Source: an uncultured Nitrososphaerota archaeon (GTDB lineage Archaea; Thermoproteota; Nitrososphaeria; Nitrososphaerales; Gagatemarchaeaceae). From it: DNA of 64,000 nucleotides. Every line of letters begins with the position of its first letter. Position 1 is the stretch's first letter. Under the pieces are notes generated by a model. The model was not told the origin of the DNA. It saw only the letters and a program-made list of their open reading frames with translations, and did not search any database. Below are positions 1 to 64,000 of this stretch, one piece after another. The DNA lies in contig CAVRAG010000007.1 in assembly GCA_963718895.1 (NCBI GenBank), forward strand, positions 320,001 through 384,000. The letters run 5' to 3'. Position numbers and translations under genes: made by a program.

Positions 1-255
1 GGTCTCAACGGAAGGGTGACGATTACCTCCCAGAATTTCAAGAAGGTTAGCCTCCGAAAGGCAGACGTGCTCGCCCTGTACCTCTCCAGCTACACCCTGA
101 ACCTGCTCACTCCCAAGTTCACGAGGGAGCTCAGGTCAGGTGTCAGGATCGTCAACTTCGATTATCCGGTGCCAGCCTGGAAACCCGTGAGTGAGGTCGA
201 GGTCGTCCCGGCGGGCTGGAAGAAGCCTCATCCGATCTACCTGTACAGGGTCTGA
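1..255 (+). CDS. Class I SAM-dependent methyltransferase, C-terminal part (5' truncated)
   Basis: ADVLALYL...LTPKFTRELRSGVRIVNFDYPVPAWKP matches the C-terminal strands of small Rossmann methyltransferases. Confidence 0.75.
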   Translation, partial: GLNGRVTITSQNFKKVSLRKADVLALYLSSYTLNLLTPKFTRELRSGVRIVNFDYPVPAWKPVSEVEVVPAGWKKPHPIYLYRV

Positions 256-271
256 GGGAGGGGGACCGCTC

Positions 272-1159
272 GTGCGAGCCATAGTCCACAGTATCCACTC
301 GCAGGTCCCCGAGACCATCATACGTCTGAATCAGAGTCCTGACAGAATCCTCAGCCTGGACTCTCATCTTGACGTCTCCCTCGGAGGGGACTACAGCTTG
401 TATCCACCCGAGCTTCGGATCTTCGCCCAGCGAACCAGCGTCCACGCCGCCCTGCGCGAGGTCTCCGGCGGCATCCTGGGGCTCAGGAGCTCGTCGTCCA
501 GGCGCCGCCTCGGCGCGGAGGTGATCATTGCCATCCCTGAGAGGATGTTGGCTAGGCACGCCTCGGACATCGAGTCGAAGCTTCCCCCATCATTGAGGGT
601 GCGCGACCCGCGGGAGTCGATCGCGTCTGTGGTGGCCTTCCTGAAGACGACTCTCGGCATAGAGGTCTATCCGAGCCCTCCGAAGAACCTCATAGATCTG
701 GGCGCGCGAATGGACGGGTCAGGAGCTTGGCTCCTGGATGTAGACGTTGACTACATGCGTGAGATGCAGGACGAGTGTTACACTCAGATCAGGAACACGG
801 CGCCGGGCGTCCTTCAGTCGATGTCGAAGGTCATCCGCTTCATCAAGAACTCCAGGCCCCCGGTAATCACGGTCTCGGAGGTCAAGGTCTCTGCGATCCG
901 TGATGACGGAAGCAACTTCTCGCGTTTCATGGGGGCTCTGAGGGATTTTGGCTATCAGGTCGAGGAGAGTGGAGTCTACCGAACAGACGCAGAGGTCCTC
1001 AAAGGTATCTCGATCTGCAAAGAGTTCTACCGCACCGTCTCGAGGCGGCTCGCCTCCGACCACATGGGCTCGATGATGGGGGGCGACCTGGCCGGCTTTG
1101 AGGCGGAAGAGAGGAAGGTGGCCCGAGAGTTCTTCAGAAGGAAGGGATACGCGACCTGA
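272..1159 (+). CDS. Hypothetical protein with arginase/deacetylase-fold (UPF0489-like) metal motifs
   Basis: GTG at 272 after GGGAGG; motifs LSLDSHLD (DxHxD) and LLDVDVDY (DxDxD). Confidence 0.55.
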   Translation: MRAIVHSIHSQVPETIIRLNQSPDRILSLDSHLDVSLGGDYSLYPPELRIFAQRTSVHAALREVSGGILGLRSSSSRRRLGAEVIIAIPERMLARHASDIESKLPPSLRVRDPRESIASVVAFLKTTLGIEVYPSPPKNLIDLGARMDGSGAWLLDVDVDYMREMQDECYTQIRNTAPGVLQSMSKVIRFIKNSRPPVITVSEVKVSAIRDDGSNFSRFMGALRDFGYQVEESGVYRTDAEVLKGISICKEFYRTVSRRLASDHMGSMMGGDLAGFEAEERKVAREFFRRKGYAT

Positions 1160-1174
1160 GGAGGATCCTCGGAC

Positions 1175-1660
1175 CTAGTCGACGCCCAGCGCGTCTCTCA
1201 GGTCTATCTCGTGGTCCTGCTCTTGGACGATTATGTCCCTCAGGGCCTCTGAGAGCGCAAACTCCCCCGCCCGCTCCGCCTGCCTTATCCGCTCCCGGTA
1301 GTTCTTGATGGTGTCGCGCTCTGCCTGGAGGTCGATCTCCAGCATCTTCCTGGAGTCGTCGGACGTCTGCGCTGGGACCATCCTGACCGTAGGCCTCCCA
1401 CCGAGATAGTCGATCTGCCTTGCGAGCTCGAGGGCGTGTGAGAGCTCCTGAGAAGCGTGCCCCTTGAGCTGGTCTGCTATCTCTCCGTACTGAGCCCCCT
1501 TCAAAGCCGCACTGAAGACGACGTACTGGACGATCGCCTTGTACTCCCTGGCTAGGTCCTCATTGAGCGCTTCGACAATCTCCTTTCGTAGCGCGGTTGA
1601 GGCTCCTACGGCGTCCGCCGCGTCCGTGGACCTGGTCTTGGCCGTCTCTGGCGAGGACAA
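1175..1660 (-). CDS. Ferritin-like / bacterioferritin-family protein
   Basis: LNEDLAREYKAIVQY, ELSHA, QIDYLGGRP, EQDHE four-helix di-iron pattern. Confidence 0.85.
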   Translation of the reverse strand: MSSPETAKTRSTDAADAVGASTALRKEIVEALNEDLAREYKAIVQYVVFSAALKGAQYGEIADQLKGHASQELSHALELARQIDYLGGRPTVRMVPAQTSDDSRKMLEIDLQAERDTIKNYRERIRQAERAGEFALSEALRDIIVQEQDHEIDLRDALGVD

Positions 1661-1783
1661 TAGAATCGCTGTACCTTCGATCTCGTTCTTCTATAGACTA
1701 GTGAATCTATCTTCTATCGTACTACGCAGCAGGTCCGGTCGAGAACGGCCCAGTCACACTTATGACGGGGTGCCGGATTACGA

Positions 1784-1900
1784 ATGAAGCCGGGTGAGCC
1801 ATGCATGCCTGAAAAGAAGCGCATGAAGCCGAAGACGTTTCTCGGACTCATGCCAAAGAAGAGGAAGAGATCCACAAGAGGGATAGCGCCTTCGCACTAG
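1784..1900 (+). CDS. Possible small basic protein (38 aa)
   Basis: Read by hand: MKPGEPCMPEKKRMKPKTFLGLMPKKRKRSTRGIAPSH*; lies in an otherwise empty gap. Confidence 0.25.
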   Translation: MKPGEPCMPEKKRMKPKTFLGLMPKKRKRSTRGIAPSH

Positions 1901-1941
1901 CACGACCGGGAACCAGAGCAGGTCGGCCTTCGGGTTTACCC

Positions 1942-2896
1942 TTGCTTTCTGTGATTGGCGCCATCAACTGGGACATCAGCATCTTCGAGGATCGCTTCGC
2001 GAGATCGGGGGAAGAAGTCCCCGTCAGAAGAGTCGAGGAGTTCTCAGGAGGGAAGGCGGCCAACGTCGCGGTCGCAGCCGCAAGGATCCTGGGGAGCGGC
2101 AGGGTGGCCTGCATCGGGGCGCTGGGAGACGACCAGATAGCAAAGGCCCAGATCGCCGAACTGGTCTCGGAGGGCGTGACGGTGGAGGGGATCGTCGAAG
2201 TCAAGGGAAGACAGTCTGGGCGCGCCTACATCCTTGTCGACGCCGAGGGTCGGAAGACCATCCACACCCACTTCGGCGCCAACGCCGAGATCACATCGGG
2301 CGACATCCGTGAGAGGGGTTGCGCCAAGGTGATCTCCAAGACCGGCGCGATGGTGGTCATGGATCCACCCACGCCCGTGGCCCTGGCCGCAGCAGAGGCG
2401 GCGCGGTCGCACGGGGCGAAGGTGATCTATAGCCCGGGCGTGCGAACACAGGAGGGGGTGAAGACCCTGGACGCCATCCTAAGGATCTCTGACTTCCTGG
2501 TCGTGGACAGGATAGAGCTGATGAACCTCGACCGGGCCGCCGACGAGGAGAAGGTCCTGGGCATAGTCAACAAGAAGCACCCCAGGGTCACGGTCGTCGC
2601 GACCTTCAGGATCTGGAGGGTGCATCGTATCGGACGGCAGGTCCTTGACCAGAGTCTCCGGCGTCGACCTCTCGTCGCTGGACATGAAGGTGCTGAACAC
2701 GACAGGCTGTGGCGACGCGTTCCTAGGTGTCTTCGCGAGCTACCTCATGATAGGCAAGAGCCCCCTGGACGCAGCAAGATGGGGGAACCTCGCAGGAGCA
2801 CTGAAGGCGACGAGGCTCGAGACCCGAGGGAGCCCGAGGAAGAGGGAGCTCGAACGCGCGATGAGGACTTTCGAGACCGCGGGAAAGAGTTCCTAG
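1942..2896 (+). CDS. PfkB/ribokinase-family carbohydrate kinase (frameshift near 2605)
   Basis: GGKAANVAVAAAR N-terminal signature; NTTGCGDAFLG C-terminal signature in ORF 2645..2896. Confidence 0.9.
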
Positions 2897-2924
2897 GGGT
2901 CTGGACCCCCGGCTCGGGGCTGGA

Positions 2925-3869
2925 CTAGGGGTTTCGTCCGACCAGCCACTCCAACACCGCTGCGGCGCCGTAGAGCTTGTTCTCGCCCTGACGCCAGACT
3001 ATCGAGCGCGGACCCTCGATGACTTCATCGGTGATCTCCAGGCCACGGTGAGCGGGGAGGCAGTGCATCACGCTCACGTCTTTCTTCGCCACCTTGAGGA
3101 GGTTCGAGTCTATCTGATAGCCGCGGAAGGCCCTCAGCCTTCTCTCCTTCTCGGCCTCCTCCCCCATGCTGACCCAGACGTCGGTGTAGAGGACGTCGGC
3201 GCCGGAGGCGGCCTGTGCCGGGTCCGTGAGGACATGGACCTCGCTTCCCGACGACAGGCCGAGTTCGACTGCCCGCTTGAGAATCTTCTCGTTGGGACGG
3301 TAGTTCTCTGGACAGCCGACGGAGATGCTCATGCCCACCGTGGCCGCGCCTAGGAGGAGGGAGTTGCAGACATTGTCGCCGTCCCCGATGTAGGCCATCT
3401 TGAGACCCCTCAGCCTCTTCTTCACCTCGAGAACCGTGAAGAGGTCGGCCACGACCTGGGTGGGGTGCTCGATATCGCTCAGCGCGTTGATTGTCGGGAC
3501 TCCGGAGAAGTCGGCGAGCTGGTTCACGACCTCCTGGGAATAGACCCTTGCGGCTATCGCGTCCAGGTAGTCGCCGAGTATCCTCGCGGTGTCCTTGACG
3601 GGCTCCCCGCGGCTCAGCTGCAATTCGTTCGCCGAGAGATAGAGCGAGTGGCCGCCCAGTCTGAGGGTCGCGACCTCGAAGCTGGTCCTCGTCCTGGTGG
3701 AAGGCTTCTCGAAGAGCAGGCCGACCACCTTCCCTCTGAGAGACACGATCTCCTTCCCGGCTTTGATCTCCCGCTTGAGTCGTCCCGCCCTCTTGAGCAG
3801 CGAGCCGAGCTCTTCGCCCGAGAGGTCTGCCATCGAAAGAAGGCTTCTCATTGATTGGGCCGTCTTCAT
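2925..3869 (-). CDS. argF: Ornithine carbamoyltransferase
   Basis: FEKPSTRTRTSF, HPTQ, YTDVWVSMG, MHCLPAHRG motifs. Confidence 0.95.
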   Translation of the reverse strand: MKTAQSMRSLLSMADLSGEELGSLLKRAGRLKREIKAGKEIVSLRGKVVGLLFEKPSTRTRTSFEVATLRLGGHSLYLSANELQLSRGEPVKDTARILGDYLDAIAARVYSQEVVNQLADFSGVPTINALSDIEHPTQVVADLFTVLEVKKRLRGLKMAYIGDGDNVCNSLLLGAATVGMSISVGCPENYRPNEKILKRAVELGLSSGSEVHVLTDPAQAASGADVLYTDVWVSMGEEAEKERRLRAFRGYQIDSNLLKVAKKDVSVMHCLPAHRGLEITDEVIEGPRSIVWRQGENKLYGAAAVLEWLVGRNP

Positions 3870-3921
3870 CGCCGACACTCGTGGGCGTTTAAGGAGACCG
3901 GAAGGTCAGGTCGCCTCGCAG

Positions 3922-5280
3922 CTAGCTCACCGCGGGCAGCGATTCCAGCGCCTTGTGTATGGTCTCGTCGGTTGGAGAGTAGTCTATGAGGGCCCCGCTC
4001 ATCTTGTCCTCGTAAGCCTTCAGGTCGAGCAGGCCGTGGCCGCTCAGGTTGAAGAGGATGGTCTTCGGCTCGTTCTTCTGCTTGCACTGGAGGGCGATGT
4101 CGATCGCGGCCCTTACCGCGTGGCTCGTCTCAGGGGCGACGACTATGCCCTCTGTTCGGGCGAAGGTGACGGCCGCGTCCATGGCTTCGTTCTGCGAGTA
4201 GGCAATGCTCCTCATGTAGCCCTTGTTTATCAGCATCGACATGGACGGCGCCTTGCCGTGATAGCGGAGCCCTCCGCCGTGGATGGGCGGCGTCTGGAAG
4301 GTGTGACCGACGGTGTACATCTTGAAGAGGGGGGTCATCTCCCCCGTGTCCCCGAAGTCGTAGCGGTACTCCCCCCTCGTGGTGGACGGGACGGCCTTCG
4401 GCTCTACGGCCACGAACTCGGCGTCGCTCTTTCCCCTTAGCTTCTCGCGCATGAAGGGATAGGCCAGACCGGCGTAGTTGCTGCCTCCGCCGATGCACCC
4501 GACCACATAGTCTGGCTCGGCGTCGAACATCTTCATCTGCTCCACCGCCTCCTGCCCTATGATCGACTGGTGCAGCAGGACGTGGTTCACGACGCTCCCT
4601 ATCGCGTACTTCGTCGTGTCGTGGGTGACGCAGTCCTCGACTGCCTCGCTGATCGCGATGCCGAGGCTCCCGGGGTGGTCGGGGTCCTGAGCGAGGAACT
4701 TCTGCCCCACCTTCGTGTTGCTGCTGGGAGATGCGAATACGTTGGCTCCGTAGACCTCCATCAGGGTCTTGCGGTACGGCTTTTGGATGAACGCGCTTCT
4801 GGTCATGTAGACCGTGCACTCGATGTCGAAGAGCGCGCAAGACATCGCGAGCGCGCTCCCCCACTGTCCTGCGCCCGTCTCGGTCGTCAGGCGCTTCGTT
4901 CCCTCCTTCGAGTGGTAGTAGGCCTGGGCGAGCGCCGTGTTCGGCTTGTGGCTGCCTGCCGGGTTGAGGTCCTCCCTCTTGTAGAATATCTTGGCGGGAG
5001 TCTTGAGTGCGGCCTCGAGCCTCGTGGCTCGGTAGAGAGGCGAGGGACGACCGAGGCGCAGGTAGGCCTCCCTTACACCCTCGGGGATTGGGATGTACTC
5101 CTCCGTCGACACCTCCTGCATCACGCACTCCTTCGCGAAGAGGCGGAAGAGGGGCTCCGGTGACATGGGCTTCATGGTCCCAGGGTCGAGCGGCGGAGGC
5201 AGCGGTTCGGGCAGGTCGTGCTGGATATTGTACCAGTTCCTAGGAAGGTCGTCCTGGTCTAGGGTAACCTTGATCTGCAT
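3922..5280 (-). CDS. trpB2: TrpB2-type tryptophan synthase beta / PLP enzyme
   Basis: PRNWYNI, GSHKPNTA (PLP Lys), TTETGAGQWGSAL, GGGSN, GGLRYHG, FNLSGHG. Confidence 0.95.
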   Translation of the reverse strand: MQIKVTLDQDDLPRNWYNIQHDLPEPLPPPLDPGTMKPMSPEPLFRLFAKECVMQEVSTEEYIPIPEGVREAYLRLGRPSPLYRATRLEAALKTPAKIFYKREDLNPAGSHKPNTALAQAYYHSKEGTKRLTTETGAGQWGSALAMSCALFDIECTVYMTRSAFIQKPYRKTLMEVYGANVFASPSSNTKVGQKFLAQDPDHPGSLGIAISEAVEDCVTHDTTKYAIGSVVNHVLLHQSIIGQEAVEQMKMFDAEPDYVVGCIGGGSNYAGLAYPFMREKLRGKSDAEFVAVEPKAVPSTTRGEYRYDFGDTGEMTPLFKMYTVGHTFQTPPIHGGGLRYHGKAPSMSMLINKGYMRSIAYSQNEAMDAAVTFARTEGIVVAPETSHAVRAAIDIALQCKQKNEPKTILFNLSGHGLLDLKAYEDKMSGALIDYSPTDETIHKALESLPAVS

Positions 5281-5427
5281 TGCCCTGGGAAAGCAGTCTG
5301 ACCATATTTATGCGCTCCGAGGCGAGGCTGAAGGCTTACCGAGAAGCCCGGGGATCCCCCAGGCGCGAGAGTCGACGACGGACCACGGGCGAAACTTTAA
5401 GCCACCTCCGCCTCGCCGCTCTGATTC

Positions 5428-6634
5428 TTGCAGCACAAGCCCGACGCGCGGGAGGACGTCTACTTCGTGCTCACGTCGTTCGCCCACGTGATGATAACCG
5501 TCCTCTTCGGCGTGCTGCTCAACCCCGGTCAATTCCCCGCGCTCGCGATCCTTGGCTTCGCCGTCAGCTCAAAGGCCTTCGCCCTCTTCGCCGGCGAGAA
5601 CGAGAGGTTCTTCACCCACCTTCGGTGGGCAGCCCTGCCTCTGGCGGCTCTGTCAGTCGCCATACTGCTCTTCCTGCCCCCGGTGGGTATCGTCCTCGGC
5701 GCTGCGGTGATGCTTCTCTACCTCAACTACCCACGGCTTATCAGGGCACGTGAGAAGTCCCCGTCCGACGTCGTCTTCCACGGCCTGAGATATGCGCTGC
5801 TCTTCTGGCTGGGGTACGGAGGGCCGGTGACGCTGGCGAGCGCGACCGCGCTCTCCGTTGTCTTCCTCTTCGGAGTTTCTGGGGAGCTGCTGGTGGGCCT
5901 GCGAAGCCAGGGGACCTGGAGGACGACCGCGTCGGTCCTCGGAACGGCGACCACGGTCAGGATAGTGAACGTCCTCACCTTCATCCTGATGGTCCTCGGG
6001 TCCCTTGTCTTCGCACAGGAGGTGAACTTCCCCCTGATCGTCGGTACTGTGGCCGTCCCCATACCTCTGATCGTAGGAGCGTTGGCTGGTCTCTTCATCA
6101 TGCGCCCGGTCTCGCTCGGCCGTAGCCGCCTTGCCCCGCTCTCCGTGAGGAGGCGGGAGATCGATTGCGATACTGCTCGTCGCCCTGGTGGTCGTCTCCA
6201 CTCCGGCGCTCACGAGGGTTGACCTCGAGAAGCAGCTCCCCGGGCCGAGCTACACGGTGACGGTGGGGATGCAGACCTTCGTAACGGGGCCGGACCCATG
6301 GGACGGGCAGTGGATCATATTCAACTACCAGAACACCAGGAACTTCTATTACGTACTCCTTCACACCGATGGGACGCTCGAGCTCGCCAGAGAGGTCAAC
6401 GGGACACGGGAGACGAACCTGAGTGACGCGCAGACGGGCCTGTCGCCCTTTGTCTGGCACAGTTACCAGATAGCGGTGGTCGGGGGAGAGGCCACCGTCT
6501 CGGTCGATGGCCGCGTCTACGAGAGCTTCCCGGTGGCGAGTCCCGGAGGGGAGGTGCTGATATCTCAGTCATTCCCTCACACGAGCCTGTGGGTTGTGAG
6601 GGTCACCGAGCTGCAGGTCAGCGCGGCGGGCTAG
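5428..6634 (+). CDS. Multi-pass UbiA-like membrane protein with C-terminal beta-sandwich domain (frameshift near 6165)
   Basis: About 8 hydrophobic helices, RAREKSPSDVVFHG and TTASVLG UbiA-like segments; C-terminal IIFNYQNTRNFYYV...WHSYQIAV...VSVDG concanavalin-like strands. Confidence 0.5.
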
Positions 6635-7869
6635 CTGTCTGCTCGAGGTCGGGACCGCCCTGCTGATGCGTCCTGTCCGCCAGGACGTCAGCGAGGGGCC
6701 GCAGCTCGACCGCTCCGTCCCTGAACGTTGCCATCGAGCCCATCGAGATGCACTTCGTAGCCAGCTCGTCGAAGCCGAAACGTCGGGATGACTCGTCGAC
6801 GTCCTCGATCTTCATCCTCGTCCTCGGGTGCCTGGAGACTATGGAACAGCAGTCCTTGTAGTAGAGAATCGATGTCTCGTAGGTCCCGACCTGCCTCGCC
6901 AGCTGGATTATCTCGTCTTTGTCATAGCCCAGAAGAGGGCGGAGCGTCGGGAGGGACCCACCGCTGTCGATGCAGGCGATGTTCTGGAGGGTCTGGGAGG
7001 CGACCTGGGCGAGGTTGTCTCCGGTCGAGATCGCCGGGAACTCGAGGCGCTTTGCGAGGCGTTCTGCCACGATCCGTCATGAACCTCCTGAAGACTGTCG
7101 GTTCGAATTCGGGCGGGAGGTCGGTCGTCGCGAGCTGGTAGGGGCTGAACGGCACGAGGATGAGGCGGGACTCCTCGCCCGTCTGGGACAGCCTTCGGAC
7201 GAGTTCCGCTATCTTGCTCTGGAGAATCGGCTCGGGTCCGGGGGCAACGTAGAAGTGGAGATAGACCGGCCTGCACCCGCGCTTCATCATGAGCCATGCT
7301 GCGACCGGCGAATCGATCCCCCCCGAGAGGAGGTGCAGGACGCGCCCGCTCACCCCGACCGGCAGGCCGCCCGGACCCTTCAGGCGTTCCGTGTAGACCA
7401 GCGCCTCTTCCGATATTATGTCCACGGAGAGTGTGACGTCTGGGTTTGAGAGGTTCACCCCCAGACCTAGCCTCTCGATCACGTCCTCGCCCAGCTTCCT
7501 CGCCAGCTCTTGGGAGGTCATCCCAAAGGTCTTGTTCGGTCTCCTGACGCTGACCCTGAAGCTCGTCTCCTTTGGACGCCCGGCCAGGGCGCGGACCGCA
7601 GTCTCCCGTATGTCTGGGTAGGACAGGGGCGCCGTCTCGACCTGCGCAAACCAGACTATCCCGAAGACCTTCGAGAGCCGCAGCTTCGCCTCGGCGACCT
7701 TCTCATCGTCGAGGAGGACGAAGAAGCGGTTGTCGACCATCCTGACCCTCGCGCCTCCGAGGGGGCTCAGGCCGGCGAGGATGTTCCTCCGCAGGCTGCC
7801 CTCGAAGACCTGCCTGTTCCCGCCCTTGGTCCCTATCTCGCCATAGTGGACCACGATTCTGGAGGGCAA
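6618..7869 (-). CDS. thiI: tRNA 4-thiouridine sulfurtransferase (frameshift near 7075)
   Basis: HYGEIGTKGGNR, THUMP region, GGLPVG, LLSGGIDSPVA, TGDNLAQVASQTLQN, RPLLGYDKDEI. Confidence 0.95.
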
Positions 7870-7934
7870 AACCGGGCGCGGGGGAGGGTGCAGGTATAAA
7901 AGCTCAAGATGTCAAACGCTTCCACAGAGCCCTC

Positions 7935-8993
7935 TTGGTCAAGGAAGGTCTTGGGAAGGTCGACCGTGATTTCCTGGGGCGGGTGCTCCTGAGGAACACG
8001 GGTTCCGAGAACCGTTCGGTCCTGGTCGGTCCCGGCATGGGGCTCGACAACGCTGTGATCTCCATCGGCGGGCAGAGGGTGATGATAGTCACCGCCGACC
8101 CCCTCTCGATCATCCCATCCATCGGCATGGTCGATTCTGCCTGGTTGACCGTCCACGAGCTGGCTTCCGACCTCACGACGAGCGCGGTCTCGCCACAGTT
8201 CGCGGTCCTGGACTACAACCTGCCACCCTCGCTGACACCGGGTGACTTCGAGAGCTACGCAATCGCCGTGAGCGACGAGTGCAGGCGCCTCGGCATCTCC
8301 ATAATCGGCGGTCACACAGGGAGGTATCCCGGATCAGGCTTCTCGATCGTCGGCGGAGGCATGATGATGGCGATATCCGACGCGGAAGCGTACGTCACGC
8401 CCAAGATGGTCGAGACTGGCGATGATATCATCATGACGAAGGGGGCGGCGATCGAGGCGACCGCCGTCCTGGCTCTGGCGTTCCCAGAGACCACGGAGAG
8501 GAAGCTCGGGAGCAGGGTCGCAAGGAGGGCCGCGTCCTACCTGAGAAGGTGCTCCACGGTCGAGGATGCGCTCGTCGCAAGCTCCGTCGGGGTCAGATCC
8601 CGGGGCGTCACGGCGATGCACGACGCCACGGAGGGGGGCGTCATGGGGGGTCTCTACGAGCTCGCCCGGACGAGCGGCCGGACGTTGGACGTCGAACTCG
8701 GGAAGATCCACGTCTCCGAGGAGAGCAGGGCCGTCTGCAGCGCCTTCGGACTCGACCCGCTCATCACGGTGAGCGAGGGGACCCTCCTCGTCGCCTCCCG
8801 GCCGGAGCGCACCGGGGAGGTCCTTTCGCGGCTCGCCTCGAAGAAGATAGACGCCTACAAGGTCGGGAGGGTCGGGGCCCGGGGTGCGGGTCTCAGGGTG
8901 TCCGAGGGCGGGCCGGCGAGGGTGTACACCCCACCAAGGTTCGACCCCTACTGGGAGGCCTACGCCAGAGGCGTGAAAAAGGGATGGAAATAG
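7935..8993 (+). CDS. AIR synthase-related (HypE/PurM-like) protein
   Basis: GPGMGLDNAV, IIGGHT, AMHDATEGGV, DPLITVSEGTLL. Confidence 0.85.
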   Translation: MVKEGLGKVDRDFLGRVLLRNTGSENRSVLVGPGMGLDNAVISIGGQRVMIVTADPLSIIPSIGMVDSAWLTVHELASDLTTSAVSPQFAVLDYNLPPSLTPGDFESYAIAVSDECRRLGISIIGGHTGRYPGSGFSIVGGGMMMAISDAEAYVTPKMVETGDDIIMTKGAAIEATAVLALAFPETTERKLGSRVARRAASYLRRCSTVEDALVASSVGVRSRGVTAMHDATEGGVMGGLYELARTSGRTLDVELGKIHVSEESRAVCSAFGLDPLITVSEGTLLVASRPERTGEVLSRLASKKIDAYKVGRVGARGAGLRVSEGGPARVYTPPRFDPYWEAYARGVKKGWK

Positions 8994-9036
8994 GGCCCAA
9001 AAATTGTTTTTGAGGTGGATTGAAGCGGGTTCGGCC

Positions 9037-11543
9037 ATGAAGGGGAGGAAGTCTTTCCACGTCCCGGGGGCCCGGAGGCACTACATGCCCGACCGCGAGT
9101 TCCAGACAGACCACATCAAGGTCGAGATCAAGGTCGACCCGGAGAAGAAGAGCATCGAGGGCAGCTGCTACCTCAAGATCACCCCTCTGAGGAATGATCT
9201 CGCGGCAATCCACCTCGACGCGGTGGAGATGAGGGTCTCCAGGGTTCAGCTCGACGGCGCGAAGGCCCGATTCGACCACGATGGCGAGAGGCTCACCATA
9301 AGGGCCGGAACGCCCCTGAGCACGACAGCGCATCTGGTGGCCGTCGACTACTCGGCCAATCCGACCCACGGCGCCTACTTCGTCCACCCGGACGACAAGT
9401 ACCCCGACAAGCCCGTCCAGGTCTGGACCCAGTGCGAGGCCGAGGCGGCGAGATACTGGTATCCCTGCTACGACCATCCGAACGACAAGTCGGCCTCGGA
9501 GACGGTGATAACGGTGCCAGAAGGGTTCGAGGTCATCTCGAACGGAAGACTCGTCTCCCAGACCGCATCGGAGGGATGGACGACCTACCACTGGCACGAG
9601 AGTGCGCCGCACTCGGCCTACCTCAACTCGTTCGTGGTCGGGAAGTTCGTCCGGGTAGACGACAAGGCGGGGAGGGTGCCGCTGCAGTACTACGCCCCGG
9701 AGCAGAAGCAGGCCGACATCATGCGCTACTTCGGTCAGACGCCCGACATGATGAGGACCTTCGTAGAGATCACAGGAATCGAGTACCCCTACGAGAAGTA
9801 CGCGCAGGTGGCGGTCCACGACTTCATCTACGGCGGGATGGAGAACATCAGCGCCACGACCCTCGTCGACACCCGGTTCCCCGACGAGCGGTCGGAGGAG
9901 GACTACTCGTCGAGGTATTCGCGTCCCGACAAGAACCACATCGAGCTGGTCGCCCACGAGCTGGCGCACATGTGGTTCGGTGACCTCGTGACCATGAGGC
10001 ACTGGTCCCACTCCTGGCTCAACGAGGGCTTCGCCACCTACATGGAGGCGCTCTACCACGAGAGACGGTACGGCCTCGACGAGTTCGGGCAGAACATGGA
10101 CTTCAAGGCCCGCTCGTACTTCGAAGAGGACGAGGGTCGGTACCGGAGGGCCATAGTGGAGAACGACTACGTCTACGCCGACGACGTCTTCGACGCGTGC
10201 ACCTACGAGAAGGGCGCCTGGATGATCCACCAGCTCAGGGGGATACTCGGGGACGAGCGCTTCTTCACGGGGACGAGGGAGTACCTGAAGAGGTTCGCCT
10301 ACGGGAACGCCGAGACCAACGACTATCAGGCGGGCGATGGAGGAAGCCAGCGGGGTCTCCCTCGAGCGCTACTTCGAGCAGTCGTTCTACAGGGCGGGGC
10401 ACCCCGAGTTCGAGGTCGAGTACGCATGGGACCAGAGCAGAAGTACGGCGGAGGTCGCGGTTGCTCAGGTCCAGCAGACAGACGACCTCACCCCGCTCTT
10501 CGAGCTCCCCGTGGACCTGGTCTTCTACACTGCCAGAGGGAGGCAGGTCAGGAGGGTCATCGTGCGGGGGCAGAGCGAGCGCTATCACTTCGAGCTCGAC
10601 TCGGAGCCGAAGATAGTGGAGTTCGACCCCGAAGGCTGGGTCCTGAAGAAGCTCAAGTTCAAGAAGAGCTACGCTCTCCTGAGCAACCAGCTCCTGTCGA
10701 GCGTGGACATGCTCAGCAGGAAGAGTGCCGCGGAGGAGCTGGCCTCCTTCAAGAACGCGGAGACCTTGGGGATGCTCAGGGAGGCCGCGACGAGAGACCA
10801 GTACTGGTCCGTGAGGGCCCAGGCGATTAGATCGATCGGTAAGATAGGAGGACGGGAGGCCCTCGACGCGGTCCTCGAACTCTCCCGCGCCGGAGCCCCG
10901 GAGGGTCAGGAGGGCCGCGATCGCCGCGCTATCGGAGTTCAAGGGCGAGGAGAGGGTCCACGAGGCGCTCAAGGGTGCGCTCTTCGGCGACGAAAGCCCC
11001 TTCAACCAGTGCGAGGCGGCTCTCTCCATCGGCAAGATCGGGGCCAAGGACGCCTTCCAGCTTCTGACCGAGGCGATGAAGATCGAGTCCCCGGAGCACG
11101 GCCTCGCCGAGGCCTCGCTCGAGGCCCTGGGATTCGTCAAGGGTCGGGAAGCAAGAGAGACCATAAGGGCGCACATCCTGTACGGGCAACCGCTCCGCGA
11201 GAGGATAGGATCGCTCAAGGGTTACGAAAAGCTGGGATCTCTGGAGGTCGAGGACCTGGAGGTGCTGAAAGAGATCGCCGTCAAGGACCCCGACTTCGCG
11301 GTGAGGGACCAACTCCTCGAGCTGGTTGCCAACCTCGGGGAGAGGAGGTTCATCGAGACCCTGAAGAAGGTCGCGGACGAGGATGGCGACAACCGCAACA
11401 GGAGGAGGGCTCTCGAGATTCTCGAAGACTTCGCATTCGGGGACTCCGGGAAGGACCTGGCGGGGCTCCGAGACGAGGTGGAGGGGTTGAAGAGGGAGGG
11501 AAGGGAGCTCAGAGACACGCTCTCCAGGGTCGAGCGGGTCTGA
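9037..11543 (+). CDS. M1 aminopeptidase with C-terminal HEAT repeats and coiled coil (frameshifts near 10330 and 10900)
   Basis: GGMEN, HELAH-x18-E, YEKGA; HEAT-like WSVRAQAIRSIGKIGG repeats. Confidence 0.92.
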
Positions 11544-11547
11544 GGAG

Positions 11548-12207
11548 CTAGACCAGGTCAAGGAGGCCGGAAAGCGAGCTCAATATGTAGTCGCTCCCCT
11601 CGCTGAGGAGCCTCTCGTGGGTGTACCTCCCGGTCGTGACCGATGCGACCCTGACGCCAGCGCCCTTGGCGGCCTTCACGTCGATGATGCTGTCACCGAC
11701 GTAGACCACTTCGCTCTTTGGGAGCTGCATCAGGTCGACGGCCTCGAGCAGGCCGTCCGGGCTCGGTTTCAAGGCGCTCACGTCGTCCCTGGTGAGCGTG
11801 AAGTCAAAGCGCCTCAGGAGGTCGTGCCTCTTCAGGAGCCACTCCGAGGGCGTCCTCCCGCTGTTGGTCAGAGTCGCCAGCTTCACGTTCGCGGACCTGA
11901 GGCGGTCGAGGACCTCGCCGGTTCCCTGTATGGGTTCAGCCCTGGCGTTCCAGTCCATCTCGACCTCATCCAGCGCCGCGAAGAGCGCTGCCCGGAAGGA
12001 CTCGAAGTCTATTCTGACCGATCCGCTCTCCACCTGTTTCCTCGCCCAGTCGATTATCTCCTGGGTGTGTAGATTCGTTCCGTCCATGAAGGACACGTCG
12101 AATCCGACCTTGACGAGTTCCCGCGCCGTCGTCGATCGGAGCTTCTCCACGTCGACCTTGAGGCTGACCAAGGTTCCATCGACGTCGAAGATCAGGCCTC
12201 TCACCAA
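11548..12207 (-). CDS. HAD-family hydrolase (phosphoglycolate phosphatase-like)
   Basis: IFDVDGTL, LTNS, KPSP, VGDSIID. Confidence 0.9.
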   Translation of the reverse strand: MVRGLIFDVDGTLVSLKVDVEKLRSTTARELVKVGFDVSFMDGTNLHTQEIIDWARKQVESGSVRIDFESFRAALFAALDEVEMDWNARAEPIQGTGEVLDRLRSANVKLATLTNSGRTPSEWLLKRHDLLRRFDFTLTRDDVSALKPSPDGLLEAVDLMQLPKSEVVYVGDSIIDVKAAKGAGVRVASVTTGRYTHERLLSEGSDYILSSLSGLLDLV

Positions 12208-12218
12208 AGGGCACCTCC

Positions 12219-12338
12219 TCAGATCTTGTCTTTGGCGAACAGCAGCAGGATCGCTATGCCGGCGATGCCCAGAGCCACGGCCAGTATGGCGAGTGCCTGC
12301 AAGGTCCCCGAATCGAGGTCCAGCGGGATTGGAAGCAT
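12219..12338 (-). CDS. Small single-pass membrane protein (39 aa)
   Basis: MLPIPLDLDSGTLQALAILAVALGIAGIAILLLFAKDKI; TTAAG-type box about 25 bp upstream; GGAGG after its stop serves the HAD gene. Confidence 0.55.
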   Translation of the reverse strand: MLPIPLDLDSGTLQALAILAVALGIAGIAILLLFAKDKI

Positions 12339-12432
12339 CGCTAGTACGCAGCGTTCCTGTGGCCGACTTAAGTATTTCTGATTCGTCCGCCCTCCGTGAC
12401 AGTTTTTATCTTGGCACTTCGCGGCCGGAGCA

Positions 12433-12957
12433 ATGGAGAACGCCGACCTCCCGTTGGGTACGGTCCCCGTCGAGAAGGACACGCTGCGGATCTACGGCTT
12501 CTCCTTCCAGTTCCCATCTACCTCGAAACTGGAGTTCAACCCCAAGTTCAAGAGGGAGGACGGCGACGTCGCTGTAAAGTCCCCTGACAAGGCGAACGTA
12601 TTCGTGTCCTGGGGCGACCTTGACAAGGTCATCAAGAAGGCCCCGACTATCCAGGACCACGCCAAGTTCAGCCTGGATAGGGTGAAGAAGAGCGTCCAAG
12701 GTAAGATGACGACTCTCGAGTCGAAGGACATCAAGGTGGGAGGGCACGACGCCGTCTTCAACCACGTAAAGATCGAGGTCCCTCGCAGGGGGCTCTTCGG
12801 GAAGGGCCAGCTGCAGGACGTTAGGTCGGTCCACCTGCACTGCGACGAGACCAAGAGGTTCTACGTCATCTACGCCACGTCCACCGAGCAGAACAAGGAG
12901 GTCCAGGGCCGGACGATGCAGGAGATAGTGGACTCGCTGCAGTGCCATGGATTCTGA
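12433..12957 (+). CDS. Hypothetical protein, possibly PsbP/DcrB-like fold
   Basis: Codon usage like neighbours; FSFQFP start, IKVGGHDAV and RFYVIYAT...EIVDSLQC pattern. Confidence 0.6.
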   Translation: MENADLPLGTVPVEKDTLRIYGFSFQFPSTSKLEFNPKFKREDGDVAVKSPDKANVFVSWGDLDKVIKKAPTIQDHAKFSLDRVKKSVQGKMTTLESKDIKVGGHDAVFNHVKIEVPRRGLFGKGQLQDVRSVHLHCDETKRFYVIYATSTEQNKEVQGRTMQEIVDSLQCHGF

Positions 12958-13062
12958 ATCCCGGGCCGAAGCGGGGCGCCGAGGTGGGGCCTCGTCAACC
13001 GACGCGGAGCGGCAACCGTAGACAAACATAGAAATAACATCAACTCCCGGAAGAGGGTCTGA

Positions 13063-14499
13063 ATGATCAGGGAGAACGTCAAGGAACTTGCCCAGCTTTC
13101 CATGCGCGAGGCCCGTCGGCTGGGCGCAGACTATGCCGAGGCGCGGGTGCAGAGCAGCATAGGATCGGGGTTCATGCTGAAGAACGGAGAGCCGCAGCCC
13201 TCCATGATGGGTGACAGTTTCGGAATAGGGATCAGGGTGCTGTGCGACGGCGCTCTCGCGTTCAGCGCGACCAACATCATGGAGAGGGCCGGGGTGAGGT
13301 CCCTGACGGCGAAGACAGTGAAGATGGCCAAGGCCTCCCAGCGACTTGTGAAGAAGAAGGTCAGGCTTGACGATTCCAGGTCGGTGCGCGGGAGCTTCAG
13401 CGCCGCCGAGAAGGAGAAGGTCGAGGGGGGAGACGCTTCCTGGCTCAAGTCGATCCTCCTCGAGATGGACAAGAGGATCCAGAAGGGGAAGGGAGCCAAG
13501 ATACCCAACCGGATCCTCGCCGCGGCTTCGGGGGTCGACGAGAAGTACTACATCAACAGCGACGGGGCGGAGATCGAGAGCAGGGTCCCGAGAGTCAACT
13601 TCTTCGGAATCCTCACGGCGATCTCGGGAGGCGAGGTCGCCCAGAGGATGGTCCAGCAGGGGGAGACCGGGGGGCTGGAGGTGGTCAAGAGGCTGGACCT
13701 CATCTCCAGGGTCGAGGAGGAGGCGAGGGTCCTCCGCTCGGTGATCGAGGGCGCGACCAAGCTGGAGGCGGGAGTGATGGACGTCATACTCAGTCCCGAG
13801 CTCTCGGGGATCGCGGCCCACGAGTCGGTGGGGCACCCCCAGGAGGCGGACAGGATACTGGGGAGGGAGGGCGCCCAGGCAGGGGAGTCCTACCTGAAGA
13901 AGAGCAGCCTAGGGTATAGGATCGGGAGCAAGGAGGCGAACGTCAGCGACGACCCGAACCTCGTCCACTCGAACGGCTACTGTCCGGTGGACGACGAGGG
14001 GGTGAGGGCGACGAAGAGGCGCCTCATCGTTGACGGGGAGATCACCGAGTTCCTTCAGAACAGGAGCACGTCCGCCGAGCTCGGGGTCAGGAACAACGGT
14101 TCGGCCAGGTCGGTGGACTTCAACAGGGAGCCGATAATCAGGATGTCGAACACCTTCGTCGAGCCCGGAGACCGCACGACGGAGGAGCTGATCAAGGAGG
14201 TCAAGGACGGGATCTACCTGAAGTCCTTCACGGAGTGGAACATCGACGACAAGCGGCTGAACCAGAGGTACGTCGGGCTCGAGGCGTACAGGATCAAGAA
14301 CGGGGAGCTCGGACCGCTCGTCAAGGCGCCCGTGCTCGAGATAACGACCCCCGCGCTCTGGGGCAGCGTCAGGGCGAGGGGCAAGGAGGTGGAGTTCGAG
14401 GCGGCAACGTGCGGGAAGGGGGACCCGATGCAGGGGATCCCCGTCTGGACCGGGGGACCCGACACCCTCCTCGGCGGAGTGAGGATAGGTACGAGGTGA
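13063..14499 (+). CDS. tldD: TldD metalloprotease
   Basis: HESVGHPQEAD, DDEGV, RMSNT, CGKGDPMQGIPVWTGGP. Confidence 0.93.
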   Translation: MIRENVKELAQLSMREARRLGADYAEARVQSSIGSGFMLKNGEPQPSMMGDSFGIGIRVLCDGALAFSATNIMERAGVRSLTAKTVKMAKASQRLVKKKVRLDDSRSVRGSFSAAEKEKVEGGDASWLKSILLEMDKRIQKGKGAKIPNRILAAASGVDEKYYINSDGAEIESRVPRVNFFGILTAISGGEVAQRMVQQGETGGLEVVKRLDLISRVEEEARVLRSVIEGATKLEAGVMDVILSPELSGIAAHESVGHPQEADRILGREGAQAGESYLKKSSLGYRIGSKEANVSDDPNLVHSNGYCPVDDEGVRATKRRLIVDGEITEFLQNRSTSAELGVRNNGSARSVDFNREPIIRMSNTFVEPGDRTTEELIKEVKDGIYLKSFTEWNIDDKRLNQRYVGLEAYRIKNGELGPLVKAPVLEITTPALWGSVRARGKEVEFEAATCGKGDPMQGIPVWTGGPDTLLGGVRIGTR

Positions 14500-14503
14500 G
14501 AGG

Positions 14504-15842
14504 ATGATACCCACCGAGCTGAACGAGCGCGGGCTGAAGGCCGCCAAGAGGCTGGGCGTCGACGAGGCGATCTTCGTATCGACGGCGGGGAGCGAACAGA
14601 TGATCCGGTTCGCCAACGACTCCCTCTCTGTCGCCAAGAAGACCGAGGAGAGCGTGGTCTCGGTCTACCTGGCGAAGGCGGGCAGGAGGATAGTGGGCGG
14701 GTCCTCGAACACCGACGAGGAGGGTCTGAGCGCCTTCGTCGAGCGGCTGTACAAGACCATGATCAACCTCTCCAAGGAGCCCGTTTACGCGGGTCTCCCG
14801 AGCAGCGCGACCAAGCTGAAGAAGGCAGGGACCTTCGACAGGCGGCTTGGCGACGCCGAGAAGGCGGTCTCGGAGTTTGCGAGCGAGGCGATCGAGTCGG
14901 CCCGCGGGGCGGGAGCGCGTCGGAGTGCGGGGGCCTCGAGGCCTCTCTGGTCTCGAGCTACCTCCTGTCGTCCAACGGGACCCAGGGGCAGGACACAACC
15001 TCGAGCATCCTCCTGAACATCAGGTCGTTCACCGAGAGGAACGCGAGCGGGCACGGCCTTTCGTGCTCCTCGAGTCTCAAGGGGTTCCGTCCTGCGGTCG
15101 CCGGGAGGAGGGCGGGAGAGGACTCGAAGAGGATGCTCAACTCCAAGAAGCCGGACGAGGGGACGTACCAGGTCCTGATGAGCCCCACGGTGGCGGCGAA
15201 CCTGATCTCGCTGGTAGGCGGCTTCGCCTCCGCCTTCTCGGTCGACTCGGGGACGTCCTACCTCGTCGAGAAGATGGGAAAGAGGGTGGGCTCGGAGTCG
15301 TTCAGCCTCACGGACCACGGCCGGATCGAAGGGGGGCTAGGAGGAAGGGTCTTCGACGACGAGGGCAGCCCACCCAGTCGACCAAGATGATCGAGGACGG
15401 CGTGCTCGTGAACTACCTGCACAACCTGACCACCGCGAAGAGGTTCAAGGTCAAGAGCACGGGGAACGCGGGCTGGATCGAGCCGGACGCCTGGAACCTG
15501 GAGGTGGCACCAGGGGACTCGGGCTACGCCGAGATGGTGAAGGAGATGAAGCGCGGGATAATACTCACGAGCAACTGGTACACCCGCTTCACGAACTACA
15601 GGACGGGGGAGTTCTCGACGGTCCCGCGGGACGGGACGTACCTGGTCGAGAACGGCCGCATCACGAAGCCGCTCAGCGGGCTCAGGATGAGCGACTCGCT
15701 CGAGAGGATCTTCTCCTCGGTGAAGCTTCTCTCGAAGGAGAGGGAGTGGGTGCAGTGGTGGGAGGTCGACACCCCGACCCTCTGCCCGTGGGTCCTGGTC
15801 GACGGGGTCAAGGTCACGAGGGCCTACGGTTCAGCACCCTGA
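14504..15842 (+). CDS. tldE: TldE/PmbA partner (frameshifts near 14940 and 15375)
   Basis: IRFANDS, FDDEG, STGNAG, TGEFSTVPRDG; no HExxH; directly follows tldD. Confidence 0.88.
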
Positions 15843-15869
15843 CCCAGACACCCCAGGGAGAAGAAGAAC

Positions 15870-16376
15870 GTGTGGTCGAAGGTCAGGGAACAGTTCGAGG
15901 GCCAGAAGGTGAGGCTGGACGTCGCCAGGAAGATGCTGGAGTACGGGATAAGGGTCTCGGACGATGCGGGCTCTTCGTCGGGGGGCTGGAGGTCGACTAC
16001 TCGGCGCTCGCGAGGGACGTCGGCGCCGACAGGCGCGTCGTCAAGCAGACCGCGGAGCAGATCAGGAAGGACCCCTTCCTCTTCTCGGTCTTCTCCAAGA
16101 TAACGCCCGTCGGCGCCAGCCTGGTGCCAGTGGTCTCGAGGCTCGGCTACTCGGCGATAGTGATAGACGGCGACCCGAGGGCCGCAGGCATCATCTCGGA
16201 CGCGGCCGGGGCGCTCGCGAGGCACGGGATAGTCGTGAGGCAGGCGCTGGCGGACGACCCAGACATGGTCCCCGAGCGCGAAGCTCACACTGGTCGTAGA
16301 GGGCAGAATCCCCGGAGAGGTGCTAGCCGAGCTCAACTCTCTGGCGGCCGTGCGGAGCGTCACTGTGGTGAAGTAG
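15870..16376 (+). CDS. ACT-domain amino-acid metabolism regulator, COG2150-like (frameshifts near 15975 and 16275)
   Basis: Rejoined: KMLEYGIRVS...SALARDVGADRRVV...GIISDAAGALARHGIVVRQALADDP. Confidence 0.75.
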
Positions 16377-16921
16377 GAGCCTTCTCGAGCATCCTCGAGA
16401 AAGTCCAGCTCACGGTGTTCAGAATCTCGGTGAGGCGCTCTCCTTCGCGGTAGTTCTCGATCGTCAGCCCGCTGATCTTCCCCCCTTTCTCAGCGACGCT
16501 GAACCTCAGCTCCTTCCCCTTCTCCAGAGTCCCTCCGGAGACGAGCGCGTCGTCCTTGGCCTTCATGCCCGTAAGGATCTTGCCGAGGAGGAAGGACTTG
16601 AAAGGCGGCGTCTCCGACCTGAAGCGCGACCTCGGCCACTGGTTCCACGACAACCTTCCCCCTCGTGACCTGGGCGACGGCTATCGTCTCTCCGCCCTTG
16701 TCCCGGCGGAGCTCGCGCATCTCCGGGATCTGCACCGAGTCCTCTTTCGGACGGGGGAGGACCTCGGAAGCGGGCCTGAAGCTCGACGCCCTCAGGACCG
16801 TATCGACCATCGTCTGCGCCTCCTTCAGCTTCTCGACCTCCTCCTGGAGCTCCGCGATCCTCGAGTCTATCCAGAGCTTGAGGTCGGCAGCCCTCTTCAG
16901 CTGTTCGTCGCTGGTCGCCAT
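16360..16921 (-). CDS. Conserved hypothetical coiled-coil protein (frameshift near 16615)
   Basis: MATSDEQLKRAADLKLWIDSRIAELQEE joined to TPPFKSFLLGKIL...LNTVSWTFSRMLEK. Confidence 0.65.
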
Positions 16922-17039
16922 GGTAGCCGCGAAACTCAGCACAATCTAAAAACCTAGCGCGTCGTCACAGCTTCCCGCGGGGAGAGAGGTGCCGCCGAGG
17001 TTCAACCCCTTTAAGGCGACCGGGGGGGGAGAGACCCCG

Positions 17040-17816
17040 TTGGACAGCGGCACCCTGAAGTTTCGGGCGGAGGACGGGACTGCCGAGGCGGTCTTTGCCG
17101 ACCCCGGGGGAAGCGCGCCTCCGGTCATCGTTCTCCACGAGGTCTGGGGCATGACGCCCTTCATCGAGTCGGTCTGTGAGGAGCTGGCCGACCAGGGTTT
17201 CGCCGCCTTCGCCCCGCTGCTCTTCTGGAGGGATGGGGACCTCTTCTCTCGCGAGAACATTCGCAAAGCCATGTCCGTCGTGTGGGATCTTCCCCTCGGG
17301 GAGAGATACGATCGGCGAAACCTGGAGGTGGCGTTCGAGCGGGCGAGGGCATCCCGGGGGGTGCGACGGCTGCTCGGGACCCTGTACGACCGCTCGTATC
17401 GGTCGCTGCTCGCCGGGGACGTGGCGGCGCTGGCGCGCTCAGTCTCAGGACACAGGCGGAAGCTCGGTGTCCTCGGGTACTCCATGGGAGGGGGGCTCGC
17501 CCTTGGTCTGGCGGCCGAGCGCAGCGGAGTCGGCGCCTGCGTGACGTTCTCCGCGGAGCCGCCCCGGTCGGCTGAACTCGCGAAGGTCCGTGCGCCGATT
17601 CTTTCGTTCTACGGGAGCGACGACTCGTTCATGGCGGCGCGAGTCCCGGAGTTTGTGGCCGATGCGCTCAGATTGGGAAAGGCGCTGACGCTGTCCGTCT
17701 ATCCGTCGGCCGGCCACGAGTTCTTCGACAGCGGGAGCCCCTCGGGGTATGAGCCGGGCGCGGCTGCCGAGTCGTGGAGGTCACTGACCCGGTTCTTCAC
17801 CGACCACCTCCGATGA
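17040..17816 (+). CDS. Dienelactone hydrolase-family alpha/beta hydrolase
   Basis: VIVLHEVWG, GYSMGG nucleophile elbow, YGSDD, YPSAGHEF. Confidence 0.85.
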   Translation: MDSGTLKFRAEDGTAEAVFADPGGSAPPVIVLHEVWGMTPFIESVCEELADQGFAAFAPLLFWRDGDLFSRENIRKAMSVVWDLPLGERYDRRNLEVAFERARASRGVRRLLGTLYDRSYRSLLAGDVAALARSVSGHRRKLGVLGYSMGGGLALGLAAERSGVGACVTFSAEPPRSAELAKVRAPILSFYGSDDSFMAARVPEFVADALRLGKALTLSVYPSAGHEFFDSGSPSGYEPGAAAESWRSLTRFFTDHLR

Positions 17817-17885
17817 GCAGGGCTGTGTCAAATATCGTCCGTTCGGTGCCTAAGCTTTAATTCCACTAGTTGAAACTCGGAGCGA

Positions 17886-18655
17886 GTGAGCCTCCGCGTC
17901 CAGACCAGGAGGATAGCTACGGTCGCTATCTTCGCGGCGATCTACGCCGTTCTGAACCAGATTCCTGTCTCGAAGCTCATCGGGGCGAACAGCACCCTCA
18001 CCATGGCCGAGGTCTTCAGCCCGCTCGCCGGGATGATCCTGGGCCCTTCGCGGGTGGGGCGTCGGTCGTGCTCGGGACCTTCGTGGCCGCCCCGGGTCAC
18101 CCTCTGGTCTTCGACGGGCTGGACTTCATGCCCCCGCTCATGGCCGCCATGACCGCGGGCTTCGCAATCAAGAAGAAGGCGTCGTGGGCGATCGGACTGT
18201 CCCTAGCGCTTCTCCTGATCTACTCCGCCGACCCGTACTCCCTGCCGCTGATCGACGTAGGTTCGGTCCCGGTCCCGTACTACTGGCTCCAGGTCGTGGC
18301 CCTCGCAGCCTACGCCGGCGTCTGGTACTCCCGAGTGAGGGGGTTCAGGTTCGCCACCGCGGACGCCCTCGTGGTCGCGATAGTCCTCCTCTCGACGATG
18401 AACGCAGAGGTAGGGGGAGGGATAATGTACGAGAACGTCTTCGTGCTGACGGGCGTCGAGAGCGCCAAGGCCATGGTCAGCTCGTGGCCGTACTTTTTCT
18501 ACGCCTACCCCGTCGAGCGGGCGTTCTTCACGGCGGTCGGGTCCGTCCTGGCGATCCCGGTACTCAGGGGCATACCGGGTTCGACTCTGAAGATGCTGAG
18601 GGGTCCCGGCGCGGATGTCAGAGACGAGCCGCGATCGCCTGGGCCATCTCCCTAG
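17886..18655 (+). CDS. Membrane protein, ECF transporter S-component-like (frameshift near 18050)
   Basis: TRRIATVAIFAAIYAVL, PLAGMILGP, FYAYPVERAFF; several TM helices. Confidence 0.6.
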
Positions 18656-19628
18656 TGCCCGCGGTGCCGCCCAGATCGTAGGTGACCTGTTTCCCCTCGG
18701 CGACGACCTGCGTGGTCGCATCGAAGATCGCCTTTCCGGCGCTCTTCTGGCCGATGTACTCGAGCATCCAGGCCGCCGAGAGGATCGTCGCGGCGGGGTT
18801 GACCTTGTCCATCCCCTTGTACTTCGGGCTGCTGCCGTGGGCCGGCTCGAACATCGCGCGGTCGTCTCCGATGTTCGCCGAGTAGATCATCGCGATGGAT
18901 CCGACGAGGCCAGAGGCCTCCTCGGAGACGATGTCCATGAACAGGTTGGTCCCGACCACGACCGTCTGATCGAACCGCTGGGGGTTCTTCATCAGCTGCT
19001 GGGCGAAGTTGTCGATGTAGAGGTCCTCGATCGACACCTCCGGGTACGCCGCACCCACGGCGTGTACCGCTTCGAGGAAGAGCCCGTCAGAGATCTTGAG
19101 GATGTTCGCCTTGTTTATGGCGACCAGCCTCTTCCAGCCTCTTCGCCTAGCCTCCTCGAAAGAGAAGCGGGCGACCTTGGTGGACTTGTCCCGGGTTATC
19201 ACCCTGACCGCTGAAGCGACGTCATCGCTGAGCTTGTACTCTATGCCCGAGTACAGGCCCTCGGTGCCCTCTCTGACGCAGACGAAGTCCACCGGGCCGA
19301 GCGGGCCCACGTGGTTGGGGAAGCTCCTTATCGGTCTGACGTTGGCGTAGAGACCGAACCTCTGCCTGATGCTTATCGCTACCGACCTCGGCGTCCCCGG
19401 TGCCGACAGCGTCGTCGTCGGCCCCTTGAAGCAGCAGTCGGCCTGCTCGAGGACCTTCCAGGTCTCCTCGGGGATGAAGCTGGGGCCCCCGTTCTTCTCC
19501 CACCACTCGGCGCCGGCCTCGCACCTGATGAACTCGGCTTCCGCGCCGCTCGCCCTGAGGACGATCATCATAGCTTCGATCAGCTCCGGGCCGGTACCGT
19601 CTCCCTCTATGAGGGCGACCTTCTTCAT
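18618..19628 (-). CDS. Isocitrate/isopropylmalate dehydrogenase-family protein
   Basis: IEGDGTGPE, LYANVRP, REGTEGLY, KANIL, NLFMDIVSE, FEPAHGS, NPAATILS. Confidence 0.92.
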   Translation of the reverse strand: MKKVALIEGDGTGPELIEAMMIVLRASGAEAEFIRCEAGAEWWEKNGGPSFIPEETWKVLEQADCCFKGPTTTLSAPGTPRSVAISIRQRFGLYANVRPIRSFPNHVGPLGPVDFVCVREGTEGLYSGIEYKLSDDVASAVRVITRDKSTKVARFSFEEARRRGWKRLVAINKANILKISDGLFLEAVHAVGAAYPEVSIEDLYIDNFAQQLMKNPQRFDQTVVVGTNLFMDIVSEEASGLVGSIAMIYSANIGDDRAMFEPAHGSSPKYKGMDKVNPAATILSAAWMLEYIGQKSAGKAIFDATTQVVAEGKQVTYDLGGTAGTREMAQAIAARL

Positions 19629-19672
19629 GTGTCGGGGACGTGCCTGGGTATCGGATTTATCCTTTCCAAACC

Positions 19673-19981
19673 TCAGTCGCTTATCCGGAAACCCTTCTGT
19701 GGCGGATAGACGTCCAGGACCTCCTCCTCGACCTCGGTGACACTTGCGAGCGGCGGCCCACGCCTTGCCCAATCCAGGACCCTCCTCACCTCCTCTTCGT
19801 CGCCCTGGAGCAGCGCCTCGACCGACCCGTCGCTCCGGTTGCGCACCCAGCCCTCCACGCCGTGGATGGTAGCCTTCTCGAGCGTTGCCGCCCTGAACGA
19901 GACACCCTGGACCCTCCCCCTGACAACTATCCTAACGCTGACTCGATTCGACTCCTTCCAGCCTCCGGCGTCTGGGCCATG
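19673..19981 (-). CDS. acyP: Acylphosphatase (start uncertain)
   Basis: VRGRVQGVSFR, GWVRNRSDGSVE, GPPLA. Confidence 0.9.
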   Translation of the reverse strand, partial: HGPDAGGWKESNRVSVRIVVRGRVQGVSFRAATLEKATIHGVEGWVRNRSDGSVEALLQGDEEEVRRVLDWARRGPPLASVTEVEEEVLDVYPPQKGFRISD

Positions 19982-20035
19982 GGGCGGTGGTGGGTATTTA
20001 TTCGAACGGCCAGGGTGCGAGGGCTTGGACGCAGA

Positions 20036-20455
20036 ATGGAGGGCTTGAAGAGGGCAATCGACTGGCTGGTCTATGCCTCGGTCGCACTGGGGCTCCTCTT
20101 CGCATTCGCGGCGAGCACCCTGGTCCCCACATGGCTCCTCGCTACCATCGCCGTGGGAGAGGTCGCGTACGCGGGGACCGCCGTGGCCTTGGCGCGCGGG
20201 TCCAGCCGAGCCTATTACGTTGTGGTCGCGCTCGCCCTCCTCGTCCTCGCCGTCTCCCTCCCGCAGCCGGGTCACTACGCGTTCGCGGGGGACGGTCAGG
20301 TCGGGGCGTTTCTGATATTCGCGACGGGATCCGCCCTGCAGATCTGCCTCCTCGTCATGATACCAGTCTACCTAAGGCGGAGGCGCGCGTCTCAATCTTC
20401 ACGAGTCCGGCTAGGCCACTCTGATTCGGCCGCGGCCCGGGGCTCGGCGGAATGA
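20036..20455 (+). CDS. Hypothetical 4-TM membrane protein
   Basis: ATG 20036 after TATTTATT box; four hydrophobic stretches. Confidence 0.65.
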   Translation: MEGLKRAIDWLVYASVALGLLFAFAASTLVPTWLLATIAVGEVAYAGTAVALARGSSRAYYVVVALALLVLAVSLPQPGHYAFAGDGQVGAFLIFATGSALQICLLVMIPVYLRRRRASQSSRVRLGHSDSAAARGSAE

Positions 20456-20486
20456 CAACAACGCTTATTTTTTCCGGCGACGGGAC

Positions 20487-21278
20487 TTGACCATGGATCG
20501 CCTGAAAGGTAGGGTGGCGCTGATCACAGGTTCCGGTTCAGGAATGGGCAGGGCGACTGCAAAGCTCTTCTCGAAAGAGGGCGCGATCGTCGCTGTCAGC
20601 GACATCGACGTTGACGGAGGCGAGGAGACCGTCGCAGCAATCAAGAAGGATGGCGGAGAAGCCTCCTTCTTCAGGTGTGATGTGACGAAGGGCACGGACG
20701 TTAGGGCTACAGTCAACGCCATAGTCGCGAGATACGGTCGGATCGACGTAGTCCACAGCCACGTGGGCGGCGACATCGGGCCCAACGACACGGTCGTCGA
20801 CGACAGCGAAGACGACTGGGACAGGCTGATGGACCTCAACATCAAGAGCCACTTCTTGGTCACCAAGGAGGTGATCCCCCAGATGATCAAACAAGGTGGC
20901 GGGGCAATAATCATCACGATCACGACGAACGCCTTCATGAACTACCGGCACGTGCAGGCCTACGGGACCACGAAGTCGGCCCTGATCCAACTGACCAAGT
21001 CCCTGGCTATGGACTACGCAGAGAACAACATCAGGGTGAACGCGCTGGCGCCCGGAGAGATCCTCACGCCTCTCTGGGAGAGACACTTCAACGCCCATTC
21101 CAATCCCGCAGAAGCCAAGGAGGCGGTCCGCAAGAAGATACCGATAGGCCGGATTGGGACCGCCGAGGAGGTCGCTTCGTGCGCCCTCTTCTTCGCCTCA
21201 GACGACGCGCGGTACGTCACCGGGAACATCCTGTTCGTTGACGGCGGCCTTATGGCAGGCTTCTACGACTCGTCGTAG
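20487..21278 (+). CDS. SDR oxidoreductase
   Basis: TGSGSGMG, YGTTK, IRVNALAPG, VDGG. Confidence 0.93.
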   Translation: MTMDRLKGRVALITGSGSGMGRATAKLFSKEGAIVAVSDIDVDGGEETVAAIKKDGGEASFFRCDVTKGTDVRATVNAIVARYGRIDVVHSHVGGDIGPNDTVVDDSEDDWDRLMDLNIKSHFLVTKEVIPQMIKQGGGAIIITITTNAFMNYRHVQAYGTTKSALIQLTKSLAMDYAENNIRVNALAPGEILTPLWERHFNAHSNPAEAKEAVRKKIPIGRIGTAEEVASCALFFASDDARYVTGNILFVDGGLMAGFYDSS

Positions 21279-21365
21279 AGAGACTCGACGTCGCGTCCGG
21301 TTCAGAGACCGCCTCGGCCGGATGGGGTACTCAGGCTCTCTGTCTAACCCTAAGGAGACGGGGAG

Positions 21366-21440
21366 CGGGCCCGGCCGGATTTGAACCGGCGGCATCTAGC
21401 TTCGCAGGCTAGCATTCTATCCATACTGAACTACGGGCCC
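21366..21440 (-). tRNA. tRNA-Arg (GCG), intronless, CCA not encoded
   Basis: Reverse complement folds into a cloverleaf: GGGCCCG acceptor, anticodon arm CTAGC-CTGCGAA-GCTAG, T arm GCCGG-TTCAAAT-CCGGC. Confidence 0.97.
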
Positions 21441-21535
21441 GGCAAAACGGGCTCCTTATTGTTGGGCCTAATAACTTTCTTCGGCGAGCCGGCTGCCTCT
21501 GGCCCTTTGGACCCATGACCCTACCGAAACCCAGC

Positions 21536-23197
21536 CTAGCTCTCCCTTGAGTTATCGAGCGCGCCGGTAATCTTGTTCGCCGTCGCTTCCTGGCCCGCGT
21601 CCATTATGTACGGACCCAGCCTCGGTCCCCTCTCGGTCCCGAGGAGAATTTGGTAGATGGCGGAGAAGAACTTGCTGGGCTCCGTACCGCTGCTCCGGAT
21701 GGATGCGAAGGCGGCGCCCTGGATCTCGTCGGAGGTCTTGGACCGACCGAGGGCCTCGGCGAACGACCTGAGGGCGGTGACAGTCTTGGCGTCCCAGTCC
21801 CGGGGCGCGAGCTTGGCCTTCGGGAGGTCCGACTCAGCCGTCTTCTCCACCCTAAGGTCCGCGTCCCTGGCCCACTTTGCGGCCCAGCCTATGCGGGTCG
21901 AGAGCTCCGGCGAGGGTCCCGCGACCGCCCCGTTCGAGATCAGGCGCTTCGTGACGAACTCCTCCACGGCGCCCTCGGGAGCCACAGCGGCAAGCTCGGC
22001 GACCTGGCGGTAGGGGACGTGAACTCCCGGGCGTTCGGGGACAGAGGTGAGAACCGTGTACTCGTAGAGCCCCCGCTGCCTCGCGTCCTTCATGGTGTTC
22101 GGGTCCCTCTTCTTCGAGAAGTAGTCGTCCTCGAGCTCGTCGAACTCGTCCATGTAGGTCGGGACGTCGTCGACGGAGATGTTCCTGGCACCCACGATTC
22201 GCTTGAACATGAGGAGCCTGAGGCTGGCGGGGGAGGCGTAGGTCGAGCCAGTCCTGTGGCGTCATGACGTTGCCCACCGACTTGCGCAATCTTCCGCCCC
22301 GCTCTTGTCCTGGAACATCTCGTACCGCGCGTGGTAGCGGCGGAGGGTGCGCGAGGACGTTCTCGCTGATCCAGTCGTTGACCTTCACCGAGTCCGCGAT
22401 GTCCTTGCCGTAGGCCTCGAACCTGATGTCGAGCGCGGCCCACCTCGCGGCGAACTCGCTCTTCCAGATGAGCTTCCCCTCGCCCTCGGTGATGCTGCCG
22501 GTCCCCCTCGAAGCCGCACCCCTTGACGATGCTGTGTCACGGATCTCGGCGCTGTCGCACTTGTAGTGGACCGTCCGCCCGACGCGGCGTCGTAGGAGGA
22601 GACCACCGTGGTGTAGAGCCTGCCGCAGTTCTTGCAGATGGGCGTGTAGGGGAGGACGGTCTGGTACTTGTCCTGGCCGGTCAGCTCCTTGATCTTGTTC
22701 CCGACGAGCTCTGCGTTGTCGAGGATTGTCTTGATCTGGTCGTTGAGCAGCCCGCTTCTTGTAGACCTCGGCTCCGCTCATGAAGGTGTAGTCGATGTCC
22801 GAGCGTCGTCGAGGGACGCCTTGAGCAGGGAGCCGACGTGCTCGCCGAAGGACCTGTGGCAGCCGAACGGGTCGGGGATTCGCGTGACGGGGTGCGCGAT
22901 GTAGTCGTTGAGCGAGTCGGGGAAACCGGCAGGGACCTTCCTGAGCCCGTCGAGGTCGTCAGAGTAGGCGATGAGCTCCGACTTGTAGCCGAGGCCCTCG
23001 AGCGCCATCTTGACGCCGTAGCGACCGGATGGCGTCCCCGACGCTCCCGATGTGCGGGAGTCCCGAGGCGCCCAGGCCAGCTCTCGACCCGGATGAGCGA
23101 GAGGTCCCTCCCGAGCGACTTGTCCCTCTCGACGACCTCGCTGGCCACCCTGTCGAGCCACGTGCCCCTCCCGATGATCTTGACCTGCTCGAGACAA
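21536..23197 (-). CDS. lysS: Class I lysyl-tRNA synthetase (multiple frameshifts)
   Basis: GASGLPHIGS, SDDLDGLRKVP, IPDPFGCH, FEAYGKD, KSVGN, GPRLG. Confidence 0.92.
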
Positions 23198-23253
23198 GCG
23201 AGTACATGCGCGGGGTCCCGAGGCGCCGATTAAAGAGATTGCGGCGGCCCGTA

Positions 23254-25433
23254 TCAGCGGTAGTAGGGGACCGCGACCTTCTCCATCGGCTTGCACTCTC
23301 TCGAGGAGCGGACCTTCTTCGCCGCGTCCTTGAAGTGGTCGTAGGTGACGATGGCCTCCTCGAGGTGCTTCTTCGCGTCCTCGGGCTTTGGGTACTTCGC
23401 GACGTACTCCTGGAGCACCATCGAGACCGCGGTGTTGACGAGCGCGGCGAGGTCGGCCCCGCTGAACCCTTCGGTCATGTCGACGAGCGCTGTCGGCGTC
23501 TGACGTCGCTGGTCCTTCTGCTTGCCCTCCATGTTGATGGTGAGTATCTGGTGCCTGGACTTCCTTGTCGGGCAGCGGTATCGGAGATGATCTTGTCGAA
23601 CCTTCCCGGCCTCACGAGCGCCGGGTCGACCATGTCGATCCTGTTGGTCGCTGCGAGGACCACGACGCCCGTTGAGGTGCCTGGATGCCGTCGAGCTCCG
23701 TGAGGAGCTGGCTGACGACCCTCTCGGTGACCATGCTGTCTCCGCCCATGCCTCTCGTCGGAGCCAGGGCGTCGATCTCGTCGAAGAAGATCATGCAGGG
23801 CGCAGCCTGGCGCGCCCTGCGGAAGACCTCCCTCACTCCGCGCTCGGACTCGCCCACCCACTTGCTGAGGAGCTCCGGGCCCCGGATGCTGATGAAGTTC
23901 GCCTCGCTCTCGGTCGCGACCGCCTTTGCGAGCATGGTCTTGCCGGTGCCCGGACGGGCCCGTAGAGGAGGACTCCCTTTGGCATGTTGTAGCCGATGGC
24001 CTTGTAGAGGTCCGGGAACTTCAGCGGCCACTCCACCGCCTCCTGGAGCTCCTTCTTGACGTCCTCGAGGCCGCCTATCTCGGCCCACTTTACGTCTGGC
24101 GTCTCGAGGTAGACCTCGCGCATCGCCGAGGGCATGACGTCCTTCAGCGCGCTCCTCGAAGTCGTTCATGGTCACGATGAGCTTGTCGAGTATCTCCGGG
24201 CTGAGCCTCTCCTCCTCCAGCTTGAGCTCCGGGAGCATCCTGCGGAGGGTCTTCATCGCAGCCTCCTTGCAGAGGTACTCCGCGTCCGCGCCCACGAAGC
24301 CGTGGGTGACCGCGGCGAGCTTCTCGAGGTCGACGTCCGGCGTGAGCGGCATGTGCCTCGTGTGTATCTGGAGTATCTCGTATCGGCCCTTCTTGTCGGG
24401 GACCTTGATCTCGATCTCCCTGTCGAAGCGTCCAGGCCTCCTCAGGGCCGGGTCGATGGCGTTGGGGCGGTTGGTCGCCGCGATCACGATGACCTTGCCC
24501 CTGGCCTCGAGGCCGTCCATGAGGGAGAGCAGCTGGCTGACGACCCTGCGCTCCACCTCGCCGGTGACCTCCTCCCTCTTCGGCGCGATCGAGTCGATCT
24601 CGTCGATGAATATGATGGTCGGCGCCTTCTCCTTTGCCTCCTTGAAGATCTCCCGGAGCCTCGCCTCGGACTCGCCGTAGAACTTGCTCATGATCTCGGG
24701 ACCCGATATCGGGATGAAGTGCGCGTTGCTCTCGGTCGCGACCGCCTTTGCCAGCAGGGTCTTGCCGGTCCCCGGAGGGCCGTACAGGAGCACTCCCTTC
24801 GGAGCCTCGACGCCGAGCTTCTCGAATATCTCCGGGTGGCGGAGCGGGAGCTCGATCATCTCCCTGACCTTCTGTATCTCGTCCTTCAGGCCGCCGATGT
24901 CCTCGTAGGTGACCTGGGGGACTCCTCGGAGCGCCTCTCCCTTCTCGGAGATCACGAAGACCGTCCTCTGGGTGATCAGGGCAGCCTCTGCGGCCGGGCT
25001 CACGCCCATGACCTGGAACGTGAGCCTCCCGCCGAAGTACGGAATCATGACGTTGTCGCCCTTGGTGACGGGCACGCTCTCGAGCGTGTCCGCGAGGTAC
25101 CTCTCGTCGATCGGAGGGACCGCCTCGAGCGGCGCGACCACGACCTTCTCGGCCGGCGGCGCCTTGACCTTCTTGACGATGACCATGTCGCCGATGGCGA
25201 CGCCGGCGTTGTTTCGGATGAGTCCGTCTATCCTGACGATGCCCCTGCCCTCGTCGGAGGGATAGAGCGGCAGGCACTTGGCGACGGTCCTCCTCTTCCC
25301 GCGGATCTCGATGACGTCGCCCGGTCGAGGCGTCGAGCGCGTCCATGGCGTCGTAGTCGATCCTGGCCACGCCTCGGCCCACGTCCCTCGTGTAGGCTTC
25401 CAGTACCTTTAGTTGGACTTGTTGCTGGCTCAC
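23254..25433 (-). CDS. cdc48: CDC48/p97 AAA ATPase (frameshifts)
   Basis: [20 protein letters not shown]-domain; two AAA modules with [18 protein letters not shown]. Confidence 0.96.
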
Positions 25434-25446
25434 GCCTCTATCACTT

Positions 25447-25955
25447 TCAGACAACTCTGACTCCCCTATATCCCTTATTAGTCTTGTCCCTAAGTTTGAA
25501 GACGACCTCGAGAAGGCCGTTGTTGAAGGAGGCCGCGCCCGAGTCGGGGTCGATGTCGCGCTGCAGGACGATCTCCGTCCTGTACTTCCTGTCTTCCTTG
25601 ACCGCCTCCAGGGTGACCTTGTCCTCCAGCGCGGACAGCTGGACATCATCCTTGCTGACGCCGGGGAGCTCGACGAGCAGCCTGAGGCTGCCCTCCTTCT
25701 CGTCTACCACCTGCTCGTAGATGGGAGCTCTGAATCCGTCCGGACCTATCAGGTTGTCCCCGAAGAACTGTATCCTGGGCTTCCCTTCCGGCCCGAAACC
25801 CATCGCCATACCCGCGACGACGGGCTTTGAAAACGCCTTCTGTCCAGATTCACGCTCGACTTCACGGCATCCTCCACGCTCCTCTCGAACTCCTCGAAAT
25901 ACCGGTCAAGCTCGTCGAGCATGTCTCGCAGGTTACGTCGCCTCTCCTCCGACAA
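25447..25955 (-). CDS. hsp20: Archaeal small heat-shock protein Hsp20 (frameshift near 25840)
   Basis: GPEGKPRIQFFG, VELPGVSKDDV, ASFNNGLLEV alpha-crystallin motifs. Confidence 0.9.
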
Positions 25956-25986
25956 ATTAACCACTGGTTAATTAGCCCATGGTTAA
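25955..25986. promoter_or_regulatory. Tandem palindromic operator, TTAAC-N5-GTTAA and TTAGC-N5-GTTAA
   Basis: AATTAACCA-C-TGGTTAATT perfect inverted repeat at 25955-25973 plus a degenerate copy at 25972-25986, next to the TTTTTAAG box. Confidence 0.75.
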
Positions 25987-26022
25987 ATCTTTTTAAGTCT
26001 TTCCTTCGCGGCACCCCTCACC

Positions 26023-26632
26023 TTGGCCACGATAGAGGATATCGCAAACTCGCGGGTGAGGCTCACTGTCGCCAGCCTCATCTCTTCGAGGCCGAGGACC
26101 CTTGGGGAGCTCGCCGAGATGACCGGAATCTCTGTGCAGGGGGTCCTTAAGCACCTGAAGCAGACTGTCGGAGTCAGGGATGGTGAAGACGAGAAACCTT
26201 CCTTCCGGGAGATACCTGAGGCCGAGGAAGCTGTACTACATCGCGGAGCGAAGGGTCGCTGACTACTCGGAGGGCGAGATGATTGTCGCCACTCTCGGTG
26301 ACAGGGGCGTCGCGAGCGAGCTCGAGACCAGCGACCCCTACGATGAGCTGGACGGGCTCGCCCAGGACATCATCGTGATGCGGAGGAGAGTCCGCGAGCT
26401 CTCCGGGCGGATGAGGCGGATGATCGAGGAAGTGACGGAGAACGAGTCCAGGATAGCGGGGCTCATCGACACGATGAACCTGAGCTCCGAGGAGAAACAG
26501 ATAGCATCTCTTATCTTCGGTGACGACGGGCCGGAACAGACGAGAAGGATATTGAGGGAGCACTACGGCTGCAAGAATCCTGAAGGTGCGATCGAGGAAG
26601 TTGTCGAGAAGATGAAGGAGGCAGGAGCCTGA
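26023..26632 (+). CDS. ArsR/wHTH regulator, Phr/HSR1-like (frameshift near 26165)
   Basis: IANSRVRLTV...RPRTLGELAEMTGISVQGVLKHL...RPRKLYYI plus C-terminal coiled coil; divergent from hsp20-cdc48. Confidence 0.8.
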
Positions 26633-26649
26633 AGAAGTCAGCTCTGATA

Positions 26650-27484
26650 ATGGTGACCAATGACGACGGCGTCTTCAGCCCAGGGATAGTCGCTCTGACA
26701 GATGCGGTCGAGCACTACGCACACGTCTCCGTCATCGCGCCGGAGGGCCAGCAGAGCGCTGCCGGGATGAGCCTGACCTTCCACAGACCGCTGCGCGTCG
26801 AGAAGGTCCTGGTCCACGGCAGGGCTTGCTACGCGGTCTCCGGAAGCCCGGCGGACTCTGTGATGGTCGGGGTCAACAAGCTGCTCCCCCGCCGACCGGA
26901 CATGGTCGTCTCTGGCATAAACATAGGGGAGAACCTCACCATCCAGGACATCCTCGCGTCGGGCACCGTCGCCGCCGCAATGGAGGCCGCACTGCTGGGG
27001 ATCCCGTCGCTGGCCTTCTCGATGGAGGTGCCGGGCGGCATGCAGTTCAGCCACGGTCAGAAGAACAACCGCTTCGACCTTCCCGCCATGGTCGCGGCGG
27101 AGATAACGCACGAGGTGCTCCTGAACGGGCTTCCTCCGGGCGTCAGCCTCCTGAACGTGAACTTCCCTTGGAAGACCCACGTGGGGACGAAGGTCAGGCT
27201 GACCTCGATAGAGGTCAGGAAGTACAGAGACTACGTCCTCCAGAGGAAGGACCCGAGGGGCAGACCCTACTACTGGGTCTGGGGCGCGAGGCTTCCCACA
27301 TACAAGAAGGACTCCGACGTCTACGCGGTCCACAAGTGATGAGACCATCTCCATATCGCCGCTCTCGCTCGACCTGACTCCCTCGGTCGCTAGGCGGGTC
27401 AGGTCACTCGGGGCTCGCCTCGAAGAGAGAATATCGGGAATGTACGGCAAACTGTCTAGATTAAATACAAAGAAGGATGATTGA
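26650..27484 (+). CDS. surE: 5'/3'-nucleotidase SurE (frameshift near 27335)
   Basis: VTNDDG, GSPADSV, VVSGINIGEN, SGTVAAAME, LNVNFP. Confidence 0.95.
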
Positions 27485-27523
27485 GATTCCAAGTAGAGAA
27501 CCGATGGGGGTCGAAGGTTAGTC

Positions 27524-28048
27524 TTGGCGAACACCACGAGGGCTTTGGGCTCTCCGGCCGGTTCCCTTTCACCACCTGCTGTGAGGTTCGTCATCCTCTC
27601 CAGCATGGTGAAGCTGGCCTTTCCTCCGCTCTTCTTCTCCTCGCTTCCGAAGAGGGCCATAGGTTTCTCCTATCCCAGCGGGAACGAGGGGAAGGTCCTC
27701 GGCGTCTGCCCTCCTCGCAGCGACGGTCTCGGTCGCGTTCCTCCTCACAAGGACCCTGGGACCCCTGGGCGTCTGTTCTGATGATCTGGCTGACGGGGGG
27801 ACGGCCGCGCTGATGCTATACAACTCGACACAGTGCAGGGTGGCCTTCGTGAAGGAGTACTGCTCGGCGTGCAGGCTGAGGCCGATCATAGAGGAGCACG
27901 AGTCGATGCACCTGAACGGGGAGAGGAGCGAGGACGTGGTCTGGGGCGAGGCGAGGAAGAAGTACAGCTACGACGGCCTCTCGCTGGCGGGCGACCCGAG
28001 GATCTGTTCAGCTTCTGTCCGATCGCCAAAAAGCTAAGAGACAACTGA
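27524..28048 (+). CDS. Hypothetical membrane-associated protein with HExxH and CxxC motifs (frameshifted)
   Basis: Fragments: hydrophobic segment, CSAC, EEHESMHL, CSFCP...KKLRDN. Confidence 0.45.
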
Positions 28049-28064
28049 GGAGGGGTGGGCAGCC

Positions 28065-29941
28065 TTGGTTCACAGGGTAGCGGTACTGGACTGAGGACCT
28101 CTGCCACTCCGACAAGTGCGGCCTAGAGTGCATCAGGGACTGCCCGGTGAACATCAACGGCGAGCAGTGCATCGTCCTGGGCGAGGAGAAGCTCGCCGTC
28201 ATCTCGGAGCCGCTCTGCATCGGCTGCGGCATCTGCGTCAAGGTCTGCCCGTTCGAGGCGATCACGATCCTCAACCTCAGCGAGGAGCTGAAGCAGGACA
28301 AGATCCACCAGTACGGGATCAACACCTTCCGGCTCTACCGCCTGCCCACGCCGAGGAAGGGGCAGGTCGTCGGGCTGGTGGGGAGGAACGGGTCGGCAAG
28401 TCCACGGCGCTCCAGATCCTCTCCGGACAGCTCATCCCGAACCTCGGGGACTACGAGAAGGAGCCCTCCTGGGACAGGTTCCTCGACTACCTCAGCGGGA
28501 GGGAGCTGAAGGAGCACTTCAAGAGGGTCGAGAGGGGCGAGGTGAGGGTCTCGCTCAAGCCCCAGGCGGTCTACAAGCTCCCGGAGGTCTGGAAGAAGGA
28601 CGTGAGCTCCCTGCTCGAGAAGGTGGACGAGACGCAGGACGATGGAGGAGGTCGTCGAGACGCTCGGGCTCGGCGAGGCGCTCGGCAAGAACGTCCCCGA
28701 CCTGAGCGGAGGGGAGCTCCAGAGGGTCGCGGTCGCCGTGGCGTCGCTGAAGGACGCCGACATCTACCTCTTCGACGAGCCCTCGTCCTACAACGACGTC
28801 TACCAGAGGCTCGCGGTCTCCAGGCTCATCAGGTCGATCGCGGCGAAGGGCAAGTACGTCCTCCTCGTCGAGCACGACATCACCTTCCTCGACTACGCCA
28901 GCGACTACGTCCAGATAATCTACGGCGAGCCCGGGGTCTACGGCGTCGTCTCCTCGCTCTATCCGTCGCGGACGCGGGATCAACGCCCTCCTCGAGGGGA
29001 TGCTCCCGCAGGAGAACATCAGGTTCAGGGACACGGGCGTCACCTTCGAGAGCGTCACACCAGCGTGGAGAGCCAGCAGTCCGAGGAGGTGATAGCGAGC
29101 TACACGGACATCGCCAAGACGTTCCCCGGGTTCAGCCTCGAGGCCCGCGGCGGAGAGCTGACGAGGGGCATCGTGCTCGGGGTCATCGGGGCGAACGCCC
29201 TCGGGAAGACGACGTTCCTCCGCATGCTCGCCGGAGAGGAGAAGCCCGAGACTGCGGGAGCGTCAGCCTGGGCGCGAAGATAGCGCTACAAGCCCCAGTA
29301 CCTCAAGGCCGACTTCTCCGGGACGGTGCAGGAGTTCTTCGGCGAGAAGGTGGGGAAGGGGTTCGACGACGCCGAACCTCCAGGCCAACCTCGCGGGCCC
29401 GCTCAGGATGGAGAAGCTCCTCGCCAGGAACGATGCCCGAGCTCAGCGGCGGGGAGCTGCAGAAGGTCGCGATCGTCACCACCTTCGCCCAGGAGGCCGA
29501 CCTCTACGCGCTCGACGAGCCGTCCGCGTTCGTCGACGTCGAGGACAGGTTCGTCATAGCCAAGGCGATGGGCAGGCTGGTCAAGGCGGTGGGGAAGAGC
29601 GCGATGGTCATCGACCACGACATCCAGCTGCTCGACCTCATCTCCGACAGGATGCTCGTCTTCACCGGGGAGCCCGGGCGTCGAGGGAGAGGCGACGGCT
29701 CCGCTGGGGAAGGAGGAGGGGATGAACATCTTCCTCGCGCGAGGTGGGGCTGACCTACCGCAGGGACATCAACAGCGGGAGGCCGCGGGTCAACAAGCCC
29801 GACAGCAAGGTCGACAGGGAGCAGAAGGAGAAGGGGCAGTACTACTACGTCGCAAAGCTCGCGGCAGCCGGAGCGCCGAGGAAGAGGAGCGGGGTGCTCG
29901 GGAGTTGGCGAAGTTCCTCAGGGACTCGCTGGGCGGAGTGA
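28065..29941 (+). CDS. rli1: ABCE1/Rli1 ribosome recycling ATPase (multiple frameshifts, 3' end approximate)
   Basis: Fe-S domain [10 protein letters not shown]...[15 protein letters not shown]; LSGGELQ twice; DEPS; [15 protein letters not shown]. Confidence 0.95.
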
Positions 29942-30737
29942 TTCCTCCCGGAGCAGATCCGGGCGCTCGAGACGGGATAGACGTCATCGGGGACATCGCG
30001 ATAGTGAAGCTGAGCGAGGATGCCAGGCCGTACGGCGCCGCTGGTCGGCCAGGCCGATCATGGCGGCGATGAAGAACGTGAAGGGCGTCTTCGACCAGGA
30101 GGGAGGGATCGAGGGCGACTTCCGGCTCGGCAACCTCCGGCACCTCGCGGGGGAGGAGAGGACCATCACCATCCACAGGGAGAACGGGCTCAGGCTCAGG
30201 GTCGACGTCGAGACGTGCTACTTCTCTCCGCGGCTCTCCACCGAGAGGCTAGGATCGCGGACCTCGTCGAGGACGGGGAGGTCGTCCTGAACATGTTCGC
30301 CGGGGTCGGGCCCTACTCGATCACGATCGCCAAGCGAAGAAGGTCGGAGGTCTAGAGCAACGAGCTGAACGAGGCCGCCTTCAGGCTCCACCTGGAGAAC
30401 AACAGGCTGAACAAGGTCGAGGCGCGGTCTGAAGATGCTCAACGTGGACGCGATGACGCTGCCCGAGGACCTCCGGGTCAGGTTCGACAGGATACTGATG
30501 CCCCATCCGTCCCAGTCCGACCGCTTTCTCGGCACCGCGCGGCGGCTTCTCAAGGAGGGCGGCTGGATACACTACTACAGGCACGTCTCCGGTGCAGACG
30601 TCGACGAGGCGCGCACGAACCTTGGGCAGGAGCTCCGGCAAATCCTCGGCGAGAGCGTGACGTTCTCATCCAGGAAGGTGAGGGAGATCGGCCCCCACTA
30701 CATCGAGCTCGTCGCCGACATTCAGGCGACCGTCTGA
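29905..30737 (+). CDS. trm5: Trm5/Met-10+ family tRNA methyltransferase (frameshifts)
   Basis: [44 protein letters not shown]. Confidence 0.85.
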
Positions 30738-31300
30738 AGCGCCGAACGTGCGGCGTGTGCCAGGAGCTTCGCAAGCCTCACCGGTTCTGGGACGCCGCCC
30801 TGGAGCGTGAACGACTCGATCACCCTTCTGGCGTCGGGCTCGGAGATCGAGGTCAGCCGTGCGTAGACGCTCTTTCCGGTCCCCAGCTGCATGCGGGTAC
30901 GATCTCCGAGCATCCTGTATCGTCGGACCTTGCCCTCGGGGTCCTCGAACTGCGCTCGGATCGAATCCTCGATTCCGGCTGATTCCCTGTAGGTGAGACA
31001 TATGACCGGCCGACCCGTCTTCTCCGACAAGGCGTCGAGGTCCACTATGTTGTAGTGGCTGATTATGCAGCCCGAGAGCATTACCACGTTCACGTCCTCT
31101 CTACCGAGGCTCCGGTGCATCCCGATGAGCGAGGAGGTCGCGTCGTCCCCTCCCACCCTCGCCCTCCCGAAACAGATGCCGTCCACGACGAGGTCGGACC
31201 TCATCACCACGCCGCCCAGCACGGAGAACGAGTCGCCCCTGCGGAAGCTCTCCGAGATGCCCAGGACCCTTATCGCCCGCTTGTTCGGGTGGACCCTCAT
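30722..31300 (-). CDS. DUF99 / endonuclease V-like protein
   Basis: VLGISESF, GVVMRSDLVVDG, VGGDDAT, YNIVD, VPEPVRLAKL. Confidence 0.85.
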   Translation of the reverse strand: MRVHPNKRAIRVLGISESFRRGDSFSVLGGVVMRSDLVVDGICFGRARVGGDDATSSLIGMHRSLGREDVNVVMLSGCIISHYNIVDLDALSEKTGRPVICLTYRESAGIEDSIRAQFEDPEGKVRRYRMLGDRTRMQLGTGKSVYARLTSISEPDARRVIESFTLQGGVPEPVRLAKLLAHAARSALQTVA

Positions 31301-31386
31301 GGGTGTCGTTTCCGGAGCCTCGCTTAATACTCTTGGCGATGCTCCTGCACGCCGACCGGACTAGGACCCGGGCAAACTAGTCGAAA

Positions 31387-31452
31387 GGAGGCTCAGACAA
31401 ATGCCTTCTCTTCATACAGAAATTTTCGTAACTCTGATTCATCACTGCCCCC
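31387..31452 (-). ncRNA. C/D box guide sRNA targeting 23S rRNA
   Basis: Minus strand: GGGGGC-A-GTGATGA (C) ATCAGAGTTAC GAAAATTTCTGT ATGAAGA (C') GAAGGCATTTGT CTGA (D) GCCTCC; terminal stem; TTTATA about 24 nt upstream. Confidence 0.85.
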
Positions 31453-31544
31453 AAGTCCCACGGGCCGTCTTGGAGTATAAAGAGGTATTCGGGCCGTGCG
31501 CCAAGAAGCGGCTCGGTTTTGCGTCCCCGGACCGCGAAGGCCCC

Positions 31545-32150
31545 TCAGATGATGACCAGCCCCTCGTCGAATCGGCTGACGGCGAGGGCGAAGTCCCTGA
31601 GCGCGAAGACGGGAACGATCGGCACCCCCTGCACCTGCTTGACCGGAGAAGCTAGAAGCGTCAGGACGACGGGCAGGACCGGTGACCTGATTTTGGCCTT
31701 CCTCTTGTATCGCGCGGTCCGCTCGGTCTGGCTGGAGGCGACCCGCTCGAGGGTCGGACCAGAGAAGGTCTTTGCCCAGTGCTTGCAGTCGACGGAGAGG
31801 GCGAGCGTCTGCGATTCGGCGAAGATGTCTATCTGTCTCCGGGGTTTCGTGATGACTATGTTGGTCCTCACGAGGTAGCCGCAGGCCCTGAGCACTCCGG
31901 CACAGAAGCCTTCGAACTCCCGCCAGGTGAGGGAGGAGCTCACGGACTCGATGCTCATGCCGCCCCGGATGAGGACGATGGCGGCGAGGACCTGATCGTG
32001 CACAAAGCCCGTCAGCTCCTGCTGGAGGTCCAACCCCATCTGCGAGGACACGTCGGCGAGGACCGCTGACGCCCCCTCCTCCCCGTCCATCTTCCTTGCA
32101 AGGATGTCGAACGGTCTCTCTGGCACGGGCGGCGCTCTGTGGAGATCCAT
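31545..32150 (-). CDS. PD-(D/E)XK nuclease, Mrr/restriction endonuclease-like
   Basis: LTWREFEGFC...GY...RQIDIFA...VDCKHW. Confidence 0.75.
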   Translation of the reverse strand: MDLHRAPPVPERPFDILARKMDGEEGASAVLADVSSQMGLDLQQELTGFVHDQVLAAIVLIRGGMSIESVSSSLTWREFEGFCAGVLRACGYLVRTNIVITKPRRQIDIFAESQTLALSVDCKHWAKTFSGPTLERVASSQTERTARYKRKAKIRSPVLPVVLTLLASPVKQVQGVPIVPVFALRDFALAVSRFDEGLVII

Positions 32151-32260
32151 CTTCTTCGAGTCAAGATGATTCGTGGCCTATTTTAGGAGCACCCGAGAGT
32201 CGGGGAGAGCGCCGGGAGGGCCCTTCGACGAGCCGGCCTAAGGCGAGGCCCACAAGCAGC

Positions 32261-33178
32261 CTAGCCTACCTGTCTCACGGCGTCCTCGAGCGAAGAGGAG
32301 TTCCCGAGCACCACGGCCTTGACGTCCCCGTCGGGGTTGTAGATGATGAAGTCATGGGAGGCGAAGTAGTCGTGCTTCATAGTGGGCAGCTGGGCGCTGG
32401 CCGTGGCGGCGTCGGCGAAGCGGACGACGAACGAGGTCTGCACGTAGTTCTGGAGAGGGTCGACGGAGATCAGGGTGAGTTCACCCGTGCTTACCAGTCC
32501 GGCGTAGTTCTGTATCCCCAGGGCGAAGTGATTCGTCGCGCCCCCGACGGTGTACAGGAGCTGCGGGATGCTCGTGAAAGAGATCATCTGAGGGATCGTG
32601 CTGTTCACCGAGTCGAACGCGATGTCCAGGGTCTGCTCGCCGGTGACCTGTCCGGGGCTGAAGGCAAGGGCGTCCTGAACCGGGAAGAGCCCCGCCCAGC
32701 TCAGCTCTTCCGTCCCGCCCGAGGCGTCGGTTATGTTGTAGAGCGAGGCTGCCCCTCCGTCCTGCTTCTGCCCCGGTGCGATGAACGCCGAGGAGATCCG
32801 AGCGAACGACGAGGGCTTCAAGAAGAGGACGTCGTAGGTCGAGTTCGGGACGGCGACCTCGACGTCGAGGCTGTAGACGACGTCGGAGTTCCGCACCACC
32901 GAGGACGGGTCCGTCATGTTGAGAAGGACGGCCGAGTTGGGAAGTATGGTCTGGTTCGCGTCCCTGATCATCGTGAAGTTCTCGAACCCCATCTGAAGGG
33001 CGATGGCCGGGACGAAGGGCCCCCAGGGGGCAGAGTAGGGGCGAAGACTTCCGGGTATCGTCTGGGTCGTCACCTGAGAGGGTGGGGTCTCGTAGACTGC
33101 CAAGAAGAGCAGGACCAGAGCCAAAAGGGTGGCGACGAACGAGTAGAGGAAGGCTCTGGAACGTCGCCTCTTCTTCAA
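32261..33178 (-). CDS. N-terminally anchored extracellular protein
   Basis: KKRRRSR followed by one TM helix, then a Ser/Thr/Asn-rich body with several N-x-S/T sequons. Confidence 0.7.
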   Translation of the reverse strand: MKKRRRSRAFLYSFVATLLALVLLFLAVYETPPSQVTTQTIPGSLRPYSAPWGPFVPAIALQMGFENFTMIRDANQTILPNSAVLLNMTDPSSVVRNSDVVYSLDVEVAVPNSTYDVLFLKPSSFARISSAFIAPGQKQDGGAASLYNITDASGGTEELSWAGLFPVQDALAFSPGQVTGEQTLDIAFDSVNSTIPQMISFTSIPQLLYTVGGATNHFALGIQNYAGLVSTGELTLISVDPLQNYVQTSFVVRFADAATASAQLPTMKHDYFASHDFIIYNPDGDVKAVVLGNSSSLEDAVRQVG

Positions 33179-33240
33179 CGGTTATCCTGCCGATGGCTTT
33201 CAGATGATTTTATAAGTCTTGGAGCAGGATTTGGGGCTCG

Positions 33241-33594
33241 ATGAACTGGTTCACGCAGGCCGCGAAGGACTCACTCGCCGAAATGGCCATCATCAACCTC
33301 ATCAACCTCCCCATATCGCTGGGCATAGGTTACTACCTCGCCGTGAGCGTCCTTGCCGTCTTCGGGCTCGTGGTCCTTCTCGAGGCGACCGCGCTGATGT
33401 TCATCGGCGGAGCGATGGACCTCAGCATGAGCGCAGGTTCGGCGGCTCTCGCCAAGCTATTGAATCAGAAGCCGGACAAGGGTCTGGAGGGCGACGTCGC
33501 GAGAAGGAAGAGGTTCCGGCGCGCGGTCGTCTTCGTGATGACGGGCGTCTTTCTCCTTGCAGAGTCTCTGGCTCTCGCGTTGCCTTTTGTCTGA
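33241..33594 (+). CDS. Hypothetical 3-TM membrane protein
   Basis: Hydrophobic segments; TTTATAA box upstream. Confidence 0.6.
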   Translation: MNWFTQAAKDSLAEMAIINLINLPISLGIGYYLAVSVLAVFGLVVLLEATALMFIGGAMDLSMSAGSAALAKLLNQKPDKGLEGDVARRKRFRRAVVFVMTGVFLLAESLALALPFV

Positions 33595-33615
33595 AGCTAA
33601 AAAGTGGGGTGGTCT

Positions 33616-36306
33616 CTAGCTAACCTTAGGCCTTCTCATCGAAAGCACTATAGCTATGAGACCCAGAATTATTGCGACTGCTAGAGCTGCGTAGGCTACT
33701 GTGGTCAGTGTGTTGACCGTGGAGTTGAGGTTGTTGACGGTTGTCTGAAGATTGGAGACGCTTCCCGCGAGTGCGGTGACGTTCCCTTCATCAGCTGTCT
33801 GGGCCGCCTGGATTGCTGCCAGGGACTTGCCCGTCGTAGACGTGGAGTTCGCCAATGCTGCGTCGATGTTGTTCACCAGGGATTGGATGACGGTACCGAA
33901 GGACCCGACCGTCAGTGAGCTCGTAGGACCGAACTGTGGGTCGGTCGCGTTGAGAGCCGTTCCTAGGCTCGCCGCGAGTCCTCCCAAGGCAACTCCTCCG
34001 GACTTCGGAGAGGCTGTCTCGTTGTAGAGCTGTTGGTTGATCAGGGTTGCGTTGCTGAACGACCCCTGTTCGAGCGAGGTCCACGGGATGCCCGTGAAGA
34101 GCGTCCTGTAGTAGACCTGACCGGTCACAGTCGGGGTGTACCCGATGGTGTAGGCACCGGTGCCTGGTATGGTGTCGGTGAAAGCGACATCAGTCCAGAC
34201 CTTGTTGTCGGTGCTCTGCTGCAGCAGGACGGCGAATCCGCCGCTGCTGTAGGAGATCGATGGGCTTGTCGAGAACGTGCCCGCGAGGGTGAACGTGTTG
34301 CCGAGGAGGAACGAGGGCACTGTGATGCCGCTGATGGTCGGAGGCGTTATCGTCGGGATTGTTCCGCCGGTTGTGGGTGGGGCGACTCCTGTCTTGTAGC
34401 CCGCTGCTGCAAGGAAGGAGAGAGCCTGTTGGACGTTGTAGGGGTCCGCCTGGATGCTTGGAGTGTATGCCCAAGTGAAGCTCGGGCTGACCTGGGTGAT
34501 TCCCGGTGCAGCGAGACCCTGCAAGAGGTTCTGGATGATCTGGGACCTAGGCACGAGGTAGCTCATGGCTTCCCTCACATTCATGGCTGCGAACGCAGCC
34601 TTTGAGGGGTTGCTTGTACCTAGAGGTGTGCCGGTGCCCGTGCCGAAGTACGGGTTGTGCAGGTTCAATCCCATCTCCTGGAACCCTGAGCTCGGATCGA
34701 CGCTGACTGTGCTGTATCCGCCGATGGACGAGATCTCAGCGATGTCGTCGTTGTTGAAGGTGTACTGCCCATCCATCATGTTGACCTGTCCGTTCTTGAA
34801 CGCTGCGATCGCAGAGTCCTTCCCGGCGATGTAGTCAACGTGGATGGTCTGGATGCCGAACTCGCCGATCTTCTGGAGGCCCGTTGCGTTCCAGTAGCTG
34901 CCGAACCTCACCAAGGTTCCGACTCCGGCGGTGGTGTCGTAGCCTCTGTACATGTACGGACCATCACCGACCGGGCCATATGCCCAGGCATAGCTGCCGT
35001 TCCCGCCGTACCTGGTAGTGCTCCAGGTAACGGTAGTTGGCTTGTTCTGCAGTGTGCTGAAGTAGGCCGTTGCCCACCCGCTGAAGGGTACCTTCTCGTA
35101 GAGGTGCATTGGAAGGGCACCGATTCCCGTCAGTGTCGGGTCGGTGAACGAGTACGCTGCTGGCATGGTGAAGGTGAACGTGGTAGCGCTGGTAGAGGTG
35201 TAGGTCGAGGTGGCCACGAAGCCGCTTGGCTGGGTGTGGAAGTAGGTCCCATTGACCGTGTACCTGGTCGTGCCGTTGAGCAGGGTGAACTTGGTGTTCA
35301 GCCCCAGAAGGGTCTGGTAGGTACCCAGGTTGACCGAGCCCGTCGACGAGACGAGGTTCGCAATCATGTCGAAGAGGTAGTCGTCGGAGGTCACCGCTAC
35401 GCCATCCCAGAAGGTGTGTGGCGCGAACGAGACCGTCCATGTAAGGTGGTCGGACGACGAGGTTATGCTTGTCGCAAGCCCGTCGAAGTACTCGGTGTTG
35501 GTTGGGTTCAGCTCTTCGAGACCCGCAGCGGCCATGCCGTACAGGTACCTGTTGTAGATGGAGTTCGAGGTGCTGGTTGGAAGCTCGTTGACTGAGTTGA
35601 TGTCACCCGTCTCGGCGATGTTAAGGACCGCGTTCGTGGACGGCTGCCCGTTCGACCCCAGCACCTTGAAGTGCTGGACGTCTTGGCCCGTCACGGACTC
35701 GGTGTAGGTCTTCTGCTGGTTCCAGGGGTAGATGTTGGACGCGAAGCCTGTTACCAGGGCCGGGTATTCAATCACGAGCGTCGGCCTCTGCTGCGCGATG
35801 ATGGCGTTCATCTCCTGCGCAAGAGTCTGCCGAGTCGCCTGCGAGAATGAAGCGGCGTACTGGTTGGCAAGCGCGTCGTAGGTCGCGTTGGAGAAGCCCA
35901 TGTAGTTGTTGCCGTTCGGCGCGAAGTCGTCCGTCCTGTAGTTCAGCACGTTGTTGGTGCCGAAGTCAGGTAGTGGAGTCCCTCCACCGAAGCCGATGAA
36001 CAGAGCGTCAAACCCGCCGTCATTGTAGTTGGGTCCCGGCGCCGTGCCGAACGCACGGTTGATCAGGGTCCCAAAGTCGGTGAAGATCAGGTTCACGCCG
36101 ATGTTGGCTGACTCGAACGAGCTCGCGATGATGGATGCCCACTGACGTCTCACCGGGTTAGAGGTGGGGGCAATCAGTGTGAATGAGAAGTACGTTTGTC
36201 CCGCCGCTGTCGCCGCGGGGATTGGAACTGCCGAGAAGATGAGGATGAATGATATTGCTGCTAGAATAGCTCCTGTCGCACTGTCTTCCATTACGGAAGA
36301 TTTCAT
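33616..36306 (-). CDS. Peptide/nickel ABC solute-binding protein (family 5), permuted, with stalk and C-terminal TM anchor
   Basis: Signal peptide, FWDGVAVTSDD, GDGPY, NVREAMSYLVPRSQI, YNVQQALSFLAAAGY, C-terminal TM followed by RRPK. Confidence 0.88.
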   Translation of the reverse strand: MKSSVMEDSATGAILAAISFILIFSAVPIPAATAAGQTYFSFTLIAPTSNPVRRQWASIIASSFESANIGVNLIFTDFGTLINRAFGTAPGPNYNDGGFDALFIGFGGGTPLPDFGTNNVLNYRTDDFAPNGNNYMGFSNATYDALANQYAASFSQATRQTLAQEMNAIIAQQRPTLVIEYPALVTGFASNIYPWNQQKTYTESVTGQDVQHFKVLGSNGQPSTNAVLNIAETGDINSVNELPTSTSNSIYNRYLYGMAAAGLEELNPTNTEYFDGLATSITSSSDHLTWTVSFAPHTFWDGVAVTSDDYLFDMIANLVSSTGSVNLGTYQTLLGLNTKFTLLNGTTRYTVNGTYFHTQPSGFVATSTYTSTSATTFTFTMPAAYSFTDPTLTGIGALPMHLYEKVPFSGWATAYFSTLQNKPTTVTWSTTRYGGNGSYAWAYGPVGDGPYMYRGYDTTAGVGTLVRFGSYWNATGLQKIGEFGIQTIHVDYIAGKDSAIAAFKNGQVNMMDGQYTFNNDDIAEISSIGGYSTVSVDPSSGFQEMGLNLHNPYFGTGTGTPLGTSNPSKAAFAAMNVREAMSYLVPRSQIIQNLLQGLAAPGITQVSPSFTWAYTPSIQADPYNVQQALSFLAAAGYKTGVAPPTTGGTIPTITPPTISGITVPSFLLGNTFTLAGTFSTSPSISYSSGGFAVLLQQSTDNKVWTDVAFTDTIPGTGAYTIGYTPTVTGQVYYRTLFTGIPWTSLEQGSFSNATLINQQLYNETASPKSGGVALGGLAASLGTALNATDPQFGPTSSLTVGSFGTVIQSLVNNIDAALANSTSTTGKSLAAIQAAQTADEGNVTALAGSVSNLQTTVNNLNSTVNTLTTVAYAALAVAIILGLIAIVLSMRRPKVS

Positions 36307-36330
36307 TTTCAAGTTTACGCACGTTCTGCC

Positions 36331-36340
36331 GTATTTATAG
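36331..36340 (-). promoter_or_regulatory. Internal TATA box for the solute-binding protein gene
   Basis: CTATAAATAC on the minus strand about 25 bp before ATG 36306. Confidence 0.6.
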
Positions 36341-36370
36341 CTGTTTACGATGGGCAAATGGGCAGTATTC

Positions 36371-37366
36371 TTATGTGAATTTCTCGGCCAGATGACAGGC
36401 CACGAAGTGGTCCTTCTCCACTTCCCGGAGGGGGGGTTCCTGCTCCTTGCAGACATCGATGGCGTACGGGCAGCGCGGGTGGAACCTGCACCCGGACGGC
36501 GGGTTCACGGGACTCGGGACGTCACCCGCGAGGATTATCCTGTTGATCTGCCTGTCCGGGTCGGGGACCGGGACGGCGGAGAGGAGGGCGATGGTGTAGG
36601 GGTTCAGTGGCTTCTGGAACAAGGCGTCGCTCGGGGCATACTCGAAGATCTTGCCAAGGTACATCACGGCCACCTTGTTGCTGATCTGCCTCACCGAGCT
36701 CAGGTCGTGCGAGATGTAGAGGAAGGAGACCCCTGTCTTAGATTGGAGGTCTTCGAGGAGGTTGAGGATCTGGGCCCTGATGGAGACGTCGAGCGACGAC
36801 ACCGGCTCGTCGGCGACGATGAACTTAGGTTCGGTCGCCAGCGCTCTGGCGATTGATATCCTCTGTCGCTGTCCACCCGAGAACTCGTGCGGATACCGCT
36901 CGGCGTGGTACTCTTCGAGCCCGACAAGATTGAGGAGTCCGTAGACCTTCTCCTTCCACAGCCTCCTCTTCACGTGCCCGTGGATGACGAACGGCTCGCT
37001 TATGATGTCGAAGACGGTCATCCGCGGGTCGAGCGACCCGTAGGGATTCTGGAAGACCATCTGGATGTTCCTCCTCAGGTACCGCGCCTCCTCGGTCTTC
37101 CCGCTCCTAAGCGTCTTGTAGAGGTCCTTGCCCTCGAAGAAGACGGTCCCCGAGTTCGGCTCTTCGAGGTTCATCATGGTCTTCCCGGCGGTGGTCTTCC
37201 CGCAGCCGCTCTCCCCCACCAACCCCAGGGTCTCACCCCGTTGTACCGTGAGCGAGATGTCGTCGACCGCGTGGACATCTCCGACCTTCTTCCTCAGGAG
37301 GATTCCGCGGTCGTAGACAGGGAAGTACTTCACCAGATGGTCGACCTTCAGGAGGGGCTCGTCCAT
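36371..37366 (-). CDS. Oligopeptide ABC ATPase (OppF/DppF-like)
   Basis: GESGCGKT, FSGGQRQR, DEPVS, PSGCRFHPRC. Confidence 0.95.
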   Translation of the reverse strand: MDEPLLKVDHLVKYFPVYDRGILLRKKVGDVHAVDDISLTVQRGETLGLVGESGCGKTTAGKTMMNLEEPNSGTVFFEGKDLYKTLRSGKTEEARYLRRNIQMVFQNPYGSLDPRMTVFDIISEPFVIHGHVKRRLWKEKVYGLLNLVGLEEYHAERYPHEFSGGQRQRISIARALATEPKFIVADEPVSSLDVSIRAQILNLLEDLQSKTGVSFLYISHDLSSVRQISNKVAVMYLGKIFEYAPSDALFQKPLNPYTIALLSAVPVPDPDRQINRIILAGDVPSPVNPPSGCRFHPRCPYAIDVCKEQEPPLREVEKDHFVACHLAEKFT

Positions 37367-38355
37367 CAGTGCGTCAGCTCCTTCTCTAGGGAGAGGCTCT
37401 TCCAGTTGTGGCACGAGACAAGGCTGTTACCGGCGGGCTCCACCTGGGGGACGACCTCCTTGCATATGTCGGTGGCGTACGGGCAGCGCGGGTGGAACCT
37501 GCACCCGGACGGCGGGTTTATCAGGTTGGGGATGTTCCCTCCTATCGGCGCCAGGGCCGACTTCCTGTCGATCCGCGGAACCGCCTTGAGCAGCGCAACG
37601 GTGTAGGGGTGCTTGGGCTCATAGAAGATCGACCTGGTATCGGCGATCTCGGCGACCCTTCCAGCGTAGAGGACGACGACCTTCTTGGTCGTCTCGGCTA
37701 TCACGCCCATGTCGTGCGTGATCATGATGAGACTCATGTCGAGGTCCTTCTGGAGCACCTTCAGGAGTTCGAGCAGCTGGGCCTGTATCGTCACGTCGAG
37801 GTTGGTCGAAGGCTCGTCGGCGATCAGGATCTCTGGCTCACCCGCGAGGGCCCTGGCTATGGCCACCCTCTGTCTCATGCCACCCGAGAGCTCGTGGGGG
37901 TACGCCCTCATCCTAGCCTCTGGCTCAGAGATGCGTACGAGCCCCAGGATCTTCGTGGCCTTGTCGAAGGCGACGTCTTTGGATACGTCCGAATGGGTGC
38001 GGATGACCTCCGTGATCTGCGAACCCACAGAGAGGAGCGGGTTCAGGGAAGTGTTCGGGTCCTGGGTCACGTAGGCTATCTTCCTCCCCCTGATCTTCCG
38101 CAACTCCTTCTCTTTCATTCCGACCAGGTTCACGCCGTTGAAGACCACCTTGCCGCTCACTATCTTTCCGGGCCTCGGGATTATCCCGAGAATGGACAGG
38201 GCGGTGATCGTCTTCCCGGAGCCTGACTCTCCGACCAGACCAAGCGGCTCCTTGCGGTTGAGCTCGAAGGAGACTCCGTCCACGGCCTTAACCACTCCTG
38301 CCTCCGTGAAGAAGTACGTCCTCAGGTCCTCGACTGAGAGCAGTGTCTCGGGCAT
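37366..38355 (-). CDS. Oligopeptide ABC ATPase (OppD/DppD-like)
   Basis: GESGSGKT, LSGGMRQR, DEPSTNLDV. Confidence 0.95.
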   Translation of the reverse strand: MPETLLSVEDLRTYFFTEAGVVKAVDGVSFELNRKEPLGLVGESGSGKTITALSILGIIPRPGKIVSGKVVFNGVNLVGMKEKELRKIRGRKIAYVTQDPNTSLNPLLSVGSQITEVIRTHSDVSKDVAFDKATKILGLVRISEPEARMRAYPHELSGGMRQRVAIARALAGEPEILIADEPSTNLDVTIQAQLLELLKVLQKDLDMSLIMITHDMGVIAETTKKVVVLYAGRVAEIADTRSIFYEPKHPYTVALLKAVPRIDRKSALAPIGGNIPNLINPPSGCRFHPRCPYATDICKEVVPQVEPAGNSLVSCHNWKSLSLEKELTH

Positions 38356-38359
38356 GGTC

Positions 38360-39253
38360 TTACTCCCTCAACCGCGGGTTGAGCGCGTCAGACAGGCCGT
38401 CGCCGAGGAGGTTGAAACCCAGCACGCAGAAGACGACCGCGAGCCCGGGGAAGACCGAGACCCACCACTGCGTCCGCAGCACGTCGAATCCCTCCTCGAG
38501 GAGGAGACCCCAGGTCGAAGTGCTCGGCGACCCGAACCCCAGGAAGCTGATCACTACCTCGGTGAGGATGTTCCCGGCTATGGCCAGGCTGGCGAAGACG
38601 ACCAGGGGCGACATGATGTTCGGGATTATGTGCCTGAACAATATCCGGCTCGTGCTGGCGCCCAGGCCCTTCTCGGCTTGGATGAACTCGTACTCCTTCA
38701 CCCTCAGAATCTCTCCTCTGACGATGTAGGCTATCCCCGGCCACCCAAACAGGCCTAGGATGAGCATGATCAGGGTGAGGCCGAAACCTTCTCCAACCAA
38801 GACCTGGCCCAGCTTAGCGAATACGAGGATGAGGATGAGCAGAGGGATGACCAGGACCGCCTGCGTCACTCCGTAGAGGACGGAGCTTATGATGCCACCC
38901 CGGTAGCCGGCAAGTCCCCCGACGACCAACCCGATGGCGAGGGAGATGGCGGTCGCCCCGAGGCCGACGTACATGTCGTTGAACGTGCTGTGCAGGATCT
39001 CGCTGAAGATGTCAATCCCCGAGTTCTCCGTGCCAAGCGGGTGCGCCCAGTTCACGAACGGAGGCAGGTTCGCGCAGCCGTTGAGGATGCAGGCATAGCT
39101 CCGCGCCGGGTAGGGGGCCGCAAAGGTACCCCACAGACCCATGAACACGAAGACTCCGATGATTACCGCTCCCGCTATGCCGGACTTGTTCCGTCTGAAC
39201 CTTCTCCACGCGACCGCTACCCCGCTCGCAGACCTACGAGGGGGGGCACTCAA
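38360..39253 (-). CDS. Oligopeptide ABC permease (OppC/DppC-like)
   Basis: HPLGT, EFIQAEKGLGAS...RHIIPN, FNLLGDGLSDALNPR. Confidence 0.93.
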   Translation of the reverse strand: MSAPPRRSASGVAVAWRRFRRNKSGIAGAVIIGVFVFMGLWGTFAAPYPARSYACILNGCANLPPFVNWAHPLGTENSGIDIFSEILHSTFNDMYVGLGATAISLAIGLVVGGLAGYRGGIISSVLYGVTQAVLVIPLLILILVFAKLGQVLVGEGFGLTLIMLILGLFGWPGIAYIVRGEILRVKEYEFIQAEKGLGASTSRILFRHIIPNIMSPLVVFASLAIAGNILTEVVISFLGFGSPSTSTWGLLLEEGFDVLRTQWWVSVFPGLAVVFCVLGFNLLGDGLSDALNPRLRE

Positions 39254-40221
39254 TGTAGTCTGACCCTCGGATCAAGGTAGGCGTAGAAGAAGTCGGTGCC
39301 CAGGTTCGCGATCAGAGCGATGACGGTGATGAGCATCGTGATGCCTTGGACGGTCGTCAGGTCCAGCACGTTAGCAGCCTGGACGAACCTGAACCCCAGC
39401 CCAGGCCAGCTGAAGGTCGTCTCGAGCGCCGGTGCCCCTGCCAGCGCGAGAGCGAACGTCAGTCCGACTATGGTGACCACAGGTGTGATCGCGTTCCTCA
39501 GGGCGTGCCTGTACGTGATTGACCTGTCCGAGATTCCGCAGGCCTTCGCGGCGAGGATGTAGTCCTGCCTCAGGGTTTCCAGCATGTTCGCCCTTACAAT
39601 CCTGGCTATCACCGCGACCGAGACTATCGTCAGGACCGCCACGGGGAGAATCGCATGCGCGATGACGTCGAGGGTCGAGGACCCCCACCAATACGGCGGG
39701 TAGATTGAGTATGCGCCGTAAGAGGGAAGCCACCCCAGGTAGAGGGAGAAGACAATTATGAAGAGCTCCCCCAGCCAGAACGTTGGAAGGGATACGCCGA
39801 ATATGGCAGCGGTCGTGACGCCGTAATCGCTTTTCGAGTACTGGTGCTTGGCCGAGTAGACGCCCGCGGGAATCCCGATGGCGAGGCTCAGCCCCAGAGC
39901 AGAGAACTGCAGCTCGAGGGTCGTGGCGACCCAGGAGAAGACCGCCGTGTTTACGTTTCCGAACTGAGGCGAGTAACCGAGGTTCCCGGTCACGAAGTTC
40001 CCTAGCCAGAGGAAGTACCGGGCGTAGAGCGGCTTGTCGAGATTGTAGAACGCCCTGAGCGCGGCGAGCTGGGACGCTGAGAGGTTCTTGAACGAGAGCC
40101 TGATCAGGGAGAGGGGGTCACCGGCGGCGTTGGTAATCAGGAAGGTCACGATGGAGACCGCCAGGAATACTGGTATCATGAAAAGTATCCGGCGGATGAC
40201 GTAGACCCAGAGACCTGCCAT
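39250..40221 (-). CDS. Oligopeptide ABC permease (OppB/DppB-like)
   Basis: YVIRRIL, SLPTFW, QDYILAAKACG, HALRNA, FSWPGLG, LDPRV. Confidence 0.93.
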   Translation of the reverse strand: MAGLWVYVIRRILFMIPVFLAVSIVTFLITNAAGDPLSLIRLSFKNLSASQLAALRAFYNLDKPLYARYFLWLGNFVTGNLGYSPQFGNVNTAVFSWVATTLELQFSALGLSLAIGIPAGVYSAKHQYSKSDYGVTTAAIFGVSLPTFWLGELFIIVFSLYLGWLPSYGAYSIYPPYWWGSSTLDVIAHAILPVAVLTIVSVAVIARIVRANMLETLRQDYILAAKACGISDRSITYRHALRNAITPVVTIVGLTFALALAGAPALETTFSWPGLGFRFVQAANVLDLTTVQGITMLITVIALIANLGTDFFYAYLDPRVRLH

Positions 40222-40270
40222 CTGGGAGGCGTCGCAACGTGTCAGCGATAATAAACATTTTTTCAGACGG

Positions 40271-40591
40271 TCACGCGACGGCCGGGGACGCCAGGGGCGT
40301 CGGTTCTGCCGAGGTCCGTCGCCTGAGGAGGGGCAGCAGGAGCGCGAGGTCGATTACGATGAGAGCCACGACCAGGACCTGAACCCAGTCGAGGGTCAGC
40401 TGGCCCGGGATGCGCGTGGACCCGTCGACCGCGGATGTGATGTAGAAGAACGGGTAGTAGGCCGTGGACGGCGTGAACCCGAGCTCCCTGAAGTACTGCA
40501 GCCGCCCGGCGTCGTCCTGGATGACGGCCCAGAGCATCGCCAGGATAACCAGGTTGGGGATGACTATCTTTGCGACGAGCTCAATCTTCAT
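40271..40591 (-). CDS. Hypothetical 2-TM membrane protein
   Basis: Two hydrophobic helices; TTAAG boxes upstream. Confidence 0.6.
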   Translation of the reverse strand: MKIELVAKIVIPNLVILAMLWAVIQDDAGRLQYFRELGFTPSTAYYPFFYITSAVDGSTRIPGQLTLDWVQVLVVALIVIDLALLLPLLRRRTSAEPTPLASPAVA

Positions 40592-40657
40592 CGGAAGTGC
40601 GCACCCCTCCGAGACTTACTTAAGACTTAACAAGAGACCCTTCGAAGAGTCGAGAGT

Positions 40658-41239
40658 TTGAGCGCTCCCTCGAAGGTCAGCCACGCCGCGGCGTACGCGG
40701 TCATCGTCCTCCTCCTCGTCGGGGCGACGGCCTTCCTCCTCAACAGCAGGATTGGGGGCGTCCAGGTCTACGATGTCTACCCCACCCCGAGCATGAGGCC
40801 GACCCTCGAGGTCGGCGACCTGGTCGTGGTACATGCCGTCCCCTACTCCGACATCAAGCTCGGTGACGTCATAGTCTACTCCCCGCCCATTCCGGGAGGA
40901 GGGTGCGTATCCGAGGTGATAGTCCACAGGGTCGTGAACATCACGAGCGCTGGGCTGATAACGCAGGGCGACAACAGGTTCACCAACCCCCGTCCCGACG
41001 AGCCTCTCAGCTGGCCTCCGGTTACTCCCGAGTGCGTGAAGGGCGTGGTCGTCGTATCGGTCCCCTTCCTTGGGAAGATCTCGGAGGCTTTCCCCCCGCC
41101 TCTCAACTACATCCTAGTTGCGGCCATCGTAGTCGTGATATTCGCGATGGAGCTCTTCAGCGGGAGCAAGGAAGAGGACAAGGAAGCGCAAACATCGAAA
41201 GCCGAGAGTCCTGCAAACAGTACAGGTCAGTCTGCGTGA
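40658..41239 (+). CDS. Signal peptidase I, archaeal S26B type
   Basis: PSMRPTLEVGDLV (Ser), IVHRV (His), TQGDN...D. Confidence 0.92.
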   Translation: MSAPSKVSHAAAYAVIVLLLVGATAFLLNSRIGGVQVYDVYPTPSMRPTLEVGDLVVVHAVPYSDIKLGDVIVYSPPIPGGGCVSEVIVHRVVNITSAGLITQGDNRFTNPRPDEPLSWPPVTPECVKGVVVVSVPFLGKISEAFPPPLNYILVAAIVVVIFAMELFSGSKEEDKEAQTSKAESPANSTGQSA

Positions 41240-41402
41240 GGAGCTTCATTGAACTTCGGAACCAGCGGTTCTCGAATCTGCCGCGGCCCTAGAGTTCTCT
41301 CGAACTGTCTGTCATCGGGTCGCAGTTTCCGGACAATCTAGGGGGCGGCCGTCCGGAGTATTTATACTCCTTATATAGGTGACCGATTCTCACGGGCGAC
41401 CA

Positions 41403-41960
41403 ATGCCTCAAACAAAGGCCATTGTGAGCATCGAGAACGTCGTCGCTTCTGCCTCGATCAACCAGACCGTCGACCTGAACCAGATCACCAAGAATTTCGT
41501 CGATGTGGAGTATCACCCCGACCAGTTCCCCGGCCTCGTCTTCAGGCTGAAGACGCCGAAGACGGCCACCCTGATATTCAGCTCGGGGAAGATGGTCTGC
41601 ACGGGCGCCAAGTCGGAGGAGCAGGCGAGGAAGGCGGTCCAGGAAGTGGTCCGACGCCTGAAGAAGGGGAGCATCCCGATAAAGAACGAGGCGGAGATTG
41701 AGATTCAGAACATCGTCGCGTCCGCCAACCTCGGAGGCAAGGTCCACCTGGAGGAGGCAGCGCGTCAGCTGCCAAAGTCGATGTACGAGCCGGAGCAGTT
41801 TCCGGGCCTGATCCACAGGATGGCAGACCCGAAGACGGTGATACTGCTCTTCGCGTCCGGGAAGCTGGTCTGCACCGGGGCGAAGCGCGAGAGCGAGGTC
41901 TACAGGGCCGTCAACAACCTGCACGTCCTCCTCGAAGAGAAAGAGCTGATGGTATATTAG
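41403..41960 (+). CDS. tbp: TATA-box binding protein
   Basis: IENVVAS...YHPDQFPGL...LIFSSGKMVCTGAKS, repeated twice. Confidence 0.98.
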   Translation: MPQTKAIVSIENVVASASINQTVDLNQITKNFVDVEYHPDQFPGLVFRLKTPKTATLIFSSGKMVCTGAKSEEQARKAVQEVVRRLKKGSIPIKNEAEIEIQNIVASANLGGKVHLEEAARQLPKSMYEPEQFPGLIHRMADPKTVILLFASGKLVCTGAKRESEVYRAVNNLHVLLEEKELMVY

Positions 41961-42583
41961 CGGCCGCTGACCTGGCTCCTTATCGCCTTCAACGCATCGT
42001 CCGAGATCTCGTCTCTGTCATGCAGGGTCCGGGCGAGTTCCTTGATGTCCGTAAGGGAACGAAGCGCCACGCCCGACTTTTTGAGATTCGCCTTTCCCCC
42101 CTCCAGCCGGTCGATGAGTACGGCGACGTTCTTCACTTCGCCTCCCTCGCCCCTCACGGCGTCGATGCCCGACTGCAGCGAGTGGCCTGTGGTGATGAGG
42201 TCGTCCATCACGAGGACCCTCCACCCCGGAGTGATGCTCCCCTCTATCCGCTTCATCTGCCCGTAGTCCTTCTCTTCCCTGCGGACGTAGATCATCGGCT
42301 TGTGAAGCTCGAGTGCTACCGGCGAGGAGAAGGTGAGGCCCGCGGTCGGGATCCCGGCGATAGCGTCGAACTTGTCCAGCCCCACCTCGTTCCTAAGGAG
42401 GGAGAGATAGCAGTCTATGACGTACCGATATGCCCCGGGGTAGCTCGGGACAGTCCTCAGGTCGACGTAGTAGGAACTGAGCTTGCCGCTCGAGAGGGTG
42501 AAGGTCCCTATCTGGAGCGCCCCGACCTTGACGAGGACCATAGCCAACTCCTCGACCATCTGCTTCCGACCCTTCCAGCTCAT
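41957..42583 (-). CDS. pyrE: Orotate phosphoribosyltransferase
   Basis: FTLSSGKLSSYYVDLR, VLVMDDLITTG. Confidence 0.95.
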   Translation of the reverse strand: MSWKGRKQMVEELAMVLVKVGALQIGTFTLSSGKLSSYYVDLRTVPSYPGAYRYVIDCYLSLLRNEVGLDKFDAIAGIPTAGLTFSSPVALELHKPMIYVRREEKDYGQMKRIEGSITPGWRVLVMDDLITTGHSLQSGIDAVRGEGGEVKNVAVLIDRLEGGKANLKKSGVALRSLTDIKELARTLHDRDEISDDALKAIRSQVSGR

Positions 42584-42695
42584 GACCGCGCGACGCCACC
42601 GGGCGGTAGAAATGTGTATCGAGCGAAGCCGGAGGGTCCGCCACCCGAGAAAAGGTTCATAGAAGGTGATGTGGAGGGAGCGGCAGGCATCGCTC

Positions 42696-43781
42696 TTGGA
42701 AATCTGGCTCCCGTACGGAGACGTCGAGTCTCTCCTGACCCTCCAGGCGGAGAACCTGGGAGAGCTCTCTGACCCGGTCCCCGAGAGCCATGCGGACGAG
42801 CTCGTCCAGATCCTCGCCGAGAGGATGAAGGGCTGCGACCGGCTGGTCGTCTGCGACAGCAAGCCAGCCACCCTGAAGGTCCTCAAGGCCTGGGCTCCGC
42901 AGCTCCCACAGGACGCGGCGATGAAGGTCTACGCCCGCTCGCCCAAGGGGCTGGAAGACGGGGTCGCCGAACTCAAGGGGCGCGTGCTGAAACTATCTCC
43001 GCCGCCCGTCCCAGCGGCCGGCGAGCCTACCTACTCGCCCGAGCTAGTGGGGGGGAAGAGCTTCATCCTCGCGACGGGAGAGCCGGACCCGCTCTTCGGC
43101 TATCTGGACGCCAGGGCGTCGCTGGGGCTGACATCCCTGGGAGGCGCGAGGAGGGCTGCTTACAATGCGAGAGGAGGCGACGCCCCAGCTTTCCTCGATG
43201 AGACCCCCGCCTACACCTTGCTGGCCTCACTGGTAGAGAGGCTGGAAGGGACGTCGTTCGGGACGATCGTCACGAAGGGAGGAGAACCCCTCTCGCTCCT
43301 CGAGGGCGGCCCCAAGGAGGCCAGGTCCCACTTCAACCCGCAGCAGGTCAACCCCGCAAAGGGAGTGGTCATAGGAGCCGGTGGACGAGGGTTCGACGAG
43401 ACCTTCTCTCACCTCCTGAGGCTCTCTCTGGCGGCGCTGAAGAGCGTCAGGCGAGGCGGTGACGTCCTCCTCGTCGGAGAGTGCCGGGACGGGCTGGGGT
43501 CGGACGCCCTCCAGATGCAGGCGATGGGCAGGATCAGCGAGTCGGCTGTCCGGAAGGGATTCTACGCCGACGGGATGGAGGAGATCGGATATCTGGATTC
43601 GTTGAAGGAGAACTACTCGGTCACGCTCCTCTCGTCGCTGCCTGAGTTGTACGCCAGCGGGAGGTTCAGGTTCAAGACAGCGAACAACTCAGCGGAGGCG
43701 CTTCAGAAGGTATTCAATTCGACGGGCCGGGGAGCAAAGCTCCACGTCTTCACCCGCGCATGTGAGACGCTGCTGGCCTAG
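42696..43781 (+). CDS. LarA (lactate racemase)-like protein, divergent
   Basis: EIWLPYGD N-terminus, VVIGAGG, VRRGGDVLLVGECRDGLGS. Confidence 0.6.
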   Translation: MEIWLPYGDVESLLTLQAENLGELSDPVPESHADELVQILAERMKGCDRLVVCDSKPATLKVLKAWAPQLPQDAAMKVYARSPKGLEDGVAELKGRVLKLSPPPVPAAGEPTYSPELVGGKSFILATGEPDPLFGYLDARASLGLTSLGGARRAAYNARGGDAPAFLDETPAYTLLASLVERLEGTSFGTIVTKGGEPLSLLEGGPKEARSHFNPQQVNPAKGVVIGAGGRGFDETFSHLLRLSLAALKSVRRGGDVLLVGECRDGLGSDALQMQAMGRISESAVRKGFYADGMEEIGYLDSLKENYSVTLLSSLPELYASGRFRFKTANNSAEALQKVFNSTGRGAKLHVFTRACETLLA

Positions 43782-44945
43782 AGCGGATAGGTGAGGAAGT
43801 TCTGGGGAACCGGCGCGCACAGGAGCATCAGCACCATCGCCCCTAGGAAGAGGAGCTTCCTCGAACTCGAGAGGCCCGACAGAGAGTCCAGCGTCTCGTT
43901 CGAGGGCTGGATCGCAGCCAGGAGGAAGATCATCAGGAAGACGACCCAGTAGTTCGGGACATCGATGGCGACGAGGACGAACCCGGTCGCCATCGTCGTG
44001 ATGCGGGATCCCACGGACGCCAAGGGCGAGCGTCGCCATCCTCCCTCCGTCGAAGAGGGCAGCGGGGAGCATGCTGAAGAAGCAGAGCAGGAGCCCGATC
44101 CACCCGGCCACCTCGAGCGGTGAGTACAGTGAGACTCCGCCGGCAGGGACAGAGGGTGAGAGGTTCAGGTACCCCGAGAGTGAGACCGCCGCCGACTGGA
44201 GTACCGATGGGTTCGTGCTGAGGGTGCCCAGGCTGCCGCTGCCGCCGAAGATCGCGGCGTACTGAGCCTGCGTCAGGGAGATCGCCGTCGTCGCTCCGAC
44301 CAGCGCCACGGCGAGCGCCACCGCCACTCCGGCTACCGGCGCGAAGAAGTAACAGTCGAAGAGCGCGTCCCTGTCGACCATGGGGGAGCGGACGAAGGTG
44401 ATCGCCCCGAAGGTCGGGAGGAAGTAGAGGACGGGGAGGGCTATGAAGAAGGGGATGTTGGGAAGGTAGTAGGGTATCGTCGAGACCCCGCCGCGCCGCC
44501 TCACGATGAACCTCTGGACGAGGTCCTTCACGACGAGCACCACGACCACGCCGACGACGAAGCTTGCCCCGATCAGGAGCGCGTTCCCGCCCTCGACCTG
44601 GGAGTAGATGTCACCCAGCAGCCACCCCGCCGCGATTATCGCGACGATCGAGAGCAGGGAGAGGAAGACCGGAGTCCTCGGCGACGCCGTCGCAGCTATC
44701 TCGCCCTTGACCAGAGTCAGAGAGGCATCGTCCTTCGTCCCGAAGAGCCGGGGCGTGAACCCGAGAGGCTTCACCCGGGGGTAGAGCGACTTGAAGGCGG
44801 CCTTCGATCGGTCTTCGTAGACGATGCTGTACTCCTTCGAGCCCTCGCCCCTGTCGAAGACGTCCTTCACCGTGAAGAGGGAGCGGACGATCGCCTCGGC
44901 CTCAGAGTCCTCCGACAAGTCGTTCGGGCGGTCGGCCAGAGGCAC
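43778..44945 (-). CDS. Site-2 protease (M50)-like membrane protein lacking HExxH (frameshift near 44010)
   Basis: PYYLP, TFGAI, RDALFD, APVAG, AGWIGL, MLPAALFDGGR, L(S)SSRK. Confidence 0.75.
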
Positions 44946-45061
44946 TTTAAGTCTTGGGTGGGGACGCGGCGAGGGCGGCCAGGACGCCGCCCTTCCGGAG
45001 CTCAGCAGCGGGAGGCATCCAGCAATTTATTAGTCCCCTCCTGACGGCTAAAACTCAGGGA

Positions 45062-45559
45062 ATGCAAGAGTCGGCCACGAGCAAAGCAAAGGACTACGCC
45101 GTCAGGCACTGCCGCCCAGAGGACGTTCCGAGCGTCATCAACGTTAACATGGCCACGCTCCCTGAGCACTACTCGGACTACTTCTACTACGACATACTGA
45201 AGGACTTCCCGAGCACATTCCTCCTGGCGGAGCAGGAGGGGAAGGTCGTCGGATACGTCATGTGCAGGTTAGAGTACGGCCTCTCGATGACCAAGAGGTT
45301 CGGGCTCGCAAAGAAGGGGCACATAATCTCGATAGCGGTCCTCGAGGAGAAGAGGGGCGCGGGGATCGGCACGACGCTCATCAAGGAGGCCCTCGAAGAG
45401 ATCCGAAAGGCCTCGGGCAAGGAGTGCTACCTCGAGGTCCGCACGACGAACACGGGGGCGATCGCCCTCTACGACAAGCTCGGGTTCAAGATAAGCAGCA
45501 CCCTCCACGGCTACTACAAGGACGGAGAGTCTGCTTACACGATGGCCACGCCGCTCTGA
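45062..45559 (+). CDS. N-terminal acetyltransferase (Ard1/RimI GNAT)
   Basis: LPEHYS, KGHIISIAV, RGAGIGT, YLEVRTTN, YYKDGESAY. Confidence 0.92.
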   Translation: MQESATSKAKDYAVRHCRPEDVPSVINVNMATLPEHYSDYFYYDILKDFPSTFLLAEQEGKVVGYVMCRLEYGLSMTKRFGLAKKGHIISIAVLEEKRGAGIGTTLIKEALEEIRKASGKECYLEVRTTNTGAIALYDKLGFKISSTLHGYYKDGESAYTMATPL

Positions 45560-45566
45560 TAGTGGC

Positions 45567-47221
45567 ATGGGCAGATTCGCTGACCTCGCCTCGACCCTCG
45601 AGAGCATCAGGGCGACGGCGGGCAAGAACGAGAAAGTCAGGATCCTCTCGGACTACCTCCGCGGGCTGGACGCCGACGACGCCGAGCGGGCCGCCCGCTT
45701 CTCGACTGGCAGAGCCTCGCAGAAGGGGAGCGCAGACGAGACGCAGATCGGCTACTCCACCATAACCGACGTGATCGAGGAGGTGACCGGGCTGTCCGCA
45801 AGGGAGTTGAGCCGCGTCTACGTGAAGCACGGGGACCTGGGGGAGGTCGCCGAGGAGATCATGACGAGGAGGAGTGAGACGACACTCTTCCAGGAGGAGC
45901 TCAGCCTGGCCGACGTCGCGGACTCCTTCGAGGCGATGACCCAGGCCAAAGGGAAGGGCTCGAACGCCCTGAAGAAGGGCTATCTCAAGGCGCTGCTCCT
46001 GAGGGCGAACGAGACGGAGGCAAAGTACATCGTCAAGATACTCACGAAGGAGATGCGGATAGGGCTCGTAGACGGGCTCGTGGAGGAGGCCGTGGCCAGG
46101 GCGTTCGAGCTCGACCGCGCCTCGGTAAGGGAGGCGCACCTTCTGCTGGGTGACATCGGGATGCTCGCGCGCCAGGCGCGCGCCGGGACCATCGGGGATG
46201 TGAGGCTGGAGCTGATGCGCCCGACGAACTTCATGCTGGCGGAGCCGATGGACAGTCCGGACGAGATCTCGTCCTACTTCGGAAAGGAGGTCTACGCGGA
46301 CTACAAGTACGACGGGGTGCGCGCCCAGCTCCACAAGAGGGGAGACGAGGTCAGGGTCTACTCGAGGAGGCTCGAAGAGATCACGGCGAGCTTCCCTGAG
46401 CTCGTGGAGGGCGCGAGGCGGATCGACCACGACCTGATGATCGACGGGGAGATCGTCCCGTTCAGGGATGGAAGACCGCTCTCCTTCCAGCTCCTCCAGC
46501 GCAGGCTCAGGAGGATAGAGGACTTCGAGGACGCCAGGAGCAGGGCGCCCGTGGTCTTCTTCTGCTTCGACATCCTCCTGCTCGACGGAGAGGAACTCTA
46601 CAGGAGGCCCCTCCGGGAGAGGAGGGAGTCCCTGGCGCGGGTCATCGAAGGGTCGCGCCTTCATCATGGCGGAGATGAAGCCGGTCACGGACGCGGGGCA
46701 GATCCAGAGGCTCTTCAGGAAGGCCCGCACCCTCGGGTACGAGGGCCTCGTCCTCAAGGACCCCGCGAGCCCGTACACACCCGGCAGGCGAGGGAAGTAC
46801 TGGGTGAAGCTGAAGGAGGAGCTGGACACCCTCGACGTGGTCATAGTGGGAGCAGAGCTCGGGCACGGCAAGCGGGCAGGGATAATCTCGGACTACACCT
46901 TCGCCATCAGGGACGGGCCGGACCTCAAGGTCATCGGGAAGGCGTACTCGGGACTTACGGACAAGGAGATAGCGGAGATGATGGTGAAGATCAAGAGACC
47001 TCACGACCGAGGACGACGGATACTTCAGGAGAGTGAGGCCCGAACTCGTGTTAGAGGTCGCTTTCGACAGCATCCAGAGGAGCGACAGGCACGACAGCGG
47101 ATTCGCCCTCAGGTTCCCCAGGATCAAGAGGATACGAGACGACAAGGACGCAGGGCAGATCGACACCATCGAGAAGGTCAGGGAGATCTACGCCTCTCAA
47201 AAGGTAACGTCGGAGCTGTAG
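45567..47221 (+). CDS. lig: ATP-dependent DNA ligase (frameshifts near 46660 and 47000)
   Basis: KYDGVRAQ, IDGEIV, FDIL, EGLVLK, WVKLK, LRFPRIKRIRDDK. Confidence 0.96.
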
Positions 47222-48709
47222 AAACGGCGCAGCTCCTCTGAGAGGGTCTGGTAGTCTGCGACGCCTCTCCCGACCATAGTCTCCAAGAACCGGGTCCTCC
47301 TCTCCATCTCGGCTGAGATCTTCTTCGCAGAATAGCCGTACCCCGAGGCCCGCTTCTCGAGCTTCACCGACTGCTCCGCTGACCCGTCCCAGCTCCCGCC
47401 TCTGTAGCCGAAGAGGGCGTTCCATCCCCGTCCGGGTTCGACGACCTCCTGGATGTGCCTCAGCCCCGACGGGTCCCTCACCATGAAGACCACCGCGTCG
47501 ATGAGGTCCAGCGAAGAGGCCGTGACCGAGAGCGGGGGCTGGGTCAGCCTCGCGATGATCCCCTCGGAGTTCTGAGCGTGGAAGGTGGTCAGGCAGCCCG
47601 ACCCCGTCGCTGCGGCCTGGAAGAGGACCTGCACCTCCTCTCCCCTCGACTCGCCGAGGATGACAAAGTCGGGCCGCTCCCTCAGGCTGAGCTTCACCAG
47701 GTCGAACAGGGTGACGCTGGAGCCCGCCGACTGGGTCTGTTTCGTGTGGAGCGGCTTCCACCCGGACTGCGGCAGGCTGATCTCCCTGGTGTCCTCGATC
47801 GAGAGCACCTTCCAGTTGGGATTGATCACGGTGCCCAGGGCGTTGAGCAGCGTGGTCTTGCCGGACGCCGTGACGCCGGCGACCACCACGAAGCCCTTCA
47901 TCTCGATCAGCATCCACAGGTACGCCGCTAGCTTCGCGTCGAGCGTCCCAGCTCGAATCAGTTCTGAGATCGTGTAGGGAATCGTCCTGAGCTTGCGGAT
48001 GCTGAAGCTGCTCCCGAGGCTGGTGACCTCCTTCCCCCATGTCGCGGCGAGCCTGTAACCCTCGGGTAGGACGCAGTCGACTATGGGAGACGAGATCGAG
48101 AGGGAGCGGTTCGACCTGTGGACCAGCCTCGAGACCACGGCGTCGAGCTCCTCCTGCTGGGGGAAGGCCACGTTCGTCTCAAGCCAGCCATGGGAGTTGA
48201 ACTTGCGGTGCCAGATCTTCACCGGCCTGCCGGCGCCTTCGCACGAAATGTCCTCTATCTCGCCGTCGCGGATCAGCGGGTCGATCGTCGAGTAGCCGAG
48301 TATGTCTCTCATCAGGTAGTGCGTCGCCGCGCTTGAGGTCGTCGTCGGTGACACCAGAGTCCAGGTATCCTCCGCGCTTGAGCTCGGCGAAGAGGTAGCC
48401 TAGGGGGTCGACAGAGATGACGGGCGACGGGGCCAGCCAGGACGTGAGCGAATCGATTGCTCCCGCCACGGCCGCGCTCAGGTCGGGGGAGAGGTACGGC
48501 TCCTTAACCAGATAGAGGAACCTTCCGTCGAGCTCGTAGATGTACACGGTGTAGCTCGACCTGTAGGTGACGGCATCCCCTGCCCTCAGCTCGTAGCTGA
48601 CGAGATAGTTCTCTGCCATGATACCTCCTCGAGGAGGCTCGAAGGGTATCGTCTCGAGCGCCACCGCAGTCGTCCGGGGTCGGGGCCTCCTGAGGCTACG
48701 CCCGATCAT
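47197..48709 (-). CDS. Type IV pilus / secretion ATPase, ArlI/TadA-like (frameshift near 48330)
   Basis: IEDISC, GVTASGKTT, SIEDTREI, RERPDFVILGESRGEE, TTFHA. Confidence 0.92.
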
Positions 48710-48713
48710 AGAC

Positions 48714-49118
48714 CTATAGCGTGAGATCGACCGTTCTAGTTCCAAATGCGATGGTCACCGAGCCGTGGGTCCGGGGTTGCAACACTAGGTCGCAGATTCC
48801 CTTTGGCTGCAGCGCCGAGCAGGTGGATGTCCAGCCACCGGTCTGCCCGCCGTCCAGGTACACTGCAGAGAGGTGGGCGGTGGTCCACCCGTAGTTGAAG
48901 AGCCAGACGTAGGTCCCCGAGGAGTTGTCCTGAGTCGAGACCACGGACAGGAGGACCCCGTCAGCCGAGGCCGCGTTCTGGGACCCCGCGAGTAGGACGC
49001 CGTTGGCGCTCCTGAGCGACCCGAGGGAGATCACCCCCACCGCGCCCAGCACGGCGATCGTGATGGCCAGCATCGAGACCGAGGAGACGACCTCGCTGAC
49101 GCCCCGAGACCTACGCAA
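48714..49118 (-). CDS. Minor type IV pilin
   Basis: Class III signal RRSRG/VSEVV followed by a hydrophobic helix. Confidence 0.8.
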   Translation of the reverse strand: MRRSRGVSEVVSSVSMLAITIAVLGAVGVISLGSLRSANGVLLAGSQNAASADGVLLSVVSTQDNSSGTYVWLFNYGWTTAHLSAVYLDGGQTGGWTSTCSALQPKGICDLVLQPRTHGSVTIAFGTRTVDLTL

Positions 49119-49731
49119 GGCGGTCGAGCCCCCCGTCGAAGACAAGGACGAGCGAGTGCCTGGATCCGTCTGTGGGGATGCAGAGCTCGAAACTGCTTGA
49201 CGGGCTCGAGCCAATGAACGGGACCGCGCTCACGTCCCCGCCCGGGAACGATAGACCCGAGCCGTCCGGAGCGATGACCTGGCATGAGGACGCATCCGAG
49301 AACATGACCTCGTGCCACCCGGGTGCGACACCGAGAGAAGCTGTCCATCGCCCGTCGATCCAGACCCTCCCATTCCCCGAAGCCCGCAGGATGCCAGACG
49401 AAGCCGTGAAGACGGAGAAGAACGTGGTCGCACCGGGGAGGCATAGCCGCTGCGTGGTCCCGTAGACCGTCCCGTTGAAGTAGAGGATCCCGGCTTGGGA
49501 GCTCGAGTCGTCGGCCTCGAGGGCCTGAAGGGACGTTGCCGTCGAGGCGTTGACCTGGACCTGCTCCATCTCAGGAGTACCGCCGAGAATCAGCGCTTGG
49601 TTGGAGAAGACCTCCTGCTTCGGAGGTGCGAGCCTGCTCACACCCTCGTAGACGACATAGGTGAGGGACAAGCTGATCGCGACCAAGATCAGGGATGCGA
49701 CGAACCCGCTGACTCCTCTAGAGCGCCTCAT
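49111..49731 (-). CDS. Minor type IV pilin with larger globular domain
   Basis: MRRSRG/VSGFVASLILVAISL. Confidence 0.8.
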   Translation of the reverse strand: MRRSRGVSGFVASLILVAISLSLTYVVYEGVSRLAPPKQEVFSNQALILGGTPEMEQVQVNASTATSLQALEADDSSSQAGILYFNGTVYGTTQRLCLPGATTFFSVFTASSGILRASGNGRVWIDGRWTASLGVAPGWHEVMFSDASSCQVIAPDGSGLSFPGGDVSAVPFIGSSPSSSFELCIPTDGSRHSLVLVFDGGLDRLA

Positions 49732-50162
49732 GCCTGTACGTTGAACGCCCGCGCCAGCTGGTCCCCTACGACGGTCACCGTGAAGGTGTTGAAGGTCGGG
49801 ATCACGAAGTTGGTCGTCATCTGGGCGGTCAGGATATCCCCGGGTTGGAGCATCGTCCCCCCGGACGGCGATGAGACCACCGTAACGTTCGACGCGCTGA
49901 ACTTGAAACTGTTGTGGTCGGGACCGTAGCTTACCTCGAAGGCTGAGATGGCAAGCGGGGTGTTGCCGTCGTTCTTGATGCTCATGATTATGCTCTCGCC
50001 GTTGGGGGCCACGTTGATGTCGGTCAGGTCCATGGACGGGTTTTTCACCTGGGAAACGATGATGTTCCTGAACTGCGTGTAGAGAAGTCCTCCGATCATC
50101 AGAGTTATTACGACCAAGATGATCGTCGCCAGAAAAGGGCTTATGCCCTTGCGCATCTTCAT
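49728..50162 (-). CDS. Type IV pilin, probable major subunit
   Basis: MRKG/ISPFLATIILVVIT, IKNDG, LQPG; own TTAAATA box near 50183-50190. Confidence 0.88.
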   Translation of the reverse strand: MKMRKGISPFLATIILVVITLMIGGLLYTQFRNIIVSQVKNPSMDLTDINVAPNGESIIMSIKNDGNTPLAISAFEVSYGPDHNSFKFSASNVTVVSSPSGGTMLQPGDILTAQMTTNFVIPTFNTFTVTVVGDQLARAFNVQA

Positions 50163-50201
50163 GCACTTGTAGTTCGGGAGGATATTTAATCGCCAAGGAA
50201 A

Positions 50202-51812
50202 TCAAAGGACCCCGAAGACCAGTAGGGAGATTAGCGTCGAGACCAGCAACAGCGGGACCGCCAGCGCGTGCCGCGAGGTCTGGGTGAACAGCTTCGAGAG
50301 GAGGAGACCGGTCAGGAGGGAGACCGCTGAGATCGAGACGAGTATGTAGCTCTCGGAGACCTTGGTGAAGGTGGGGAGAAACGGTATACCGCCCTGGTTG
50401 AAGCTGCTCAGGAACGACATGGAGGAGATCGATATCGCCGGGACGATCACCCCTATCATCACGAACGGGAGAAGGGAGCGCGAAGCATTTCTTCGTGCGT
50501 CCGATAAGCGCCTGAAGAAGGTGGACAGGCGCTCCAGCTGCTCGAACCCGGCTCCGGTCGCGAACGCTATGGCGAGCATCCCGAAAGAGAGCCGGACCAG
50601 CCAGGACGGGTGGGAGACAGTCTTCTGGGCCTCCTCGGGGCTCGCGCCGAGCATGATGGACCGTTGAAACGCCGTGAGGGGCTGCCCTATCGAGACGAAG
50701 TCAGACCCGGCAACCGAGACCTTCGTCAGCGCCTCCGGCAGGCTGACGCCCGCCTTGCTCTCCTCGGCGAGGTCGTGAAGGAGCAGACTCACCTCCTCCT
50801 CCCCCCGCCTTATCTTCGCGTAGACCCCCCTGGTCCGCATGAACCCCGCAACCGAGACCAGGAGTGGTATCAGCAGCGACACAGCGATGGGAATGACGCC
50901 GACCAGGAAGAGATAGGTGGCGACCGACCACGAAGCCACGATGAGACAGGACCGACCAGATTCCGGGAGTCGAGTTTCGCAGGACGGGCTGTGCAGCGTC
51001 CATTAGGGCCAGGAGGACGACTGAGAAGATGGTAAGGAGCCCTAGGGAGAGCAAGAGGATCTGGGAGGATGCGGCGCCCGGCACCGCGGCCGCGATCATG
51101 TCGAGGCCCACGGGGAAGAGCGCAAGGACCATCAGTGAGACCTCGGCGAGCGATCCGACCGACTCTGAGAACCCCTTCCACCTCGCTTCGAGGAGCCCCA
51201 CCTGCCGCGAGGCCTCCTCTTCGACGTACTCCGTGATGCTCTTGCCTGTGGTCAGAGTCGTCATGAAACTGTGCGACGAACTCACGGAGCTTCCCGCTGG
51301 GGTTGATGCTGAGGGCGGCCTCGACTATCGAGTTGGGCGAACCAGGCGAGAAGGTAATGTCGCGCTCGAGTATCGCCTGCTCCTTGCGGAGTTCCGGGAA
51401 GACGCCGTCGCCGAGGGCCGCGAGTCTTCCTGAGTCCGTCATCTATGGTCGGGGAGTAGGCCCTCGAGAAGATCGAGAGGGCGATAAGGAAGAAGGGGAG
51501 CTCAGCCTCGACCGCCCTCCGCCGTCCGTAGGACAAGAATCTGGGGAGGAGGACCGGCACGATTTGGACGAGGGCGAGGCCCGAGATGACGAGGATGGCC
51601 TGCGGCTGCGGCAGGAGGAGTGCAAGCACCTCACCTATTGCAGGGTAGACCAGGAGCGAGAGCGAGAACCGGGAGTACAGCCTAGGAGAGAGATACAGGC
51701 GCGCCGAGGCGAGCGGCCCCGAGAACCTTCCCTGCAACGAATCCGCCACGTCGGTCAGAGGGCATAGCGAAGCGATCCTCCTGACGAGCGCCTCGAAGTT
51801 GGGGCTAGACAC
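50202..51812 (-). CDS. Pilus platform membrane protein, TadC/ArlJ/T2SSF (frameshifts)
   Basis: RRRAVEAELPFFL, PSGKLREF, GVSLPEAL, two TM clusters. Confidence 0.82.
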
Positions 51813-51864
51813 TCCCCTAGAATTGGTGTTTGCTTATAAGGAGCTCCAGAATGAACCTGCGAGT

Positions 51865-52471
51865 TTGTTCCTGCAGATACTGATGGCGATATCCTTCCTG
51901 ATTGCAGGGTATCAGGACGTGCGGGAGAGGCTCGTCTCAGACCTGGTCTGGATACCGGCCATCGTCGGCGTCGCGCTCGCTCTCTACTTCGCCCCCTCGC
52001 AGGACCTCCTGCTGCTGGTCAGGATCGGCATCATAGGGGGTATTGCGCTTGTGGTGGCCAGGTATGGCCTCGTCGGGGAGGCCGACGGGATCGCGTTCGT
52101 GCTCGTGATAGCGGACCCGACGCCCCTTGCGCCGCTGCCAGTACTCTTCGCGGTCGCCGCGGTCGCACTCTCGCACATCGGCTACCTCTTCGCGACCGGG
52201 ATGACGGGGAAGGAGAAGGTAATCAGCATCTCGCAGTTCAGGAGGGAGGCGAGGTGGATCCCGAAGGCGGTGATAGTCGGCGACGGAGAAGACCGCCGTA
52301 GACAGCAACGTGAACATCTCGCGCGAAGACGTCGACAAGGTCACCGACGACTCGGCGACAGTCGAGGTCCAGTACGGGGTGCCCACCGTAGCGTACATAG
52401 CGGCCGGGTACATGATCTATCTCGTCTATCTGGCCATCTTCCAGAGCGGAGTGCTCCTCAGCCTGCCGTAG
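51865..52471 (+). CDS. Prepilin peptidase, A24 / PibD-like (frameshift near 52290)
   Basis: YQDVRERLVSD and GEADG aspartate motifs; C-terminal VQYGVPTVAYI. Confidence 0.82.
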
Positions 52472-52520
52472 AGGCAAAGCTGATTCGTCGCCGTGCCAGG
52501 GGAGGAGCGGTGATGACAGT

Positions 52521-53327
52521 TTGGTAGAATGGGAATCGGTCCTTCACGAGGCTGCGGAGAGGGTCCAGGACGTGAGGGACAGACTCGTCTCGTCCCAGCA
52601 GGGGACCGAGAGAATCGGTGAGGGCGCCGGAGGCGACATCACGATGAGGGTCGACCAGGAGGCCGAGGAGGAGATAATCGCGGTCCTCAGGCAGAAGGGC
52701 GACGTGAGGCTCATCGCAGAGGAGAAGGGCGAGTCCGGCCCCAAGGACGCCAGGTGGACGGTGATAATCGACCCCATCGACGGGTCGTCCAACTTCGAGA
52801 AGGGCATTCCGTTCTACTGCACCTCGATAGCGGTCCTAGAGGGCAAGACCCTCGACGACGCCAGCCACGGACTGGTCCGGAACCTCGTCAGCGGCGACAT
52901 CTACTACGCCCAGTCGGGAAGCTACGCGACGAAGAACGGGAGCGAGATAAGGGCGAGCAACCTGCAGGAGCTGCGCGAGGCGACGGTCGGCATCGACATC
53001 TCGAGGACGACCCTGCCCGTCGTCAGGAGCCTGAACGTCCTCATAGCCTCGATAAAGAGGCAGATGCACTTCGGCGCGAACGCCCTGGAGACCTGCTTCC
53101 TCGCAGAGGGAAGGCTGGACGGGTTCCTCGACGTCCGGGGGAGGATACGCGTCATGGACATGGCGGCCGGTCAGCTCATCGCAAGGCAGGCGGGGGCGGT
53201 CTTCAGCGACGAGCGAGGCGGGCCTCTGCGTCCGGCCATAAGCGTGAAGGAGAGGTTCAGCGTCGTGGGAGGCGGAAATGCGGCGCTCCACGCCCGGATT
53301 CTCGCCAAGCTGAAGGCGGGCAGCTAG
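52521..53327 (+). CDS. suhB: Inositol monophosphatase / FBPase class IV
   Basis: AEE, IDPIDGSSNF, GANAL, MDMAAG. Confidence 0.9.
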   Translation: MVEWESVLHEAAERVQDVRDRLVSSQQGTERIGEGAGGDITMRVDQEAEEEIIAVLRQKGDVRLIAEEKGESGPKDARWTVIIDPIDGSSNFEKGIPFYCTSIAVLEGKTLDDASHGLVRNLVSGDIYYAQSGSYATKNGSEIRASNLQELREATVGIDISRTTLPVVRSLNVLIASIKRQMHFGANALETCFLAEGRLDGFLDVRGRIRVMDMAAGQLIARQAGAVFSDERGGPLRPAISVKERFSVVGGGNAALHARILAKLKAGS

Positions 53328-53924
53328 GGGAACGAAGCAGAGAACTCGGCTATGCGTGTGATAGACGGGGACGTCGTCTTCGGGGTCCTCGCCGTGCGTC
53401 CGAATCATCGTGAAGGGGACACCTATCCTCTTCGCGGCCGCCAGGTCGTTGAGCCTGTCGCCCACGAACATGCTCGAAGGCTTCTGCACTTTCATCGCGG
53501 AGAGGGCGAAGACTGATCTGCTCGCCCCGGTCGAGCGAGTCCTCCCGGGTGAAATACTTCAGGAAGTACTGCTTCAGGGCGAAGTGCTCCAGTATCTGGG
53601 AGCACGTGCTGCTCCCCTGCATCGTGACCAGCGCGACCTTGGCGGTCTCGGAGAGCCTGGAGAGGAGCTCGCGCGCTCCCCTCGTAGAGGCGGGCCGACG
53701 GGGCGGCCGCGGCCTCGAACTCGTCGATCACAGCGAAGGCCGGCCTGGCGAACTTCGGGTTCCTGGTGATGACATCGCCGAGCGTCGGGAAGACGGGCCT
53801 GAACTCTGAGGAGTTCCCCGTGACCCTCCGCAGACCCTCCCTGACCCCCTCCCAGTCGACGGGGATCTCGCCGAGAGTTCCGTCGAAGTCGAAGATGTAG
53901 GCCGAGCGTCTCGGCCGTGGTCAG
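53324..53924 (-). CDS. HAD hydrolase (several frameshifts)
   Basis: Rejoined: YIFDFDGTL, LVTMQ, FVGDRLND. Confidence 0.8.
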
Positions 53925-55040
53925 AGCACCTTCTCCTTCCAGCCGTCCTCTCTCCAGAGGAAGGCGCCCACGTCCATGTCCCTGAGCAGATAGTAGCCCT
54001 CGGGGAGGAGGTCGGTCCGCGGGACTGAGGCGGGGACCTTCTCGCCCATGCCGAGCCGGACGTAGAGGTCGGCGAGGTTCGCGTACCAGGGCATGCTTCA
54101 GGTGCTTGACCGCGATGTACCCCCAGAGGGGCATGGTCGAATGGAACTTCCCCGAGTCGACCTCGGTCACGCACATCTCTCCGGTTGCGGACTCCTTGAC
54201 GTCGATGGAGTACGCGCCGTTGGGCTTCGGGTCGATCGCCTTCACCGCGGCCTGGGCCACCTTGTTCAGACCTTCGTCGTGGACTATCCTCGCCACCGAC
54301 GGCGTCCCGGTTATCCCCGAGGGGGAGATGTGCTTGAAGGGATACTCGAGCCTCTCCCGCGCGTAGGAGGTGACCAGCTCTCCTTCGTGCCAGATGCTGT
54401 CCCAGGCGATGTTCCTCCCGGGGAGGTACTCCTGGATGATGAACTCGTCGATCGGTGTAGCCCCGCAGGACCCAGAGCTCGATCCAGTGCTGGGCCTCAC
54501 GGTAGCTGCCGCAGAGCAGGCTGAGCCTTCCGCCCGCGCCGTGCCTTGCCCTGACCCAGAGGGGCGAGCCCGGCACCGTGCTCAGGTCGAGGGCCAGTTC
54601 TGAGAAAGCCTCCCTGACGTCCTTGACCGAAGCTATCGCCTTGGTCTTCGCCACGGGGACCTTCCTCTTCGCGAGGACCTGCTGCGACAGGAGCTTGTCC
54701 TGCCCGAGCTCCATCACCTCGCTCCCTGGGGAGGAAGACGCGGCAGCCCACCTTCCTCCTGTTCGCGGTGATGACGTATGGCTTCGCTGGAGGGCTGCGG
54801 GTGCAGGAAGTCGATCCTCTCCTCCTTGACTAGCTGCGGATATCCGCGGGATGAACGACGTGTCGCTGTGCCTGGGGGTCAGGTACCGGGCGTCGACGTC
54901 GGGGTAGACGATGTGGTACCTGTTGAAGTCCGTCCCGACGATGTAGTAGTTCCTCTTCGAGGCCCTCAGCGCCCTGACGAAGTTCACCCCCGCCAGGCCT
55001 CCCGCGCCCGTCACCAGGACCCTCTCGCCCTGTGCCGTCT
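53921..55040 (-). CDS. ATP-grasp ligase, carbamoyl-phosphate synthase-like (frameshifts)
   Basis: VLVTGAGGLAG, QDKL, FIIQEYLPG, VTEVDSGKF. Confidence 0.8.
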
Positions 55041-56269
55041 ATTCCACCTCCAGGGTGAAGTCCGCGTTCTGCGGCCTGACCAGGTACTCCGCGCCGTTCC
55101 TCTCGAGCGAACCGGAGGAGACGCGAGGAGAGCGGCCCTCCGCCGTCGTAAGTCTCAGGACCAAGCCACGCGGCGCCTGACCATCCACCCTAATCAGCTT
55201 ACCCTTTTTCACGAGCGGGACGGAACGCCCCCGCCACCAGCTGGATATCTCGGCCCCGCTCCCCACGAAGCAACCCCTCCGCGCGATGACTGTCGAGGAG
55301 CGGCCAGTACATGCCTGCCTCCCTTCATCCTCACCGCCTCCTGGTGCCAGAGCAGCGTGAACAGCCCTTCCACCTCCTCCACGGCGTTCATCATCCTGAC
55401 GGCGTCTCCGAGCCCCTCCTCCTCGCTCCTCTTGAGGTAGCCCCAGAGCGTGGTGTCCATCAGGACGAGCGGGAGCTCGAGGAGGCTCATCGGGGACCAC
55501 GACCCGTCTGGCGGGTGGAAGGGGGTCGCGAGCCCGACCTTGAACCCGAGGCGGTCGTTGGTGCCCACCGTCGTGTCGTAGTCGAAACCTGCCGCCTCCA
55601 TGATACCCCAGGTCTTGGCGAAGTCGAACTTCAGGTAGTGCTCCCTGAGGCCGGACGGCCTGAACCCCATCGCCTTCGAGAAGCGCAGAGACGGCTTCGT
55701 CCATCTTCTCCTGAGAATCGTGCGTCCCGAAGTCGCCGTGAAGGCCGACCTCCCATCCGGATCGCGCGTATCCGGTCGCCGGTCGGCTTCACCCTGGAGA
55801 GCGGGTAGTTCGAGGAGAGGTAGTAGAAGCTGGAGTGGAAGCCCCGCGACCCCTCCCTCGATGCGATGAGGTCGACGTTGTCGTAGAGGGAGACCGCCCC
55901 CAGCAGTCCTCCGACGAGGTCACCCAGGCTGAAGCGGGCCCTGGTCTTCCAGATGTGTCCCCTCGCCCGCGAGATGTTGTCCACGTCGTGGGTGAGGCAG
56001 ACCGCGAAGGGCGCGGCCCCGGGCCACCTCGCCTTTCTCACGAAGAAGCCGTCTCCTCGGAGAGCGAGGACTCCCTGACCGACGCGAGGAGCGAGAGCAT
56101 CTGCTTCTCGAGGACCGGGACCTCCGAGTCCTGCGGCGCGCGGCCCTGGACCGCGGAGGCGACCGCGGTCGACGAGTCCGTCGGGGACGTCCTCCGGCCT
56201 GAGCGAGCCCTCCGCGAGCCCGAGGCTGGCCTCGGCCATGGACCTCACGTAGGCGCGGGGGTCGCTCAC
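55039..56269 (-). CDS. Polysaccharide deacetylase-family protein (frameshifts)
   Basis: CLTHDVD, EVGLHG, REHYL, YDTT, ELPLVLMD, TLLWH. Confidence 0.82.
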
Positions 56270-57214
56270 CGGCTCTTCACCCCGGAGACCTGCGGGAAGA
56301 GGCGCGCGAGGTGACCCTCGATCGTCGCCTGGACGTCCTCGAAGGAGCCCGTCGCGTCGATGACGGGGTAGCCGTTCCTCCTGGCGATGCGGAGGTAGCT
56401 CTCCCTCTCGTGCTCGAGGACCGCGCGCGGGTAGTGGATGTGCGCGACCCTCTCGTCTATCACCCTGAGGGACTTGTCCACCGGCACGTCCAGGACGACC
56501 GCGAAGAGCGGGCGGGGCAGGAGGTAGAGGAAGGCCAGCGGCCTGACCGGGTAGCCCAGCGCCTCGTACTTGATGTAGGTGCTCCAGATGAACCGGTCGT
56601 AGATCACCACCGTGCCCTCGATCCGGCAGCCTATCGAGGACGACAGCTGGAGGAGGAGGTTGTCGAGGAGGGACAGGACGGGCCGGAGCGGGTTCCCGCG
56701 CCTCCGCGCCTTCGACCCCCTCCGTCCGCCTGAAGAGATGGTCGAGAGCCTCTCGACGAAGAGGTACCTGTGGAAGGGCATCAGCTCCACGCGGTACCCT
56801 CTTGCCTTCCAGCCACCCGCTCGTGACCGCCGAGTGCGAGGATTTGCCGGAGCCGTCTATCCCGAGCAGGGCTATCGAACCGCCCTTGCGGCCCACCCTC
56901 AGCGAGTGCAGGGCGCGCCTCTGGTACTCGTCGTTGAGGTAGACCGACCCGAGGAAGAGCAGGAGGCCCGCTGAAGGGAAAACGAAGAGACGGTCCAGCG
57001 TCACAAGGTAGCCGCCCAGGGAGGCCAGAAAGACGCGGAAGGCGTTGGGGACGTCGTTCAGAGGGTCGAGGTGGCGCGAAGCGCTCCTGCCGATTCCGTA
57101 CAACCCGAACACCACTGCGAAGGCGAATGGGAAGGCGAGGGCAGGCCCGGGCAGGAGGGCCGAGAGCGCTAGGGCGAGGAGGAAGAAGATCGCGACAACG
57201 GCCTTCATCTTCAC
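56266..57214 (-). CDS. Thymidylate-kinase-like P-loop kinase with N-terminal TM helices (frameshift near 56800)
   Basis: Three to four hydrophobic helices, then IALLGIDGSGKS, VVIYDRF, VVLDVP, IDAT. Confidence 0.78.
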
Positions 57215-57318
57215 CTGCGCATCACGGCACGGCCACTTGCTTCGAGGCTTGATAAAAGAATCCTCGGAGGCGCCGAGCCGATGTTTAAGAGCAGAGGCTG
57301 CCGAGGTCGGATACGGGC

Positions 57319-58062
57319 ATGGTCACCAAGGCAGCGGTCCTCTGTGGCGGGGAAGGCACCAGGCTACGGCCGCTCAGCAACTACTTCCAGAAGACCATGA
57401 TACCCATTGGGTCCAAGAGGAGGCCCCTCCTGGAGTACATCGTCCGGCTGATAGGGTACAACGGCATCTCCGAGGTGACGCTTCTCACGGGCTACCGCTC
57501 GGACGACATCGAGCACTACTTCAGCGACGGCAAGAAGTTCGGGGTCGAGATAACCTACTCCAGGGATCCCGAAGGGAGGAGAGGGACCGCGCTCTCGCTC
57601 GTTGGAGCCCTCGACGGGGGGATGCTGCACGGGTTCGACAATCTCGTCGTGTACTACGGGGACGTGCTCTCGGCGATGGACATAATGGGGCTCGTCTCGC
57701 AGCACGAGAGGCGGCGATCTGCCGTCACCCTGGTCCTCTCCAGGGACTACAAGGTACCTTTCGGGGTCGCCAAGGTAGAGGATGAGAGGGTGGCCTCCTT
57801 CTCGGAGAAGCCGACCCTCCCGCTGAACGTCACCATCGGGGCGCTCATGTTCTCGAAGGAGTGCATCCCGATCCTCCGCGAGGCGAGTTCCGGGAAGGAC
57901 GCCCCGGACATCATGACGGACTTCGTGCCGAGGGTCGTAGACCGCGGCCTGCTGGTCTCGCCATTCTACATAGACGGGTTCTGGTACGACGTGGGGACGA
58001 CGGAGGCCTACGAGAAGCTGGACAACGACCTCGTCGAGAAGAACCTGAAGTTCCTGGACTAG
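57319..58062 (+). CDS. NDP-sugar pyrophosphorylase (nucleotidyltransferase)
   Basis: AAVLCGGEGTRLRPL, YGD, FSEKP, WYDVGT. Confidence 0.92.
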   Translation: MVTKAAVLCGGEGTRLRPLSNYFQKTMIPIGSKRRPLLEYIVRLIGYNGISEVTLLTGYRSDDIEHYFSDGKKFGVEITYSRDPEGRRGTALSLVGALDGGMLHGFDNLVVYYGDVLSAMDIMGLVSQHERRRSAVTLVLSRDYKVPFGVAKVEDERVASFSEKPTLPLNVTIGALMFSKECIPILREASSGKDAPDIMTDFVPRVVDRGLLVSPFYIDGFWYDVGTTEAYEKLDNDLVEKNLKFLD

Positions 58063-58068
58063 TCGGAC

Positions 58069-59577
58069 ATGGCGAAGCAGATCTCTGTGAGACGGACAGG
58101 GTTCGTAGTCTTCTCGTTCAGGATCGTGAGCATCTTCACGGGGCTGGCGTTCCTGCTTATGATGACCAGGACTCTGAGCACGTCCGAGTTCGGGCTCTGG
58201 GAGGTCGTCCTCGACCTCGTGACCTTCGCATCCTATCCGGCAGGGCTCCTCGTCTACTGGGCGACGCGGGAAATCGCCAGGGGGAAGCTGCTGGGTAAGA
58301 CGGCGCTCGGGATGAACCTCGCCCTGAGCGCGGCCGGGATGGTCCTCTACGTCGGGCTCTCATTCCTGACCGGCTCACGGGTGGGCCAGACCGACCTCGC
58401 GACGATCCTGCTCGCAATCTTCCTGGTCCCGATAGCATACTGGAACCAGGCCGCGAACGCGATCGTCTCGGGGTACGACCCCATCGTCCAGGGCTACTCC
58501 ACCATGGCCTCCGAGATCTGCAAGCTCGCCTTCGCATACCCCCTGCTGATAGTCTTCCACGTGGGCATAGACGGCGTCATCGTGGCGCTGATGGCCGCGA
58601 ACTTCGCCCAGGCCGCGACCTCGACGGTCCTGGCCAGGGGCGCGCTCCAGATGCCCTTCGACCCCGAGGCGGGAAGGAGGTGGCTGAGGCGGTCGTGGCT
58701 GCCCTCGCTCTCGACGCTGCCCTACATCCTCGGAGTCGCCGACACCTTCATCGCGAGCCTCGTGGCCGGAGGGACGACCACGGTCGGGTTCTACCAGGCG
58801 GCGTTCTCCGTCGCCACTCTGGCTGGCTACTCGTACTTCCTTGGCGCGGCCCTCTACCCGCTGCTCCTCAGGGGCGGGGCGGGTTCCGAGGAACTCCCCA
58901 CGATCACGCTGGACCTCTCGCTCCTCTTCGGCATCCCCATGGCCGTCGGGGCGGCCGTCCTCGCGAAGCCAATCCTCTTCGTGCTCAACCCGAAGTACGT
59001 AGTAAGCACCACGGCCCTCGAGATACTGGCCTTCGCCGCCCTTGTGAACGCCATGGCCGTGATCCTCGACCAGATCCTCTGGGGCAGGGAGAGGGTCGAC
59101 GTGGACGAGTCTGCGGGGTTCAGCCACTTCCTGCACAGCGACCTGTTCTTCGTCTTCCTGGTGGAGACCGGGAGCGCGGTGACCTACCTCGTCGCGGTCT
59201 TCGTGATAGTCCTGACGGGGAACGCCAGCGGCACCTCTCAGACGACCATCATAGACCTATGGGCAGCGGCGCAGCTCGTCGTCTTCTCGGTCTTCGTCGC
59301 CGCGCGGGTCGTCAGAATCAGAAAGAGGGGGAAGCTCTCCCTGCGGCCGTCGTTCGCGTACTACGTCGCGGGCTCCGCAATCATGGGGATCTTCCTGGCC
59401 GTTGCGGGCGGGCTCCTGGACTACTCCTTGCACGCCCTGGCGTTCGGGGAGGAGGTTGCAGCCATAGCTCTCACGGGGTTCGCCATCTACTTCGCGTTCC
59501 TCCTCGCGACGGAGAAGGACTTCCGCAGGCTCGTCAGGGTCGTCCTGAAGCCCCTGCTGGGGTCAAGAGCGACCTGA
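58069..59577 (+). CDS. Wzx/MOP-family flippase
   Basis: TRTLSTSEFG, VGFYQAA, about 12-14 TM helices. Confidence 0.85.
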   Translation: MAKQISVRRTGFVVFSFRIVSIFTGLAFLLMMTRTLSTSEFGLWEVVLDLVTFASYPAGLLVYWATREIARGKLLGKTALGMNLALSAAGMVLYVGLSFLTGSRVGQTDLATILLAIFLVPIAYWNQAANAIVSGYDPIVQGYSTMASEICKLAFAYPLLIVFHVGIDGVIVALMAANFAQAATSTVLARGALQMPFDPEAGRRWLRRSWLPSLSTLPYILGVADTFIASLVAGGTTTVGFYQAAFSVATLAGYSYFLGAALYPLLLRGGAGSEELPTITLDLSLLFGIPMAVGAAVLAKPILFVLNPKYVVSTTALEILAFAALVNAMAVILDQILWGRERVDVDESAGFSHFLHSDLFFVFLVETGSAVTYLVAVFVIVLTGNASGTSQTTIIDLWAAAQLVVFSVFVAARVVRIRKRGKLSLRPSFAYYVAGSAIMGIFLAVAGGLLDYSLHALAFGEEVAAIALTGFAIYFAFLLATEKDFRRLVRVVLKPLLGSRAT

Positions 59578-60562
59578 GAGCCTCGACCTCCGCCTCATGG
59601 GATCCAGACAGCCCGTCGTACCAGCGTGCAATCCTCGTCCGGTAGTCTTCGCTGACGGCCGTCCCCAGCATCATCGTCACCTTTCGAGCGATCTCGTCGG
59701 CGTCCGAGGAGTCGGTGTACAGGAGCGCGTCTCCGAAGAAGTCCTCGAGCACGTCCTGCCTCGACGAGATTATCGGGAGAGAGCTTGCGGCGTACTCCAG
59801 GAGCACGTGTGACAGGGTGAACGGCTCGTCTGTCACGTTGATGGCCATGTCGGCCGAGGCCTTGAGGGACTCGTAGGTCTGTCTGGGGAGGAACCCGAGG
59901 TACTTGACGTTCTCCGGGAGATTGCGCTCGGAGAGCCTCCTCTCCAGCTTTTCCTTGGGCCCGGTTATCAGGAGCTCGACGCTTCCGACCTTGCCCACAC
60001 CGGACGACTCGGCCTCTATGCGCTCCAGGGGATGTCCGCCGTGGGAGCAGATCGCGACCGTGGGTCTCTCTGTGAAACTGCGTCTCAGCGCTTCGTCGCG
60101 AGGGTTGGGGTTTCGCTCGACGAAGTCGTGGACGACCAGCACCTTGTTGGCGCCCATCGCGCTCAGCTTCTCGGCCCAGAACCTGTGCGGAGCCGTGTTC
60201 CCGGCGGCTGCCCGTGAGACCACCTCCTCGAGGAACCCGATCACCTTCGAGACGGGACCTCCCCCGAGGGTCTTCACCTTCCAGATCGAGTGGTGGTCGA
60301 CGACCAGCCTCTTGCCGGTCAGACTGCAGTACAGCATGCATGTCAGGGGGCAGAAGACGGGAGGGTTCTGGGCGTAGACGACGTCGGGTTTCCGCTGGGA
60401 GAGGATCAGGAGGGTCTTGAAGAAGAGCGCGAGGTAGCGGACGGGAGCGAAGTACCTTGGGCCGTAGAGGAAGGTGATGCTGACCCTCTCTGCGCCCACG
60501 GCTTCGGCGAGCTCATCAGCGCGGAATCCGAACGGACCCCACACTAGGGAGAGGATCTTCAC
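59534..60562 (-). CDS. GT-B glycosyltransferase (GT4-like)
   Basis: PDVVYAQNPP, VVDHH, YLGFLP, LLEYAASSLPII. Confidence 0.88.
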   Translation of the reverse strand: MKILSLVWGPFGFRADELAEAVGAERVSITFLYGPRYFAPVRYLALFFKTLLILSQRKPDVVYAQNPPVFCPLTCMLYCSLTGKRLVVDHHSIWKVKTLGGGPVSKVIGFLEEVVSRAAAGNTAPHRFWAEKLSAMGANKVLVVHDFVERNPNPRDEALRRSFTERPTVAICSHGGHPLERIEAESSGVGKVGSVELLITGPKEKLERRLSERNLPENVKYLGFLPRQTYESLKASADMAINVTDEPFTLSHVLLEYAASSLPIISSRQDVLEDFFGDALLYTDSSDADEIARKVTMMLGTAVSEDYRTRIARWYDGLSGSHEAEVEALRSLLTPAGASGRP

Positions 60563-60769
60563 TCAATCACCGCCGGGTCCGAGCATTGATGTCCAGTCCA
60601 TCTTCCCCCTGGCAGCGTCTTTATTGGTTAGCGAGACGATGGAATCAAAGCATGCCGCACCTATTATGGGGGAGTTTGCGGGAGAAGTCTTCGTGCTGCG
60701 CCTCCCGAGGGATGGACGATCCATCTCTGCCCAACACTTTTTAGTCCGAGGGCGGTCCTCCCCTGCCGA

Positions 60770-62720
60770 ATGCAGGTAAAAGGGAAGGGGATTCTCGAGG
60801 ACTACGCGAAGGTCGAGCGGGAGATTCTGCAATTCATCAGGAAGATCGTGGAAGACTCAGGTTCCAAAGGGGCGGTCATAGGGCTCAGCGGGGGCATAGA
60901 CAGCTCCGTCGTCGGGGCGCTGCTCGTGCGTGCGTTGGGCAAGGAGAAGGTGATAGGGATACTGATGCCGGCATCTCACACTCCGAAGCAAGACAACGAT
61001 GACGCGCGGATGACTCGCCAAGACATGGGGGGTCAGGACCTACGAGGTCGGCATAGATCCGATCTTCTCGGCATTCGAGAAGACTCTTCCCAAAGAAGGG
61101 GAGAACAGGATCGCCTATGCCAATGTCAAGGCGAGAATACGAATGATAATCAATTACTACGTTGCCAAATCCCACGGGATGCTCGTAGCGGGGACGGGTG
61201 ACAAGTCCGAAGATGAGATTGGGTTTTTCTGCTATGATGAGAAGACCAGGGTTGTAACAATCGATGGCCTGAAGGGTTTGAACCAGTTGAAAACAGGTGA
61301 TATCGTCTTCTCGCTTGATCTCGGGACGCAGATGATGGTCGAGTCGAAGGTCGATGGCGTCTTCAAGTTCCCTTATGACGGTCAGATGATTCACTTCGGG
61401 GGCCGCGGCGCCGACGTCATGGTTACGCCTAACCACCGCATGCTAATTCACACTAGCTCCTCAAAGTCCGACTCCAGACTGGTCTTTCGAGCAGCTGATG
61501 AGTGCCTGAAGTCGAGGGACATCAACACCCCAACACCATTGGGTTGGGCAGGAAACCACGAGGCCCCTTCGTCCATAAGGTTGGTCTTCAATCAGAGGCA
61601 CATCGAGAGAACGGAGGACCTGTCAATCGAAGATGTCTTCTATCTTCTCGGGCTCTTCATCGGGGACGGATGTGTAACGGCCGGAAAGGCGATCCTACCC
61701 GTCAAATCGGCCATGAGCCGACGGGAGTATACGAGCGCGCATCACGGCAAGGACGGCCGCTTCGTACAGATCGAAACGAGCAAGACAGACGTCCGCATGA
61801 AGGAGTATGCGACATTTGAAACGATATTCTCCCTCCCGAGCTACACCAAGGATGCGGCTAGGAGCCGCCTTATCGAGGTGCTAACAAAGTATAAGATTGG
61901 ATACTCGCTGACCAGAGATACTGTCCGCATCTCATCGAAAGGTATCTATGATTTCTTCATCCAGTGCGGAACCGGTGCTAGGAGCAAGCATATCCCACAC
62001 TGGATCCTGAGTTACTCATCTGCGTATCTCGTGCATCTCCTCCGCGGGCTGAAGGACAGCGACGGGTCGCATCCTGAGACCAAGAGTTACTATTACACAT
62101 CTTCTGAAGAGCTCAGGGACGACTTCGTCCATCTTTGCTTCAAGTTGGGGAGAAGGGCCAGCGTCACCTCGAGGGGCCCAACACGCCCCAGGATCAACGG
62201 CAAGACGATAATGACAGGTCCATCATTCACCATCAGCTACGCGAGTCACCAGCATTCGCAGCATACCCTCAAGAGTGGATTAGCGAAGATGGTCGACTAC
62301 AAGGGGGAAGTTTGGTGCCCCTCTGTTCCGCCCTGCGAGAATCTTCTGGTCGAGAGGAATGGCAAGTACGTCTTTTCAGGGAACACCAAGTTCGGAGACG
62401 GCGGAGTGGACTTCTTGCCCATAGCCCACCTCTACAAGACGCAGGTCAGGGAGCTGGGCGCGCACCTTGGGCTGCCCGAGCACATAGTGCACAAGCCGGC
62501 CTCTCCACAGCTCTGGCCAGGCCACAGGGCAGTGGACGAAATCCCTATCGAGTATGAGCGGCTGGACCATGTGTTGGCGGGGCTCTTCGACGAGAAGCTG
62601 GAGCCGAGGGAGGTCGCCAAGAGGACGGGAGTCGACATCAAGATAGTCCAGGATGTGGTCAAGAGGCACAGGGCTTCGGCCCACAAGCGCTCATATCCGC
62701 CGATGCTAGGCAGCTGGTAA
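60770..62720 (+). CDS. nadE: NH3-dependent NAD synthetase containing an intein (frameshift near 61015)
   Basis: GLSGGIDS, ANVKARIRM, GTGDKSE, GFF/TKFGDG split by an insert, LYKTQV, KPASPQLW. Confidence 0.95.
61230..62384 (+). mobile_element. Intein (385 aa) with LAGLIDADG homing endonuclease
   Basis: Cys1 CYDEKTRV, block B VTPNHRM, LGLFIGDG and LRGLKDSDG, C-terminal VWCPSV...NLLVERNGKYVFSGN, Thr+1. Confidence 0.95.
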
Positions 62721-62804
62721 GCAGGACTCTCCGTCGTCTACCAGAGCGGTAGTCCGCCTGTGCCAGAACAGCGACCGTTCTGAATCAGCGAAGGATTGGT
62801 CGCT

Positions 62805-63605
62805 CTAGCGCAACAGAGTCTCGTAGAGAGAGTAGAGCTTCTTGACGACGACCTCAGGCCGGTTCTTCTCCGGAAGCTTGTCGTACACGCCCTCGGGTCT
62901 TATGACCTTGCATCCGACCGCGAGGGCCTCGAGGCCGGCCTTGCTAAGGCAGTCGAGCCTGATGTTCCTGTTGTACCAGTCCCGCTTCACGTCTATGTAG
63001 TACTCGAACCTCGCCAGGTACTCGGGGAACTTGACGTGGTCTATCGGGTTCGCCTGGCTGTCGTGGATGGTGAGGGTCACGTCGTGGTCCTTCGCGAGCC
63101 TCTCGGCCAGCTCGTCCTCGCCGAACTTGATGTAGAGGGCCGTCCCGCGGACCGGACTCGCCCCTGTGGGACGGAAGATGTCGGTGTCGACGGGCGTCTC
63201 GCTGACCTGGACGTTGGGAGGGGCGTTCTTCAGCTGGTCGGACCCGAAGATGAGGATGCTGTCGGCTCGCTTCCACCTGCTCTCTGACTTCGACCAGAGC
63301 TCCGTCTGGCCGACCCCGTGGTAGTGGAGGACGACCGGCTTTGAGCGGTAGAGATTCTTCAGGGGCGGGACGATCTTGTCGAGGCTGTGGACGTGGATGA
63401 GGTCGTACTTCCTGGCCTCGATGAGTGCCTTGAGGACGAACGTCCTGGCGCCGACGTCCCAGGATTCCCCGTAGGTCGCGGTGAAGTTGAACTTGTCGAA
63501 GGCCTTCCTCATCACCACCTGGGACCGAGTCCCGCAGTTCCTGTCCATGTGCTTGGCGATGACGCTCGAGACCCCGGAGACGTTCCAGACGTGCAGGATC
63601 TTCAT
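62805..63605 (-). CDS. GT-B glycosyltransferase-like protein
   Basis: MKILHV, DLIHVHS, VVLHYHG, PVDTDIF, GLEALAVG. Confidence 0.8.
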   Translation of the reverse strand: MKILHVWNVSGVSSVIAKHMDRNCGTRSQVVMRKAFDKFNFTATYGESWDVGARTFVLKALIEARKYDLIHVHSLDKIVPPLKNLYRSKPVVLHYHGVGQTELWSKSESRWKRADSILIFGSDQLKNAPPNVQVSETPVDTDIFRPTGASPVRGTALYIKFGEDELAERLAKDHDVTLTIHDSQANPIDHVKFPEYLARFEYYIDVKRDWYNRNIRLDCLSKAGLEALAVGCKVIRPEGVYDKLPEKNRPEVVVKKLYSLYETLLR

Positions 63606-63734
63606 TGCAGTCAACACCCTCGCTTCCTGTCTGCTATGAGAACGGAACGCCGGTCAAGGCGACGCTCTTGGAACTCCGCCCCATCGTTTCTCAGGCCGCT
63701 CCGACGCTCCAAGTTATTTAAGGAAAGTGAGTGC

Positions 63735-64000
63735 TCAGGCGACCCGCTTGGCGACGTCCGCCCACCTGAAGTGAAGCGCGGCGATGATTATCGCGCCGAG
63801 GGCGAAGGCCAGGATCAGCCCGACGGAGAAGGGGATGGATGTCTCGCTTGCGCCTGAGCCGATGAAAGTCAGCACCGAAAGAGCCTCCGCCGGCAGGCCG
63901 GGGTGGCTCACGAGGTACGGGAGGGAGCTCACGGGGGTCGTCGGGAGATAGGCGTTAATCTGCTGGTAGAACCCGTTACCGGTCAGCTCGAAGATCACCC
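63735..64000 (-). CDS. Membrane protein C-terminus, ABC permease-like (5' truncated)
   Basis: YLPTT, terminal TM helix ending FRWADV. Confidence 0.55.
   Translation of the reverse strand, partial: VIFELTGNGFYQQINAYLPTTPVSSLPYLVSHPGLPAEALSVLTFIGSGASETSIPFSVGLILAFALGAIIIAALHFRWADVAKRVA

Follow-up and report, generated by a model that had tools for sequence, protein, structure and literature searches.

A predicted dual-guide box C/D sRNA for helix 69 and A1938 of the 23S rRNA in an uncultured Nitrososphaerota archaeon and its relatives

Helices 68-71 of the large subunit rRNA have been described as archaeal methylation hot spots, with predicted sites that are dense around A1912 (Dennis et al., 2015; PMC4644070). 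The E. coli numbers used in this article were taken from the alignment in that study, in which the E. coli row is gap-free in this region and A1912 corresponds to alignment position A2178. The supplement lists several archaeal box C/D sRNAs with guides for these helices. Sac-sR125 of Sulfolobus acidocaldarius and sR109 of Ignicoccus hospitalis (IHOsR109) were both assigned to alignment positions A2204 and G2172, corresponding to A1938 and G1906 in E. coli, and Ignicoccus sR91 was assigned to A2179 and G2211, corresponding to A1913 and G1945, the latter of which has counterparts in yeast (Gm2288) and Arabidopsis (Gm2278). Fast turnover has been reported for the methylation guides of archaea, with exceptions (Lui et al.).

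Several of these nucleotides have counterparts in the eukaryotes. For the corresponding stretch in yeast, a mapping study gives Am2256 (snR63), m5C2278, Am2280, Am2281 (snR13) and Gm2288 (snR75), and the site tables of a Dictyostelium study equate Am2256/snR63 with human Am3739/U46, and Am2281/snR13 with human Am3764/U15A/B and Arabidopsis Am2271/AtU15. The clan of U15/snR13 has been placed in the last eukaryotic common ancestor by Hoeppner and Poole (2012), who mention archaeal counterparts at conserved eukaryotic sites, one (sR12/snR70) in one passage and three in the discussion, with homology judged unproven for all; the A1938 (U15/snR13) site is not among the counterparts named in these passages.

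Here, we describe an element of 66 nt in a stretch of 64,000 nucleotides (hereafter the window) from an uncultured Nitrososphaerota archaeon, the genome of which consists of 3.13 Mb in 11 contigs, is 80.5% complete and contains one 23S gene. The element is located on the minus strand and is read from 31452 to 31387. Judging by its sequence, it is a real but unannotated box C/D sRNA gene of a known type, and we consider it very probable that it represents an independently transcribed archaeal sRNA that guides the methylation of A1938. Its features and neighbors in the window are as follows.

31387..31452, minus strand: the whole box C/D sRNA, 66 nt, as predicted from sequence, fold, homologs and stem covariation
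31447..31452, minus strand: 5' arm of the terminal stem, GGGGGC, which pairs with GCCTCC at 31387..31392
31439..31445, minus strand: C box, GTGATGA, after the stem arm and a single A
31427..31438, minus strand: D' guide, ATCAGAGTTACG, 12 nt, the core of which, TCAGAGTTAC, pairs with 23S G1910-A1919 in the helix 69 loop
31423..31426, minus strand: position of the D' box, AAAA, degenerate and without GA, followed by TTTCTGT
31409..31415, minus strand: C' box, ATGAAGA, identified by sequence
31397..31408, minus strand: D guide, GAAGGCATTTGT, 12 nt, the core of which, AAGGCATTTG, pairs with 23S C1935-U1944
31393..31396, minus strand: D box, CTGA, identified by sequence
31387..31392, minus strand: 3' arm of the terminal stem, GCCTCC, with stem covariation
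31476..31481, minus strand: TATA-like promoter element, TTTATA, with its center about 27 nt upstream from where the stem and the sRNA begin
31545-32150, minus strand: gene for an Mrr_cat-like nuclease, the upstream neighbor
30722-31300, minus strand: Endo_dU gene, the downstream neighbor, with its start codon 86 nt past the end of the sRNA
31401..31655, plus strand: open reading frame of 84 amino acids that overlaps the sRNA on the opposite strand

The C box, C' box, D box, six-pair stem and TATA box described in the initial annotation, which had left the strand implicit, are thus all present, as is the degenerate D' box. The terminal stem contains one G-U pair and is closed in the minimum-free-energy fold, and the TTTATA element (31481..31476) is spaced as archaeal TATA boxes usually are with respect to the start site. 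The C and D boxes fit the archaeal RUGAUGA and CUGA motifs near the 5' and 3' ends, and the C' box of the internal pair is acceptable. With two spacers of 12 nt, the 66-nt RNA falls inside the archaeal range for box C/D sRNAs, for which spacers of about 12 nt and total lengths of 50-70 nt have been given (Breuer, 2021). We also searched for the architecture as such, using a pattern that asks nothing of complementarity (C box, 12-nt spacer, any 4 nt, a gap of 3-10 nt, C' box, 12-nt spacer, CTGA and at least five of six terminal pairs). The sRNA itself was the single match in the 64-kb window, and 100 simulations of the window by a first-order Markov model gave none.

The sRNA sits in a gap of 244 nt between the two minus-strand genes and is present in a single copy in its own genome. 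No family in Rfam 15 reaches its gathering score on the sRNA, the best archaeal match being sR11 (21.7 bits versus 39). In the whole window, an Rfam gathering score is exceeded only by a tRNA gene, at 21366-21440 on the minus strand. A scan for bacterial-type promoters and terminators, which does not apply to archaea, found nothing. Five public sequencing runs with this stretch, at shares of 0.04-0.43, are DNA or probable-DNA runs and none is an RNA run; they have no bearing on expression or habitat.

Both targets are found in the 23S rRNA of the same genome. The sequence GTAACTCTGA, which comprises the helix 69 loop and the closing G, and the sequence CAAATGCCTT each occur exactly once, and each guide core is complementary to its target over 10 of 10 nt. 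The identification in the initial annotation of a dual-guide box C/D sRNA for the helix 69 loop and A1938, with complementary 10-mers in the host 23S, is supported. Counted upstream from the D box, positions 2-11 of the D guide are paired and position 5 faces A1938. The N+5 rule selects the third A of CAAAUGCC, which the E. coli row of the alignment identifies as A1938, as had been proposed. With AAAA as the presumed D' box, positions 2-11 are again the ones that pair in the D' guide, and position 5 faces A1913. The N+5 pairs are U-A1938 for the D guide and U-A1913 for the D' guide in the 12-nt register.

The helix 69/71 target sequence was identical in all 13 of the 23S stretches that were read in relatives, the 14th locus being without the stretch. 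With invariant targets, there is no guide-target covariation to test. We considered co-variation for the relatives in which the first guide bases are altered to AACAGAG or ACCAGAG, and rejected it: the helix 69 sequence is kept in the 13 stretches, and the duplex is thus simply shortened.

The guide pair is not confined to the genus. A DNA search of 41 relatives recovered clear copies both within the genus and from further families of its order, and a scan of public prokaryotes with one genome per species, using a pattern of both guide cores and the D box, recovered at least 120 loci. Among the matches listed, the record titles are nearly all Nitrososphaeria or Thaumarchaeota, including Nitrosopumilus, Nitrososphaera, Nitrosotalea, Nitrosocosmicus and others. 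The initial annotation had suggested a survey of TACK and Asgard genomes; within the phylum itself, both guide cores at the right spacing were found in 104 of the 401 genomes of an even sample that includes the window's own, versus one match to a reversed control pattern in the same 401 genomes. The pair was identified in families f12 (56/56), f15 (2/2), f32 (15/24), f26 (11/17), f42 (5/12) and f24 (4/32), and is missing, among others, from f19 (0/16), f22 (0/17), f27 (0/23), f28 (0/25) and f35 (0/15). A C' box followed by the D guide was found in 92 of the 401 genomes, including families without the pair, such as f35 (15/15), f34 (5/5), f29 (7/12) and f39 (5/12), and two of the f35 copies are identical letter for letter to S. 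acidocaldarius sR125 over this stretch. The family patterns contain the guide cores, and these counts therefore show distribution and are no independent test of guide conservation.

The genome also encodes the proteins that are expected to work with such an RNA. Genes for Nop5 and fibrillarin are adjacent on contig 8 and a gene for L7Ae is located on contig 7, all above the Pfam cut-offs. We infer transcription, particle assembly and both methylations from these features and from the established mechanism of box C/D sRNAs. The sRNA would fold into a terminal stem with a C/D kink-turn, on which L7Ae, Nop5 and fibrillarin would assemble. The D guide would then pair with nucleotides 1935-1944 of the 23S rRNA, and fibrillarin would 2'-O-methylate A1938, which faces guide position 5 as counted from the D box. 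The D' guide would pair with the entire helix 69 loop, nucleotides 1910-1919, with A1913 as the predicted target in the canonical 12-nt register. With the GA of the D' box lost in this lineage, the D' half may methylate poorly and act mostly as a second anchor. Such an anchor could keep the stretch from helix 69 to helix 71 on the particle during ribosome folding.

The D' box varies across the family in both sequence and position. We surveyed 162 distinct family copies, weighted strongly to the Nitrosopumilaceae. In 93 copies, mostly of the Nitrosopumilaceae type, a spacer of 13 nt is followed by NNGA (CTGA in 86), for which the N+5 target is A1912, and in 47 copies a spacer of 12 nt is followed by NNGA (CTGA, CGGA, ATGA, TGGA, CCGA, CAGA, GTGA and others), for which it is A1913. 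Nine copies have CGGA after a spacer of 10 nt, which gives U1915 if that box serves, and a single copy has a spacer of 11 nt, with C1914 as the target. The latter (L006) reads AGAA at the D' position and was counted in this class for the GAGA that starts one base earlier. The remaining 12 copies are without NNGA at 10-14 nt after the C box, leaving the target undefined, and include the window's own copy (AAAA) and its closest relatives (AATA, ACAA, ACTT). In the Nitrosopumilaceae-type copies (L034-L153), the 13-nt spacer with a canonical CTGA moves the predicted site from A1913 to A1912, and the 12-nt copies elsewhere predict A1913.

For the copy in the window, we infer that the D' target is either A1913 or A1912, of which A1913 is preferred, mainly because both guides then share the register of positions 2-11. 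The range of 1913-1915 that had been given for the second target is thereby narrowed: A1913, the 12-nt register seen in 47 relatives, lies within it, but A1912, the site predicted for 93 relatives, falls outside. The D box is less variable, being CTGA in 146 of the 162 distinct copies. The non-pairing base beside it varies freely in the archaeal family (T in 77, A in 68, G in 11 and C in 6). In three copies from family f24 (L157, L159, L160), both guides and the terminal stem are kept, with GATA or GAAA replacing the CTGA of the D box.

The loss of the D' box raises the possibility that only the D half methylates its target, A1938, and that the D' half directs no methylation in this lineage, where it would purely anchor or chaperone helix 69 as an antisense element. 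The window's copy has AAAA in place of the D' box and the closest relatives have AATA, AGAA, ACAA or ACTT, whereas the guide of 12 nt that precedes the lost box is almost unchanged in them. Selection therefore acts on the helix 69 pairing in this lineage. The D' half itself is an uncertain methylation guide, since a canonical C'/D' K-loop requires the GA that its D' box lacks. According to published work, there are guides whose pairing is conserved although no methylation follows, and dual guides act as folding chaperones (Lui, 2018; Breuer, 2021). On the other hand, degenerate D' boxes are frequent in working eukaryotic snoRNAs (Breuer, 2021), and 140 of the 162 distinct copies keep NNGA at 12 or 13 nt, for which reason the ancestral state was probably a methylating guide. 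A D' half that has entirely ceased to methylate therefore seems to us possible but rather doubtful, and we favor a dual guide in which the D' half may still methylate, albeit poorly.

The two targets are separated by 15 nt in the mature rRNA and by 328 nt in the 23S gene (L001; G000:C8:1568000-1572001, minus strand), because an intron of about 297 nt, at about 3580-3876 of the reverse complement, is located between the 3' strand of helix 69 and UUAAGGUAGCC, i.e., between the targets of both guides. The gene spans 4,002 nt versus 2,987 positions in the model, which makes further insertions likely. In a rival interpretation, the sRNA would hold both exon ends across the intron and thereby aid splicing or ligation. 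The stretch was assembled in 11 of 23 genomes from the genus. In eight of these 11, an intron interrupts the 23S gene past helix 69 and ahead of the second target. There are at least two insertion registers, which differ by about 7 nt: one follows CUCUC (G001 and the window's own genome) and another follows UUAAGGU (G007, G009, G012 and G021), the junctions in G005 and G010 being unread. In a genome from another family of the phylum (L209, G153:C14), the 23S gene breaks into non-rRNA sequence a few bases past helix 69, after UUAAC. In this phylum, introns thus seem to recur between helices 69 and 71.

These observations place introns where a tether between exons would act, but the sRNA family reaches far beyond the intron: it is kept in three genomes with no intron between the targets (G017, G018 and G020) and occurs in all 56 genomes of family f12, the 23S genes of which were outside the intron survey. 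All genomes checked keep the sRNA, and neither its presence nor the state of the D' box tracks the intron. We consider a role in splicing very unlikely, retain the dual guide for ribosomal methylation as the preferred interpretation and treat the intron as an observation separate from the sRNA.

The terminal stem provides evidence for an RNA gene that does not depend on the guides. The 162 distinct copies were thinned to 83 that are at most 93% alike by a simple similarity ratio. In this alignment, the terminal stem shows standard pairs in 85.9% of the cells, versus 70.2% in shuffles, and pairing falls to 25.9-56.4% of the cells when the partner is slid by 1-3 columns. Compensatory changes on both sides were observed at all six pairs, in 66 cells versus a shuffled mean of 18.4, and the covariation score was reached by none of 500 shuffles. 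The arms pair, for example, as GGGGGC/GCCTCC, CGAGGC/GCCTCG, GGCGTC/GACGCC, GACGAC/GTCGTC and GGTGGC/GCCACC. Positions 2-4 of the C box (T, G and A) are invariant and the TGA of the C' box is nearly so. The CAGAGTTA of the D' guide is also invariant, yet it is part of the pattern by which the family was collected; more generally, the collection patterns contained both guide cores, which in part accounts for the lack of guide variation in the alignment.

The surroundings of the gene are conserved at shorter range. An A/T-rich hexamer (TTTATA, TTAATA, TTATAA, TTATAT or TTTATC) is located at a near-equal distance upstream in all 16 of the G+C-rich loci from the same genus for which upstream sequence is available, a truncated 17th locus falling outside this count. 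Throughout the genus, the sRNA is flanked by the Mrr-like and Endo_dU genes in an unchanged order, and a nearby Mrr-like gene also accompanies it in three further families of the order (L018, L019 and L020). No Endo_dU gene was found beside the sRNA homologs at the 30 phylum-level loci tested. That the element is no RNA gene at all, but a chance motif, a leader of the Endo_dU gene that starts 86 nt downstream on the same strand or a part of the overlapping open reading frame at 31401..31655, can for practical purposes be set aside in view of the absence of the architecture from 100 simulated windows, the other gene contexts outside the genus and a combination of stem covariation, lengths of 66-81 nt that do not vary in threes and invariant guides, which is the pattern of an RNA and not of a coding sequence.

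How, then, does this dual guide compare with the published archaeal sRNAs? The D guide of IHOsR109 has the same 12 nt followed by CTGA and the same A1938 target, and Sac-sR125 has AAAGGCATTTGT followed by CAGA, also with A1938 as the target (PMC4644070). In contrast to the loop guide described here, the D' guides of these two RNAs pair with the 5' strand of helix 69 (G1906), and both have canonical CTGA D' boxes. The core of the helix 69 loop guide, TCAGAGTTAC, is also found followed by a box in Sac-sR113, but there as the D guide of a different sRNA, and Ignicoccus hospitalis sR91 shares A1913, but combines it with G1945 rather than A1938 (PMC4644070). Both guides and both sites are thus already in print as predictions, on separate sRNAs. 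What is new here is the combination of the two guides on one RNA and the wide conservation of the pair. Our literature search, from which subscription journals were mostly excluded, found neither this pair on a single sRNA nor its wide conservation nor a catalog of thaumarchaeal C/D sRNAs, and an earlier published record of the archaeal equivalence to U15/snR13 may exist.

The comparison with the eukaryotes extends to both sites. By the published site tables, A1938 would be equivalent to yeast Am2281 and human Am3764, and A1913 to yeast Am2256 and human Am3739. The spacing of 25 nt between the yeast sites equals that between 1913 and 1938, and the bases of the archaeal mature rRNA at offsets from A1913 of +22 (C), +24 (A), +25 (A) and +32 (G) fit the yeast sites, giving five of five base identities. 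The initial annotation had named A1938 as the site of yeast Am2281 (snR13) and human SNORD15, which agrees with the tables (Am3764, U15A/B), and it had missed that A1913 is also a eukaryotic site (yeast Am2256/snR63, human Am3739/U46).

The similarity to U15 is visible in the guide itself. The Rfam consensus AGGCAUUUGUCUGA, a segment of 14 nt that comprises the guide and the D box, is identical to the sRNA in SNORD15/U15/snR13 (RF00067, clan CL00045), in Drosophila snoMe28S-Am2589 and in plant SNOR75, and the 3' end that the initial annotation had given for SNORD15 was right. Tetrahymena TtnuCD10 and Giardia GlsR6 are close at the 3' guide and D box. The likeness to snR13/SNORD15 noted initially thus holds for the 14 nt of the D guide and D box, but does not amount to membership in SNORD15 or its clan: the sRNA scores 14.7-15.3 bits, versus a gathering score of 75, over model positions 112-141 of 146 only, and against the other snoRNA models, too, it stays far under the gathering thresholds. 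The eukaryotic U15-type RNAs are about 146 nt long, and their second guides are different or absent. The sRNA would thus act like U15/snR13 at A1938, for which the equivalent targets are yeast Am2281, human Am3764 and Arabidopsis Am2271, while standing outside that family by the family's own score test. Likewise, it would share the target of snR63/U46 (SNORD46) if the D' guide works in the 12-nt register, but snR63/U46 is a separate, single-site snoRNA in the eukaryotes, to which the sRNA gave no Rfam match.

One could speculate that the family descends from a pre-eukaryotic dual guide for A1913 and A1938, the functions of which were split onto snR63/U46 and snR13/U15 in the eukaryotes. As part of the same scenario, the segment 1906-1945 would harbor a small and very old set of guided sites (A1913, A1938 and G1945), the guides for which have often been paired anew. 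Several such combinations are seen: A1913 with A1938 here, G1906 with A1938 in Sulfolobus and Ignicoccus, A1913 with G1945 in Ignicoccus sR91, and A1938 with G1945 in plant U15. If true, this would add individual guide lineages to what is common to both domains. However, the 14-nt identity does not separate ancestry from convergence, because it spans only what a shared target and the N+5 rule dictate, and we regard this joint scenario as improbable, though it deserves to be stated.

Our findings indicate that the sRNA family is one of the exceptions to the fast turnover of archaeal guides, since the pair is kept across many families of the phylum, mesophilic ammonia oxidizers included. The pair is conserved to an unusual depth. 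Its predicted sites both lie in domain IV, on the face at the subunit interface, and correspond to nucleotides that are methylated in yeast, human and Dictyostelium. The family is a well-defined candidate for asking whether guided methylation at an intersubunit bridge predates the split between archaea and eukaryotes. Rfam has no model for this family, which could readily seed one. For the genome itself, the result is ordinary annotation, one further C/D sRNA gene, and its practical uses are modest. At one locus elsewhere in the phylum (L200, G213:C3:46270-46435), the sRNA homolog starts about 10 nt past a tRNA-like 3' end, where a T-arm-like GGTTCGAATCC is followed by CACCCCC, and this locus may represent a tRNA-sRNA dicistron.
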